From the NCBI GenBank assembly GCA_964493715.1, contig CAZBPC010000029.1, positions 2,205-34,356 of the forward strand: DNA of 32,152 nt, in the 5' to 3' direction. Below, in pieces: positions 1 to 32,152 of the stretch. The translations under genes were made by a program, and so were the position numbers. Below the pieces are notes generated by a model that saw only the letters and a program-made list of their open reading frames with translations, ran no database searches and was not told the DNA's origin. Origin of the DNA: an uncultured archaeon (GTDB taxonomy: Archaea > Asgardarchaeota > Lokiarchaeia > Sigyniarchaeales > SOKP01). How positions within the stretch are numbered: the stretch's first letter is position 1; every line of letters starts with the position of its first letter.

Positions 1-23
1 TTCTCTGTTAATTACAACTTTTA

Positions 24-55
24 AAATAAAAAAGTAAATAAAAAAGTAAATAAAA
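24..55 (-). terminator. Short tandem repeat (AAATAAAAAAGT x2.7) forming oligo-T tracts on the minus strand; likely archaeal intrinsic terminator of the ATPase gene
   Basis: Unit at 24-35 and 36-47, partial at 48-55. It reads as T-runs on the minus strand, 5 nt past the ATPase stop codon. Confidence 0.45.
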
Positions 56-60
56 TTATT

Positions 61-2952
61 TTAAGATTTTTGGTTGGGGCTGAGAAATCGGAAGAATTCC
101 TTTATATATATGGTAAATGATTTGCCTCTCATTTTTAGTCTTATGTTGTACTTTCTCAATTCATCAACAATTGAAACTGAAAAAGCTCCTAGTAAAACCA
201 CTACCCAATGGTACCATTCTGTTAAAGGAACGACATGAAATGCAACGGAGATTGGCGTGTACAGGATCAAAAATTGCAATGCAAGAGATAGACCTGTTGC
301 CCAGAATAAATGTTTATTTGGGAAGTGATAAAAAGCTTTGGTATTAGAAGTACACGTGAAGACAAATAACAATTCACAAATAATTAAATTTGAAAATATA
401 ATCGTCTGTGTTAAACTTAAAGCGTATAAATTATCTGGATGACCCGTAATTGCATAATTTGCCAAATTTGGCGCTCCCATAGCACTCCAAGCTGGAATAA
501 GAACAGTCCAAAGAAGAACATAAAGAGAAATGTCGGTGATTGAAGTATAAATTCCAAGAAGTAAAGCAGGTCCTTTGATTTCTTTAATTAAAGTAAATCC
601 TTTTCTTGGAGGGGACTTCATGACGTCGGGATCTGTCGGGGTGAATCCAAGAACCATTGCTGGTATGCCATCCGTAGCGATGTTTAACCAAAGTATTTGA
701 ATTGGCTGGACAGGAATTCCAAGAAAAATATTTCCCCATATTTTCATTACAATATAAGCAACTAGAATTAGAAATATCTCATCGAAATTCGTACTTAGCA
801 TGTATCGGAAGAATCCTTTGGTAGTCTCAAAAATTCCCCTTCCTTCTTCTATCGCATTTACTATCGTTGCATAATTATCATCAATTAATATCATATCTGA
901 TGCTTCTTGAGTGACTTCTGTTCCTTTTAATCCCATAGCTACTCCAACGTGAGCTCCTTTCACTGCAGGTGCATCATTTACTCCATCCCCTGTCATGGCG
1001 ACGATTAAATCTAATTCTTTAAGGCGTCTTAGAATTCTTAACTTGTGTTCAGAAGTTACTCTGGCAAACACGTCTACAGTTTTTACCTTCTCTCTTAGTT
1101 CATCATCATCCATTTCTTCAAGATCAACACCCGTAAGAGCTTCATTTGATTCTGTTAAGCCAATTTGCTGTGCAATCGCTAGAGCTGTTACCGCATGGTC
1201 TCCCGTTATCATAATGGTTCTTATTCCTGCCATTCTAGCTTCTTTAATTGCATCTTTCACTTCATCTCTCGCAGGATCTATAATTCCCACTAATCCAATA
1301 TAGGTAAAATTTTTCTCAACCTCATTGATATCATATCCTGGTTCTAACTCCTTATATGCCACACCAAGTACTCTTAGAGCATTTTTCGCAAATTCATCAT
1401 TTTGATGTAAAATTTCATCTTTCAGTGTTTGGTCTGATTTTTTTTCACCATTAGATAATACTTGAGACGCATTCCTCATTAAAATATCAGGAGCTCCTTT
1501 AATTAATGCAACAGTTTTACCATTCAAATTTCCAATTACACTCATCATCTTTCTATCAGAATCGAAAGGAATTTCTTCCTGCTTTTCAAAAGAATCATTA
1601 ACTTTGGATTTAATCCCAAGCACTTTCATTGATATTTCAGTTGGATCTCCAACAACACTAACTTCACCAATATTTTGGTTTAAAATGTTTACATTAGAGT
1701 TATTACAATAGAGGCAAACATCCATAAATTTTTGAAGATCTGGGTTGATTTCAATTGAGGTTCCATTTTTTTGAATCTCTCCCAAAATGTTATATCCAAC
1801 ACCTTCCACATCAAGTACATTTCCATCTAGAAATACCTTTACTACGGTCATCTCATTTTTTGTCAAAGTACCAGTCTTATCGCTACAGATAACGCTTACA
1901 CGGCCCAAAGTTTCAACAGCAGTTAATTTTCGTACTAATGCATTCTTATTGGCCATTTTCTTCATACCAATACTCATTACAACTGTAATAACGACAATTA
2001 GACCTTCTGGAACTGCAGATACTGCTAAACTGATTGCTATTTCAAATGCTTGTACGATCTCATCAATACTTTCAGGAGTAAAGGAAATCCCTTCTGTAAT
2101 TAAAATAATACTAAGTTCAGTAATAAAAACCCCCGCACAAATTACTATTATTATTATCCCTAATAATTTACCAAATTTATCTACCTCTTTTTGAAAAGGA
2201 GTTTGCTCAAGAACCTCTTCTTGCAAGCTTGTAGCGATTTTTCCTATTTCAGTGTTCATTCCTGTCCCTATTACAATTCCTTCTCCATTTCCTCGGGTAA
2301 TAATCGTATTCATATATCCGATGTTTGTTCTATCGGCTAAAATCAATTTTTCATCTACTGCATATGTGTGTTTTTTTACAGGTTTAGATTCCCCTGTTAA
2401 AATGGCTTCATCAGCATAAAGAGAAAATTCCTTGAATAATCTAATATCCGCAGGAAATTTATCCCCATCTTCTACTAAAATTATATCTCCTGGTACTAGT
2501 TCCTCAGCGGGAACTTGTTTGACTTGACCATCCCTACGGACTCTAGCAAAATGAGGAGCTAATTTCTTTAAGCTTTCCATCGATTTTTCAGCTTGATATT
2601 CTTGATAAAATCCTAATACTCCATTAACAATTATAATAATAGCAATAACAATAGCATCAGTGTACTCAGAGGACCAAAATTCAGCTCCTGGTCTGTTACT
2701 CTCATATATACCAATGAGGATAGACACTGCAATAGCAAAATATAATAAATAAATGAGAAAATCTTTAAATTGACCAATAAAAATCTGAAATGCTGTTTTT
2801 CCCTTCTGCTTTATTAATTCATTTTTCCCATATTTTTCAATTCTTACTACTACTTCCTCTTCAGTTAACCCATTTTCACGTGAACTATCCAATGCTTTTA
2901 TAACGTCTTCAGATTTCATAGAGTGTGCGCTAAATTTCTTTATTTCTGCCAT
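61..2952 (-). CDS. P-type cation-transporting ATPase, type IIA (SERCA/PMR1-like, probably Ca2+)
   Basis: 963 aa with TGES actuator, PEGL in TM4, DKTGTLT phosphorylation site, KGAP, MITGD, TGDGVNDAP and LWLNIATDG in TM6; about 10 hydrophobic segments. Confidence 0.95.
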   Translation of the reverse strand: MAEIKKFSAHSMKSEDVIKALDSSRENGLTEEEVVVRIEKYGKNELIKQKGKTAFQIFIGQFKDFLIYLLYFAIAVSILIGIYESNRPGAEFWSSEYTDAIVIAIIIIVNGVLGFYQEYQAEKSMESLKKLAPHFARVRRDGQVKQVPAEELVPGDIILVEDGDKFPADIRLFKEFSLYADEAILTGESKPVKKHTYAVDEKLILADRTNIGYMNTIITRGNGEGIVIGTGMNTEIGKIATSLQEEVLEQTPFQKEVDKFGKLLGIIIIVICAGVFITELSIILITEGISFTPESIDEIVQAFEIAISLAVSAVPEGLIVVITVVMSIGMKKMANKNALVRKLTAVETLGRVSVICSDKTGTLTKNEMTVVKVFLDGNVLDVEGVGYNILGEIQKNGTSIEINPDLQKFMDVCLYCNNSNVNILNQNIGEVSVVGDPTEISMKVLGIKSKVNDSFEKQEEIPFDSDRKMMSVIGNLNGKTVALIKGAPDILMRNASQVLSNGEKKSDQTLKDEILHQNDEFAKNALRVLGVAYKELEPGYDINEVEKNFTYIGLVGIIDPARDEVKDAIKEARMAGIRTIMITGDHAVTALAIAQQIGLTESNEALTGVDLEEMDDDELREKVKTVDVFARVTSEHKLRILRRLKELDLIVAMTGDGVNDAPAVKGAHVGVAMGLKGTEVTQEASDMILIDDNYATIVNAIEEGRGIFETTKGFFRYMLSTNFDEIFLILVAYIVMKIWGNIFLGIPVQPIQILWLNIATDGIPAMVLGFTPTDPDVMKSPPRKGFTLIKEIKGPALLLGIYTSITDISLYVLLWTVLIPAWSAMGAPNLANYAITGHPDNLYALSLTQTIIFSNLIICELLFVFTCTSNTKAFYHFPNKHLFWATGLSLALQFLILYTPISVAFHVVPLTEWYHWVVVLLGAFSVSIVDELRKYNIRLKMRGKSFTIYIKEFFRFLSPNQKS

Positions 2953-3010
2953 CGTTTATTCAATTTTTTTCGTTTTTATTATAAATTTTATATTAAATAA
3001 CATAAGATAT

Positions 3011-3029
3011 AACCTAAATTTTTTAGGTT
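3011..3029. promoter_or_regulatory. Perfect 8-3-8 inverted repeat AACCTAAA-ttt-TTTAGGTT in the divergent intergenic region; candidate transcription-factor operator
   Basis: 3011-3018 is the exact reverse complement of 3022-3029. It lies between the ATPase start (2952) and the putative selenoprotein start (3086). Confidence 0.4.
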
Positions 3030-3045
3030 TTATTTTTTTTATAAC

Positions 3046-3053
3046 TTATAAAA
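3046..3053 (+). promoter_or_regulatory. Candidate TATA box (TTATAAAA) for the putative selenoprotein gene
   Basis: About 33-40 nt upstream of ATG 3086, with an SD-like GGTGA at 3079-3083. The AT-rich background weakens the call. Confidence 0.3.
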
Positions 3054-3085
3054 GAGAGTATCATAAAAAAATAATTCTGGTGATT

Positions 3086-3437
3086 ATGTTTTAAATTAAA
3101 GTTTTCAGAAACTGCATTAGATTATATTCGTGAACAAAATAAAAACTTTGAAGAAAACGATTTGGAAAAAAAAGTCGTTGTCCTCTTTTACCACTCTTCC
3201 GAATCATGACTTCTTTCATTCTGTGGAAACGTTGTAGAATTAGTAGAATCCAAAAAAGTAAAAAATGACTTGGATTTCATAGTTTGGATTGATGAGGAGA
3301 CCAATAAACTTGGGATTCAGGTTTACATTGAACAAAAAATAATAGATGAACTAAAACAAAATTCAGTAATCCAAATCAACGTGGCTATAGGCGAACTTAA
3401 AGGAGAAAAAATTGGATTCTTGTTCATGAAGACATAA
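3086..3437 (+). CDS. Putative HesB/IscA-like selenoprotein (~116 aa, in-frame TGA at 3207-3209); not in the ORF track. The start needs a +1 shift or correction of one extra T
   Basis: Frame 3090-3437 reads FKLKFSETALDYIREQNKNFEENDLEKKVVVLFYHSSES*LLSFCGNVVELVESKKVKNDLDFIVWIDEETNKLGIQVYIEQKIIDELKQNSVIQINVAIGELKGEKIGFLFMKT-TAA with a single TGA. The pattern resembles HesB-like proteins (x-S/T-E-x-A-x2-I helix, hydrophobic strand, redox residue, later G-I-x-V-Y-I-E). A SECIS-like hairpin follows. Confidence 0.7.
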
Positions 3438-3455
3438 GATATATCATGAGCAAAA

Positions 3456-3492
3456 ATGAACTTATTCTAATAAAAATGAGAGAATAGGTGAT
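3456..3492 (+). promoter_or_regulatory. Eukaryote-like SECIS element in the 3' UTR
   Basis: AUGAA (3456-3460), helix CUUAUUCU (3461-3468) paired with AGAAUAGG (3481-3488; 7 Watson-Crick + 1 GU), A-rich apical region AAUAAAAAUGAG, then UGAU (3489-3492). This gives the UGAN/NGAN core with tandem sheared GA pairs. Confidence 0.7.
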
Positions 3493-3861
3493 TTACGGTA
3501 GCTTCCGTATCATGTAAAATTTAAATATTTGCATAAGAAAATTTATAAAGAGATAATATCATTTAATCGATAATCTGACTAAAAAAGTTGAAACTGTATT
3601 ATACGAATCAGTAGAGTGTTTCGTTGTGTTGTTAGGATATTTCTTTTAGTATTAACCTTATCTTTAACTGAAGTTTCTATTCTTGGCGAAATTTTTAGTT
3701 CAGAAAGGTAAATATATCACAATCTCAGAGGAAAAGTTAAAGGAAGTTGAAGAGATTGAAGATATCTCGAAAATCTATAAAGATAATGACGATAGAAAAA
3801 GTAATTCTGGTCAAATTTAGTGTCTTAATGACAATAAAATAAAAAGAATTTTTGGATATTT

Positions 3862-4488
3862 TTATTTTTCCAATTTTTTCAGTAATTCCGCTACCCTTTT
3901 ACCTAAATCTTTTGCGATTTTTCCACCTAATTCGTCTTCTTCGTCCTTTCCAATGAATTCCTTTAATTTATGTTTTTGCAAACTAGTAATTGGGATGTTT
4001 CCCTCTAATACTGGACTTCCTAAAGCGTTTCCTACAACTATCATTCCATGTATCAATGCAAAGTTTATGAGATCAGCAATAACACCTTCACCTCCATTCC
4101 TCAATCCTGTTGCTGCTAAGGGAGCAAAAATCACATCTTTTAATAAATAATTTTTCATTTTCCAAGGACGGGATCTATCTATCAATGTTTTAATCTGTGA
4201 ACTAACTGAACCAAAATAATTTGGAGCCGCAATTAATAACGCATCAGTATTAAGCAATAATTCTTCAATTTTTTTTGTATCATCATTCTCTGCAAGAGGG
4301 CAATCATTAGGAGGTCTAAGGCAAGCATCACAACCATTACAAGGTGTTATCATATAATCTGATATATGAATTTTATTTATTCTAAAATCCGCTGAAACCT
4401 CCCTTATTCCTTCAATAGCTTTATCAATTAAAAAATTTGAACTTTTATTCTTTCTTGGGGAACCTACAATAAGACAAATTGTTTTCAA
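3862..4488 (-). CDS. Iron-sulfur flavoprotein / NADPH-dependent FMN reductase (flavodoxin-like) family
   Basis: GSPRKNKSS FMN-phosphate loop, Cx2Cx2Cx6C cluster motif (CNGCDACLRPPNDC), APNYFG and IDR motifs; TTG start. Confidence 0.9.
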   Translation of the reverse strand: MKTICLIVGSPRKNKSSNFLIDKAIEGIREVSADFRINKIHISDYMITPCNGCDACLRPPNDCPLAENDDTKKIEELLLNTDALLIAAPNYFGSVSSQIKTLIDRSRPWKMKNYLLKDVIFAPLAATGLRNGGEGVIADLINFALIHGMIVVGNALGSPVLEGNIPITSLQKHKLKEFIGKDEEDELGGKIAKDLGKRVAELLKKLEK

Positions 4489-4585
4489 ATCAATTATCTC
4501 TCATATTATGATTTTATTAAATTATTAAATACTCGATAACAAATTTAAATTTGCGAATAATCTACTAATATTAATAAGAATATTT

Positions 4586-5338
4586 TTGAGCAATAATACT
4601 TGGGTAATAAGCTCAATGGAAATTAGATATAATAGTAAGAAAGATTTATTAGATGAATTAAAAATACATAGGGAATTAATAATAAAGAAGATAAATCAAC
4701 TAGAATTTAATTCTGCTTTAAAAAAAGTTAAGTCTGCCATTGTTCTAATTGAAGAAGCTCAAGAATTTTTTAATCTGGATGATGAATTGGATGCATTTCT
4801 TCAATTAAACCAAAAAATTATGGATGAGAGATTTAATCATCGGGAATGGTATTTAAGAAAATATAATAATCTAATAAAAGAAAATCTGACTGAAGAAAAT
4901 CTCGAATCATTTTTAAAACTTCTAGTGATGTTAAAAGATGAAGTGGATGGAGTTGTGAATAAATTCAATTTAGAAGATGTTCAATATCATATTAACTCAT
5001 ATTTTACCTATCTAAAAAAAATGTATGGGATCATTAGTTCCTATAAAATCCTAGAGTTCAGCAAAGCATCTAGTCAAATATTACAATTTGCTAAAGAAGT
5101 TCGTCCTGAGAAATTTACTAATCTTAAAGCTCTAACACTCTCCCTTTATCGCGATTTGGTAACAAATAAATTACATCAAATTTCGAAAATGCAAAATAGA
5201 TGTCAAACGGATGAACTATGTGAGAAATTGGCTATTTCTAATGATGATTTAATCAAAATACTTGAATTAATAGAAGATATCCCTCAAAATCCAATTAAAA
5301 ATTACAATAAACGGTCCCAAGAAATAATTTTCAAATGA
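4586..5338 (+). CDS. Helical protein with C-terminal PCI-like winged-helix domain
   Basis: All-helical N-terminal region. The C-terminus (NKLHQISKMQNRCQTDELCEKLAISNDDLIKILELI...IKNYNKRSQEIIF) follows PCI winged-helix spacing by eye. True start may be ATG 4616. Confidence 0.5.
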   Translation: MSNNTWVISSMEIRYNSKKDLLDELKIHRELIIKKINQLEFNSALKKVKSAIVLIEEAQEFFNLDDELDAFLQLNQKIMDERFNHREWYLRKYNNLIKENLTEENLESFLKLLVMLKDEVDGVVNKFNLEDVQYHINSYFTYLKKMYGIISSYKILEFSKASSQILQFAKEVRPEKFTNLKALTLSLYRDLVTNKLHQISKMQNRCQTDELCEKLAISNDDLIKILELIEDIPQNPIKNYNKRSQEIIFK

Positions 5339-5339
5339 A

Positions 5340-6263
5340 TTATAAGCCTCGATAGGACTCTGATCGGAGTATATCTTTATGAGATATTCCATAATTAAGG
5401 AGTTCTAAAATTTCTTCCTTATCTTTTTCAAGAGTTCCTTTAATTGGAAGGTAATTACTAGCATGATTACTTCTGAATATACAATTCGCTTCTTTATTGG
5501 AGAATTCTATTTTTTCAATAAACATTTTTAACTCTTTCAGAATATCAGTAGCGTTCATTTCATTGAATTCATTATTTTGCTTTTTTTCATAAAGTACGGT
5601 TCCTTGAGGGATCATCAATGATAAAAAAGAAATATACCACAATCTATTATCGCTAGGGCATATCTTGTTAACTAAATCTGCAGATTCTATCGCGTGTTCC
5701 TTGGAGAGATCATGGTTATTAGATCCTCCTAGACCATTAATAAATGTTGCAGATAAAGTAATGTTTGCTTTCATTAACTTCCTCGCAGCATTGATATAAT
5801 CCTCTTTTGTGGCATTTTTATGAATTTGTTTCAACAAATAATCATTACCTGATTCAAATCCAACATAAGCTATTTTTAATCCTGCATCTGAAAGATCTCT
5901 TAATTGATCATCAGATTTTTTCAGAATGTCCTTAGCATGAGCATAGACTCCGACTCTTTGAGCATTTGGAAATTTACTCATGGCATAATTTGTAATTTCT
6001 AATAGTTTTTCAGTAGGAGTAACCATTGCATTTCCATCCAGAAAAAAGATTTTTCTCACATGAGTACTATAATTTCTATAAGCGATATCAAGATCTTTTT
6101 TAACATCGTCTAAATTTCTAACTTTAAAATTTTTTCTTAGATTTGAGACGCAAAAATCACAACGATAAGTACAACCTTCTGTTAATTGGATTAATAAAGA
6201 ATTCCCCTCAGAAGGAGGTCTAAATACAGGATAACAATAATATATAGATTGATTACTTACCAT
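5340..6263 (-). CDS. Radical SAM protein (RPPSE...QxTxGC family), function unknown
   Basis: RPPSEGNSLLIQLTEGCTYRCDFC (Cx3Cx2C), FFLDGN, YVGFESG and FRSNHASNY motifs. Confidence 0.9.
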   Translation of the reverse strand: MVSNQSIYYCYPVFRPPSEGNSLLIQLTEGCTYRCDFCVSNLRKNFKVRNLDDVKKDLDIAYRNYSTHVRKIFFLDGNAMVTPTEKLLEITNYAMSKFPNAQRVGVYAHAKDILKKSDDQLRDLSDAGLKIAYVGFESGNDYLLKQIHKNATKEDYINAARKLMKANITLSATFINGLGGSNNHDLSKEHAIESADLVNKICPSDNRLWYISFLSLMIPQGTVLYEKKQNNEFNEMNATDILKELKMFIEKIEFSNKEANCIFRSNHASNYLPIKGTLEKDKEEILELLNYGISHKDILRSESYRGL

Positions 6264-6306
6264 AATGAGTTATAAATTAAAGTTAAAATAATTTTTTTGC
6301 GATTGA

Positions 6307-7026
6307 TTACTCGTCAAAGCCATTTTCATCATCTTCGTCATCATCATCATCCTCATCATCATCAGTTTTCGGACGTTTAGGGCACGAAGTTAAATGACGA
6401 CCTAATCTTTGAAATTGCTTTCCACAATAAGGACATTTCTGTTTATCTTTAGGAGAATCTGATTTGGTATCAGGAGAGCTCGGTACTCGAAGTTTTTTCT
6501 TTTTCTTCCTACTTGGTAGAAAGTCATCGATACTGGCATCATCAGGAGCAAATTCACAAGATGCCATGTGTGATTCTACATCTTCAAAAATTTCAGCACA
6601 AAAAGGACACTCCATTTCACCAAAATCTTCTGTATCTAGATCATCCTTGCTAGCTTTTCGTTTTTCAAATCTAAGTGGTATCTCTTCTTCCTCTTCCTCG
6701 AACTCATCAATGGTTAAATCAAGTTCACTTTCGCTTGATATCTCATCTAATTCAAATTCATCTAATTCAATTTGTTTTGCTTTGACTTTCTGCTCCGCAG
6801 TTTTTTTGCTTTCTTCATATACATCTGAAAATTTTTTATTTACCTGTGAATATAAAGTACATACTTGACAAACATATGCTTTACGACCTAATACAAGATC
6901 TCTTTCTTTACAAACACAAAGTGCTTGTAGGCTATTAGAAATATCACCAGCTGGTTCCAAGAACTTGCACGCAAATTTTCTTGAATATTTTATTTTTTGT
7001 TTTCGACGTGGTATGATGATCACCAA
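6307..7026 (-). CDS. Low-complexity protein with N-terminal Cys cluster and two C2HC zinc fingers
   Basis: Fingers CPFC-x9-H-x3-C and CPYC-x9-H-x3-C; N-terminal C..CxC..CxxC; acidic tracts, an RKKKKK basic patch and a poly-Asp tail. Confidence 0.75.
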   Translation of the reverse strand: MVIIIPRRKQKIKYSRKFACKFLEPAGDISNSLQALCVCKERDLVLGRKAYVCQVCTLYSQVNKKFSDVYEESKKTAEQKVKAKQIELDEFELDEISSESELDLTIDEFEEEEEEIPLRFEKRKASKDDLDTEDFGEMECPFCAEIFEDVESHMASCEFAPDDASIDDFLPSRKKKKKLRVPSSPDTKSDSPKDKQKCPYCGKQFQRLGRHLTSCPKRPKTDDDEDDDDDEDDENGFDE

Positions 7027-7100
7027 AAAAAGTAATTAACATAATGATCCTTAAAATATATTTTTTTTGATTGTTACCAAGAGAGAAATAATATTATTTC

Positions 7101-8702
7101 TTAAAAATTATAAATGATTGACTTAAGATCCTCAACTATTTTTTGTCTGAGAGAACTATGTGAAACGCTTGGTAACAACTCTTCTAATATATCTCTTAAT
7201 TCAATAATCTTTTCTTTTAATAATTCTGGTTTGCTCCATAATGACTTTCGAAGGGGATGGCTATGAAGTATTGCTTTATTATAATTTTCTATTGATTCTC
7301 TATAAAAAAGGCAAGCACTATCATAATTCTCCAATCTAGTTTGATAAATAGTTCCAATCTTGTTAAAACACATGCCTGCTCCAGCATAATCACCAACATT
7401 TTCAAATAGAATTGCCGCATCTCTAATTTTACTTAATGCTGACTTCAAAACATCATTCTTTCCCTGTTTTAACAAGATATATCCAAGAATGTAATTAGAT
7501 ACAGCTTTATAAAACGTATTATCTTGTTCCTCTGCTAATTTTATTAGATCAGTTGCAAATTCTTCTGCTAAGACTAGATGATTGTTTGAGATGCATAATT
7601 TAATCAGATTTTGCAATAAATCTTGAATTCGGTCAAGATCTCCTTCTCTCTTATAAATCTTTATTCCTTGACGATATTTTTCTACTCCTGTAAAAGGATC
7701 TCGTTGTTGAAATGCTGAATTACCTTCATATATTAATTTTTCTGCTCTTTCTAAATTTCCTTCGATTTTAGTTTTGGTATGATTTGATTCATCCCAAAAA
7801 AGGTTATTGATGTCAAAAGAGACTTCTTTTTTCATAGGAATATCTACTAAGACTTCCTTATCTGGCCTTGTATCAATTTCAGTATTCATCTCATCTTTTA
7901 CAATGTTATTTTGATGTTTCTCACCATATGCTGACTGTAACGGTTTTCCTACTGATACTAAAGCTGATAATTCAGATAAAACGTTGGCAAAGAAATACTT
8001 ATTCAAACCCTCCACAATATAATCTACTTTATGGTAATTTGTCTCATATTCAGCAGAATTAGGATCCATATTAACATCTGTTAGTCTATATATCTCAAAT
8101 CCCGTACTGTATTTCGTTAATACATTCTCTCCGATTTTTTCTTCCCTCTTTTTTCCCAATAAACTATGATCAAAAACTAAACCAATTGAATCATTAAATT
8201 TATTTTGAAAACCTAGCTGATTTATAAGATCAACGTAAGAAAAGAATAACGTTAATCCTGGATGTGAATGGAACCAACCGACAACAAAATGTCCATTATT
8301 CTCTTCATACAATTGCTGTTCAATCTCATCTATAAAAATATAGTGCCTATGATCCAATTGAACATCCGTGTCATGACCAAAAGTTAAAGCATAGGCATTT
8401 TCTACACGGACAAAATCATCATCAACATAACCCGTTAGAATGCCATAAATTTCCTTCCATTCAGTAGGTGGTATCGCTTGATTAGCAAATCGACTTGCGT
8501 ATAAAATGATTGTTTTATATGCTTCAGCATTTATTATGGCAGGTTTACCAAGATTTAAAGATTCATCTTGTTTGGAGAATGCATTATTCTCATTATTAAT
8601 ATTACCATTTTTTTCCGGTTTTTGATTTTCATTAGACATTTTACTATAATTGAAGAGAATTTGACCATTTTTTGTTGCTTTAAAATCATATACAAATACC
8701 AT
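7101..8702 (-). CDS. JAMM/MPN+ metallo-isopeptidase (Rpn11/CSN5-like) fused to C-terminal TPR-like repeats
   Basis: Catalytic Glu in EIYGIL; GWFHSHPGLTLFFSYVD is an intact HxH-x7-S-x2-D motif (~8229-8270). The C-terminal ~210 aa are TPR/SNAP-like helices. True start may be the downstream Met (MSNENQ). Confidence 0.85.
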   Translation of the reverse strand: MVFVYDFKATKNGQILFNYSKMSNENQKPEKNGNINNENNAFSKQDESLNLGKPAIINAEAYKTIILYASRFANQAIPPTEWKEIYGILTGYVDDDFVRVENAYALTFGHDTDVQLDHRHYIFIDEIEQQLYEENNGHFVVGWFHSHPGLTLFFSYVDLINQLGFQNKFNDSIGLVFDHSLLGKKREEKIGENVLTKYSTGFEIYRLTDVNMDPNSAEYETNYHKVDYIVEGLNKYFFANVLSELSALVSVGKPLQSAYGEKHQNNIVKDEMNTEIDTRPDKEVLVDIPMKKEVSFDINNLFWDESNHTKTKIEGNLERAEKLIYEGNSAFQQRDPFTGVEKYRQGIKIYKREGDLDRIQDLLQNLIKLCISNNHLVLAEEFATDLIKLAEEQDNTFYKAVSNYILGYILLKQGKNDVLKSALSKIRDAAILFENVGDYAGAGMCFNKIGTIYQTRLENYDSACLFYRESIENYNKAILHSHPLRKSLWSKPELLKEKIIELRDILEELLPSVSHSSLRQKIVEDLKSIIYNF

Positions 8703-8779
8703 TAAATAAAATTTTGCGTTAATTATTCCATCTTATTTGTATTATTTCCTACATTTTCGATAATAAGATAACAGATTTA

Positions 8780-9304
8780 TTATTTCTTTTGATCTTTAGC
8801 TTTTAAAGTCAGTTTCAATATTGTTTTAGCAAATTCTAAACTTGGTACAATATCCAATGCGTTATTCAGTGCTTTAATTGCATTATCATATTCTCCTATG
8901 TTAAAATAAGACGATCCGAGATTAGTCCACGCGACTTCATCTTTGGAATTTAATTCAGTTGCCTTCTTACAAGCTTTGATAGCTTCTTGGAAATCTCCTT
9001 TTTCAAGTAGAGCTGAACTGAGTTCAGTCCAAGCGATTGAGAGACTTGGATTTAATTTCAATGCGTTGTGTAAAGAAATTATTGCATTATCATAATCCTC
9101 TATTTCAATATATAAGAATCCCAGATTATGCCATTGAATTGGATCATCTGATTTTAATTTTAAACCTTTTTTATAAGCATCAATCGCCAACTCGTGTTGT
9201 TCTTCTTGGAAATATTGAAAAGCTAACTTGAAACATAATTCTGAGTCTTTAAGATCTTTTTCTATTCTTTTTTTAACCATATCGGAATTATTTTTAATAC
9301 TCAT
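8780..9304 (-). CDS. Tetratricopeptide repeat protein (about 4 TPRs)
   Basis: Repeated W-x-N-L-G...A-I-x-A...A-L-x-L-x-P consensus at 34-aa spacing. Confidence 0.92.
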   Translation of the reverse strand: MSIKNNSDMVKKRIEKDLKDSELCFKLAFQYFQEEQHELAIDAYKKGLKLKSDDPIQWHNLGFLYIEIEDYDNAIISLHNALKLNPSLSIAWTELSSALLEKGDFQEAIKACKKATELNSKDEVAWTNLGSSYFNIGEYDNAIKALNNALDIVPSLEFAKTILKLTLKAKDQKK

Positions 9305-9310
9305 ATCGTT

Positions 9311-9874
9311 TCAGTTATTACATTTTGAAATAGAATCCATAAATCTTGTTTTTATGTTTTTTGGAGATAATGAGATATTAGGAACGTCTACATTTTCTGG
9401 TTCAGTTTTAATGAGAATAAAGTGGCATCCCGTTCCTAATTCCATAAACGTTGGGACTATATCTTCTCTATTATTAATCACGAATATTGATTCAAATCCT
9501 GTTGCTCGAGCTATTGCATCTAATTTTGTTTTACGATTAGTATGCGTTTTTTGGTCCTCGGTCGATTCATACACCCCATTATCAATAACTATCAATGTTA
9601 AATTTAATGGATTTGCAAATGAAATCGTGCTTAAGCTTCCTAAATTCATGAGGAGTGATGCACCACTATCTATACACCAAACCTTGAGTTTTGGGTTAGT
9701 TAATGCAATTCCAAGAGCAATTGAAGATGAAAGTCCATTCGATCCCATCATGTAGAAATTCTGTGGTTTATCCTTAAGGAAATATAATTCATTAGATGTT
9801 TGACCTAAATTACAAATGATATATTGATCATCAATAACCTCAATAATTTTTTTCAAAGCATCAAATCTTTTCAT
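9311..9874 (-). CDS. comE: Sulfopyruvate decarboxylase beta subunit-like (ThDP-binding C-terminal domain), degenerate motif
   Basis: NFYMMGS.GLSSSIALG, LLMNLGSL and IDNGVY.ST motifs, directly downstream of comD. Likely start is ATG 9874 (track uses GTG 9883). The GDG motif reads SGA. Confidence 0.75.
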   Translation of the reverse strand: MKRFDALKKIIEVIDDQYIICNLGQTSNELYFLKDKPQNFYMMGSNGLSSSIALGIALTNPKLKVWCIDSGASLLMNLGSLSTISFANPLNLTLIVIDNGVYESTEDQKTHTNRKTKLDAIARATGFESIFVINNREDIVPTFMELGTGCHFILIKTEPENVDVPNISLSPKNIKTRFMDSISKCNN

Positions 9875-9875
9875 C

Positions 9876-10370
9876 TCATTCACTCCATAAACTCTGTTTT
9901 AATAAAATGGCTACTGATATATTATTATCATTACTATAATTGATGGCAGCTTTAATATTACTAATATCTTTATTACTATGTATATTCCAAAATCTCATAG
10001 AAATGTCATCTAATAATGTTTCAGTTATTTTCCCCATTGGAATATGCGCACTGATTGGATCTTCCTCTTCTCCGCGATGAGAAACGAAAAAAATAACAGG
10101 AATCTCATAAAATTGAAGTAATGATGTTATAGCATTTATAGAATTACCTAATCCAGAATTTTGCATTAGGACTGCCGGTTTTTTGCCCCCTAAATACGCA
10201 CCTGCTGCAATCCCTACCCCTTCTTCCTCTCGAGTTACGGGTAAATAAAAAATTTCTTCCTTATCATCAATAATCTTTAGAATATCTTTTAGGAGTTGAC
10301 ATGGTACTGATATTATAAAGTTAATTCCTGAATCTTTAATGATTTTGTAAATCTTGAGGTCAATATTCAT
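9876..10370 (-). CDS. comD: Sulfopyruvate decarboxylase alpha subunit
   Basis: SVPC, TREEEGVGIAAGAYLGG, MQNSGLGNSINA and SHRG motifs. Confidence 0.85.
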   Translation of the reverse strand: MNIDLKIYKIIKDSGINFIISVPCQLLKDILKIIDDKEEIFYLPVTREEEGVGIAAGAYLGGKKPAVLMQNSGLGNSINAITSLLQFYEIPVIFFVSHRGEEEDPISAHIPMGKITETLLDDISMRFWNIHSNKDISNIKAAINYSNDNNISVAILLKQSLWSE

Positions 10371-10485
10371 GAGAGATTAAAAATATTTATTTTAACGCCT
10401 AGTTAAACTATTTATTTTCATTAATATACTAAAACCTATTAAATTTAGTGCAATAATATCTTAATAATAATAACCATGAGCTCTA

Positions 10486-11742
10486 ATGAAAGCACTCGTT
10501 TTTGACTATAAAGTCTCAAGGTTGGCAATAAGTCGCATCTTTGGTTCCTTTTTTTTAAAGGGATATCTCACGAAACTGGGTTTTCTTCATTTAAAGGAAA
10601 TAGCTTGTCCTAATATAAAAAACGACAAATGGGTTATTGTCAAAACGAAATTTTGTGGTATTTGTGGTTCAGATCATAAACAGGTGTTTTTAGATGGTAA
10701 TCGGGATAATCCTATGACTGCAGTGATCTCATGGCCGCAGATCCTTGGACATGAAGCTGTTGGAATTATTACGAAAGGCGAAACTAGTAAAGGTTTACAT
10801 ATTGGTGATAGAGTTGTATTAAATCCCTGGCTTGGGTGTGTCCCAAGAGGGATAGATCCGCCCTGTATAGCTTGCCAAGCAGGAAACAATACCTTATGTC
10901 GAAACTTTACAAATGGGAATCTGACAAGAGGGATTCATACTGGGAATAGTAGTGATGCTACAGGAGGATTTGCAGAATTCTTTCCGGCACATAATTCAAT
11001 GGCATTCAAGATTCCTGATGATATATCTTGGGACCAAGCTACACTTTCTGATCCATTTTCTGTTGCATTTCATTCAATTTTAAAAGTGTCCCCAAAACCC
11101 GGTTCAATTTGCGCCGTTTATGGATGCGGAAATTTGGGATTATTGACAATTCATATATTAAAATCAGTGTTCAAGGAAGTTCAAGTTATAGCAATAGCAA
11201 AATTCGAGCACCAAGCAAAAATGGCAGAAAATTTTGGTGCTGATAAAATTATAAGATCAGATTATACATATAAAATAATTGAGAAAATTGCTGATTTTGT
11301 ACAATGCGACATACTTTACTTAAAAAAGAAAAAGCCTTGGCTAATTGAAGGAGTTGACTTTTTATTTGATACTGTTGCCTCTCCTGAAACTTTAGAAACG
11401 GGGATTCGAATAGTTAAATCTCGATCAACTCCTAATGATAGTAAAAGTAGGGGATCTGGTACGATTGTTGTTACTGGAGTATCATCTCCTAAACGATTTG
11501 AATGGACGCCATGGTATTTTAAAGAAATCAGGATAGTCGGTAGCAATGCTTTTTCTGTTGAAGAATATGAAGGTTATAAGGAACATTCTTATGAACACTA
11601 CTTTAGGTTTCTGAGAGATGGACGAGTGAATCCTTCAGAGATGATCACTCATAAATTTCCCCTTTCTTTGTACAAAAAAGCATTTTTGACTGCTCATAAT
11701 CAAGAAAAATATAAATCAATCAAAGTTGGTTTTTCATATTGA
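10486..11742 (+). CDS. Zinc-dependent medium-chain alcohol dehydrogenase (MDR) family
   Basis: CGICGSD, LGHE, four structural-Zn cysteines, GCGNLG Rossmann motif, ITHKFPL. Confidence 0.92.
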   Translation: MKALVFDYKVSRLAISRIFGSFFLKGYLTKLGFLHLKEIACPNIKNDKWVIVKTKFCGICGSDHKQVFLDGNRDNPMTAVISWPQILGHEAVGIITKGETSKGLHIGDRVVLNPWLGCVPRGIDPPCIACQAGNNTLCRNFTNGNLTRGIHTGNSSDATGGFAEFFPAHNSMAFKIPDDISWDQATLSDPFSVAFHSILKVSPKPGSICAVYGCGNLGLLTIHILKSVFKEVQVIAIAKFEHQAKMAENFGADKIIRSDYTYKIIEKIADFVQCDILYLKKKKPWLIEGVDFLFDTVASPETLETGIRIVKSRSTPNDSKSRGSGTIVVTGVSSPKRFEWTPWYFKEIRIVGSNAFSVEEYEGYKEHSYEHYFRFLRDGRVNPSEMITHKFPLSLYKKAFLTAHNQEKYKSIKVGFSY

Positions 11743-11789
11743 CATTTAGAGGATGAGAGAAACTGAAGTCTAATAATTATCAAAATATC

Positions 11790-13016
11790 ATGCCAGCATT
11801 AGTTTTTGAAATGAAAACTTTGAAACTTATAAAAGCGTATGTGAGAGGAAAGATAAAAAACAATGGATATTGGAAATCAGGAGGGCCTCTAAATCTCAAA
11901 GTTGTCCCTTTACCAAAATTAGTGTCTAATGATTGGGTAATCGTAAAAACGGTCTATTGTGGAATATGTGGGAGTGATATGAAAGAAATTACACTTAGTG
12001 GAAATAGAGATAATCCCCTTCAGTCACTAATCTCATTTCCTCAAATATTGGGTCATGAACCAGTAGGGATAATTGAGAAAGTAGGTCCAACTGTCTTAAA
12101 CTTCAAGCTAGGTGATAGAATTGCTATATCTCCTTGGTTTAATTGTGCAAGTCGAGGGTTTATTCCACCTTGCCCACGTTGTAAACAAGGGGATTATGTT
12201 CATTGTTCTAATTTTAAGTCAGGGCAGTTACCCTCTGGCATGCATTTAGGAGTGACAAAAGGATTTGGAGGGTTTGCTCCCTACATAGCCGTCCATAAAT
12301 CTCAATGTTTTCTCATTCCTAATAATATTAGTTTTGAACAAGCGGTTTTAGCTGATCCTTTTTCAGTTGCATTTCATTCACTATTGACACTCAATCCAAG
12401 TCCAACTGATATTATTATGGTTTATGGGTTAGGAGTTATAGGATTATTGACGATTCTTTGCTTGAAAAACCTATTTAATGTAGAAAATGTGATAGCTGTT
12501 GCGCGGTATCCTTTCCAAAAGGATCTTGCACTAGAAATAGGAGCATCTAAAGTCTTCACAAGTTCAGGTGGACAACTAATTGAGGAAATCGCAAAGTATT
12601 TTAACTTAAAATTGTATAAACCAGATAAAGGGTTAAAATGGGCTTTAGATGGTGTGGATGGAATAATTGATACCGTTGCATCTGCTGAAACAATGGAAAT
12701 AGGGATTAGAATTACACGTGCGCAAGGAAAAATTATATTTTTAGGAGTTAGTACCCCAAAAAGAGTTGAAAACACGTTGCACTATTTTAAAGAACTTGAA
12801 ATAATTGGTTCAAATGCTTTTAGCATTGAAAACTTTGAAAAACAGATTCAGCATGCATTTTATTTCTTTTTAGACTTTTTATCTAAAGATCGGATAGATG
12901 TCTCTAGATTTATTACTCATGTTTTTCCTTTAGACGATTTTGATGAAGCTTTTAATGTGTTAATAAATAAAAAAAAAACTAAAGCGATAAAAGTATTATT
13001 TAAGTTTAATTCTTAG
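11790..13016 (+). CDS. Zinc-dependent MDR dehydrogenase, tandem paralog of the preceding gene
   Basis: CGICGSD, LGHE and GLGVIG; shares GNRDNP, DPFSVAFHS, DTVAS and FKE..I.GSNAFS with the upstream paralog. Confidence 0.92.
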   Translation: MPALVFEMKTLKLIKAYVRGKIKNNGYWKSGGPLNLKVVPLPKLVSNDWVIVKTVYCGICGSDMKEITLSGNRDNPLQSLISFPQILGHEPVGIIEKVGPTVLNFKLGDRIAISPWFNCASRGFIPPCPRCKQGDYVHCSNFKSGQLPSGMHLGVTKGFGGFAPYIAVHKSQCFLIPNNISFEQAVLADPFSVAFHSLLTLNPSPTDIIMVYGLGVIGLLTILCLKNLFNVENVIAVARYPFQKDLALEIGASKVFTSSGGQLIEEIAKYFNLKLYKPDKGLKWALDGVDGIIDTVASAETMEIGIRITRAQGKIIFLGVSTPKRVENTLHYFKELEIIGSNAFSIENFEKQIQHAFYFFLDFLSKDRIDVSRFITHVFPLDDFDEAFNVLINKKKTKAIKVLFKFNS

Positions 13017-13834
13017 GTGATTTGCAGGTTCATATCCTTCTTCTTCTTGCTGATACCACTTCCTGACCATGACACGTTACCGAAATCAACGGAACTATCT
13101 CCACATATTATAGCTATAACAATGATAATCAATACGATAATGACAATAACTACTGCGATAATCAAAGCAAGTATCAATATCCCTTGTATTCTAACAAATT
13201 TATACAGCCATATATGATCATATTTCCTTTGATCTTTTTTCATCACTTTTGCTCCGTAAAACATTATAATAAGAGCGACCACGCAAATATAAGCTATACT
13301 TATAGGAACGGTTAACAGGAAGTTATGGATATTGAATATATAAATGAAAATTATCTCTACTATCAATATTCCTAACAGATATAAGAAAATATGAGCCCAA
13401 AGGTAACCTTTAGCAAAATATTTGTTTCTCAATGCAAGTCCCATTAAAAAAACTATAACCGTTGCACCTACAGACAAGCTGACAAACATGTGAACTTGAG
13501 GTAAAAATTCTGTATATACAACAACGGGTAAAGTGATAAAACCTGCCCCATATGAGAAAATACCATATAGCAGGAATACTAGTAAGGTTTTTTCTCTTTT
13601 TGAAGCAATTAAAAACCCAAAATATAAAAAAACTTCAATAGCAAGGAATGTTATATATATAACTAGATAGAAAGGACTTAGTTCAATATCTGAAAAATAC
13701 CAACTAGATAATAATTCACCAAGCAGCCATAATAAAGAACCCATTAGCAAAGTTGGTAATATTTTTCTGACAAAAATAGCTCTCTGAGCATCATCTAATA
13801 TATAATTTTTCTTTTTCTTTTCATGAATACTCAT
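13013..13834 (-). CDS. Seven-TM membrane protein, possibly Bax inhibitor-1/YccA (TMBIM)-like
   Basis: About 7 hydrophobic segments. QRAIFVRKI before TM1 resembles the BI-1 RxxFxRKV motif; Lys-rich C-terminal tail. Confidence 0.5.
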   Translation of the reverse strand: MSIHEKKKKNYILDDAQRAIFVRKILPTLLMGSLLWLLGELLSSWYFSDIELSPFYLVIYITFLAIEVFLYFGFLIASKREKTLLVFLLYGIFSYGAGFITLPVVVYTEFLPQVHMFVSLSVGATVIVFLMGLALRNKYFAKGYLWAHIFLYLLGILIVEIIFIYIFNIHNFLLTVPISIAYICVVALIIMFYGAKVMKKDQRKYDHIWLYKFVRIQGILILALIIAVVIVIIVLIIIVIAIICGDSSVDFGNVSWSGSGISKKKKDMNLQIT

Positions 13835-13905
13835 AATGACATCTCTTTTTAATTAAATAGGATTTCGATATAAATAGAAATAAAATAACTAAATATAAAG
13901 TTAAT

Positions 13906-15123
13906 TTATATTATACCTTGTTGCGTAAATTCTTTGATATCTTCAATTGAATAACCTAGTGATTTAAGAATTTCTTTAGTGTGAAGTCCTACTTTAGGAG
14001 CAAGAGTTCGAATAGGTAATGGAGTTCTGGAATATTTGATTGGAGAAACAATATTAGGGATTTTACCAAATTTGGGATGATCTAATTCTACAACCATCTT
14101 CCGCGCTTTTATTTGAGGATCATCACATGCTTCAGCAAAAGTTTTTACGGGCATTACACATGCATCTAAATCTTTAAAGATTTCTAACCATTCTTTTTGA
14201 GTTTTTGTATTGAATTCTTTTTGAACATCATGAAATACTTCCTCACGTTCTTCATCTTGAGACATTTGTTTTAGTTTTAAATCTTCACGACCAAGACCAG
14301 TACATAAATCACGCCAAAACTTCACTTCAATAGCTCCTACAGTTAAATATTTATTGTCTTTGGTTTTGTAAATATTATAATAGGGACAATTTCCATGTAA
14401 AATATTTTCATTCTTTATCATCCCATCATTTAAATATTTAGAAAAATGAAGTGCTGCTGTCATTGGCATAAAAGAAAAGACGGAATCTAGCATCGAAACA
14501 TCAATGTATTGACCTTCATTTCCAGTATTAGTAGATCTTTCAATAATCGCACCCAGAATTCCAATAGCTGCCACTAAACCCCCTCCAATGTCCGCTGATT
14601 GAACACATGGTACAATAGGATCTTGAGGTTTATCTTTCATTCCAAAAATCTTCCTTGGTCGATTTAGATCCACGATACCACAAATTCCAGCATAATTCAT
14701 ATCATGACCTGCAATTTGTTCATAAGGACCGTTTTGACCATATCCCGTCAAAGAACAATAAATTATTGATTTATTAATGCTAGAAAGCGTGTTATAATCT
14801 ATTTTTAAATTATTAATAACTCTTGGTCTAAACGTTTCTAATACGATATCTGATTGTTTAACTAACTTGTAAAAAATGTCTCTGGCTTTTTCTTTTTTCA
14901 AATTTAATGTAATAGATTTTTTATTACGCATTAATATGGAATTGAAAGCACTCTCTCTATATCTCCCTTTCTGAAAAAACGGAGGTGGATTTGCATATGC
15001 AAAATTGGGATCGTTAACGTGAATTATTTCTGCGCCTAAATCAGCTAATATCATAGAGCAATATGGCCCAGGTAACAACCTTGATAAATCTAAGACTTTA
15101 ATATTCTTTAGAGGTAGTGACAT
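13906..15123 (-). CDS. CaiB/BaiF family III CoA-transferase / alpha-methylacyl-CoA racemase-like
   Basis: LDLSRLLPGP, RNKKSITLNLK, ETFRP, GYGQNGP, GHDMNY, ADIGGG and IDVSM motifs. Confidence 0.93.
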   Translation of the reverse strand: MSLPLKNIKVLDLSRLLPGPYCSMILADLGAEIIHVNDPNFAYANPPPFFQKGRYRESAFNSILMRNKKSITLNLKKEKARDIFYKLVKQSDIVLETFRPRVINNLKIDYNTLSSINKSIIYCSLTGYGQNGPYEQIAGHDMNYAGICGIVDLNRPRKIFGMKDKPQDPIVPCVQSADIGGGLVAAIGILGAIIERSTNTGNEGQYIDVSMLDSVFSFMPMTAALHFSKYLNDGMIKNENILHGNCPYYNIYKTKDNKYLTVGAIEVKFWRDLCTGLGREDLKLKQMSQDEEREEVFHDVQKEFNTKTQKEWLEIFKDLDACVMPVKTFAEACDDPQIKARKMVVELDHPKFGKIPNIVSPIKYSRTPLPIRTLAPKVGLHTKEILKSLGYSIEDIKEFTQQGII

Positions 15124-15193
15124 GTTTAGTTTTCAAATGGCTTATTTTGATGTAGGTTATATCGATTAAATAAATCATGATATAAGTATTATA

Positions 15194-15706
15194 TTATAAG
15201 TAGATAATCTCAGCTTTATCTGCATTTGTATCTAATATAGCAAATGATCCTTTTCCTGTAAGATAACCACATGCTTCCCCCGGATTCAAGACAATAACTC
15301 CATTTTCATATTTCTCATTTACGATAGCATGGGTATGACCAGAAAATACATAATCAAATTTGCCTGAGTGTGCTAAAGCTTTAATTACACCTTGCTTTGG
15401 CATATGTGAAGCAAATATTTGTTTTCCTTCAAACTCTAATAACCATTCATTTCCATTCTCTACAAGCTTACAAATTTTTCCAAGGTTTTGTCTTAAAAAA
15501 ACATGATCACCATCATTATTTCCGAAAACGCCATAAAAATTCTGTTTGATCAATTCGTCTAATTTATCAAACCAATTTTTTACAAATGGTGAGCAGAAAT
15601 CGCCACAATGAATCAATGCTTCGACATTTCGATCATTCATCATCGATACTGCTTTTAAAATATTGGTCTTATTATCATGTGTATCAGATATTATTGCTAT
15701 TAACAT
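15194..15706 (-). CDS. Metallophosphoesterase, YfcE/MJ0936 (Vps29-related) family
   Basis: SDTH, HCGD, GNND, SH, GHTH and NPG motifs. Confidence 0.92.
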   Translation of the reverse strand: MLIAIISDTHDNKTNILKAVSMMNDRNVEALIHCGDFCSPFVKNWFDKLDELIKQNFYGVFGNNDGDHVFLRQNLGKICKLVENGNEWLLEFEGKQIFASHMPKQGVIKALAHSGKFDYVFSGHTHAIVNEKYENGVIVLNPGEACGYLTGKGSFAILDTNADKAEIIYL

Positions 15707-15834
15707 TATTATCGTTTTTTATTGAACTTTTATAGTAACATTGTCAAAAAACAAATAAAAATATTGGCAACGTAAAAAAATAAATTAAACCAAAATTATA
15801 TTATATGAATAGAATCGTATAATTGTGACTTATA

Positions 15835-16905
15835 ATGATTGAAGAATTTTTGAGGGATGAAAAATCAGCTATAGACCTTCATTTAGAAGAATATTTTTCA
15901 AATTTGCATAATGAAGAAAAGGAAATTCTGCTAAAAGATTACACTTCTCAATTAAAAGAATTTGTCTTAAATAAAAAAGCTAAACGATTACATCCTATAT
16001 TATTAATAGCGGCATTTATAGGAATTGTTAATCCAATTTATTTAGAAGATCAAATTGAACACATTAGAAAAGTCTCATTAGCTATTGAATTATTACATAG
16101 TGCTTACCTTATCCATGATGATTTAATAGATAGCGATGAAGTTCGGAGGAATGAGCCTACATTTCATATTCAATTAAAAAATGAAATGAATAGGATATAC
16201 AAAGACTCAGATATCTTAAAATTTGACGCTTATAATATGTATGGAAGGGATTTAAGTATTCTAGGAGGCACACAAGGATATATCTTAGGACTTAATTTAA
16301 TAAAAGATTCAAAATTCCCAGATAATCTGAAATTAATGGCTATGAATGAATATATCTCTGCTATGGATTATATGGTGAAAGGGCAAATCCTGGAAATATA
16401 TATGCATTACCATAACATAACCATGACATTAGAACAGTATCTAAATATTGCTGAAATGCAAAAAGCACGATTATTAGAAAAATCCACTAAAATAGGAGCA
16501 ATATTAGCAAAAGGAAACTTACATTATCAAATCAAACCTCTAGGTGAAGCCTTACTACTTATGGGTCAAGCATACGCAATCAGAGATGATATTTTAGACA
16601 CGAGGGAAGACATTAAAAGTAAAAAGAAAAAAAGTCTCTATATTCTTGCAGTTCAGAATACAGACGAAGAGCAATCAAGAATATTGAATGAAATTTATCA
16701 TCAAGATGAATTATCATCAAGTGATGTTAAAGATGTTGAGAAGATCTTTGCTGAAACAAATGCCATAATTGTTGCTGATCATTTTGCTAAAAATTTAATT
16801 GTACAAGCAAAAAGACATCTTAAAGACATTTACCCTGATTTAAATAAAAATCAGAAGGTCTTCTTTAATGAATTTACTGATTATATTTATATGAGAGAAT
16901 TCTAA
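15835..16905 (+). CDS. Trans-polyprenyl diphosphate synthase (IdsA/GGPPS family), divergent
   Basis: AKRLHP, first Asp-rich motif LIHDDLIDSDEVRR, GQ, second Asp-rich motif IRDDILD. Confidence 0.88.
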   Translation: MIEEFLRDEKSAIDLHLEEYFSNLHNEEKEILLKDYTSQLKEFVLNKKAKRLHPILLIAAFIGIVNPIYLEDQIEHIRKVSLAIELLHSAYLIHDDLIDSDEVRRNEPTFHIQLKNEMNRIYKDSDILKFDAYNMYGRDLSILGGTQGYILGLNLIKDSKFPDNLKLMAMNEYISAMDYMVKGQILEIYMHYHNITMTLEQYLNIAEMQKARLLEKSTKIGAILAKGNLHYQIKPLGEALLLMGQAYAIRDDILDTREDIKSKKKKSLYILAVQNTDEEQSRILNEIYHQDELSSSDVKDVEKIFAETNAIIVADHFAKNLIVQAKRHLKDIYPDLNKNQKVFFNEFTDYIYMREF

Positions 16906-16913
16906 TGAAGAAT

Positions 16914-17519
16914 TTAAATCACTAAATACTTTGACTGATTATTTTTTAACATCAGGTTATTTAATTCTTTAAATACATGGATTACATTATAATTTTCCAA
17001 TGCTGAGGTTCTATAATAACCTGTTAATCTCTTTTCTTTTAAGAAAGTTTGAATAAGAGTTTCATCGACTAAATTTTCTTTTTGAGTTGTTTCAATTAAA
17101 TCTTTTTTACTTCCTACAAGAATTTTAGGTATACTTGAACCCTTTGCATGCTGGATTAATTGATCATACCAAAAATCTAAATATTCAAAAGATTCTGAAC
17201 TTGTTAGATCAAAAACCATTAAAGCCCCATCAGCCCCCTTGAGAAATTTAGGAATAAGTGGTCTAAAACGTTCTTGACCACCAAAATCAAAAATGGAATT
17301 TGAAACAAGTTTCTCTCCTTGATCATCAGAATTTTCAGTATTATAAATAGGTAAATTAATTGAATGAAAATTTATTCCAATTGTCATAGATGTATCAAAA
17401 TTGAATGAATTAAAGCAAAAACGATTAAAAAGACAAGTTTTCCCTACTGCTGGACCACCTAATATAACAATTTTAAAAGAATATGTTACTAATTTTTCTT
17501 GAATTGCAATTCTCTTCAA
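16914..17519 (-). CDS. Rab-like small GTPase (Asgard eukaryotic-signature type)
   Basis: G1 GGPAVGKT, switch I TIG, G3 DFGGQERF, G4 variant SKKD, G5 TSA; no C-terminal Cys. Confidence 0.92.
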   Translation of the reverse strand: MKRIAIQEKLVTYSFKIVILGGPAVGKTCLFNRFCFNSFNFDTSMTIGINFHSINLPIYNTENSDDQGEKLVSNSIFDFGGQERFRPLIPKFLKGADGALMVFDLTSSESFEYLDFWYDQLIQHAKGSSIPKILVGSKKDLIETTQKENLVDETLIQTFLKEKRLTGYYRTSALENYNVIHVFKELNNLMLKNNQSKYLVI

Positions 17520-17689
17520 CTGAAATCCCTTTAAAAAAATGAAAACAAATAATTGGTATTTATTAAAAGATGAAATTATTCTTTGAAAAAAAGATTAATT
17601 AATATAAGCCTTAAATCTAAATTTAATCAATTCTTATTTTTCTCCAAGCAGATCACCCTTAAGATAATTAAAATTAAAGTGATATCCTG

Positions 17690-18598
17690 ATGATAACTAA
17701 AATCCCACCTAACCAGATCGTGATAAGACCTCCTGTAGAAGCATATAGCGTACTCATTGCTGTAACAGCCGGTTGTAGTTGGAATCGTTGTCGATTTTGT
17801 GGAACTTATAAAGGCATGTATCAAACTACTCAAGATTATGCTATTCGACCCTTAGAAGATGTTTTGAAAGATATCGATTTTTATGCTGAAAAGAATTATT
17901 ATGGGTTTCCTGTTTTTCTTGCAGGTGGAAATCCAACATCAGCTCCAACAGATTATCTTGTAAAAATTATAAAATATATTAGGTTAAGAATGAAAAATGT
18001 GCAAAGAATCAGCTGTTATGCAAAATCTCTCGACATATTAAGAAAATCTGATAAAGAACTTGCACAATTAGATGAAGCAGGATTAGATATAGTATATATG
18101 GGATTAGAAAGTGGAAGTAGCAAAATCTTACGATTAATGAAAAAAGGGACTAATGCTGAATCGATGATTAAGGCAGGTAAACGAATATTAGCTGCTGGTA
18201 TAAAGTTAAGTCTTTATATACTCTTAGGGTTAGGTGGAAAAAAACTTTCAGATTTACATGTTAAAGAAACCGCTAAAGTTTTGACAGAAATCAATCCAAC
18301 CATATTTAGATTTAGAACTTTAAATATTGTACCTTCTACTCCCCTTTGGAACGAATGGAAACAAGGAGATTTCGAATTATTATCTCCCGTTGAATGCATT
18401 GAGGAAGAACGCGAAATTATCGCACAATTAGGCGAAAACGTAACTTCTCAAGTATTTAACGATCACGTATCAAATTATGTTGGATTAGAATCTTCCAATA
18501 TAAAAGATGATCGAGAAGGTTTTTTATCGTATTTAGATTCATTAATCAATGATCCTAAAATACAGTCATTACCAAGAAAAAATCTAAGTCAGATGTGA
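17690..18598 (+). CDS. Radical SAM protein, same family as 5340-6263
   Basis: RPPVEAYS, GCSWNRCRFC, FLAGGN, YMGLESG and DHVSNY motifs. Confidence 0.9.
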   Translation: MITKIPPNQIVIRPPVEAYSVLIAVTAGCSWNRCRFCGTYKGMYQTTQDYAIRPLEDVLKDIDFYAEKNYYGFPVFLAGGNPTSAPTDYLVKIIKYIRLRMKNVQRISCYAKSLDILRKSDKELAQLDEAGLDIVYMGLESGSSKILRLMKKGTNAESMIKAGKRILAAGIKLSLYILLGLGGKKLSDLHVKETAKVLTEINPTIFRFRTLNIVPSTPLWNEWKQGDFELLSPVECIEEEREIIAQLGENVTSQVFNDHVSNYVGLESSNIKDDREGFLSYLDSLINDPKIQSLPRKNLSQM

Positions 18599-18762
18599 AG
18601 ATCTCAAATCGATATAAAATTAATTGATCATACTCTGACTCCCTAATTAAAAATATATATTTTACTTAATATATTGAGGTAAGATTTTATAATAAGTAAT
18701 ATCTTTAGTATTAATATTTAATATTGTTTAATCAAGCTATCTACAATTAGCAAGAGATAAGA

Positions 18763-20220
18763 ATGACAGACTATTTCCGAAAAAAAGTACACTACGAAGA
18801 CATAATGGCTACATATGATGATGTTTTAATCAAACCCGGTTATACAGAATTCCAACCAAATGAAGTCGATATTTCCTCTAATCTAGGAAATTATCACCTC
18901 AATATTCCTATCATGTCTGCTGCTATGGATACAGTGACAGAAGAAGTAATGGCGATTAAAATGGCATTACTGGGTGGACTCGGGGTTTTACATCGTAATT
19001 GTTCCTATGATAAACAGCTTGAGATGTGTCGAAAAGTCAAATTTGCCCGCTCCTTTGTAATAGAAGAAGTTGCAACCATAAATGTAAAAGCACGAGTTTC
19101 TGAAGCAAAATATTTAATGGATACATATGGAATTAGTGGTGTTATGGTTGTCGAAGACGATAAAAAGGTTTGTGGTATTTTTACTAAAAGAGATATTCCC
19201 TATAGTGAAAGAGAAATAAGAACGGGTTATGTTAAGGATTTTATGACAAAGGATGTTATTTCTATTAAATCTGGGGTGTCAAGGTCACAAGCTTTAAAGA
19301 AGCTTTATGAAAACAGGATCGAGAAATTACCAATTCTTGATGATAATGGACATTTGAAAGGATTAATCACAAAAAAAGATTTAAAACCAGAATTTCCAAA
19401 TGCGTCGATAGATGAAGAAGGACGGTTATTATGTGCACTAGGAATTTCTCCCAAATTCCCTGAATCAAGTCAAGCACAAGAGATGCTAAAAGAACTCGAA
19501 AAGTATGTCGATATCTTTTTCATTGATGTTGCTGATTTTTTCAAAAAATCTGACATTGAAGCAACTAGAAAATTAATGAAATTATTAGATTCTGATTTTG
19601 TATTAGGGAATATTGGAACTTATGAAGCTGCCGAATTTATCCTAACTAAATGTGATTTTGGTGATCAATTCATCGGTTTAAAAGTAGGAATGGGTTCTGG
19701 ATCTATTTGTACGACATCAATTCAGACTGGTGTTGGGGCTCCAACTCTTTTTGCGACTGCTCAAGTTGCTGATGCTGTTAAAGATTACAATCAAAAAATA
19801 GCTGTTATTGCTGATGGGGGCCTTAAAAATCCTGGTGATTTACCAAAAGCTCTATCTGTTGGAGCGGATTTAATGATGTCCGGTCATTTCTTTGCTGGTT
19901 GCACTGAAAGTCCGGGATATATTGATACGATCCAAGGTAGAAAAGTAAAAGTATACAGAGGTATGGGTTCCAAAGAAGCAAGAGCATCAGGATTTGTTTC
20001 AGATAGATACATTGAGGGGTCAAAGAATCTAGCAGAAGGCGTCTCATCTTATATCCCTTATGTTGGGGATGTAGATGGAGTGATACAATCCTTAAAAGAA
20101 GGTCTGGTGAATGGAATGATCTATTCGGGTGCTAAAGGAATTCAAGAAATGAAGAACGTTAGTATAGGTATTATTACTCCATTTGGTCAACAAGAAACTA
20201 GGACGCATGATCTTCTATAA
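18763..20220 (+). CDS. guaB: IMP dehydrogenase with CBS pair
   Basis: SAAMDTVT, GLGVLHRN, CBS domains, catalytic GSGSICTT, IADGG, YRGMGS and AEGV. Confidence 0.93.
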   Translation: MTDYFRKKVHYEDIMATYDDVLIKPGYTEFQPNEVDISSNLGNYHLNIPIMSAAMDTVTEEVMAIKMALLGGLGVLHRNCSYDKQLEMCRKVKFARSFVIEEVATINVKARVSEAKYLMDTYGISGVMVVEDDKKVCGIFTKRDIPYSEREIRTGYVKDFMTKDVISIKSGVSRSQALKKLYENRIEKLPILDDNGHLKGLITKKDLKPEFPNASIDEEGRLLCALGISPKFPESSQAQEMLKELEKYVDIFFIDVADFFKKSDIEATRKLMKLLDSDFVLGNIGTYEAAEFILTKCDFGDQFIGLKVGMGSGSICTTSIQTGVGAPTLFATAQVADAVKDYNQKIAVIADGGLKNPGDLPKALSVGADLMMSGHFFAGCTESPGYIDTIQGRKVKVYRGMGSKEARASGFVSDRYIEGSKNLAEGVSSYIPYVGDVDGVIQSLKEGLVNGMIYSGAKGIQEMKNVSIGIITPFGQQETRTHDLL

Positions 20221-20345
20221 ATCAACTAACATCATGAAATTGACGCTAAATATCTCTCAATATAATTATTAAGTCCCTATTAATTATTTTTTAACTCAAA
20301 CAAAATTTAAATAAGTCATATTATCATAATTTGAAGTGAATTTAA

Positions 20346-21950
20346 ATGAAAAGGATTAAAAGAGCATTAATATCGGTTTATGATAAAACAGGTGTATTAG
20401 ATTTCATACGAACTTTAATTTATGAATATGGTATTGAAATCTTATCTACAGGTGGAACTGGGCGATTATTAGAGGAAAATGGAATTGATTATATAAAAAT
20501 TTCTAGCTATACTGAATCCCCCGAAATGTTTGATGGAAGGGTAAAAACTTTACATCCAAAAATTGAGGGGGGTATTCTCTATCGCAGATCTAACAGTAAG
20601 GATGTTGAGGATGCTACAAAATATAACATCCCTCCAATTGATATGGTAGTATGTAATCTTTATCAATTCAAAGAAGCTATCTCAAGACCAGATATTACTT
20701 TAGCTGAAGCTTTAGAGATGATAGATATAGGGGGACCTACCATGATTCGAGCGGCTGCAAAAAATTTCCCGGATGTTATTGTGATACCGGATTCTAAATA
20801 TTACAATGATATTATTAAGGAACTTAAGGCAAATAATGGAGCTATCAGCGATAAAACTAGAGCAGATTTAGCACAACAAGTATTTACGATAATGGCAGAT
20901 TATAATGCTGCCATTGCAAATTATTTACAGAAATATTACAACCCTAATGATAAGATGGGAAATCAACTTGTAAAAGTATATGAAAAATTGCATAATTGTA
21001 GATATGGAGAAAATTGGGATCAAGCTGCTGCCTATTATCGTGATGTGAACGCCAAATATGGGCTTCATGATCTTAAAAAATTAGGAGGAAAAGATATATC
21101 GTTCAATAACTACTTAGATATAGATAGCTGCATGCAAATCCTATTAGATTTTGGGACTGAAAATTATGTCACAGCAATATTAAAACATACAAGTCCCAAC
21201 GGAGTGGCAATAGATCAAAAAACACAATTAAAATCCGTGGAAATGGCATTTAATTGCGATCCCCTTTCAGCATTTGGAGGAATTTGGGGATTTAATCAAA
21301 ATTTGACAAAAGAAGTGGCAGATTATATTATTAACAAACAAAAAATTTTTATTGAGGTTATAATGGCACCTTCTTTTCAACCTGAAGCTTTGGAAATTTT
21401 AAAGACCAAACCGAATATGGTAATACTCGAATTTGGAAATTTATTAGATTATAGTGAGGAGATTTATAAATTACCCGAGATTCGAGGAATATTAGGGGGG
21501 GTATTGGTACAAGAATATGATAATAAATCCATAATTAAGGAATGGAACGTCGTGAGTAATAAAAATGTAAACGAAATAGAGAAAAATGCATTGATCTTTG
21601 CTTACAAGGTATCAAAATGGGCAAAATCAAATTCTGCTTGTTTTGTTCAAATATATGATACTGGAATGTATACAATTGGAATTGGGGCGGGTCAACAGAG
21701 TCGAGTTCACGTTGTTAAGCTTGCTATTCAGAAAGCAATAGAATTTGGTCATGAGAATGACTTAATTAACTCTTTAATGGGTACTGACTCCTTCTTCCCT
21801 TTTCCTGATGGCTTAGAGGTTGCAGTTCAAGCTGGTGCGAAAGCTATCATTAACCCAGGAGGATCCATAAGAGATGATGCTGTTATTAAAAGAGCAAATG
21901 AACTTAATTGTGCTCTAGTATTTTGCGGTAAAAGAGTGTTCCGACATTAG
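20346..21950 (+). CDS. purH: Bifunctional AICAR transformylase / IMP cyclohydrolase
   Basis: RALISVYDKTG, STGGT, GRVKTLHP, IDIGGPTMIRAAAKN, RYGEN, SAFGG, KSN, GAGQQSR, DSFFPF, PGGSIRD and terminal RVFRH. Confidence 0.97.
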   Translation: MKRIKRALISVYDKTGVLDFIRTLIYEYGIEILSTGGTGRLLEENGIDYIKISSYTESPEMFDGRVKTLHPKIEGGILYRRSNSKDVEDATKYNIPPIDMVVCNLYQFKEAISRPDITLAEALEMIDIGGPTMIRAAAKNFPDVIVIPDSKYYNDIIKELKANNGAISDKTRADLAQQVFTIMADYNAAIANYLQKYYNPNDKMGNQLVKVYEKLHNCRYGENWDQAAAYYRDVNAKYGLHDLKKLGGKDISFNNYLDIDSCMQILLDFGTENYVTAILKHTSPNGVAIDQKTQLKSVEMAFNCDPLSAFGGIWGFNQNLTKEVADYIINKQKIFIEVIMAPSFQPEALEILKTKPNMVILEFGNLLDYSEEIYKLPEIRGILGGVLVQEYDNKSIIKEWNVVSNKNVNEIEKNALIFAYKVSKWAKSNSACFVQIYDTGMYTIGIGAGQQSRVHVVKLAIQKAIEFGHENDLINSLMGTDSFFPFPDGLEVAVQAGAKAIINPGGSIRDDAVIKRANELNCALVFCGKRVFRH

Positions 21951-22112
21951 TCATCCTTTCTTTAAATTTATGATTGAATCGGTTTCATTTGAGAAATTAC
22001 TACTTAGAAGCAATGGATTAAAATAGTCAATAATTGCTAAAAGTTTATAAAACCTTAAACATAAATTTCATATACAAAATTAACTTTTTTAAAATAAGGA
22101 ATTGCTCGAATT

Positions 22113-22403
22113 ATGGACTTTTTCTTAGAACATTTACGCGAAACTCTAGAAGCAATCAATAAATTAATAGAAAATAAGGTTTATCGAGTCGACACTAAAA
22201 AAATTAGAAGATGCAACAATGTCAAATCCTCAGATCGCTCAAAAATTAATTTTATATGGAGATCACTTGAATATCTAAAAGTAGAAGGAATATTGGAAAT
22301 AAATGGATCATACCATCCTAAAACCTATAATATTAAAGCAAACCAAAGGTTAGATATTGATGAGATCATGTCTAACATAGAAAAAGAGAGGTCCCTTCCA
22401 TAA
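22113..22403 (+). CDS. Small basic hypothetical protein, probable winged helix-turn-helix
   Basis: 96 aa; IWRSLEYLKVEGILEI...KTY resembles a wHTH recognition helix plus wing. Confidence 0.5.
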   Translation: MDFFLEHLRETLEAINKLIENKVYRVDTKKIRRCNNVKSSDRSKINFIWRSLEYLKVEGILEINGSYHPKTYNIKANQRLDIDEIMSNIEKERSLP

Positions 22404-22409
22404 TTTTAC

Positions 22410-25115
22410 TTAAATTAATTCTAAATGTTCCAGCAAAGTGTTTAACTTTTCTCTGTTTTCCTCATGTTCGGGATTTAAAATCAATCTTTTTTGATAAAAA
22501 ATAATATTTCCGTATTTTAATTCTAATTCATTAAATAATTTAATCCAAGAATTAAAATCCTGCATCAGTAATTTTACATCATCATCATCTTCGAAAAATT
22601 TTATATCCTTATTATCCATTGATAAAGTCATAGCTTTATATTTTTTTATTGAATAACCTTGCTTTCGTAGAAGTTCTGTATTGGTTCTCCTAATAAATGC
22701 ATCCAATCCATGTCTCCATCTAATGTATTTCTCATTTATTCTTTCAATTTTTTCTTGAATAATTTTAATTTCTTGTGGAATTATAGGGTCATCTTGTTTG
22801 GTAAGAATTTCCTTGATTTGAGTGAACTCATTTTGAAACCGCAGACAGTAATTTTTTACTAATTTTTCAAATTCAAGAAAGACAGCATTATACTTTTGGG
22901 CAAATATTATATCATCACTTGAGAATATGAGTGATTCTTCATCAAACCTACCCTTGATTCTCCGCGTTCTTAATAGATCTTTTACAATAGAGGTTAAAAG
23001 TTCGATTTCTTTACCTGAAAGCTCTTTCTCGGGAAAAAAGTCCTCAAAAGAAAACAAAGAACTCTCTTCCATCAGATTTTCTATGCCCAATTGAGTAAAA
23101 AATTGTAGCTGCCCATCCTCTTCATAAAAAATTCCCTTGATCTTATTCGATTTATGCAAATCACTTAGTAAATCTTTCACTATGCTTGATGTAATATTCA
23201 AATTGCCAAGATTTATGATTTCTGATGATCGTGATTTCTCAATCAACATTGACTTTATTTCTTCTTTTGCATCCTCGATTTTTGTTTCATTAATTATCAG
23301 AAAATCTCCCTTTTTAAAATACTTCAAACCTAGTTTTTCAATAAAATTTAAGAAATCGCTAGATGACATTCCAGTTTTTTCCACGTAATCACTTATCTTG
23401 ATCATATCACGTTTCTTGATTTCTTCTCCAATTAACCTGATATTTTCATCAATACTTGTTAAGATATGAGTTCTATCAATATTCAACTCTTTAGCTAAAA
23501 TATTTATGTTTTTTTCTTTTTCTACTGGATCAGTAATGAAAATTGTGATTCGATCCTTTATGAATTTTGAATAGTAAAACACTTCTCTATTTTTATCAAA
23601 GATTCCACTTCTTAAATCAATTTTTTGTTGAAAAATATCACTTATTAAGGGTTTTATTACATTAATCTTTTCAGATACTCTAGGTATAGAAAAGTAGCCT
23701 AATATTTTCGAGTTTTCAATCTCTTTATTTATTCTTAATAGTCCTAAATTAGTCAGCCAGTGTGTAGCTTTATGAAAACGTGATAGATAATCCTTTGGGA
23801 TATTTTTTATAAGTATTTTAAAATCGTCTTCTTCTAATCGCTCCTTAAACGATTTTAAATCTATAGAACTACTTTTAGCCGCTTCAGAACTAATTTGGCT
23901 TTCAATTTTTTTCAATGAATAAAATGCAGAATCACTTTTCCCCCTTAATAATTGAGTTTTTGATGATTCTGAAATTTCTCGGACTAATTTTTGAATGAGT
24001 GGATGTGGTAAGTAATTAAATTTTTTTGTATTGATTATCCCTTTCTCTTGTAATAAACTGGTAAATTCAGATTTTAAACTTGAAAAAGGATAAAAATAAC
24101 CTAATTCAGAATAATATCCCTGAATGAGGTTTAAATTAAGTAATTTATTCACCATTAATTTTAATTCGTGTTCATCTATGATAATCTGAGAAAAAATTTG
24201 TAATAAATCTTCATTCGATATTCTCTTTTTATCGAAAATTGATATTAACTTAATTTCCTCAAGTTCATAAAAGTTTATTTTTTTATCTTCTCGATTTTTG
24301 ATGTAAAAATAGATTTCCTTATTTTTATTTTTTGAATTTTTTACAGTATGTATTCTTTCTTTTAGTTCCTTTTCATTATCTTCAGAATATATCTTTTTTG
24401 ACATTAAGAAGAGTTCATCAAGTACATCGAGAGTTTGAAGTAAATTAAGGTCCTCCAACTTTAAATCTTTCATCATAGGAAAAACATGTATACAAAGTTT
24501 AATTAATTCAGAAGTAAACGGAGAATTATCAAAATGTTCAGTAAATAATTGTCTTACAAAATAACGAACTTCATATAAATAATTGAATGAAAAATCTTCA
24601 CATTTGATTAAAAAATTAACCAAAGAAATGAAATTATCTATATTCTTCTCGATACTTAGTGCTTTTAATATTGTTCCTTTTTCATCACATATCGAAATCT
24701 TCTTTTTCTCAATTAAGTCATTTAAGAAGTAATGAGCATTATCTCTTATATCCTTATCATCGTCTGACAAGAAATTAACCAATCGTTTGCGGAATTCATT
24801 CATAAAGCTTAAATTTTCTAGTGATGCAAAACCCAAAATTGTAATTGAGTTTAATTTTAACTTGGTATTATTTTCATTAAGATAACTGAAAACCTTCTTA
24901 ATCAACTCTTCACCAATAAGAGAACTCTCTTTTTCTATCAGAATACTAAGAATATAGGTGATTGGAACAACAAATTCCTTCTCATCTAAAAGAAGTTGTA
25001 ATTGTCCGATCAAATTAGAAGCTTTTTCTAATTTATTTTTAGCCAAATTTTTGTTAAGTTTTTCTATAATAGGGTAAAGTGGTTCAAATTTTTCAAAATC
25101 CTCTAGATTAAACAT
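22410..25115 (-). CDS. Large protein: N-terminal HEAT/ARM-like repeats, tandem PCI/winged-helix repeats, C-terminal coiled coil
   Basis: HEAT-like FLSDDDKDIRDNA and YLNENNTKLKLNSITILG; repeated LL.....I.G.F/Y motifs (LLNLNLIQGYY, LHKSNKIKGIF, LLRTRRIKGRF). Confidence 0.6.
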   Translation of the reverse strand: MFNLEDFEKFEPLYPIIEKLNKNLAKNKLEKASNLIGQLQLLLDEKEFVVPITYILSILIEKESSLIGEELIKKVFSYLNENNTKLKLNSITILGFASLENLSFMNEFRKRLVNFLSDDDKDIRDNAHYFLNDLIEKKKISICDEKGTILKALSIEKNIDNFISLVNFLIKCEDFSFNYLYEVRYFVRQLFTEHFDNSPFTSELIKLCIHVFPMMKDLKLEDLNLLQTLDVLDELFLMSKKIYSEDNEKELKERIHTVKNSKNKNKEIYFYIKNREDKKINFYELEEIKLISIFDKKRISNEDLLQIFSQIIIDEHELKLMVNKLLNLNLIQGYYSELGYFYPFSSLKSEFTSLLQEKGIINTKKFNYLPHPLIQKLVREISESSKTQLLRGKSDSAFYSLKKIESQISSEAAKSSSIDLKSFKERLEEDDFKILIKNIPKDYLSRFHKATHWLTNLGLLRINKEIENSKILGYFSIPRVSEKINVIKPLISDIFQQKIDLRSGIFDKNREVFYYSKFIKDRITIFITDPVEKEKNINILAKELNIDRTHILTSIDENIRLIGEEIKKRDMIKISDYVEKTGMSSSDFLNFIEKLGLKYFKKGDFLIINETKIEDAKEEIKSMLIEKSRSSEIINLGNLNITSSIVKDLLSDLHKSNKIKGIFYEEDGQLQFFTQLGIENLMEESSLFSFEDFFPEKELSGKEIELLTSIVKDLLRTRRIKGRFDEESLIFSSDDIIFAQKYNAVFLEFEKLVKNYCLRFQNEFTQIKEILTKQDDPIIPQEIKIIQEKIERINEKYIRWRHGLDAFIRRTNTELLRKQGYSIKKYKAMTLSMDNKDIKFFEDDDDVKLLMQDFNSWIKLFNELELKYGNIIFYQKRLILNPEHEENREKLNTLLEHLELI

Positions 25116-25134
25116 AATTGAATGGAGAAAATGG

Positions 25135-25863
25135 TTAACTTAATAAGAATTTTTTGATTGATTCAAGTTCTAATAGATTGGATATGTCTTCTAATATATA
25201 AGTAGGTTTAGTATTCTCTAAATCCTCTTTAACACCATGACCAGATAAAAGGGCAATACTTTTAATTTTGGCATTATTTGCTGACAAGATATCACTAGGA
25301 AGATCACCGATTAGGTAAACTTTAGTCTTATCTATTGATAGGTTATATTTTTTCTTAATTTGGTTTAATGCTAAATGAATGGGATAAGGATCGGGTTTCC
25401 GATATGGTGTATCGTCTCTAGAAATAAAAACAGAAAAAAAATCATCTAATTTCAACTTATCAATAAAGTAATTCAATCGTTTCTTAGTAGTATTTGATAT
25501 AATTCCTAAAGGAATGTCATTTTGTTTTAATTTTAATAATATATCTTTTAAATTCGGTTTAATTGTTTCATATTTTTCATACTTAGGGTACATTCTTCTG
25601 AATTTGATGAAAAAAATAATTCTTCTCCATTTATTTGGAATATACTTCTTGTAGTTCTTATATACCCTAAATAACGCCTTGATACGATTGCTTGAATCAG
25701 ATTGTTCAAACAGACGAGCTAAATCAATAAGCCTTAGACCATCGATATTCTGCCATCTATAAAATTTCATTTTAAGCTTAATTAGTGCAGTATATTCAAG
25801 AGCTTTTTGAGTTATTATAACCCCATCAAAATCGAATAGCAAAATAAGAGAATCTGACATCAC
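25135..25863 (-). CDS. HAD-superfamily phosphatase (subfamily IA)
   Basis: FDFDG motif I, ISN motif II, KPDP motif III, IGDLPSD motif IV. Confidence 0.92.
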   Translation of the reverse strand: MMSDSLILLFDFDGVIITQKALEYTALIKLKMKFYRWQNIDGLRLIDLARLFEQSDSSNRIKALFRVYKNYKKYIPNKWRRIIFFIKFRRMYPKYEKYETIKPNLKDILLKLKQNDIPLGIISNTTKKRLNYFIDKLKLDDFFSVFISRDDTPYRKPDPYPIHLALNQIKKKYNLSIDKTKVYLIGDLPSDILSANNAKIKSIALLSGHGVKEDLENTKPTYILEDISNLLELESIKKFLLS

Positions 25864-25996
25864 TGCTAATTAAAGTATTAAATGAAACTTAAAATTAATC
25901 ATTTTAAACCAAACTTGTTAAATATGTGAATTTAAAATGTAAGATATGAAAAAAAAGAAAAGAAAGTGTTTTTACAAATATTTGATAAAATCAAAT

Positions 25997-26665
25997 TCAG
26001 GTATTATCTAATTCATCAGGTTCTACACTCACGTAGCTCAAAAGTACATCAATTTGTTCCTGCTTCTTACTTATGTTAAGTACGGTGTTCAAATGAACCA
26101 CATCTCCGTGTCCAGGCATGAGCGTAATGCTTCCTGCTCGAAGAACAAAAAATTCAAATACATCTGGAATCTCCTTTAATATTCTCAAGCTTTTTGTTGG
26201 CATCCTTTCAGCAGAAGAGAATATTCCTTTTTTATGATAGATTTCGTTCCTCTCAATCTTCCAGTAATCAAATCTTGCACTAATCACGACCATCCCTAAA
26301 ATAAATACAAGAACTAATGTTATTACGAGATAGAAGTTGGAAGTTAATTCTAAATTAAATTCTCCCACGGGAGTGGGAAGTGACACGTTGGGCAAGACTA
26401 AAAAAAAGACTAACAGAAGGACTACTACGACAACCATAATTAACACAAAAAATTTCGCAGAAGAGAAGTCAAAAGCCATGATAAATAGGTTTGAGAAGAG
26501 CACTATTAACCATATGTTTCCATACAAAGCTAGTGGGGTTGGTTGAAAAAGTTGGAGTATCCAAAGTACAAAAGACACTAAGAGTAAAGGCCATAGAAAA
26601 ATTACTTTTGGATAACTACGTAAATAAACTTCATTAACTGTTTTTGTTGTTGGCATATAAATCAC
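25997..26665 (-). CDS. Four-TM membrane protein with probable C-terminal bacterial PH-like (bPH_2) domain
   Basis: Four hydrophobic segments followed by YWKIERNEIYHKKGIF...RAGSITL, which resembles YdbS/DUF304-type domains. Confidence 0.5.
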   Translation of the reverse strand: MIYMPTTKTVNEVYLRSYPKVIFLWPLLLVSFVLWILQLFQPTPLALYGNIWLIVLFSNLFIMAFDFSSAKFFVLIMVVVVVLLLVFFLVLPNVSLPTPVGEFNLELTSNFYLVITLVLVFILGMVVISARFDYWKIERNEIYHKKGIFSSAERMPTKSLRILKEIPDVFEFFVLRAGSITLMPGHGDVVHLNTVLNISKKQEQIDVLLSYVSVEPDELDNT

Positions 26666-26806
26666 TTTTTTTTTAAAATTTAAGTAAGGACAATAGTTTT
26701 TAAGATAATATATAGATTTTCTCTTTAAAAATATTCTTAAAGATCTTCAATTTTGATGTGAGATTTTTGAATCATATAGAGAGAGACAATTTCTTAAGAT
26801 AAATTG

Positions 26807-27565
26807 CTAAAATAAAGTACCAATAGAGTGAATCATTTTGAAAGACGCTGAAATAGCTTGATTTCCTTGAATACTTATTCCCATATGTCCTGGAAGCAAA
26901 TATTTAACATCTAATTCCTTTATTCTCTTAATTGATTCTTTTAATTTTTGTAATGATCCACCTGGAAAATCATATCTTCCAAAACTCCCACCAATAAAGA
27001 TTAAATCTCCAGGAATAAGAATTTTTAGATTTTCCTCATAATAACAGATGGAGCTTGGAGAATGACCAGGCGTATGTAGGATTTTAAATGTAAATTCCGA
27101 CCCAATATGTATTGATTCAAGCAATATTAATTCAGTAATATCAATTGGAATAATTTCCACTCCAAAATATTTAGCATTAATCCCAAAACTTTGAATACTA
27201 CTTGGAAATATTTTTTCTTCAATACCATTTCTCAAGATGTCTGCAGTTTCTCCAAAAGCAAAAATTTGGGGTTTTTTAACGTCCATTTTGTTTAAAATGT
27301 GATACAATCCAAGCACGTGGTCAACATGTTCATGTGTTATATAAATGCGAGTAATATCAGTAAATTGGAGATTTAATCGTTTCAAACCTTCAATAAGTCC
27401 ATTCAATGTTAATCCATTCCCCGCATCAAATAAACTTAGTTCTTTTGTATCTTGATCTCTTATAATAAACTGATTGCAATCAAGCATTCCTACCTCTGGG
27501 AAGAAAAATAGATTATCAATAACTTCTTCCCCATTTTTCAGTATTCCACTACTCTTATCAAACAT
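26807..27565 (-). CDS. Metallo-beta-lactamase-fold hydrolase (glyoxalase II-like)
   Basis: THEHVDH, HTPGHS, GDL, GRYDFPGGS and PGH motifs. Confidence 0.92.
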   Translation of the reverse strand: MFDKSSGILKNGEEVIDNLFFFPEVGMLDCNQFIIRDQDTKELSLFDAGNGLTLNGLIEGLKRLNLQFTDITRIYITHEHVDHVLGLYHILNKMDVKKPQIFAFGETADILRNGIEEKIFPSSIQSFGINAKYFGVEIIPIDITELILLESIHIGSEFTFKILHTPGHSPSSICYYEENLKILIPGDLIFIGGSFGRYDFPGGSLQKLKESIKRIKELDVKYLLPGHMGISIQGNQAISASFKMIHSIGTLF

Positions 27566-27671
27566 GACAATAATTCCAAACTATTTGGAAGAATTACAGT
27601 AATGATTCCTTTAATGTTTTACTCTTCAAAATTATAAAAAATAATTAATTATTGCACGTAAATTAAGTATT

Positions 27672-28070
27672 ATGGTAATAGAAAATGATCTTGAGAAATT
27701 GAAATCTAAGGTCAGGTTTGGTCTTAAGTTTTGGTTGGAGTTTGAAGAAGGAGATAATAAAAACATTTTAGGCTCCGGATGGGCAAAATTATTAAAACGT
27801 ATAGAAGAACTTGAATTAGAAGGGGCAAGTTCTTTAACTAAAGCAGCTGAAGATTGTGGTTATTCTTACAAGTATGCATGGAATATATTAAAAAGGATTC
27901 AAAAGAGAACTGGTGTTTCTCCTGTTGAAACCAGTAAAGGTGGTGCAGGTGGTGGAGGTTGGGTAAAATTGAATGAATGGGGTCATTTTTTACTAAGCAG
28001 GTATAATTCACTACTTCTTGAATTGAAAGAGATTGAAAAAAAACTTGAAAATACATTGAGATTAAACTGA
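27672..28070 (+). CDS. ModE-like N-terminal winged-helix regulator (no molybdate-binding domain)
   Basis: KFWL...LG.G...LL, SLTKAA, SYKYAW and GGAGGG signature. Confidence 0.85.
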   Translation: MVIENDLEKLKSKVRFGLKFWLEFEEGDNKNILGSGWAKLLKRIEELELEGASSLTKAAEDCGYSYKYAWNILKRIQKRTGVSPVETSKGGAGGGGWVKLNEWGHFLLSRYNSLLLELKEIEKKLENTLRLN

Positions 28071-28448
28071 CTAATAGATTTTAATTAGCTGACTCTTTAT
28101 TTTCTCATAATCTGTTGCTATTTCAATTAAAACTTTAATGTGGAATATAAACTAATAAAGGCTAGATGTTTTGGAGGAAAAACTTTCAGATATTGTAAAA
28201 CTCAAAGTCCAAGATTGCAGGATATATGATCCTTTAAAAATTACACTTGAAGTTAAGATCAGATATTGGTATAATCATTTGAATGAAAAATCATAAAAAA
28301 AGTAGAAAAACAAGGATACTTTCGCAAAAGTTTTTTAAAACTAGACTTAATTTTTAATAGATGGGATTTCTTTTTTACTTTATTCAAAAGAGAAATTTTT
28401 TTTATGAAAACAATATTCTCTATTTAAACACCAATATATTGATTTATC

Positions 28449-29975
28449 ATGGTTATTCCTTTACCCGGTACACCTGTAATAGTAGATGTAGGTTCGGCTT
28501 ATTGCAAAGTAGGTTTTGCAGGAGAACCTAGTCCCCGATTTGTCTTTCCAACAATAACAGGCACAGAAAAATATAAAGCTGTGATGGTTGATGTTAATGC
28601 AAGAAATATTTATATTGGAAACGATGCGTCTCGAATGAGAGGGGTACTTAAGGTAAAACACCCAATAGATAGAGGTGCTATTTTGGATTGGAATGATTAT
28701 TATGAAATTTTAAATTATATATTTTATACTCTTCTAAGGATTGATAATCTCTCCAATTATCCTGTCCTCTATACTGAAGCTCCCTTTGTACAAAGAGAAA
28801 CTAAAGAATATATCGCACGTGTTTTATATGAAACACATAGAATTAAAAGTTTAATAATGGTTCCAACTCCTATTCTTTCAATATTTAGTGTGGGATTGAC
28901 AACGGGTCTCGTGATTGAGTCTGGAGACGGATTAACATGGGTGTGCCCTATTATTAATGGGCAAATTATAGATCAGAGCGTACAGAAATTGACTTTAGCT
29001 GGAATGGATGTAAATCAATATTTAAAAAATCTATTGATGAGAGAGGGCATCAATATAGAATCTTCTGCAGTAGAAGAGATTATTAGAGAAATTAAAGAAA
29101 AAAACTGTTATTTCATTTTAGATCCAGAAAGTCAACCAGATATGAATGATAGTTTCAATTTGTCGATGCCTGATGGTTCTTCGATAAATATTCCTCATTT
29201 TATCTTTCATGAAGCTCCAGAAGTAATGTTTCAACCCCAATTACTTGGATATCCGATTATGAGCATCTCTCAAGCAATTATTGAGAGTTTACAAGGAATA
29301 GATAAACATTATTGGTCAGACCTTTTATCTCATATTGTCATATCGGGAGGAAATTTCTCTTACTCTGGTTTTGAAGATCGATTAAAAATGGAGTTAAATG
29401 CGTTATTACCTCAATTAGGCAAGATTCCGAAACCTAAAGTTAATGAAGCTAAACAAGATTCTAAATTAAAATTAAAAAGTATAAAAGGTGGGAAAAAATC
29501 ACAGGATACATGTCCTCATTGTGGTACATTGGTAGATTTATCTGATGACAAAGAATTCTGCCCTTCGTGTGGTGGACGAATGATACTTCCCGAATTATCT
29601 ATAGAATTAGGTGGAACCCCATCAAAAGTTGAAATGATTGATGGAAAAGTAATATGTCCTCATTGTAATAAATTAATAGAAGACTTTTCATCTATTTTCT
29701 GCCCGTATTGTGGAAAGGGAGTGCAAACATTTGATCCCCCAGATGCAATGGCAAAAAAGATCAATCAAACGGTTCTTGCTAAAGAATTTTCTGGTTTTTA
29801 TGATTCGGTTGAAGAGGTATTAAGATATTTTGTTCCGGATAATCTTCAATATGCTATCTTTAATGGAGCTGCCATCTTAGGAAGTTTACCTTCTTTTCTT
29901 CGATTATTTGTAACTCATGAAGAGTTCTTGCAGAATAATGAACACTTATACAAAGACATAAGCGAAATTTTCTAA
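28449..29975 (+). CDS. Actin-family (actin-related) protein with double zinc-ribbon insertion
   Basis: DVGSAYCKVGFAG..P..VFP, PIDRG, TEAP, TTGLVIESGDG, LAGMDV, IKEK.CY, MPDG, PEVMFQP, ISGG and GAAILGSL. The insertion carries CPHC..CPSC and CPHC..CPYC. Confidence 0.93.
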   Translation: MVIPLPGTPVIVDVGSAYCKVGFAGEPSPRFVFPTITGTEKYKAVMVDVNARNIYIGNDASRMRGVLKVKHPIDRGAILDWNDYYEILNYIFYTLLRIDNLSNYPVLYTEAPFVQRETKEYIARVLYETHRIKSLIMVPTPILSIFSVGLTTGLVIESGDGLTWVCPIINGQIIDQSVQKLTLAGMDVNQYLKNLLMREGINIESSAVEEIIREIKEKNCYFILDPESQPDMNDSFNLSMPDGSSINIPHFIFHEAPEVMFQPQLLGYPIMSISQAIIESLQGIDKHYWSDLLSHIVISGGNFSYSGFEDRLKMELNALLPQLGKIPKPKVNEAKQDSKLKLKSIKGGKKSQDTCPHCGTLVDLSDDKEFCPSCGGRMILPELSIELGGTPSKVEMIDGKVICPHCNKLIEDFSSIFCPYCGKGVQTFDPPDAMAKKINQTVLAKEFSGFYDSVEEVLRYFVPDNLQYAIFNGAAILGSLPSFLRLFVTHEEFLQNNEHLYKDISEIF

Positions 29976-30147
29976 ATTCATTTAGTTAGAAATTTAGATG
30001 TCTCTTGTAAGAATTTTTATTAACTATGATAAATCTTAATAAACTGAAATTTTAAAACAACTCTGTTGAAATACCGATAATTTTTAATTTCAAGTTGAAT
30101 TAAAAAAATTAAATTCTATTTAAAACCAGATCGAGGTTTTTAGTTAA

Positions 30148-31251
30148 TTGAGATATAAAGTTCGGTATTTGACATTTAGCTTATTGTTCTTAGTAATATT
30201 TATGCTCATTATTCCTCTTGCTTCAGCGAAACCTAGAGATTCTTACTTAGTTGACTTTATTTATTCTAAACAAGTAGGAGATGAAGGTTTTGGTAATTCA
30301 TATCAAGATACTGCACAAGCTTTAGAGATATTAGATTATTTTAATGCTTTTACCGTTGAAGGTTTGTTTGGTGTTGAGAATAAAGTCGATGTCGCCACTC
30401 TGGGAGATTATTTAAATGATCAACTAACGGAGATGTTTGAGGATAAAAATGTGAATTTATATGATTTATATAGCATTTTAAAATCATTAACTTATCTCAA
30501 TTATTTGATAGACTCAGATCTGAGTTTGAATATTTATGCTTATCTCAATTCTTCTGGACATGTTAATGGTGGTTTTGCTCCAACAAATACTTCTAAAGCT
30601 GTAAATGTTGTTTCTACTTTCTATGCTTATCAAATATATGATCTACTTGAGGTAGACATGCCAAATCAAACTATTCATGTAAACTGGCTTCTCTCTTGTA
30701 ACAATACTGATGGTGGATATGGTGGTAATTCAACACTATCTTCTAATATATTAACTACTTCTCAAGTTGTTATATTAATTAAAGAACTAACCGGAAGTAC
30801 TGATAACCTTGTTAATAAAACTGCTACGCTGGAATATTTAACATCTTTTTACATAAGCAACGCTGCTGATGTTAATAATTTTGGAGGATATTTGCCTGAT
30901 ATTACCGCTCTAAACGTGCTATTAAGTAGTTCCTTTATATGTTCAGATTCAATTAGATTAATTGATTCAACAGAATTACATCAAGTCCCAACCATAAATA
31001 TGGTATTATCTCGTCAAAATTTTCAGGATGGAGGTTTTAGTGATAAAATTCCAGGAGTTTATAAAGAACTCTCATCAGTAACAGCATCCTATTATGCTTT
31101 CAAGATACTTTACACATTTGATTCGCTTCATTTATTAAATGAAGAGATATTTATGGTAGAATTCAATTATATGTTATTAACAATCGTGTTATTGGCAATA
31201 GGTATCTTGGTATTTGTTGCATACTGGGTTTGGCGTAAAAGAAAGATTTAA
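30148..31251 (+). CDS. Secreted, C-terminally anchored protein with prenyltransferase/squalene-cyclase-type (alpha/alpha toroid) repeats
   Basis: Signal peptide ending PLASA; repeats NGGF, CNNTDGGYG, FGGY and RQNFQDGGF; C-terminal TM followed by RKRKI; several N-x-S/T sequons. Confidence 0.75.
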   Translation: MRYKVRYLTFSLLFLVIFMLIIPLASAKPRDSYLVDFIYSKQVGDEGFGNSYQDTAQALEILDYFNAFTVEGLFGVENKVDVATLGDYLNDQLTEMFEDKNVNLYDLYSILKSLTYLNYLIDSDLSLNIYAYLNSSGHVNGGFAPTNTSKAVNVVSTFYAYQIYDLLEVDMPNQTIHVNWLLSCNNTDGGYGGNSTLSSNILTTSQVVILIKELTGSTDNLVNKTATLEYLTSFYISNAADVNNFGGYLPDITALNVLLSSSFICSDSIRLIDSTELHQVPTINMVLSRQNFQDGGFSDKIPGVYKELSSVTASYYAFKILYTFDSLHLLNEEIFMVEFNYMLLTIVLLAIGILVFVAYWVWRKRKI

Positions 31252-31348
31252 TCTTAACAAGTTTATTTAATAAACGTCTAATAATATTTATTTAATTTGA
31301 TCCTATTTTACTAGTTTATATCACATTTTAGATTAGAGCAAGATTGTT

Positions 31349-32152
31349 ATGGAAAAAATCTTAGATGGAAAAGCGCTTGCCCAAAAATTAAATAATGAAT
31401 TAAAATCTGAATTTAATCAATTATATATCTTCTCCAAAATTAAACCTAAACTCGCCACAATATTAGTTGGAGAAGATCCCGCTTCACAAGTATATATTAA
31501 CATAAAAACAAAAGTATGTGCAGAAGTTGGGATTGAATCAATTTCTATTAAACATCCTGCTAATATAGATAGTGAGGAATTAATAGCAAGTATTAAAGAA
31601 CTCAATCGTGATGATTCAATACATGGAATACTTCTCCAAATTCCCCTTCCAAATCACTTAAAACCTCACATTTCTACCTTTATCAACCAAATTTCACCTA
31701 AAAAAGATGTTGATGGGTTGCATCCTATTAATAAAGGCAAATTATTTGACTATAATGAAGAATATGCACCGTGTACACCGAAAGGAATCATCGCGCTTCT
31801 GGAACATTATAATGTAAATTTAAAAGGAAAGTTTACGGTAATTATCAATCGTTCAAATCTAGTTGGGAAACCATTAATCTTCTTATTATTAAAAAGAAAT
31901 GCCACAGTGGCAGTTTGCCATACTTCTACGATAAATATTGAGAAATTGACAAAAATGGCTGACATTTTAATAGTAGCTGTAGGTAAACCTAATTTTATCT
32001 CAAAAGATAAAATAAAAGAAGGAGCTATTCTCATAGATGTTGGTGTTAGCAGAGTAAATGGTAAATTATGCGGAGATGTTAATTTTAATGATGTATTTGA
32101 AAAATGTGGAATGATAACTCCAAATCCAGGCGGAATAGGTCCTCTCACAGTC
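31349..32152 (+). CDS. folD: Bifunctional methylene-THF dehydrogenase/cyclohydrolase, 3'-truncated by the window edge; not in the ORF track
   Basis: Translated by hand: MEKILDGKALA...LATILVGEDPASQVY...HGILLQIPLP...KDVDG...PCTPKG...NRSNLVGKP...IDVG...GDV...TPNPGGIGPLTV, open to 32152. Confidence 0.96.
   Translation, partial: MEKILDGKALAQKLNNELKSEFNQLYIFSKIKPKLATILVGEDPASQVYINIKTKVCAEVGIESISIKHPANIDSEELIASIKELNRDDSIHGILLQIPLPNHLKPHISTFINQISPKKDVDGLHPINKGKLFDYNEEYAPCTPKGIIALLEHYNVNLKGKFTVIINRSNLVGKPLIFLLLKRNATVAVCHTSTINIEKLTKMADILIVAVGKPNFISKDKIKEGAILIDVGVSRVNGKLCGDVNFNDVFEKCGMITPNPGGIGPLTV

Follow-up and report, generated by a model that had tools for sequence, protein, structure and literature searches.

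Selenoproteins and the IscA scaffold

A-type carriers are defined by three ligand cysteines, which include a C-terminal Cys-x-Cys pair. A HesB-like selenoprotein is found in archaea and bacteria and has the Sec motif U-x-G-P (PMC13188914, Table 1). The Asgard archaea are a reference point for the origin of the eukaryotic selenocysteine system, and the catalogue of their selenoproteins has so far been made by homology to known families. In the text passages of Mariotti et al. the criteria for a lokiSECIS are an AUGA, a 9-bp stem, an 11-nt loop with adenines first and AG last, and then a GA (PMC4989117).

The locus described here lies in a stretch of 32,152 nucleotides from an uncultured archaeon of the Lokiarchaeia (contig CAZBPC010000029.1, assembly GCA_964493715.1), and this whole stretch is called the window throughout. 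Positions 3087-3440 on the + strand very probably constitute a functional Lokiarchaeial (Promethearchaeota) selenoprotein gene, the gene, its Sec decoding and its fold being taken jointly, and computation demonstrates the gene, its recoding signal, the machinery and the fold. A preliminary description had proposed an unannotated Asgard selenoprotein here, and that stands, the Sec reading being supported by all checks run; its further suggestion that the protein had not been described agrees with the Asgard selenoproteome papers of 2016, 2024 and 2026, whose main texts do not list the family. As far as those main texts go, this shows that a lineage-specific selenoprotein family escaped the surveys of Asgard selenoproteins.

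The reading frame and its start

Between 3084 and the TAA at 3438-3440 the + strand has one open frame, interrupted only by the TGA at 3207-3209, as had been claimed and as translation bears out; around the break it reads ...VVVLFYHSSES-U-LLSFCGN..., with protein-like stretches flanking the UGA on either side. The boundaries first given for it needed correction, for the span 3086-3437 comprises 352 bases and is not divisible by 3, the ATG at 3086-3088 is out of frame (it reads ATG TTT TAA) and the start slot is a TGT, and the 115 codons become 116 sense codons with the slot codon and Sec counted. The features of the gene are as follows.

3046..3053, + strand: TATA-box-like TTATAAAA, a putative archaeal promoter about 33 nt 5' of the start slot, at equal distance in orthologous loci
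3079..3084, + strand: Shine-Dalgarno-like GGTGAT, 2 nt ahead of the start slot
3087..3437, + strand: predicted selenoprotein coding sequence, 116 sense codons including the slot TGT at 3087-3089 and Sec (translation, homologues, alignments, dN/dS, AlphaFold)
3207..3209, + strand: UGA predicted to be read as Sec, residue 41, at the tip of the beta2-beta3 hairpin (conserved TGA column, Cys in a paralogue)
3222..3224, + strand: codon of Cys46, the partner in U-x4-C-G-N, at least 90% conserved among the 50 sequences of alignment A4
3438..3440, + strand: stop codon TAA (sequence, translation)

The earliest conserved codons are TTT AAA at 3090-3095, an in-frame TGA at 3081-3083 stands just 5' of the conserved frame, which begins at 3087, and no ATG, GTG or TTG occurs in that frame until a TTG at codon 26. 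Contigs from three other runs (X5, X6 and X7) span 2900-3480 without an indel and with 3086-3092 and 3207-3209 unchanged, and so the odd start slot is not the slip of one assembly. Across the type-1 genes, the paralogous type to which the window gene belongs, the slot codon is other than ATG, GTG or TTG in 25 of 51 and is TAG in one, and GGTG(A/G)T lies at a constant distance from it in nearly all (n=51 examined). In the window this is the Shine-Dalgarno-like GGTGAT, which we take to pair with the 3' end of the 16S rRNA, and the start codon of the gene would be the TGT in the slot. A programmed +1 frameshift on T TTT AAA from the out-of-frame ATG was also considered, and was dropped because orthologues would require differing shifts or have no ATG.

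Distribution, paralogues and neighbourhood

A profile search of 398 Asgard genomes found the gene in 52, all of them within one GTDB family and spread over 11 genera, and the same search did not find it in 80 of the 132 genomes of that family, including 16 of the 40 of the genus. Within the genus, full-length homologues at 42-83% identity occur in 23 genomes, with one in-frame TGA apiece. The preliminary description had asked what stands at the aligned position in relatives, and it is a TGA in 59 of 59 genomic matches (one each), in a single alignment column in 58 of 58 distinct genes, some of which are only about 40% identical, and for the type-1 gene in 67 of 67 further loci on contigs from genomes and metagenomes. 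It is likewise present in 43 of the 43 metagenome contigs fetched, and Cys stands at the position only in a rare paralogue. A protein homologue search with P0039 alone gave no match besides the query. On these sequence comparisons the gene and its homologues make up a separate protein family that is limited to a single GTDB family of Loki-type Asgard archaea.

Three paralogous types can be told apart, namely type 1 (U-x4-C-G-N, as in the window), type 2 (R-S-U-S-G-x-F-C) and the rare Cys form, an uninterrupted protein that has a single Cys and no partner Cys. When type 1 only is aligned by hhalign with 15 Cys-form proteins the probability is 97.7% (E 2e-12, 98 columns) and Sec falls on the invariant Cys, and in three genomes the Cys form stands in tandem with Sec forms. 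The tree of the three types is unrooted, so the direction of the Sec/Cys change is not fixed by it. Neighbouring paralogues that naturally differ in Sec or Cys are handy material for asking what Sec does on an IscA fold.

Genes for a P2-type cation ATPase, an FMN reductase and membrane proteins lie around the selenoprotein gene, and no Fe-S assembly genes are near it; the membrane-protein genes that lie 3' of it in relatives are reduced in the window genome to a 31-codon remnant. RNA evidence is weak: one RNA library has two contigs of 151 nt, 90-95% similar to the locus, over 3060-3208 and 3240-3390. Both belong to a relative, could be carried-over DNA and are no proof of transcription.

The predicted fold and the question of an A-type carrier

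AlphaFold2 run on a 46-sequence alignment gives a model with a pLDDT of 91.5 and a pTM of 0.82, in which residues 29-39 and 44-54 form strands. Foldseek places SufA 2d2a (E 3.6e-4) and IscA 1r94 (E 6.7e-4, TM 0.55/0.64) in the lead, with a probability of 0.80-1.00 over the top 12 matches and at most 0.2 afterwards, and VIA-align against 48,161 chains ranks IscA (Z 8.8, rmsd 3.4, 92 aligned) and SufA (Z 8.5) ahead of five further entries of IscA type (Z 7.0-5.3), after which the first unrelated chain has a Z of 3.4. The predicted fold of the product is therefore that of IscA/SufA (HesB, A-type carrier), and in this sense the HesB/IscA-like identity put forward in the preliminary description holds at the level of the model, while membership of TIGR01911 and PF01521 by their thresholds does not.

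At the sequence level PF01521 matches none of the 20 type-1 members searched with E up to 10, and a six-frame search finds no match in the window genome or in 25 genomes of the GTDB family; its best score is 19.4 bits against a gathering threshold of 26.3, with the Cys-form protein P0041. TIGR01911 likewise has no match for the window protein at E up to 10, matches 5 of 50 members weakly (22.1 bits for the best of them, a Cys-form protein, where the cut-off is 66.35), and is over cut-off in none of the 398 Asgard genomes, with no match falling at the window gene. Pfam returns a sub-threshold Peptidase_M20 match alone for the window protein and scattered noise alone for 20 members, NCBIfam returns nothing for the window protein, and a sequence search of the PDB with profiles A3 and A4 gives 0 matches at E up to 10. 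Aligned by hhalign with an IscA alignment, the N-terminal half reaches a probability of 22-38% and places Sec on the first IscA cysteine. The thiol or selenol residues of the window protein are Cys1, Sec41 and Cys46 only, with no Cys beyond 46, and alignments A4 and A14 have no conserved C-terminal Cys. The U-x4-C spacing already remarked on is real and conserved, Cys46 being the most conserved position after Sec in the 50 sequences of alignment A4; the motif here is U-L-L-S-F-C-G-N, in type 2 it is U-S-G-x-F-C, and the U-x-G-P of TIGR01911 is found in neither.

The same gene model could serve another function, that of a genuine A-type carrier of Fe-S or iron, in which a dimer would ligate the cluster via Sec41 and Cys46 of two chains in place of the C-terminal Cys-x-Cys. 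The match of the fold to IscA and SufA, including the cluster-bound IscA 1x0g, and the alignment of Sec with the first IscA cysteine point this way, and the carrier role would be vacant in the window genome and the 25 family genomes, since no PF01521 protein was found there. However the C-terminal Cys pair that defines such carriers is absent, the Cys-form paralogue makes do with its one Cys, a gene missing from most genomes of its family is odd for a housekeeping carrier, and the neighbourhood offers no Fe-S assembly genes. On balance a genuine carrier of this kind seems rather unlikely.

The SECIS element

Just after the stop codon the preliminary description had seen a SECIS-like hairpin; a structured element is indeed there, but as a three-helix SECIS rather than a simple hairpin. 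On sequence grounds 3445-3514 appears to hold a Loki-type, eukaryote-like kink-turn (AUGA...GA) SECIS, with the following parts.

3445..3514, + strand: putative SECIS element, 247 nt 3' of the UGA (minimum free energy (MFE) fold, covariation, models R1 and R2)
3445-3449 with 3510-3514, + strand: helix I (MFE fold)
3456-3459, + strand: AUGA, directly 5' of helix II
3460-3468 with 3481-3489, + strand: helix II, 9 bp (MFE fold)
3469-3480, + strand: apical loop AAUAAAAAUGAG, A-rich, 12 nt, ending in AG (MFE fold)
3490-3491, + strand: GA, directly 3' of helix II
3494-3498 with 3505-3509, + strand: small hairpin III (MFE fold)

The MFE fold over 3445-3514 has -14.9 kcal/mol and a z of -2.36, with 3 of 200 shuffles equally good, and the three-helix fold is the MFE structure in 18 of 19 orthologues. 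On 57 distinct elements outside the model set 92.9% of cells are paired, against 40-51% in slid controls, and compensatory double changes occur in 19 of 19 pairs; these figures come from alignment A9, which was fitted to the model structure and favours pairing. The structure itself was set by hand after RNAalifold on a plain MAFFT alignment had recovered hairpin III alone, because MAFFT shifted the window clade. AUGA and GA are kept in orthologues, apart from one type-2 element with ACGA, and the apical loop is 11 nt in most orthologues versus 12 nt in the window.

Model R1, trained without the window element, scores 42.7 bits there (E 6.5e-6 genome-wide), and its other three genome matches, marginal (E 1.5-9.6) and within ordinary coding sequence, were set aside. 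Model R2 was built from the SECIS cores of the three VhuD genes, VhuU and the Prx-like gene of the window genome, and its best match within the window is 3453-3494 (28.2 bits, E 3.9e-5, the runner-up being at 18.2 bits); over the whole genome the window element is absent among the 150 of 2321 first-look candidates that were scored. With E as high as 10, Rfam finds no SECIS family in 3380-3600 and gives nothing but C/D-box snoRNA noise (E about 1-2).

A SECIS descriptor has 19 matches, 8 of them without a convincing selenoprotein ORF, and the organism's own SECIS model reveals several further candidates in the window genome. As a separate observation, at least two further SECIS-backed candidate families occur in the window genome, one with C-U-U (an adjacent Sec pair) and with members in 113 of 129 genomes belonging to the GTDB family, and one a 67-residue peptide with G-G-G-U-G-C.

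These results bear on the idea that the UGA is a true stop, which would leave a peptide of 40 residues, perhaps with another protein encoded downstream, and the 3' structure as a terminator or some other RNA element. Public gene callers predict just these pieces (fragments over profile positions 1-40 and 43-127), other genes of the window genome have TGA as an ordinary stop, and Rfam sees no SECIS here. Yet the next in-frame start 3' of the TGA is the TTG at 3270, already past the conserved FCGN motif; the two halves make one predicted IscA-type domain in which strand 29-39 pairs with 44-54, the Cys-form paralogue is one unbroken protein, and R2, made from SECIS of the genome's own VhuD, VhuU and Prx-like genes, singles out the 3' element. 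According to the text passages of Mariotti et al. all Loki SECIS were missed by standard SECIS tools (PMC4989117). Termination at this UGA is thus very improbable.

Selenocysteine machinery and the reading of UGA

The genome has a tRNA-Sec (59 bits, anticodon TCA), the sole tRNA found with that anticodon, an adjoining SepSecS gene (476 bits) and two selD genes with one TGA each (Sec-containing), all of them over cut-offs, while an EFSec-like gene (231 bits against a curated cut-off of 242) and a PSTK-like gene (169 bits against 290) fall below theirs. The machinery that the preliminary description wished to see in the same genome is accordingly present for tRNA-Sec, SepSecS and selD, together with these two sub-cut-off genes. 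TGA closes 256 of 1529 long open frames of the window genome, and so is a normal stop there.

Could the UGA be read as an amino acid other than Sec, for instance Trp or Cys, through near-cognate decoding or a local change of the code? The family's database proteins do have W at the position, a finding which the preliminary description had held would count against Sec; these residues are how automatic Logan and ENA gene calls translate TGA, and all 67 DNA loci retrieved by way of these proteins or the family's profile read TGA and none TGG. With tRNA-Sec the only tRNA found to match the codon, a SECIS of the organism's own type 3' of the gene, and TGA terminating so many frames in the same genome, such decoding is as hard to credit as a true stop. 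Gene callers mis-predict the window family, either by splitting the protein into fragments or by putting Trp in the place of Sec.

Selection on the frame

Conservation past the TGA had been named as a check, and it is there. Downstream of the TGA the differences by codon position are 0.41, 0.23 and 0.57 at positions 1, 2 and 3 (position 3 > position 1 > position 2), NG86 dN/dS is 0.047-0.243 in 13 of 14 pairs, the remaining pair being saturated, and dN/dS is below 0.25 on either side. These substitution patterns indicate that purifying selection acts on the frame 3' of the TGA. That the gene is a decayed pseudogene, with the TGA a nonsense mutation and the odd start a mark of decay, might be read from the slot that is not ATG, GTG or TTG, from the gene's patchy occurrence in the GTDB family and from the membrane-protein remnant downstream, but the one shared TGA across 11 genera, the low dN/dS beyond it, the conserved and covarying SECIS and a confident predicted fold running across the TGA make this the least credible reading of all.

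Proposed decoding and function

The reading that the evidence favours is of a functional selenoprotein gene, in which tRNA-Sec and the archaeal/eukaryote-type Sec machinery would decode the UGA at 3207-3209 as selenocysteine under the direction of the 3' UTR SECIS at 3445-3514. The product would be a single-domain, cytosolic protein of about 116 residues with the IscA/SufA fold, and would present Sec41 at the tip of the beta2-beta3 hairpin, where profile alignment puts the first ligand cysteine of IscA, with Cys46 five residues on. Selenium incorporation and the biochemical role of the protein are what we infer from sequence. Judged from motif and fold, Sec41 may be the reactive or ligand atom and may form with Cys46 a selenenylsulfide or an Se/S chelate, a suggestion we put at a little under an even chance. 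Its task would then be to transport or reduce thiophilic cargo, whether iron, Fe-S, the sulfur of a persulfide or some other soft metal, and it would not be a textbook three-Cys cluster carrier.

A wider proposal is more speculative and, taken with all of its parts, doubtful. It supposes a Lokiarchaeial Se-dependent module on the IscA scaffold, made of two Sec paralogues and one Cys paralogue and sometimes arranged as a three-gene array, that replaces the missing A-type carrier in the traffic of iron, sulfur or soft metals; the mRNAs would start at a Shine-Dalgarno-positioned slot tolerating almost any codon, and the published 7-family Asgard selenoproteome would be substantially incomplete.

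Comparison with known systems

The window element resembles lokiSECIS and type I eSECIS-like elements (PMC4989117; PMC11227280, text passages) in its AUGA, 9-bp stem, A-rich AG-ended loop and GA, and resembles lokiSECIS also in its placement a few nt 3' of the stop codon, whereas its loop departs from lokiSECIS in length (12 nt, 11 in most orthologues). It further has a three-way junction, formed where a small G+C-rich hairpin sits between the GA and a basal helix; hairpin and helix both covary, and the text passages of the Loki SECIS papers PMC4989117 and PMC11227280 make no mention of either. The 60 covarying SECIS elements thereby add a basal helix and a third hairpin to the picture of the Loki SECIS.

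Like the HesB-like selenoproteins of TIGR01911, the predicted protein is small, single-domain and of IscA/HesB type, with Sec after strand 2 at the place of the first IscA cysteine. In contrast, its family has the motif U-[LT]-x-x-[FL]-C-G-N in place of U-x-G-P, a eukaryote-like SECIS and not the euryarchaeal GAA_A type, and a range of one Lokiarchaeial family only. The IscA/HesB scaffold would with it have a second selenoprotein, independent of the first and distinct in its active-site motif.

With IscA, SufA and ErpA (PF01521; 1r94, 1s98, 1x0g, 2d2a) the window family shares the predicted fold (rmsd 3.4 A over 92 residues for IscA and 2.8 A over 89 for SufA; E from 3.6e-4 to 2e-3 in Foldseek) and a reactive residue in the loop after strand 2, and it differs from them in having no C-terminal Cys-x-Cys, Sec for Cys, and an extra Cys five residues on. 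DsrR, which is not known to have the ligand cysteines, and the 'putative Fe-S biosynthesis' entries 2qgo and 2p2e also have the predicted fold in common with it (Z 7.0, 6.5 and 6.4), although for these three no selenocysteine is reported and there is no match at the sequence level with the window protein. They show the scaffold in use beyond classical cluster transfer.

Reading frame and start of the gene

The features of the selenoprotein gene in the window are as follows.

3087-3437 (+): selenoprotein gene, with TGA 3207-3209 as Sec41 and a partner residue Cys46
3438-3440 (+): TAA stop codon
3445-3514 (+): SECIS element

With TGA read as U, window 3084-3437 translates to LCFKLKFSETALDYIREQNKNFEENDLEKKVVVLFYHSSES-U-LLSFCGNVVELVES...FLFMKT, directly followed by TAA 3438-3440, and so the preliminary description of an in-frame TGA at 3207-3209 with protein-like sequence on either side is borne out. 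The start it proposed, ATG 3086-3088, lies in another frame (ATG TTT TAA) and has to be given up. The conserved frame begins directly behind an in-frame TGA at 3081-3083, and the codon preceding the conserved TTT AAA is TGT 3087-3089. The first in-frame start 3' of the recoded TGA is TTG 3270, past the conserved FCGN. Contigs from three other sequencing runs (X5, X6 and X7) span 2900-3480 with no indel and with the start region and TGA unchanged, so that an assembly error in one sample accounts for neither the TTTT run nor the TGA.

The start was surveyed in 51 genes of the window gene's type (type 1, U-x4-C-G-N) at window 3079-3095 and at the same place in loci L005-L089. A Shine-Dalgarno motif GGTG(A/G)T lies 2-3 nt upstream of a slot codon, with the conserved TTT AAA (F-K) right behind the slot, and most of the 51 genes have an in-frame stop 0-2 codons 5' of it. 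The slot codon is non-canonical in 25 of the 51, the window having TGT and one orthologue TAG, and no single account of initiation fits all slot codons.

Slot codons of the 51 type-1 genes
TTG: 19 genes
ATG: 6 genes
CTG: 5 genes
GTG: 1 gene
TTT, ATA, GTA, ATT, CAT, AAA, TGT, GAA, TTA, AAT, ACT, TCG and one TAG: 20 genes

Conservation of the TGA

Searched against 60 related genomes, the read-through protein has full-length homologues in 23 (the source genome included) at 42-83% identity, all in the same genus and each with exactly one in-frame TGA, which in the extracted homologues falls at a single position within the motif FYHSxE[ST]-U-x[ML]x[FL]-C-G-N. The same search of 24 genomes outside the genus gave nothing better than E 0.01. 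With a 20-sequence profile the gene was found in 52 of 398 genomes of the phylum, and all 59 matches have one TGA; these carriers make up one GTDB family (51 of its 132 genomes besides the source genome, 11 genera), and the profile found the gene in none of 265 genomes outside it. Among distinct genes of at least 100 codons the TGA occupies one alignment column in 58 of 58, so that to the question of whether Asgard homologues have TGA or Cys at this position the answer is TGA, with Cys confined to a paralogue. Conservation past the TGA is likewise confirmed: downstream NG86 dN/dS is 0.047-0.243 in 13 of 14 pairs (one pair being saturated), and pairwise differences at codon positions 1, 2 and 3 are 0.41, 0.23 and 0.57 downstream, and 0.46, 0.28 and 0.55 upstream.

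Several genomes have a second gene (type 2) immediately 3' of type 1, with the motif R-S-U-S-G-x-[FY]-C and so again TGA and U-x4-C. The Cys form, with Cys at the Sec column and Leu replacing the partner Cys (...K-Q-A-C-A-G-S-Y-L-D-Y...), is uninterrupted in 3 of the 398 genomes, within a single genus, and is flanked by type-1 and type-2 genes. An hhalign comparison of the type-1 alignment alone with 15 Cys-form proteins gives a probability of 97.7% (E 2e-12, 98 columns) and places Sec on an invariant Cys. In an unrooted maximum-likelihood tree type 1 and the Cys form are each one clade (100/100), and type 2 clusters with the Cys form.

Homologues with Trp at this position would point to a nonsense mutation, and proteins with Trp do exist in databases. 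Searched exhaustively with an HMM, 1.84 billion representative proteins yielded only 42 matches, comprising N-terminal pieces to profile position 40, C-terminal pieces from 43, and proteins of full length that have W in the Sec column. Automatic Logan and ENA gene calls are the source of the W proteins; in public protein collections (P0003, P0005, P0008, P0010, P0013, P0014, P0028, P0030 and others) such calls either split the proteins of this family in two or give them in full length with W for Sec. Yet in the DNA fetched for them (43 metagenome-contig and 24 genome-collection loci) the type-1 gene has TGA at 67 of 67 loci and TGG at none, 66 being found by motif and one, L143, by inspection of its translation. 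The simplest account of the W is therefore that TGA was translated under another code.

The SECIS element

All orthologues have a conserved element right behind the stop codon. From 5' to 3' it consists of a basal helix, a few unpaired bases, AUGA, a 9-bp helix, an A-rich 11-12 nt loop ending in AG, the return of the 9-bp helix, GA, a small G+C-rich hairpin and the return of the basal helix. The SECIS-like element that had been proposed just after the stop is thus present, although in form it is a three-way junction and not a simple hairpin, this being the single-sequence MFE fold in 18 of 19 orthologues (window element −14.9 kcal/mol, z −2.36). In most orthologues (loci L009-L024 and others) the final codons of the gene (...V-Y-G stop, GTATACGG) double as the 5' strand of the basal helix, and so RNA structure may constrain the conserved C-terminal tail; in the window clade, which is without the tail, this strand lies in the 3' UTR.

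In a 14-sequence alignment the hand-set structure pairs 96.2% of cells, against 35-55% with slid partners. A covariance model (R1) built from these 14 sequences, with the window clade left out, gives the window element 42.7 bits (E 6.5e-6 over the genome) and matches 60 elements at 55 further loci, those of type-2 genes among them. In the 57 distinct sequences so found 92.9% of cells are paired, with compensatory double changes in 19 of 19 pairs (159 cells) and a covariation score of 0.484 against 0.02-0.11 in slid controls, the alignment being fitted to the model and so favouring pairing.

A second model (R2) is independent of the family. Of 19 genome-wide matches to a structural descriptor, five lie within a few bases of the stops of read-through ORFs that belong to accepted Loki selenoprotein families (three HdrA-VhuD pairs, VhuU and Prx-like), and R2 was built from those five cores alone. 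With filters off, its best match on both window strands is 3453-3494 (+) at 28.2 bits (E 3.9e-5). The second, 16183-16224 (+) at 18.2 bits (E 0.02), is probably chance, being located within a polyprenyl synthetase ORF and lacking the 3' GA. In the whole-genome R2 search, in which 150 of 2321 first-look candidates were scored, the five training elements and four others were listed and the target element was not among them. The Rfam search returned no SECIS at the target element, in agreement with the remark of Mariotti in the main text of PMC4989117 that all Loki SECIS elements are missed by standard tools.

Other SECIS elements of the genome (contigs C7, C12, C59, C74 and C77) are also three-way junctions, in which a small G+C-rich hairpin follows the 3' GA and precedes the return strand of the basal helix. 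Both extra helices covary in the target family. The extra hairpin goes unmentioned in the main text of two SECIS papers (PMC4989117, PMC11227280).

Sec machinery and other genes of the genome

Of the components named in the preliminary description, tRNA-Sec, SepSecS and selD are present in the genome, whereas the SelB-like and PSTK-like genes score under their cut-offs. Since TGA ends 256 of 1529 long open frames, it is an ordinary stop elsewhere in the genome.

Sec machinery of the source genome
tRNA-Sec: 59 bits (cut-off 47); anticodon TCA, the sole tRNA found with it
SepSecS: 476 bits; 76 nt 3' of tRNA-Sec
selD: two genes, one TGA apiece
EFSec/SelB-like factor: 231 bits, just below the bacterial model's cut-off of 242; same contig
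PSTK-like gene: 169 bits (cut-off 290)

The selD genes are neighbours, each with its own type II SECIS, in which the extra hairpin likewise accompanies the type II apical part. Further candidates in the genome, and Asgard signature genes in the window, are listed here.

G000:C18:41768-42559 and 43566-44417 (+): selD genes with in-frame TGA
G000:C48:21729-22196 (+) and G000:C4:10816-11232 (-): candidate selenoprotein of about 155 aa (loci L175, L176, L178-L189)
G000:C14:11093-11293 (+): 67-residue ORF whose N-terminal segment is hydrophobic; motif D-D-G-G-G-U-G-C (locus L177)
G000:C111:7972-8013 (+): SECIS-like element (R2 33.6 bits) behind a small zinc-ribbon-like ORF ending in TGA
G000:C21 around 6738 (+): SECIS-like by descriptor match only, behind a 314-aa ORF with TGA near its N-terminus
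Window 7101-8702 (-): JAB/MPN-domain protein
Window 16914-17519 (-): Ras-family small GTPase
Window 28449-29975 (+): actin homologue fused to zinc ribbons

The candidate of about 155 aa has two adjacent in-frame TGA codons (Q-P-D-V-G-C-U-U-E-K-V-K) and a Loki-type SECIS 2 nt past the stop, which R2 matches in both copies. Of 129 family genomes 113 have it, covering 13 of 13 genera, with two TGA in nearly every full-length match and three in some; it has no Pfam or NCBIfam family, and is absent from the Asgard selenoprotein lists in the main texts of the four works compared below. The 67-residue ORF has a SECIS 2 nt past its stop (R2 37.2 bits) and homologues in 17 of 129 family genomes, with one TGA apiece.

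Fold and family assignment

Pfam and NCBIfam searches matched the window protein to no family. PF01521 has no match in the source genome or in 25 genomes of the GTDB family, and TIGR01911 has none above cut-off in the 398 Asgard genomes and never matches at the target gene. Weak signals come from other members: TIGR01911 in 5 of 50 (best E 1.8e-4, a Cys form), NF038090 and TIGR00049 with one match each, PF01521 with one Cys form (E 0.0013), and a JGI annotation of one Cys form as 'IscA'. In hhalign against 15 Asgard IscA domains the N-terminal 37-48 columns align with Sec/Cys on an IscA cysteine at 22-38% probability. These weak sequence signals all point the same way, suggesting IscA/HesB.

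AlphaFold2 with a 46-sequence alignment gives a model of pLDDT 91.5 and pTM 0.82, with the predicted order beta-alpha-beta-beta-alpha-beta-alpha-beta-alpha-beta-beta; the turn that joins strands 29-39 and 44-54 holds Sec41. In a Foldseek search of the PDB the top 12 matches reach probabilities of 0.80-1.00 and all the rest at most 0.20; the 12 include SufA 2d2a, IscA 1r94, 1s98 and 1x0g, HI1723, AQ_1857, DsrR and two 'putative Fe-S biosynthesis' proteins. HI1723, AQ_1857, DsrR and YneR are taken to be IscA-like, although their titles do not all state so. VIA-align, independent of Foldseek, was run against 48,161 representative chains, and its top seven rows all belong to the IscA-type group, the eighth falling to Z 3.4.

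VIA-align matches of the predicted model (Z; rmsd; aligned residues)
1r94 IscA: 8.8; 3.4 Å; 92
2d2a SufA: 8.5; 2.8 Å; 89
2k4z DsrR: 7.0; 3.8 Å; 94
1x0g IscA: 6.8; 3.6 Å; 84
2qgo putative Fe-S biosynthesis protein: 6.5; 3.1 Å; 84
2p2e putative Fe-S biosynthesis protein: 6.4; 3.4 Å; 92
2apn HI1723: 5.3; 3.6 Å; 92

Because the model and both sets of matches agree, the fold is settled at the level of prediction as the IscA/HesB scaffold. The HesB/IscA-like label first given to the protein thus stands for the fold, with IscA and SufA as its nearest structures, but not for family membership, the window protein lying below the thresholds of both PF01521 and TIGR01911.

Possible function

The recoding signal, the Sec machinery and the fold are established computationally. 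Sec41 is invariant and Cys46 at least 90% conserved among 50 sequences, these being the two best-conserved residues. Sec41, at an exposed hairpin tip and at the first-ligand site of the A-type carriers, would be the nucleophile or ligand, and Cys46 would serve to resolve a selenenylsulfide or to close a Se/S chelate. A role as a redox protein or carrier, acting on a thiophilic cargo through these two residues, is tentatively put forward. In contrast to the A-type carriers (IscA/SufA) the window protein has no C-terminal Cys pair; a true Fe-S or iron carrier, using Sec41 and Cys46 of a dimer, seems somewhat less likely.

The gene neighbourhood is of little help for function. The conserved divergent neighbour is a P2-type cation ATPase, and relatives have three membrane-protein genes of unknown family downstream of the selenoprotein gene. 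This cluster is lost in the source genome, where an FMN reductase gene comes next after a remnant.

3616-3711 (+): 31-codon ORF (MFRCVVRIFLLVLTLSL...), remnant of the first, roughly 190-aa membrane-protein gene

Comparison with known selenoproteins

In their main texts the 2016 Loki study lists SPS, VhuU, VhuD, HdrA and Prx-like (PMC4989117), Sun et al. 2021 report HdrA, Prx and MvhD, a 2024 survey covering over 400 Asgard genomes gives seven families, found via homology to known selenoproteins (PMC11227280), and a 2026 review restates that list (PMC13188914). The main texts of these four works mention neither the target family, nor HesB in Asgard, nor a U-x4-C protein, and a literature search gave no other description of the family. 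The view that it had not been described thus holds for main texts, while it may be listed in supplementary tables, which lie outside that scope.

The two selD genes of the genome match the main-text report of two or more in some Loki and Thor species (PMC11227280). The window element matches the lokiSECIS as the main text of PMC4989117 describes it, namely AUGA, a 9-bp stem, an 11-nt loop from adenines to a G preceded by A, GA behind the stem and a location near the stop codon, and it fits as well the looser model in the main text of Huang et al. (PMC11227280). Overall we rate the family as the second on the IscA/HesB scaffold to contain selenoproteins, restricted to one lineage and using the known Loki SECIS system. 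The unusual U-x4-C spacing noted at the outset is real, U-x4-C-G-N being kept in type-1 genes and U-x4-C in type 2, and whereas HesB-like selenoproteins carry U-x-G-P (PMC13188914, Table 1), the window protein carries U-x4-C-G-N.

Follow-up and report, generated by a model that had tools for sequence, protein, structure and literature searches.

The closest described relatives of the element reported here are the lokiSECIS, a 9-bp stem with an 11-nt loop known from five selenoprotein families (PMC4989117), and the Asgard type I eSECIS-like element, which is the same thing under a later name and whose model comprises an internal loop and a lower stem (PMC11227280). As far as the available text of these two reports goes, the searches that accompanied the lokiSECIS found no further selenoprotein, and the later survey lists seven Asgard selenoprotein families, found by homology to known selenoproteins, records no sbp2 in Asgard genomes, and mentions neither “hairpin” nor “HesB.” The accessible text of a further survey (PMC13188914) counts 11 archaeal families and gives Prx-like, AhpF-N, and DsbA-like proteins as the only Asgard-specific additions, and the accessible parts of PMC9723677 and PMC11291895 add no families. 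In the portions of this literature open to us there is no three-way-junction SECIS from Lokiarchaeia and no Asgard HesB-like selenoprotein; figures or supplements may show a side arm.

We describe an element in the window, by which we mean the whole stretch of 32,152 nucleotides analyzed here (positions 2,205 to 34,356 of contig CAZBPC010000029.1, from an uncultured lokiarchaeon). By comparison with its relatives, it is very probably an Asgard type I (eukaryote-like, Lokiarchaeia) SECIS serving the UGA of the gene upstream, which would be read through as selenocysteine (Sec). The kind of element is already known; new, as far as the text open to us goes, are its third arm and its service to a widespread selenoprotein clan that is in none of the lists there.

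RESULTS

Layout and folding of the element

A first-pass annotation of the window had placed a eukaryote-type SECIS hairpin 18 nt after the stop of a TGA-containing open reading frame, with a UGAN/NGAN kink-turn core, an upper helix of 8 bp, unpaired apical adenosines, a small hairpin behind it, and a possible outer pairing that would enclose both. Each of these pieces is present where the annotation put it (Table 1), with the refinement that the upper helix has 9 bp when its first A-U pair is counted, as Mariotti does. The hairpin has an energy of -7.1 kcal/mol (z = -3.5), a stability equaled by 1 of 200 shuffles, and the lowest-energy fold of positions 3440-3520 is a three-way junction that includes the outer pairing (z = -2.4; both by RNAfold).

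Table 1. Features of the gene and of the element behind it, in window coordinates
Feature	Position	Strand	Basis or remark
TATA-box-like octamer, inferred archaeal promoter	3046..3053	+	Sequence; similar motif at the same distance in the close orthologues L002-L009
Shine-Dalgarno-like GGUGA	3079..3083	+	GGUG(A/G) recurs there in most subfamily-A genes
Reading frame of the 115-residue predicted selenoprotein, subfamily A, motif U-x4-C-G-N	3090..3437	+	Translation, homologues
In-frame UGA read as Sec (predicted), residue 40	3207..3209	+	Invariant column; 249 nt before AUGA
Cys45, partner of Sec40 in subfamilies A and B	3222..3224	+	Invariant in 35/35 aligned proteins
Stop codon TAA of the upstream gene	3435-3437	+	Sequence
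Closing helix, 5' strand, three-way junction	3445..3449	+	RNAfold, partner-swap test
Bulged strand of the kink-turn	3452..3459	+	2-3 A from the short C helix; loop of 3 nt, U3457 last; G3458 A3459
AUGA, 5' part of the SECIS core	3456-3459	+	18 nt past the stop
Upper stem of 9 bp with 12-nt apical loop	3460..3489 (strands 3460-3468 / 3481-3489)	+	RNAfold, covariation
Apical loop, 12 nt	3469-3480	+	4 A in the first 5 positions, last two AG
3' GA of the tandem G.A core, with U residues closing the short C helix	3490..3493 (GA 3490-3491)	+	G, A, and U invariant in 42/42 aligned elements
Side hairpin (third arm), 5 bp, 6-nt loop containing GC	3494..3509 (3494-3498 / 3505-3509)	+	Covariation
Closing helix, 3' strand	3510..3514	+	RNAfold, partner-swap test

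Contigs from two further sequencing runs, neither of them marked as a possible source of the window, have no indel where the gene starts, at the UGA, or in the loop. Within the element, the only differences in a variant strain are one stem pair (U-A to U-G), one side-loop base, and unpaired flanking bases, and all pairs are kept. A single RNA run gave no coverage, a result without weight either way. Downstream of the element, 270 bases at 3557-3828 are absent from a variant strain in two runs, with 10 other letters in their place, which makes the short ORF at 3683-3820 variable.

Measured against the published definitions, the element has the Asgard type I core of Huang 2024, GA_[G/A]A after AU, and falls within the limits given there (stem of 7-15 bp, loop of 8-20 nt, energy below -5 kcal/mol) with 8-9 bp, 12 nt, and -7.1 kcal/mol; it also has the context named there: the gene just in front of it contains an in-frame Sec UGA, and the genome encodes Sec machinery. 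The strict lokiSECIS of Mariotti 2016 agrees with it in the 9-bp stem, in having A at four of the first five loop positions, and in a last loop base G after A, and differs in loop length, which is 11 nt there and 12 nt in the window and in the other runs. Loops of 11 nt are found in the nearest relatives, L002 and L003, and in 59 of the 83 elements collected for the clan (a set that includes two false elements behind Cys-coding paralogues, see below), and loops of 12 nt in 9 of the 83.

Likeness to the lokiSECIS/type I element, as the available text presents it, thus covers the AUGA, the 9-bp stem, the A-rich loop ending in AG, the GA, an energy below -5 kcal/mol, and the place close behind the stop of a UGA-containing gene. 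Apart from its longer loop, the window element departs from that text in its conserved side hairpin and closing helix and in its gene, which lies outside the five to seven Asgard families listed there. With the eukaryotic type I SECIS it shares the tandem G.A kink-turn core with AUGA, the unpaired apical adenosines, and the 3'-UTR position, but its upper stem is shorter and a third arm replaces the plain internal loop; an Rfam search of the element region gave seven matches up to E 10, none of them to a SECIS family, and the genome has no L7Ae-family protein of SBP2 size. The label “eukaryote-type” holds in the sense of the eukaryote-like Asgard type I, not of a strict eukaryotic SECIS. The same annotation had seen a weakness in a helix shorter than is typical of eukaryotes; the helix is short, but 9 bp is the normal length in Loki elements according to the text available for PMC4989117. 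The contrast that it drew with the methanogen type is borne out: the eaSECIS, in the accessible descriptions (PMC4989117, PMC11227280), has a GAA_A bulge flanked by a GC-rich lower stem and a short upper stem made up of GC pairs alone, whereas the window element lacks that bulge and folds (RNAfold) into a continuous, AU-rich 9-bp stem.

How often such a structure arises by chance was gauged on the whole genome (3.68 Mb). A pattern loose enough to admit the element hits 23 sites, 12 of them at or below -5 kcal/mol, and 10 of these 12 stable sites also have the kink-turn pair and the side hairpin, against 10-23 sites, 1-6 stable ones, and 0-2 with both extra features in ten order-4 Markov genomes of equal length. 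Shuffled AT-rich DNA had been named beforehand as the yardstick for the hairpin, and the element does better than shuffled and simulated DNA alike.

An independent covariance model and the Sec machinery of the genome

To judge the element by others of its genome, we used R2, a covariance model made from six VhuD, VhuU, and PrxL elements of this genome with the window element left out. Among the 25 scores listed for the window, R2 ranks 3453-3495 best (30 bits, E 8e-5), with the runner-up at 18 bits. The latter, at 16183-16225 (+), lies within a polyprenyl synthetase ORF, has no side arm, and is probably a chance match. The 30 bits of the window element, a score lowered by the extra U in its loop, are less than the 34-50 bits of ten elements from the genome-wide search and the 36-39 bits of the elements in its nearest relatives. 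A filtered genome-wide R2 search, which scored 150 of 2807 candidates, did not return the window element, and a stricter sequence pattern applied genome-wide missed it as well. Among the relatives, 24 of 29 loci have an R2 match at E <= 1 and 17 of 29 at E <= 0.01. A second model, R1, built for the family, finds the window element and no other in the genome; being family specific and scoring its own training sequence, it carries no evidential weight.

The genome encodes SepSecS and tRNA-Sec above the cut-offs and PSTK-like and EFSec-like genes below them, and has two SelD genes in tandem with one TGA each (contig C18:41768-44417). A relaxed tRNA scan that allowed introns returned noise. Its ten other type I elements stand behind four VhuD genes, one VhuU gene, one Prx-like gene, and four small genes that appear in no list. 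The VhuD and Prx-like genes are presumably what their motifs suggest, since it is by these that we named them; VhuU was identified by NF041786, below its cut-off. Of the four unlisted genes (elements at C4:10794 [-], C48:22207 [+], C14:11303 [+], and C111:7975 [+]), two have UGA-UGA in tandem, one codes for a small membrane peptide with GGG-U-G-C, and one is a short frame rich in Cys. At C59:3649 (-), a VhuD frame has an insertion before its first UGA and ends at a UGA just before the element. PF01248, the L7Ae family, finds two open frames of 126 and 127 amino acids, too short for SBP2, which is why we count no SBP2-sized member of that family in the genome.

Conservation and covariation

Of 44 homologous genes, 42 have the element behind them, and the remaining two end at contig edges; in those 42, it lies within -4 to 42 nt of the stop and 230-288 nt from the UGA. 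When a larger set is limited to genes with enough DNA behind them, it is present behind 48/48 subfamily-A genes, 14/14 subfamily-B genes, and 21/26 distant genes, with five of the 26 distant genes showing no element under the comparison score. Orthologues that retain the TGA are thus followed by the hairpin, the very point on which the first-pass annotation had let its proposal depend.

Covariation among orthologues, likewise proposed there as a check, is extensive. In the 42-row alignment, 94% of the upper-stem cells are paired and all nine pairs have changed on both sides, as have four of the five pairs of the side arm, whose hairpin is conserved. For stem and side arm together, 13 of 14 pairs show double changes, and 90% are paired, compared with 38-49% in slid controls; none of 500 shuffles reached as high a value, a count that overstates significance because the relatives are not independent. 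Conserved in the same alignment are the last loop G, the apical A residues, and the unpaired AUGA/GA core.

Three tandem paralogues with Cys at the Sec position have no R2 match of their own, and their Sec-coding neighbors have one. L069, L070, and L071 carry clan genes in tandem, up to three per array, in which a Cys-coding gene without an element stands between two Sec-coding genes that each have their own. A loosened score flagged two of the three Cys paralogues; we counted these calls as false because R2 finds no match there.

The elements also vary by lineage, with a 1-nt stem bulge in 25 of the 83 and with cores reading AUGU, AUAA, ACGA, or GUGA. Four orthologues that keep the UGA are followed by altered cores, AUGU in three (L005, L006, and L008) and AUAA in one (L024), and the L080 paralogue has an ACGA core behind an intact UGA gene. 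AUGU occurs on two separate branches of the gene tree, within the lineage with bulged stems. In L011 and L013 the gene stops earlier, yet the DNA that once coded for a C-terminal NVYG tail is retained in the UTR, where in L013 it builds the closing helix; RNA-level constraint or a recent stop is a possible cause of this retention.

Kink-turn, side arm, and closing helix

In 81 of 83 distinct elements a pair joins the base that lies two before AUGA to the one that follows the 3' GA (A-U in 69, G-C in 10, U-A in 2), and the next pair of the C helix forms in 67 of 83. The same two pairs are present in 10/10 and 9/10 of the ten other elements of this genome, with compensatory changes. As read from the sequence, the core is a standard kink-turn, in which the tandem G.A pairs and a bulge of 3 nt adjoin a short C helix of 2-3 bp; its three-dimensional fold is predicted.

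The side hairpin occurs in 74 of the 83 clan elements, with GC or GU in its loop in 71, and in 10/10 stable type I elements found with the strict pattern, against 0/15 simulated matches. The closing helix is supported by a partner-swap test on 42 elements, in which the own partner scores 13.5 on average and swapped partners 10.7, with 0 of 500 swaps as good; nor were any of 300 sets of shuffled flanks for the same 42. It is weak or made of A-U pairs only in about 12 of the 42. The outer pairing that had been offered as a possibility is found both in the fold and among the relatives.

The arrangement invites comparison with the k-junction (available text of PMC4005666), a motif marked by cross-strand A-minor hydrogen bonds and a kinked three-dimensional shape. 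There, a three-helix junction contains the G.A pairs of a kink-turn and its extra helix leaves from the nonbulged strand, as it does here. The window element differs from that description in having a covarying C helix of 2-3 bp that closes a kink-turn with a 3-nt bulge before the branch. Since the C helix precedes the branch, the element has the look of a simple kink-turn that stacks on a junction.

The gene, its UGA, and its start

The frame at 3090-3437 has matches in 39 of 100 genomes searched, all of one family; of 40 genomes from the same genus, 16 yielded no match. A single TGA stands in every one of the 44 best matches and in 45 of the 50 listed altogether, and other homologues have Cys at the position of Sec40. 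Public gene calls split the protein at the UGA into fragments of about 40 and 80 residues. That the UGA is recoded as Sec, the proposal that the hairpin had been taken to support, is backed by the UGA kept in homologues, the elements behind their genes, and the Sec machinery of the genome.

The start of the gene is unusual. The one ATG close to the Shine-Dalgarno motif, at 3086-3088, is in another frame, and no ATG, GTG, or TTG is in frame ahead of codon 25, a TTG (3162) that lies 24 codons inside the conserved part. Of 51 subfamily-A genes, 30 place NUG directly ahead of the first, conserved Phe codon, and in others AUA or AUU takes that place or the start lies upstream; ten, the window gene included, have neither NUG nor AUA nor AUU before that codon (window, L002, L003, L004, L006, L025, L057, L080, L087, and L088). 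L088, one of these ten, has a stop immediately ahead of the Phe codon, and four of the ten have one a codon further upstream. The N-terminal residues are nevertheless kept in the three closest relatives and six other genes that have no canonical start. The Phe codon lies 6 nt past the Shine-Dalgarno motif, and ATG codons in this genome peak at 5-6 nt. Comparison of the window gene with L002-L004 gives pN/pS values of 0.06-0.15 for codons 25-39 and 0.23-0.36 for codons 41-115, which denote purifying selection, and the four closest genes give 0.43-0.95 for codons 1-24, which from small counts points to weak selection.

An assembly slip in the T run after the out-of-frame ATG was considered and set aside: two other runs have no indel there, and the first Phe is as far from the Shine-Dalgarno motif as it is in the orthologues. 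A single programmed frameshift for all ten genes was likewise rejected, the out-of-frame start candidates lying in different frames. Near-cognate initiation (at UUA, at AUA as codon 3, or at UUU) is possible for these genes.

A clan of probable selenoproteins with an IscA-like fold

AlphaFold2, run on 35 sequences, predicts the protein with a pLDDT of 91. Foldseek with the predicted structure places IscA/SufA first (E 2e-4), with IscA/SufA/HesB-type proteins in the top 12 rows, and VIA finds IscA at Z 8.7 (rmsd 3.2 A over 92 residues), with proteins of the same types in the top seven. On this model, the protein has the beta-sandwich fold of IscA/HesB A-type carriers, with Sec40 in the loop between strands 28-38 and 43-53. 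Sequence comparison gives fewer clues: Pfam and NCBIfam searches with the window protein returned no match, PDB sequence searches with profiles A2 and A3 and with a Cys paralogue turned up nothing related to IscA, and PF01521 matches 2 of 35 members (best E 8e-5). In the PDB sequence search A3 did match IsdC (E 0.003), but we set this aside, since the fold search leads to other proteins.

Profile A2 detects the clan in 65 of 398 genomes of the phylum, with strong matches only in the window's family, and A3, built from seven distant members, in 73 of 398, across ten families, of which three lie beyond the class of the window; A3 and A2 match each other with an HH probability of 99%. The distant members have the UGA at the same place, and the 21 of 26 that have a recognizable element mostly have the side arm too. 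Judged by sequence, a clan with UGA and element is thus spread over several Asgard lineages and is missing from the published lists available to us.

The nearest described proteins are the HesB-like selenoprotein TIGR01911 (UxGP motif) and the CC/Se motif family NF041239, small proteins likewise of the IscA fold, whose Sec sits in the loop that follows the second strand. Neither model matches the window protein, which has the motif U-x4-C-G-N. Against NF041239 (cut-off, 40 bits), five distant members of the 16 clan proteins tested score 17-38 bits (best, 38.3 bits, E 1e-9) and none reaches the cut-off; TIGR01911 (cut-off, 66.35 bits) has no match in the genome or the window protein, and the best clan member scores 14 bits. 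Neither family is listed for Asgard archaea in the available text of the published surveys.

The Fe-S ligands of IscA are three Cys, including a C-terminal Cys pair that the window protein lacks; it carries only Sec40 and Cys45, and some distant members have a single Cys at the C-terminal end. We give close to an even chance to the prediction that Sec40 and Cys45 form a selenol/thiol site that binds or transfers iron or an Fe-S cluster; a selenenyl-sulfide redox center is a possibility rated somewhat short of that. The commonest neighbor, a divergent Ca-type P-ATPase (45 of 66 loci), offers no Fe-S clue, and an aconitate hydratase gene nearby in 11 of 66 loci is a weak hint at Fe-S work. Elsewhere in the window are an actin-family protein fused to C-terminal zinc ribbons (28449-29975, +) and two eukaryote-signature genes, for a JAB/MPN protein with C-terminal TPR-like repeats (7101-8702, -) and a Ras/Roc-type small GTPase (16914-17519, -).

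DISCUSSION

Three other accounts of the locus deserve weighing. A hairpin just past a stop codon in AT-rich DNA could be a terminator or a stabilizing 3' structure, and the UGA could then be a true stop in a split or dead gene, which is how the public gene calls treat it when they break the protein there. Such a hairpin would not need the unpaired AUGA/GA core, the apical A residues, or the last loop G, all of which are conserved; both halves of the protein are conserved as one fold; and the Cys paralogues do without the element. We regard this account as largely refuted and its probability as very slight. Still more improbable is that UGA means tryptophan (code 4) and the hairpin is incidental. 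Several public predictions do put W at the position, but TGA is the stop of 418 of 2277 long open frames, within which there are 8901 TGG codons, so that it is an ordinary stop genome-wide and code 4 is excluded; in addition, homologues have Cys there, not Trp, and tRNA-Sec and SepSecS are present.

The likeliest of the three accepts the element as a SECIS by descent but holds that the gene is in decay here, or hardly expressed, with its start lost and a base gained in the loop. The missing in-frame canonical start, the 12-nt loop, the lower R2 score (30 bits, against 36-39 in the nearest relatives), and the failure to find the gene in 16 of 40 congeneric genomes all fit it. Yet the frame is intact and under purifying selection throughout codons 25-39 and 41-115, the three closest relatives and six other genes are start-less as well and keep their N-terminal residues, 12-nt loops recur in 9 of 83 elements, and the variant strain retains every pair. 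Decay of this copy therefore seems improbable to us, and we proceed with the reading of a type I SECIS at work behind its gene.

On that reading, the kink-turn in the 3' UTR of the mRNA would carry the 9-bp upper stem with its apical adenosines, and the folded element would, following the published model, recruit EFSec and Sec-tRNA to the ribosome. The UGA 249 nt upstream would then be read as Sec, and the stop adjoining the element would still terminate, as in the available accounts of its relatives (PMC4989117, PMC11227280). SBP2 is not the expected binder of the window element. Since these archaea appear to be without it, we propose that an L7Ae-family protein, for which the two short ones in the genome are putative candidates, binds the kink-turn; the side arm may be a second contact or a folding brace.

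A bolder combination of these points can be put forward as a speculation that we consider unlikely as a whole. The three-armed kink-turn would be the true pre-eukaryotic SECIS, and the G-pyrimidine loop of its side arm would dock an archaeal factor later replaced by SBP2. The gene would found a sixth widespread Asgard clan, a Sec-containing A-type Fe-S carrier, throttled in several lineages, that of this genome included, by non-NUG initiation, possibly at the conserved UUU six bases after the Shine-Dalgarno motif.

The element bears on how a 3'-UTR SECIS may be recognized in archaea without SBP2. Some 80 natural variants, with their compensatory changes, bulged lineage, and altered cores, single out the core, the C helix, the side arm, and the closing helix as the parts of first interest. 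With the clan in 65 to 73 of the 398 sampled genomes of the phylum, a frequency that would put it beside the five listed widespread families, surveys by homology alone undercount the Asgard selenoproteome, and selenium would be tied to an Fe-S carrier fold in the closest relatives of eukaryotes.

Follow-up and report, generated by a model that had tools for sequence, protein, structure and literature searches.

An actin-family paralogue of one order of Lokiarchaeia with two predicted zinc ribbons in a surface-loop insert

To our knowledge, the Asgard actin system studied so far comprises only lokiactin, the profilins and the gelsolins, and other actin paralogues are left as unnamed 'ARPs'. Lokiactin has been reported in all Asgard lineages (Rodrigues-Oliveira et al., PMC9834061), and in Ca. 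L. ossiferum its transcripts are described as 'severalfold higher' than the transcripts of the three further actin homologues. One of these, UYP44711.1 (ORTHOMCL2209), combines actin with a Zn-ribbon, is counted among the three unnamed 'ARPs', and groups with ARPs rather than lokiactin in that paper's tree. Supplementary Table 2 of the same work includes an 'Actin; Double zinc ribbon' orthogroup with members in Ca. L. ossiferum and Ca. P. syntrophicum; its main text contains 0 occurrences of 'zinc' and never mentions the insert. The Actin;DZR architecture is already on record in that supplement, and discussion of it was not found in the text it accompanies. A first-pass annotation of the DNA described below held that no characterised actin of this architecture was known; literature searches likewise found none that has been characterised, but the architecture itself had been tabulated. 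The Asgardactin 02 and 03 clades are described as restricted to Lokiarchaeota (Da Cunha et al., bioRxiv 10.1101/2020.06.16.150565; Mol Biol Evol 2022), and neither 'insertion' nor 'zinc' appears in the preprint text. Among eukaryotic actin-related proteins, the inserts of Arp3 are described, in work citing Liu et al. 2013, as controlling filament contacts and subunit attachment.

The protein considered here, termed ZnR-actin, is encoded in DNA from an uncultured archaeon (Asgardarchaeota; Lokiarchaeia; Sigyniarchaeales; SOKP01; assembly GCA_964493715.1, contig CAZBPC010000029.1, forward strand, positions 2,205-34,356). The window is this whole stretch of 32,152 nt. Within ZnR-actin, an actin core leads into a 132-residue insert carrying two predicted Cys4 zinc ribbons, followed by the actin C-terminus. 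The features of the locus, in window positions, are:

27672..28070, + strand: upstream neighbour, 132-aa ModE-N-like helix-turn-helix protein (NCBIfam ModE_repress, E 4.7e-12, below cut-off)
28449..29975, + strand: ZnR-actin gene, 508 aa plus stop (ORF translation; Pfam Actin and DZR/Zn_ribbon_3)
28449..29426, + strand: N-terminal actin core, residues 1-326, subdomains 1, 2, 4 and most of 3 (phmmer)
29427..29504, + strand: tether 1, residues 327-352, with a conserved P-K-P-K start followed by variable sequence, basic
29505..29582, + strand: predicted zinc ribbon 1, residues 353-378 (C355, C358, C371, C374), with Zn_ribbon_3 on 354-378
29583..29648, + strand: inter-ribbon linker, residues 379-400, variable (mean top-residue frequency 0.44)
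29649..29720, + strand: predicted zinc ribbon 2, residues 401-424 (C403, C406, C418, C421), with Zn_Ribbon_1 on 403-423 and DZR on 355-422
29721..29777, + strand: tether 2, residues 425-443, variable (mean top-residue frequency 0.43; pLDDT <50 at 427-445)
29778..29822, + strand: return segment, residues 444-458, with a conserved A-x-E-F motif in which E446 and F447 are invariant
29823..29972, + strand: C-terminal actin core, residues 459-508 (phmmer to actin 328-365)
30148..31251, + strand: downstream neighbour, 367-aa protein with a prenyltransferase-type alpha/alpha-toroid domain (Pfam Prenyltrans, E 5.2e-13)

Profile matches and a predicted structure show that the actin fold of ZnR-actin is intact and that its phosphate-binding loops are conserved. 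Pfam Actin (PF00022) covers residues 9-324 (E 2.9e-68; 230.8 bits against a cut-off of 27), and phmmer against the PDB aligns residues 10-326 with actin 8-327 and residues 459-496 with actin 328-365. The C-terminal portion, residues 459-508, corresponds to the last strand of subdomain 3 and the cleft helices of subdomain 1, with a mean top-residue frequency of 0.80. Colinearity with actin as far as ELNALLP (residues 315-321), resuming at LRYFVPDNLQYAIFNGAAILGSL (residues 458-480), had been proposed in the first-pass annotation and is borne out by the translation and by phmmer. The AF2 model is of moderate confidence (mean pLDDT 70.3, pTM 0.62); all of its top Foldseek matches are actins (E about 1e-26, target-normalised TM 0.76-0.81), as are the best solved matches, such as 4efh and 9wc4 'HC1 actin'.

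The insert comprises residues 327-458 (nt 29427-29822) and lies at actin position 327/328, in a subdomain-3 loop. These bounds are approximate, being set by the break between the phmmer blocks at actin 327 and 328, and are close to the 29420-29810 initially assigned. The two modules, CPHC-x12-CPSC at residues 355-374 (nt 29511-29570) and CPHC-x11-CPYC at residues 403-421 (nt 29655-29711), are exactly those first described, as the translation and the Pfam matches agree; Zn_ribbon_3 (PF13248) scores 41.7 bits (cut-off 27) and DZR (PF12773) 35.8 bits (cut-off 27.3) in the insert. The two ribbons are predicted zinc-binding modules on predicted flexible tethers in a surface loop. All eight ribbon cysteines are invariant in a 52-sequence alignment, and the conservation of the ribbons (0.78 and 0.69) is accompanied by an insert length of 124-134 residues (median 131; 121 sequences) despite the variable tethers. 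Tether 1 is 24-28 residues long, has a mean top-residue frequency of 0.54, and carries a net positive charge in 116 of the 121 sequences; ribbon 1 is acidic, with a net negative charge in 118 of them. The inter-ribbon linker ranges from 13 to 22 residues across the family. Model confidence falls below pLDDT 50 at residues 333-349 of tether 1 and 380-392 of the linker, as it does in tether 2, and the placement of the ribbons in the AF2 model consequently carries no confidence. The model contains no helix of at least four residues at 327-446, and the return segment forms a short strand (447-450) leading back into subdomain 3, with a mean pLDDT of 81 for residues 451-460.

An ESM Atlas look-up with the insert alone gave no usable match. 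In the source genome no close paralogue of the insert was found, only 17 weak ribbon matches (E 4e-4 to 0.09), and a membrane protein of the source and sister genomes carries a similar basic tether and double ribbon as a C-terminal tail, after its second hydrophobic segment. A 13-mer, ATGTCCTCATTGT, occurs exactly twice, at 29510 and 29654, where shuffled sequences lead one to expect 0 copies. Its identity at these two sites had been taken as a hint of internal duplication, and only the identity survives. The 13-mer encodes (T/I)CPHC in each ribbon, and orthologues differ in residues there, so it provides no evidence for a recent duplication, which was rejected in favour of codon coincidence. 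Overall, 10 of 22 residues are identical between the two ribbons, and most of these belong to the Cys/Pro/Gly skeleton.

ZnR-actin is a real, strongly conserved gene. The relatives considered are the query and the best 120 of 296 matches with E<=0.001, giving 121 sequences; these best 120 are 60-92% identical to ZnR-actin, and the two CxxC...CxxC modules are present in 121/121. The mean column identity is 73% in the 52-sequence alignment, and the mean top-residue frequency for the whole protein is 0.75. The first-pass annotation had named an assembly chimera as one finding that would overturn it, and a decaying pseudogene may be considered alongside; the split of the gene over two frames in two of the 126 matching family genomes, source counted (G195 and G229), could be read in that direction. 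However, the frame and all eight cysteines are intact in 121/121 sequences of many sources, and Logan contigs from three further runs (X3, X4 and X5, salt-marsh metagenomes of one year, perhaps from the same campaign as the source) span both insert junctions without joints or indels. Together with the strong overall conservation, these observations refute both a chimera and a pseudogene, to which we assign next to no probability.

The distribution of ZnR-actin is narrow but dense. It was found in 125 of the 132 genomes of the source's family and in 18 of 19 genomes of the sister families in the order, and it was not found in seven other genomes of the same class. Among 239 other genomes of the phylum there was no strong match, and there were six weak ones (E about 1e-6). 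The source genome encodes four actin paralogues, with Pfam Actin scores of 440.6, 295.2, 218.8 (ZnR-actin) and 157.1 bits. ZnR-actin is 37% identical to the lokiactin of that genome, and the aligned lokiactins are 79-95% identical to the same copy. In a quick tree with an unresolved backbone, the ribbon-bearing actins form one clade (SH-aLRT 100) and the lokiactins a separate one; of ten tree neighbours looked up, five were named, three as eukaryotic or divergent actins and two as Asgard actins. Relatives examined in the sister families range from 499 to 552 aa, with 33-44% identity and either one or two ribbons. The one-ribbon forms are both basal (P0127, L026) and nested (L024) in the tree, and one gain with one loss, or two losses, would fit this ribbon history equally well. 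The best explanation is that ZnR-actin is a fourth, specialised actin-family paralogue in one order of Lokiarchaeia; the early suggestion of a distinct class of Asgard actin relatives is upheld by the single clade, the restriction to one order, and substitutions that are invariant in the family.

The most distinctive of these substitutions lie around the nucleotide. In ZnR-actin, Q137, D154 and H161 of actin are replaced (Q137->T140, D154->E157, H161->W164) and the phosphate loops are retained. Across the 121 sequences, position 137 is T in 97 and S in 24, position 161 is W in 121, and position 154 is E in 119. The sites kept, in actin numbering for the phosphate and adenosine loops (D11, S14, K18, G156-D157-G158, G301-G302), are D11 in 119, S14 in 118, K18 in 119, D157 in 117, and G301 and G302 in 121 each; K213 and E214 are also kept in the family. 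The source genome's lokiactin retains Q137 and H161. Q137 and H161 are the catalytic residues for ATP hydrolysis in actin, and the alignment shows that these predicted ATP-splitting residues are replaced throughout the ZnR-actin family. Loss of Q137 or H161 lowers hydrolysis by actin but need not abolish it.

The D-loop is strongly conserved and lokiactin-like, and the hydrophobic cleft is conserved, as alignment shows for these predicted surfaces: the mean top-residue frequency is 0.88 for the D-loop region and 0.90 for the cleft helix, versus 0.75 for the whole protein. Against a lokiactin consensus, in plain counts over small numbers with general F-actin contact lists, 135/346 positions are identical overall, 16/32 in pointed-face segments, 7/13 in the D-loop, 10/21 in the cleft, 7/24 in lateral-contact segments, and 5/26 in subdomain-3 barbed-side segments. 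A family-specific Y-W motif lies at actin 289-290, where W289 is invariant in the 52-sequence alignment and R290, on the barbed side, is replaced by W. The insert itself adjoins actin residues 322-325, presumably a longitudinal filament contact, in agreement with the proximity to filament contacts first proposed. As a separate observation, and one that weighs against an adaptor, conserved D-loop and cleft surfaces are equally expected from a self-polymerising actin.

A capping, nucleating or adaptor role, as proposed in the first-pass annotation, and the ligand of the ribbons are matters that we infer. The reading tentatively preferred here, at clearly less than even confidence, is that ZnR-actin may serve as a non-cycling adaptor of actin fold, docking on lokiactin and using the ribbons to tether it. 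ZnR-actin would keep its nucleotide bound without cycling, and for that reason would not be a dynamic polymer. It would dock on lokiactin through actin-type surfaces, the likeliest arrangement placing its pointed face against a filament's barbed end, its own barbed side being altered by the insert, R290->W, and what would be a diverged subdomain-3 surface. The tethers would hold the two ribbons at a set distance, where their ligand may be a partner protein or an assembly associated with the membrane, and ZnR-actin would serve as a cap or anchor for filament ends, or would join filaments to the ribbon partner. The acidic character of ribbon 1 fits protein binding better than nucleic-acid binding, and the higher transcript level of lokiactin fits a sub-stoichiometric accessory role. 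Insertions in eukaryotic Arps, to which the first-pass annotation also appealed, do occur in general, as the actin-core inserts of Arp3 illustrate, and one Arp3 insert probably lies in the same loop as that of ZnR-actin. Arp3 still templates barbed-end growth despite its insert, so an insert at that place need not block subunit addition.

The same surfaces could serve a homopolymer. ZnR-actin might form a second, slowly cycling filament system whose ribbon arms carry or position cargo, much as ParM/Alp-type actins do with DNA, a possibility that we consider rather unlikely. Both halves of the main longitudinal contact are highly conserved, the Y-W motif could be a co-evolved self-contact, and a fixed arm length would suit regular display along a filament. 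However, the lateral-contact segments (from the same contact lists) are poorly lokiactin-like, none of the 121 sequences retains the catalytic residues that power turnover, the insert emerges beside a subdomain-3/subdomain-4 contact, and the acidic ribbon 1 argues against DNA cargo for that ribbon. Should ZnR-actin self-polymerise, these cells would have a second actin-type filament system.

Neighbouring genes bear on a further alternative, in which ZnR-actin is a non-filament subunit of a multiprotein complex, like nuclear Arp4 or Arp8, and the ribbons and basic tether contact nucleic acid or a regulator. Some non-polymerising eukaryotic Arps have lost the hydrolysis residues and kept the nucleotide loops, the pattern that is seen here; tether 1 is basic in nearly all sequences, and the helix-turn-helix gene immediately precedes the ZnR-actin gene in 12 of 14 orthologous loci. 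The toroid gene, whose product has a hydrophobic N-terminus and a C-terminal hydrophobic anchor, is likewise downstream in 12 of 14, three of these in a sister family. However, the conserved gene order extends over an entire block of unrelated housekeeping genes, with MBL-fold, HAD and FolD genes among them, and adjacency alone is therefore weak evidence for a functional link to ZnR-actin. The upstream region (28060-28460) shows no conspicuous conserved repeat array; its direct repeats have two copies each and its palindromes are weak and AT-rich, and no obvious common box was found by eye in the 60 nt upstream of 13 orthologues. A conserved, lokiactin-like D-loop would also be unexpected without an actin-type contact, and the acidic ribbon 1 does not favour nucleic acid. 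A role in such a complex is accordingly regarded as unlikely.

By analogy with dual-zinc-ribbon anchors, the ribbons might instead connect actin with the membrane or with division/ESCRT machinery. In a recent preprint (bioRxiv 10.64898/2026.07.16.738847), Haloferax CdpC, which has two zinc ribbons, is reported as the membrane anchor of FtsZ1, and Lokiarchaeia are reported to have distant CdpC homologues with multiple ribbons. In L. ossiferum, the Zn-finger-ribbon asCOG assigned to the actin, cog.000173, is also listed in the supplement of PMC9834061 for an ESCRT-I-like Vps23/steadiness-box protein, an SPFH protein, and the membrane domains of surface proteins; the membrane protein with a double-ribbon tail noted above points the same way. 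However, cog.000173 is a broad profile, so that two proteins with this asCOG need have no more in common than the type of ribbon, and as no helix is predicted at 327-446 there is no obvious amphipathic helix like that of CdpC. The ESCRT-I-like protein was not found in the source genome, where a Pfam bPH_3 search for a Znr_PH_CC_SB protein gave no match. We consider a link of this kind improbable. Returning to the preferred adaptor on lokiactin, a specific form of it, also doubtful, is a filament-end anchor, in which an ATP-locked pseudo-subunit on the lokiactin barbed end would use its ribbons to connect the filament end with the machinery of membrane remodelling or division. If true, this would be a prokaryotic counterpart to capping protein, formins and the Arp ends of dynactin, and it would join the Asgard actin cytoskeleton physically and directly to the membrane.

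The regulation and membrane attachment of the Asgard actin cytoskeleton are a question behind models of eukaryogenesis. ZnR-actin is near-universal in a large Lokiarchaeal family and is tabulated for both cultured Lokiarchaeia in the supplement cited above (PMC9834061). Its anatomy is clear and testable, with a predicted locked nucleotide site and a measured two-ribbon arm, and the isolated insert is a ready bait for partners of the Asgard cytoskeleton.

Among known systems, CdpC of Haloferax volcanii resembles ZnR-actin, by analogy only, in having two linker-joined zinc ribbons, and couples a cytoskeletal polymer. However, CdpC is a stand-alone protein that binds FtsZ1 and has an amphipathic helix and a long disordered linker, whereas the linker of ZnR-actin is only 13-22 residues long and no helix is predicted around it. 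Eukaryotic Arps, including Arp3 and Arp8, share with ZnR-actin an actin fold with lineage-specific inserts that add function; no eukaryotic Arp is known to us to carry zinc ribbons in an insert. ZnR-actin has the fold of lokiactin and conventional actin and keeps their phosphate loops and cleft as well as a D-loop similar to theirs, but it differs from lokiactin in its 132-residue insert, the replacement of Q137, H161 and D154, its 37% identity, and its confinement to one order. The restricted distribution of Asgardactin 02 and 03 matches that of ZnR-actin. UYP44711.1 has, in the published annotation, the same actin-ribbon-actin layout in an archaeon of the same class and, judging from that annotation only, is probably orthologous to ZnR-actin.

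ZnR-actin, an actin-family protein of 508 residues that carries two Cys4 zinc ribbons (ZnR1 and ZnR2), is an order-restricted, conserved and real variant of the actin family. Its gene was located from the ORF list and translation:

28449-29975, plus strand: ZnR-actin, an open frame of 508 codons

The Pfam Actin domain covers residues 9-324 (E 2.9e-68), and the Zn_ribbon_3, DZR and Zn_Ribbon_1 profiles each exceed their cut-offs within residues 354-423. In a phmmer search of all PDB chains, residues 10-326 align with actin 8-327 and residues 459-496 with actin 328-365, and this break in the alignment places an insert of about 132 residues (327-458, nt 29427-29822) between actin residues 327 and 328. 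The motifs quoted in the first-pass annotation were all recovered in ZnR-actin where they had been placed. The repeated 13-mer that it took to hint at internal duplication is likewise present, but loses its force as such a hint, given that CPHC is encoded by identical codons in both ribbons. ZnR1 and ZnR2 have 10 of 22 residues in common, and the positions encoded by the 13-mer vary among orthologues.

A word-indexed search with ZnR-actin detected 296 proteins at E<=0.001, the best 120 of which share 60-92% identity with it and span 455-512 aa. Two CxxC...CxxC modules are present in 121 of 121 sequences (the query and the best 120 of 296), and in a 52-sequence alignment, hand-picked for spread of identity, all eight cysteines are invariant, with a mean column identity of 73%. 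As for the suspicion that the insert might be an assembly chimera, both junctions are spanned, without joints or indels, by contigs of three further DNA runs on salt marsh, which may share one campaign with the source; the many independent assemblies among the relatives are a stronger argument for a real insert than these bridging contigs. The match is divided over two frames in two of the 126 matching family genomes, the source genome included (G195:C12:3133-3746 and G229:C102:13315-13928); sequencing errors, frameshifts or pseudogenes could account for this.

When 398 Asgard genomes were scanned with residues 301-508, matches were found in 125 of the 132 genomes of the source genome's own family; the seven others range in completeness from 61 to 100%, one of them being rated 100%. 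Three sister families of the same order match more weakly (18 of 19 genomes, frames mostly 489-566 aa), the scan gave no match in the seven remaining genomes of the class, and the rest of the phylum provided six weak matches (E about 1e-6) among 239 genomes. Four sister-family loci have their ribbons at the identical site, two with two ribbons and two with one. In an exhaustive search of 1.84 billion representatives, the insert is confined to a handful of 50%-identity clusters (P0122-P0128 and P0140), followed by eukaryotic actins at ~36% identity. Every full-length relative above 40% identity has one or more ribbons; P0134, P0137 and P0172 are fragments. Among the best 120 of 296, relatives of 60-75% identity bear submitter labels of Loki-, Hod-, Hermod-, Thor- and Heimdallarchaeota, and because the scan by GTDB rank confines the gene to one order, these labels appear unreliable for taxonomy.

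ZnR-actin is one of four actin-family members encoded in the source genome, the others being lokiactin (381 aa), a paralogue of 370 aa and a divergent one of 391 aa. In a quick maximum-likelihood tree (65 rows, LG+G4, 377 columns retained, insert columns mostly removed, fragment P0137 excluded), 15 of 15 ribbon-bearing sequences form one clade (SH-aLRT 100), with the 370-aa paralogue as its weakly supported sister (SH-aLRT 88). One-ribbon forms occupy both basal and nested positions within this clade, so several orders of ribbon gain and loss remain compatible. Of ten tree neighbours looked up, the five that are named comprise three eukaryotic or divergent actins and two Asgard actins, and none of the five has an Arp name.

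Residues were counted over the same 121 sequences, mapped via the phmmer alignment and numbered as in conventional actin. The nucleotide-binding loops are retained (D11 in 119, S14 in 118, K18 in 119, and G301, G302, K213 and E214 in all 121), and the catalytic set is substituted, with Q137 replaced by T in 97 and S in 24, H161 by W in 121 and D154 by E in 119. Further substitutions are G15 to A (115) and K336 to Q (111), and Q137 is also absent from the wider clade. Conservation is highest in the cleft helix (0.90) and the D-loop region (0.88), followed by the ribbons (0.78 and 0.69). Tether sequences vary (0.43-0.54), and in spite of this the insert keeps a steady length of 124-134 residues. 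A basic tether 1 is seen in 116 of 121 sequences and an acidic ZnR1 in 118. An AF2 model from a ZnR-actin alignment is of moderate quality (mean pLDDT 70.3, pTM 0.62), with a confident actin core, ribbons at about 66-72, tethers and D-loop below 50, and a short strand (447-450) returning to the core; its Foldseek matches are actins.

Between the consensus sequences of the family and of lokiactin, 135 of 346 positions agree. By general contact lists for F-actin, the pointed face preserves 16 of 32 positions and the cleft 10 of 21, whereas the barbed-side segments of subdomain 3 (166-171, 283-294 and 320-327) preserve 5 of 26 and the lateral positions 7 of 24. Actin R290 is an invariant tryptophan in the 52-sequence alignment. 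Small as these numbers are, they tilt towards a pointed face and cleft that are intact and a subdomain-3 barbed side that is altered, at the site where the insert exits. A separate ZnR-actin homopolymer displaying its ribbons is a possible but rather doubtful outcome, and an Arp-like subunit of a non-filament complex, contacting nucleic acid, seems unlikely. The most likely reading, which we hold tentatively and which is inferred as to mechanism, is a nucleotide-locked adaptor: the actin fold would be locked on its nucleotide and dock on lokiactin, probably with its own pointed face against the barbed end, while the two ribbons, on tethers of set length, would grip a partner, and lokiactin filaments would be capped or anchored.

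The surroundings of the gene are as follows:

25135-32152, both strands (loci L017-L030): HAD hydrolase, 222-aa protein and MBL-fold protein on the minus strand; ModE-N-like helix-turn-helix protein (profile score below cut-off), ZnR-actin, 367-aa alpha/alpha-toroid protein (hydrophobic at both ends) and FolD on the plus strand
22410-25115, minus strand: 901-aa protein with a weak, sub-cut-off Pfam match to condensin Cnd1 HEAT repeats (E 9.6e-4)
28186-28204 and 28259-28277: two copies of a 19-nt direct repeat, 79% identical and 73 nt apart, possibly due to chance

The one-strand order from the helix-turn-helix gene to FolD is kept: in 14 loci (ten from the own family, three from one sister family and one from another; tblastn E<=1e-8, within about 6 kb), the helix-turn-helix gene is retained in 12, the toroid gene in 12 and FolD in 10. 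This adjacency reaches the sister family, whose actins share just 34-44% identity with ZnR-actin. The whole block, housekeeping genes included, is syntenic across the family, and a functional tie between ZnR-actin and its neighbours is therefore no more than a possibility. The 901-aa protein lies nearby in 8 of 14 loci, the locus end often cutting it, and the 19-nt repeat falls within the AT-rich, 378-nt intergenic region 5' of the ZnR-actin gene.

Related ribbons occur in a membrane protein of 482-506 aa whose N-terminus is rich in G/R repeats; of its two hydrophobic segments, the second is followed by a K/P-rich basic tether and a double ribbon:

L039, 178-1698: source genome, contig C54
L031, 4786-6234
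L032, 3998-5464

In sister genomes its tail is 35-42% identical to the ZnR-actin insert over about 76-101 residues, FCPSCGG and GTPSKV stretches being common to both, and a similar protein is encoded in the source genome. On contig C38 of that genome (L034, 58-2859), two adjacent paralogues (425 and 455 aa) both combine a Cys-rich cluster in their interior with a CxxC...CxxC ribbon at the C-terminus; the ribbon of the second shares 46% identity with ZnR2 across 24 residues.

A full-text literature search, with bioRxiv supplements outside its scope, found no text describing a zinc ribbon within an Asgard actin. According to Rodrigues-Oliveira et al. (PMC9834061), Ca. L. ossiferum has four actin homologues, three of them 'ARPs' with transcripts below lokiactin, and Supplementary Tables 2 and 3 list ORTHOMCL2209, 'Actin; Double zinc ribbon', in L. 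ossiferum and P. syntrophicum. Owing to this entry, the architecture is on record through automatic annotation, without discussion in the main text; it is present in annotation tables but uncharacterised. In the preprint text of Da Cunha et al. (bioRxiv 10.1101/2020.06.16.150565), five clades are called 'asgardactin', of which two are restricted to Lokiarchaeota, and no insert is mentioned there. A linker to the membrane, FtsZ or ESCRT, which would overlap with the adaptor reading, is improbable. In the PMC9834061 supplement, the ribbon asCOG cog.000173 is also found on an ESCRT-I-like Vps23/steadiness-box protein, which may be compared with the Znr_PH_CC_SB of Makarova et al., on an SPFH protein and on surface-protein membrane domains. 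In Haloferax, as a 2026 preprint shows (bioRxiv 10.64898/2026.07.16.738847), FtsZ1 is tied to the membrane by CdpC, a protein with two zinc ribbons, whose likeness to ZnR-actin is one of analogy only.
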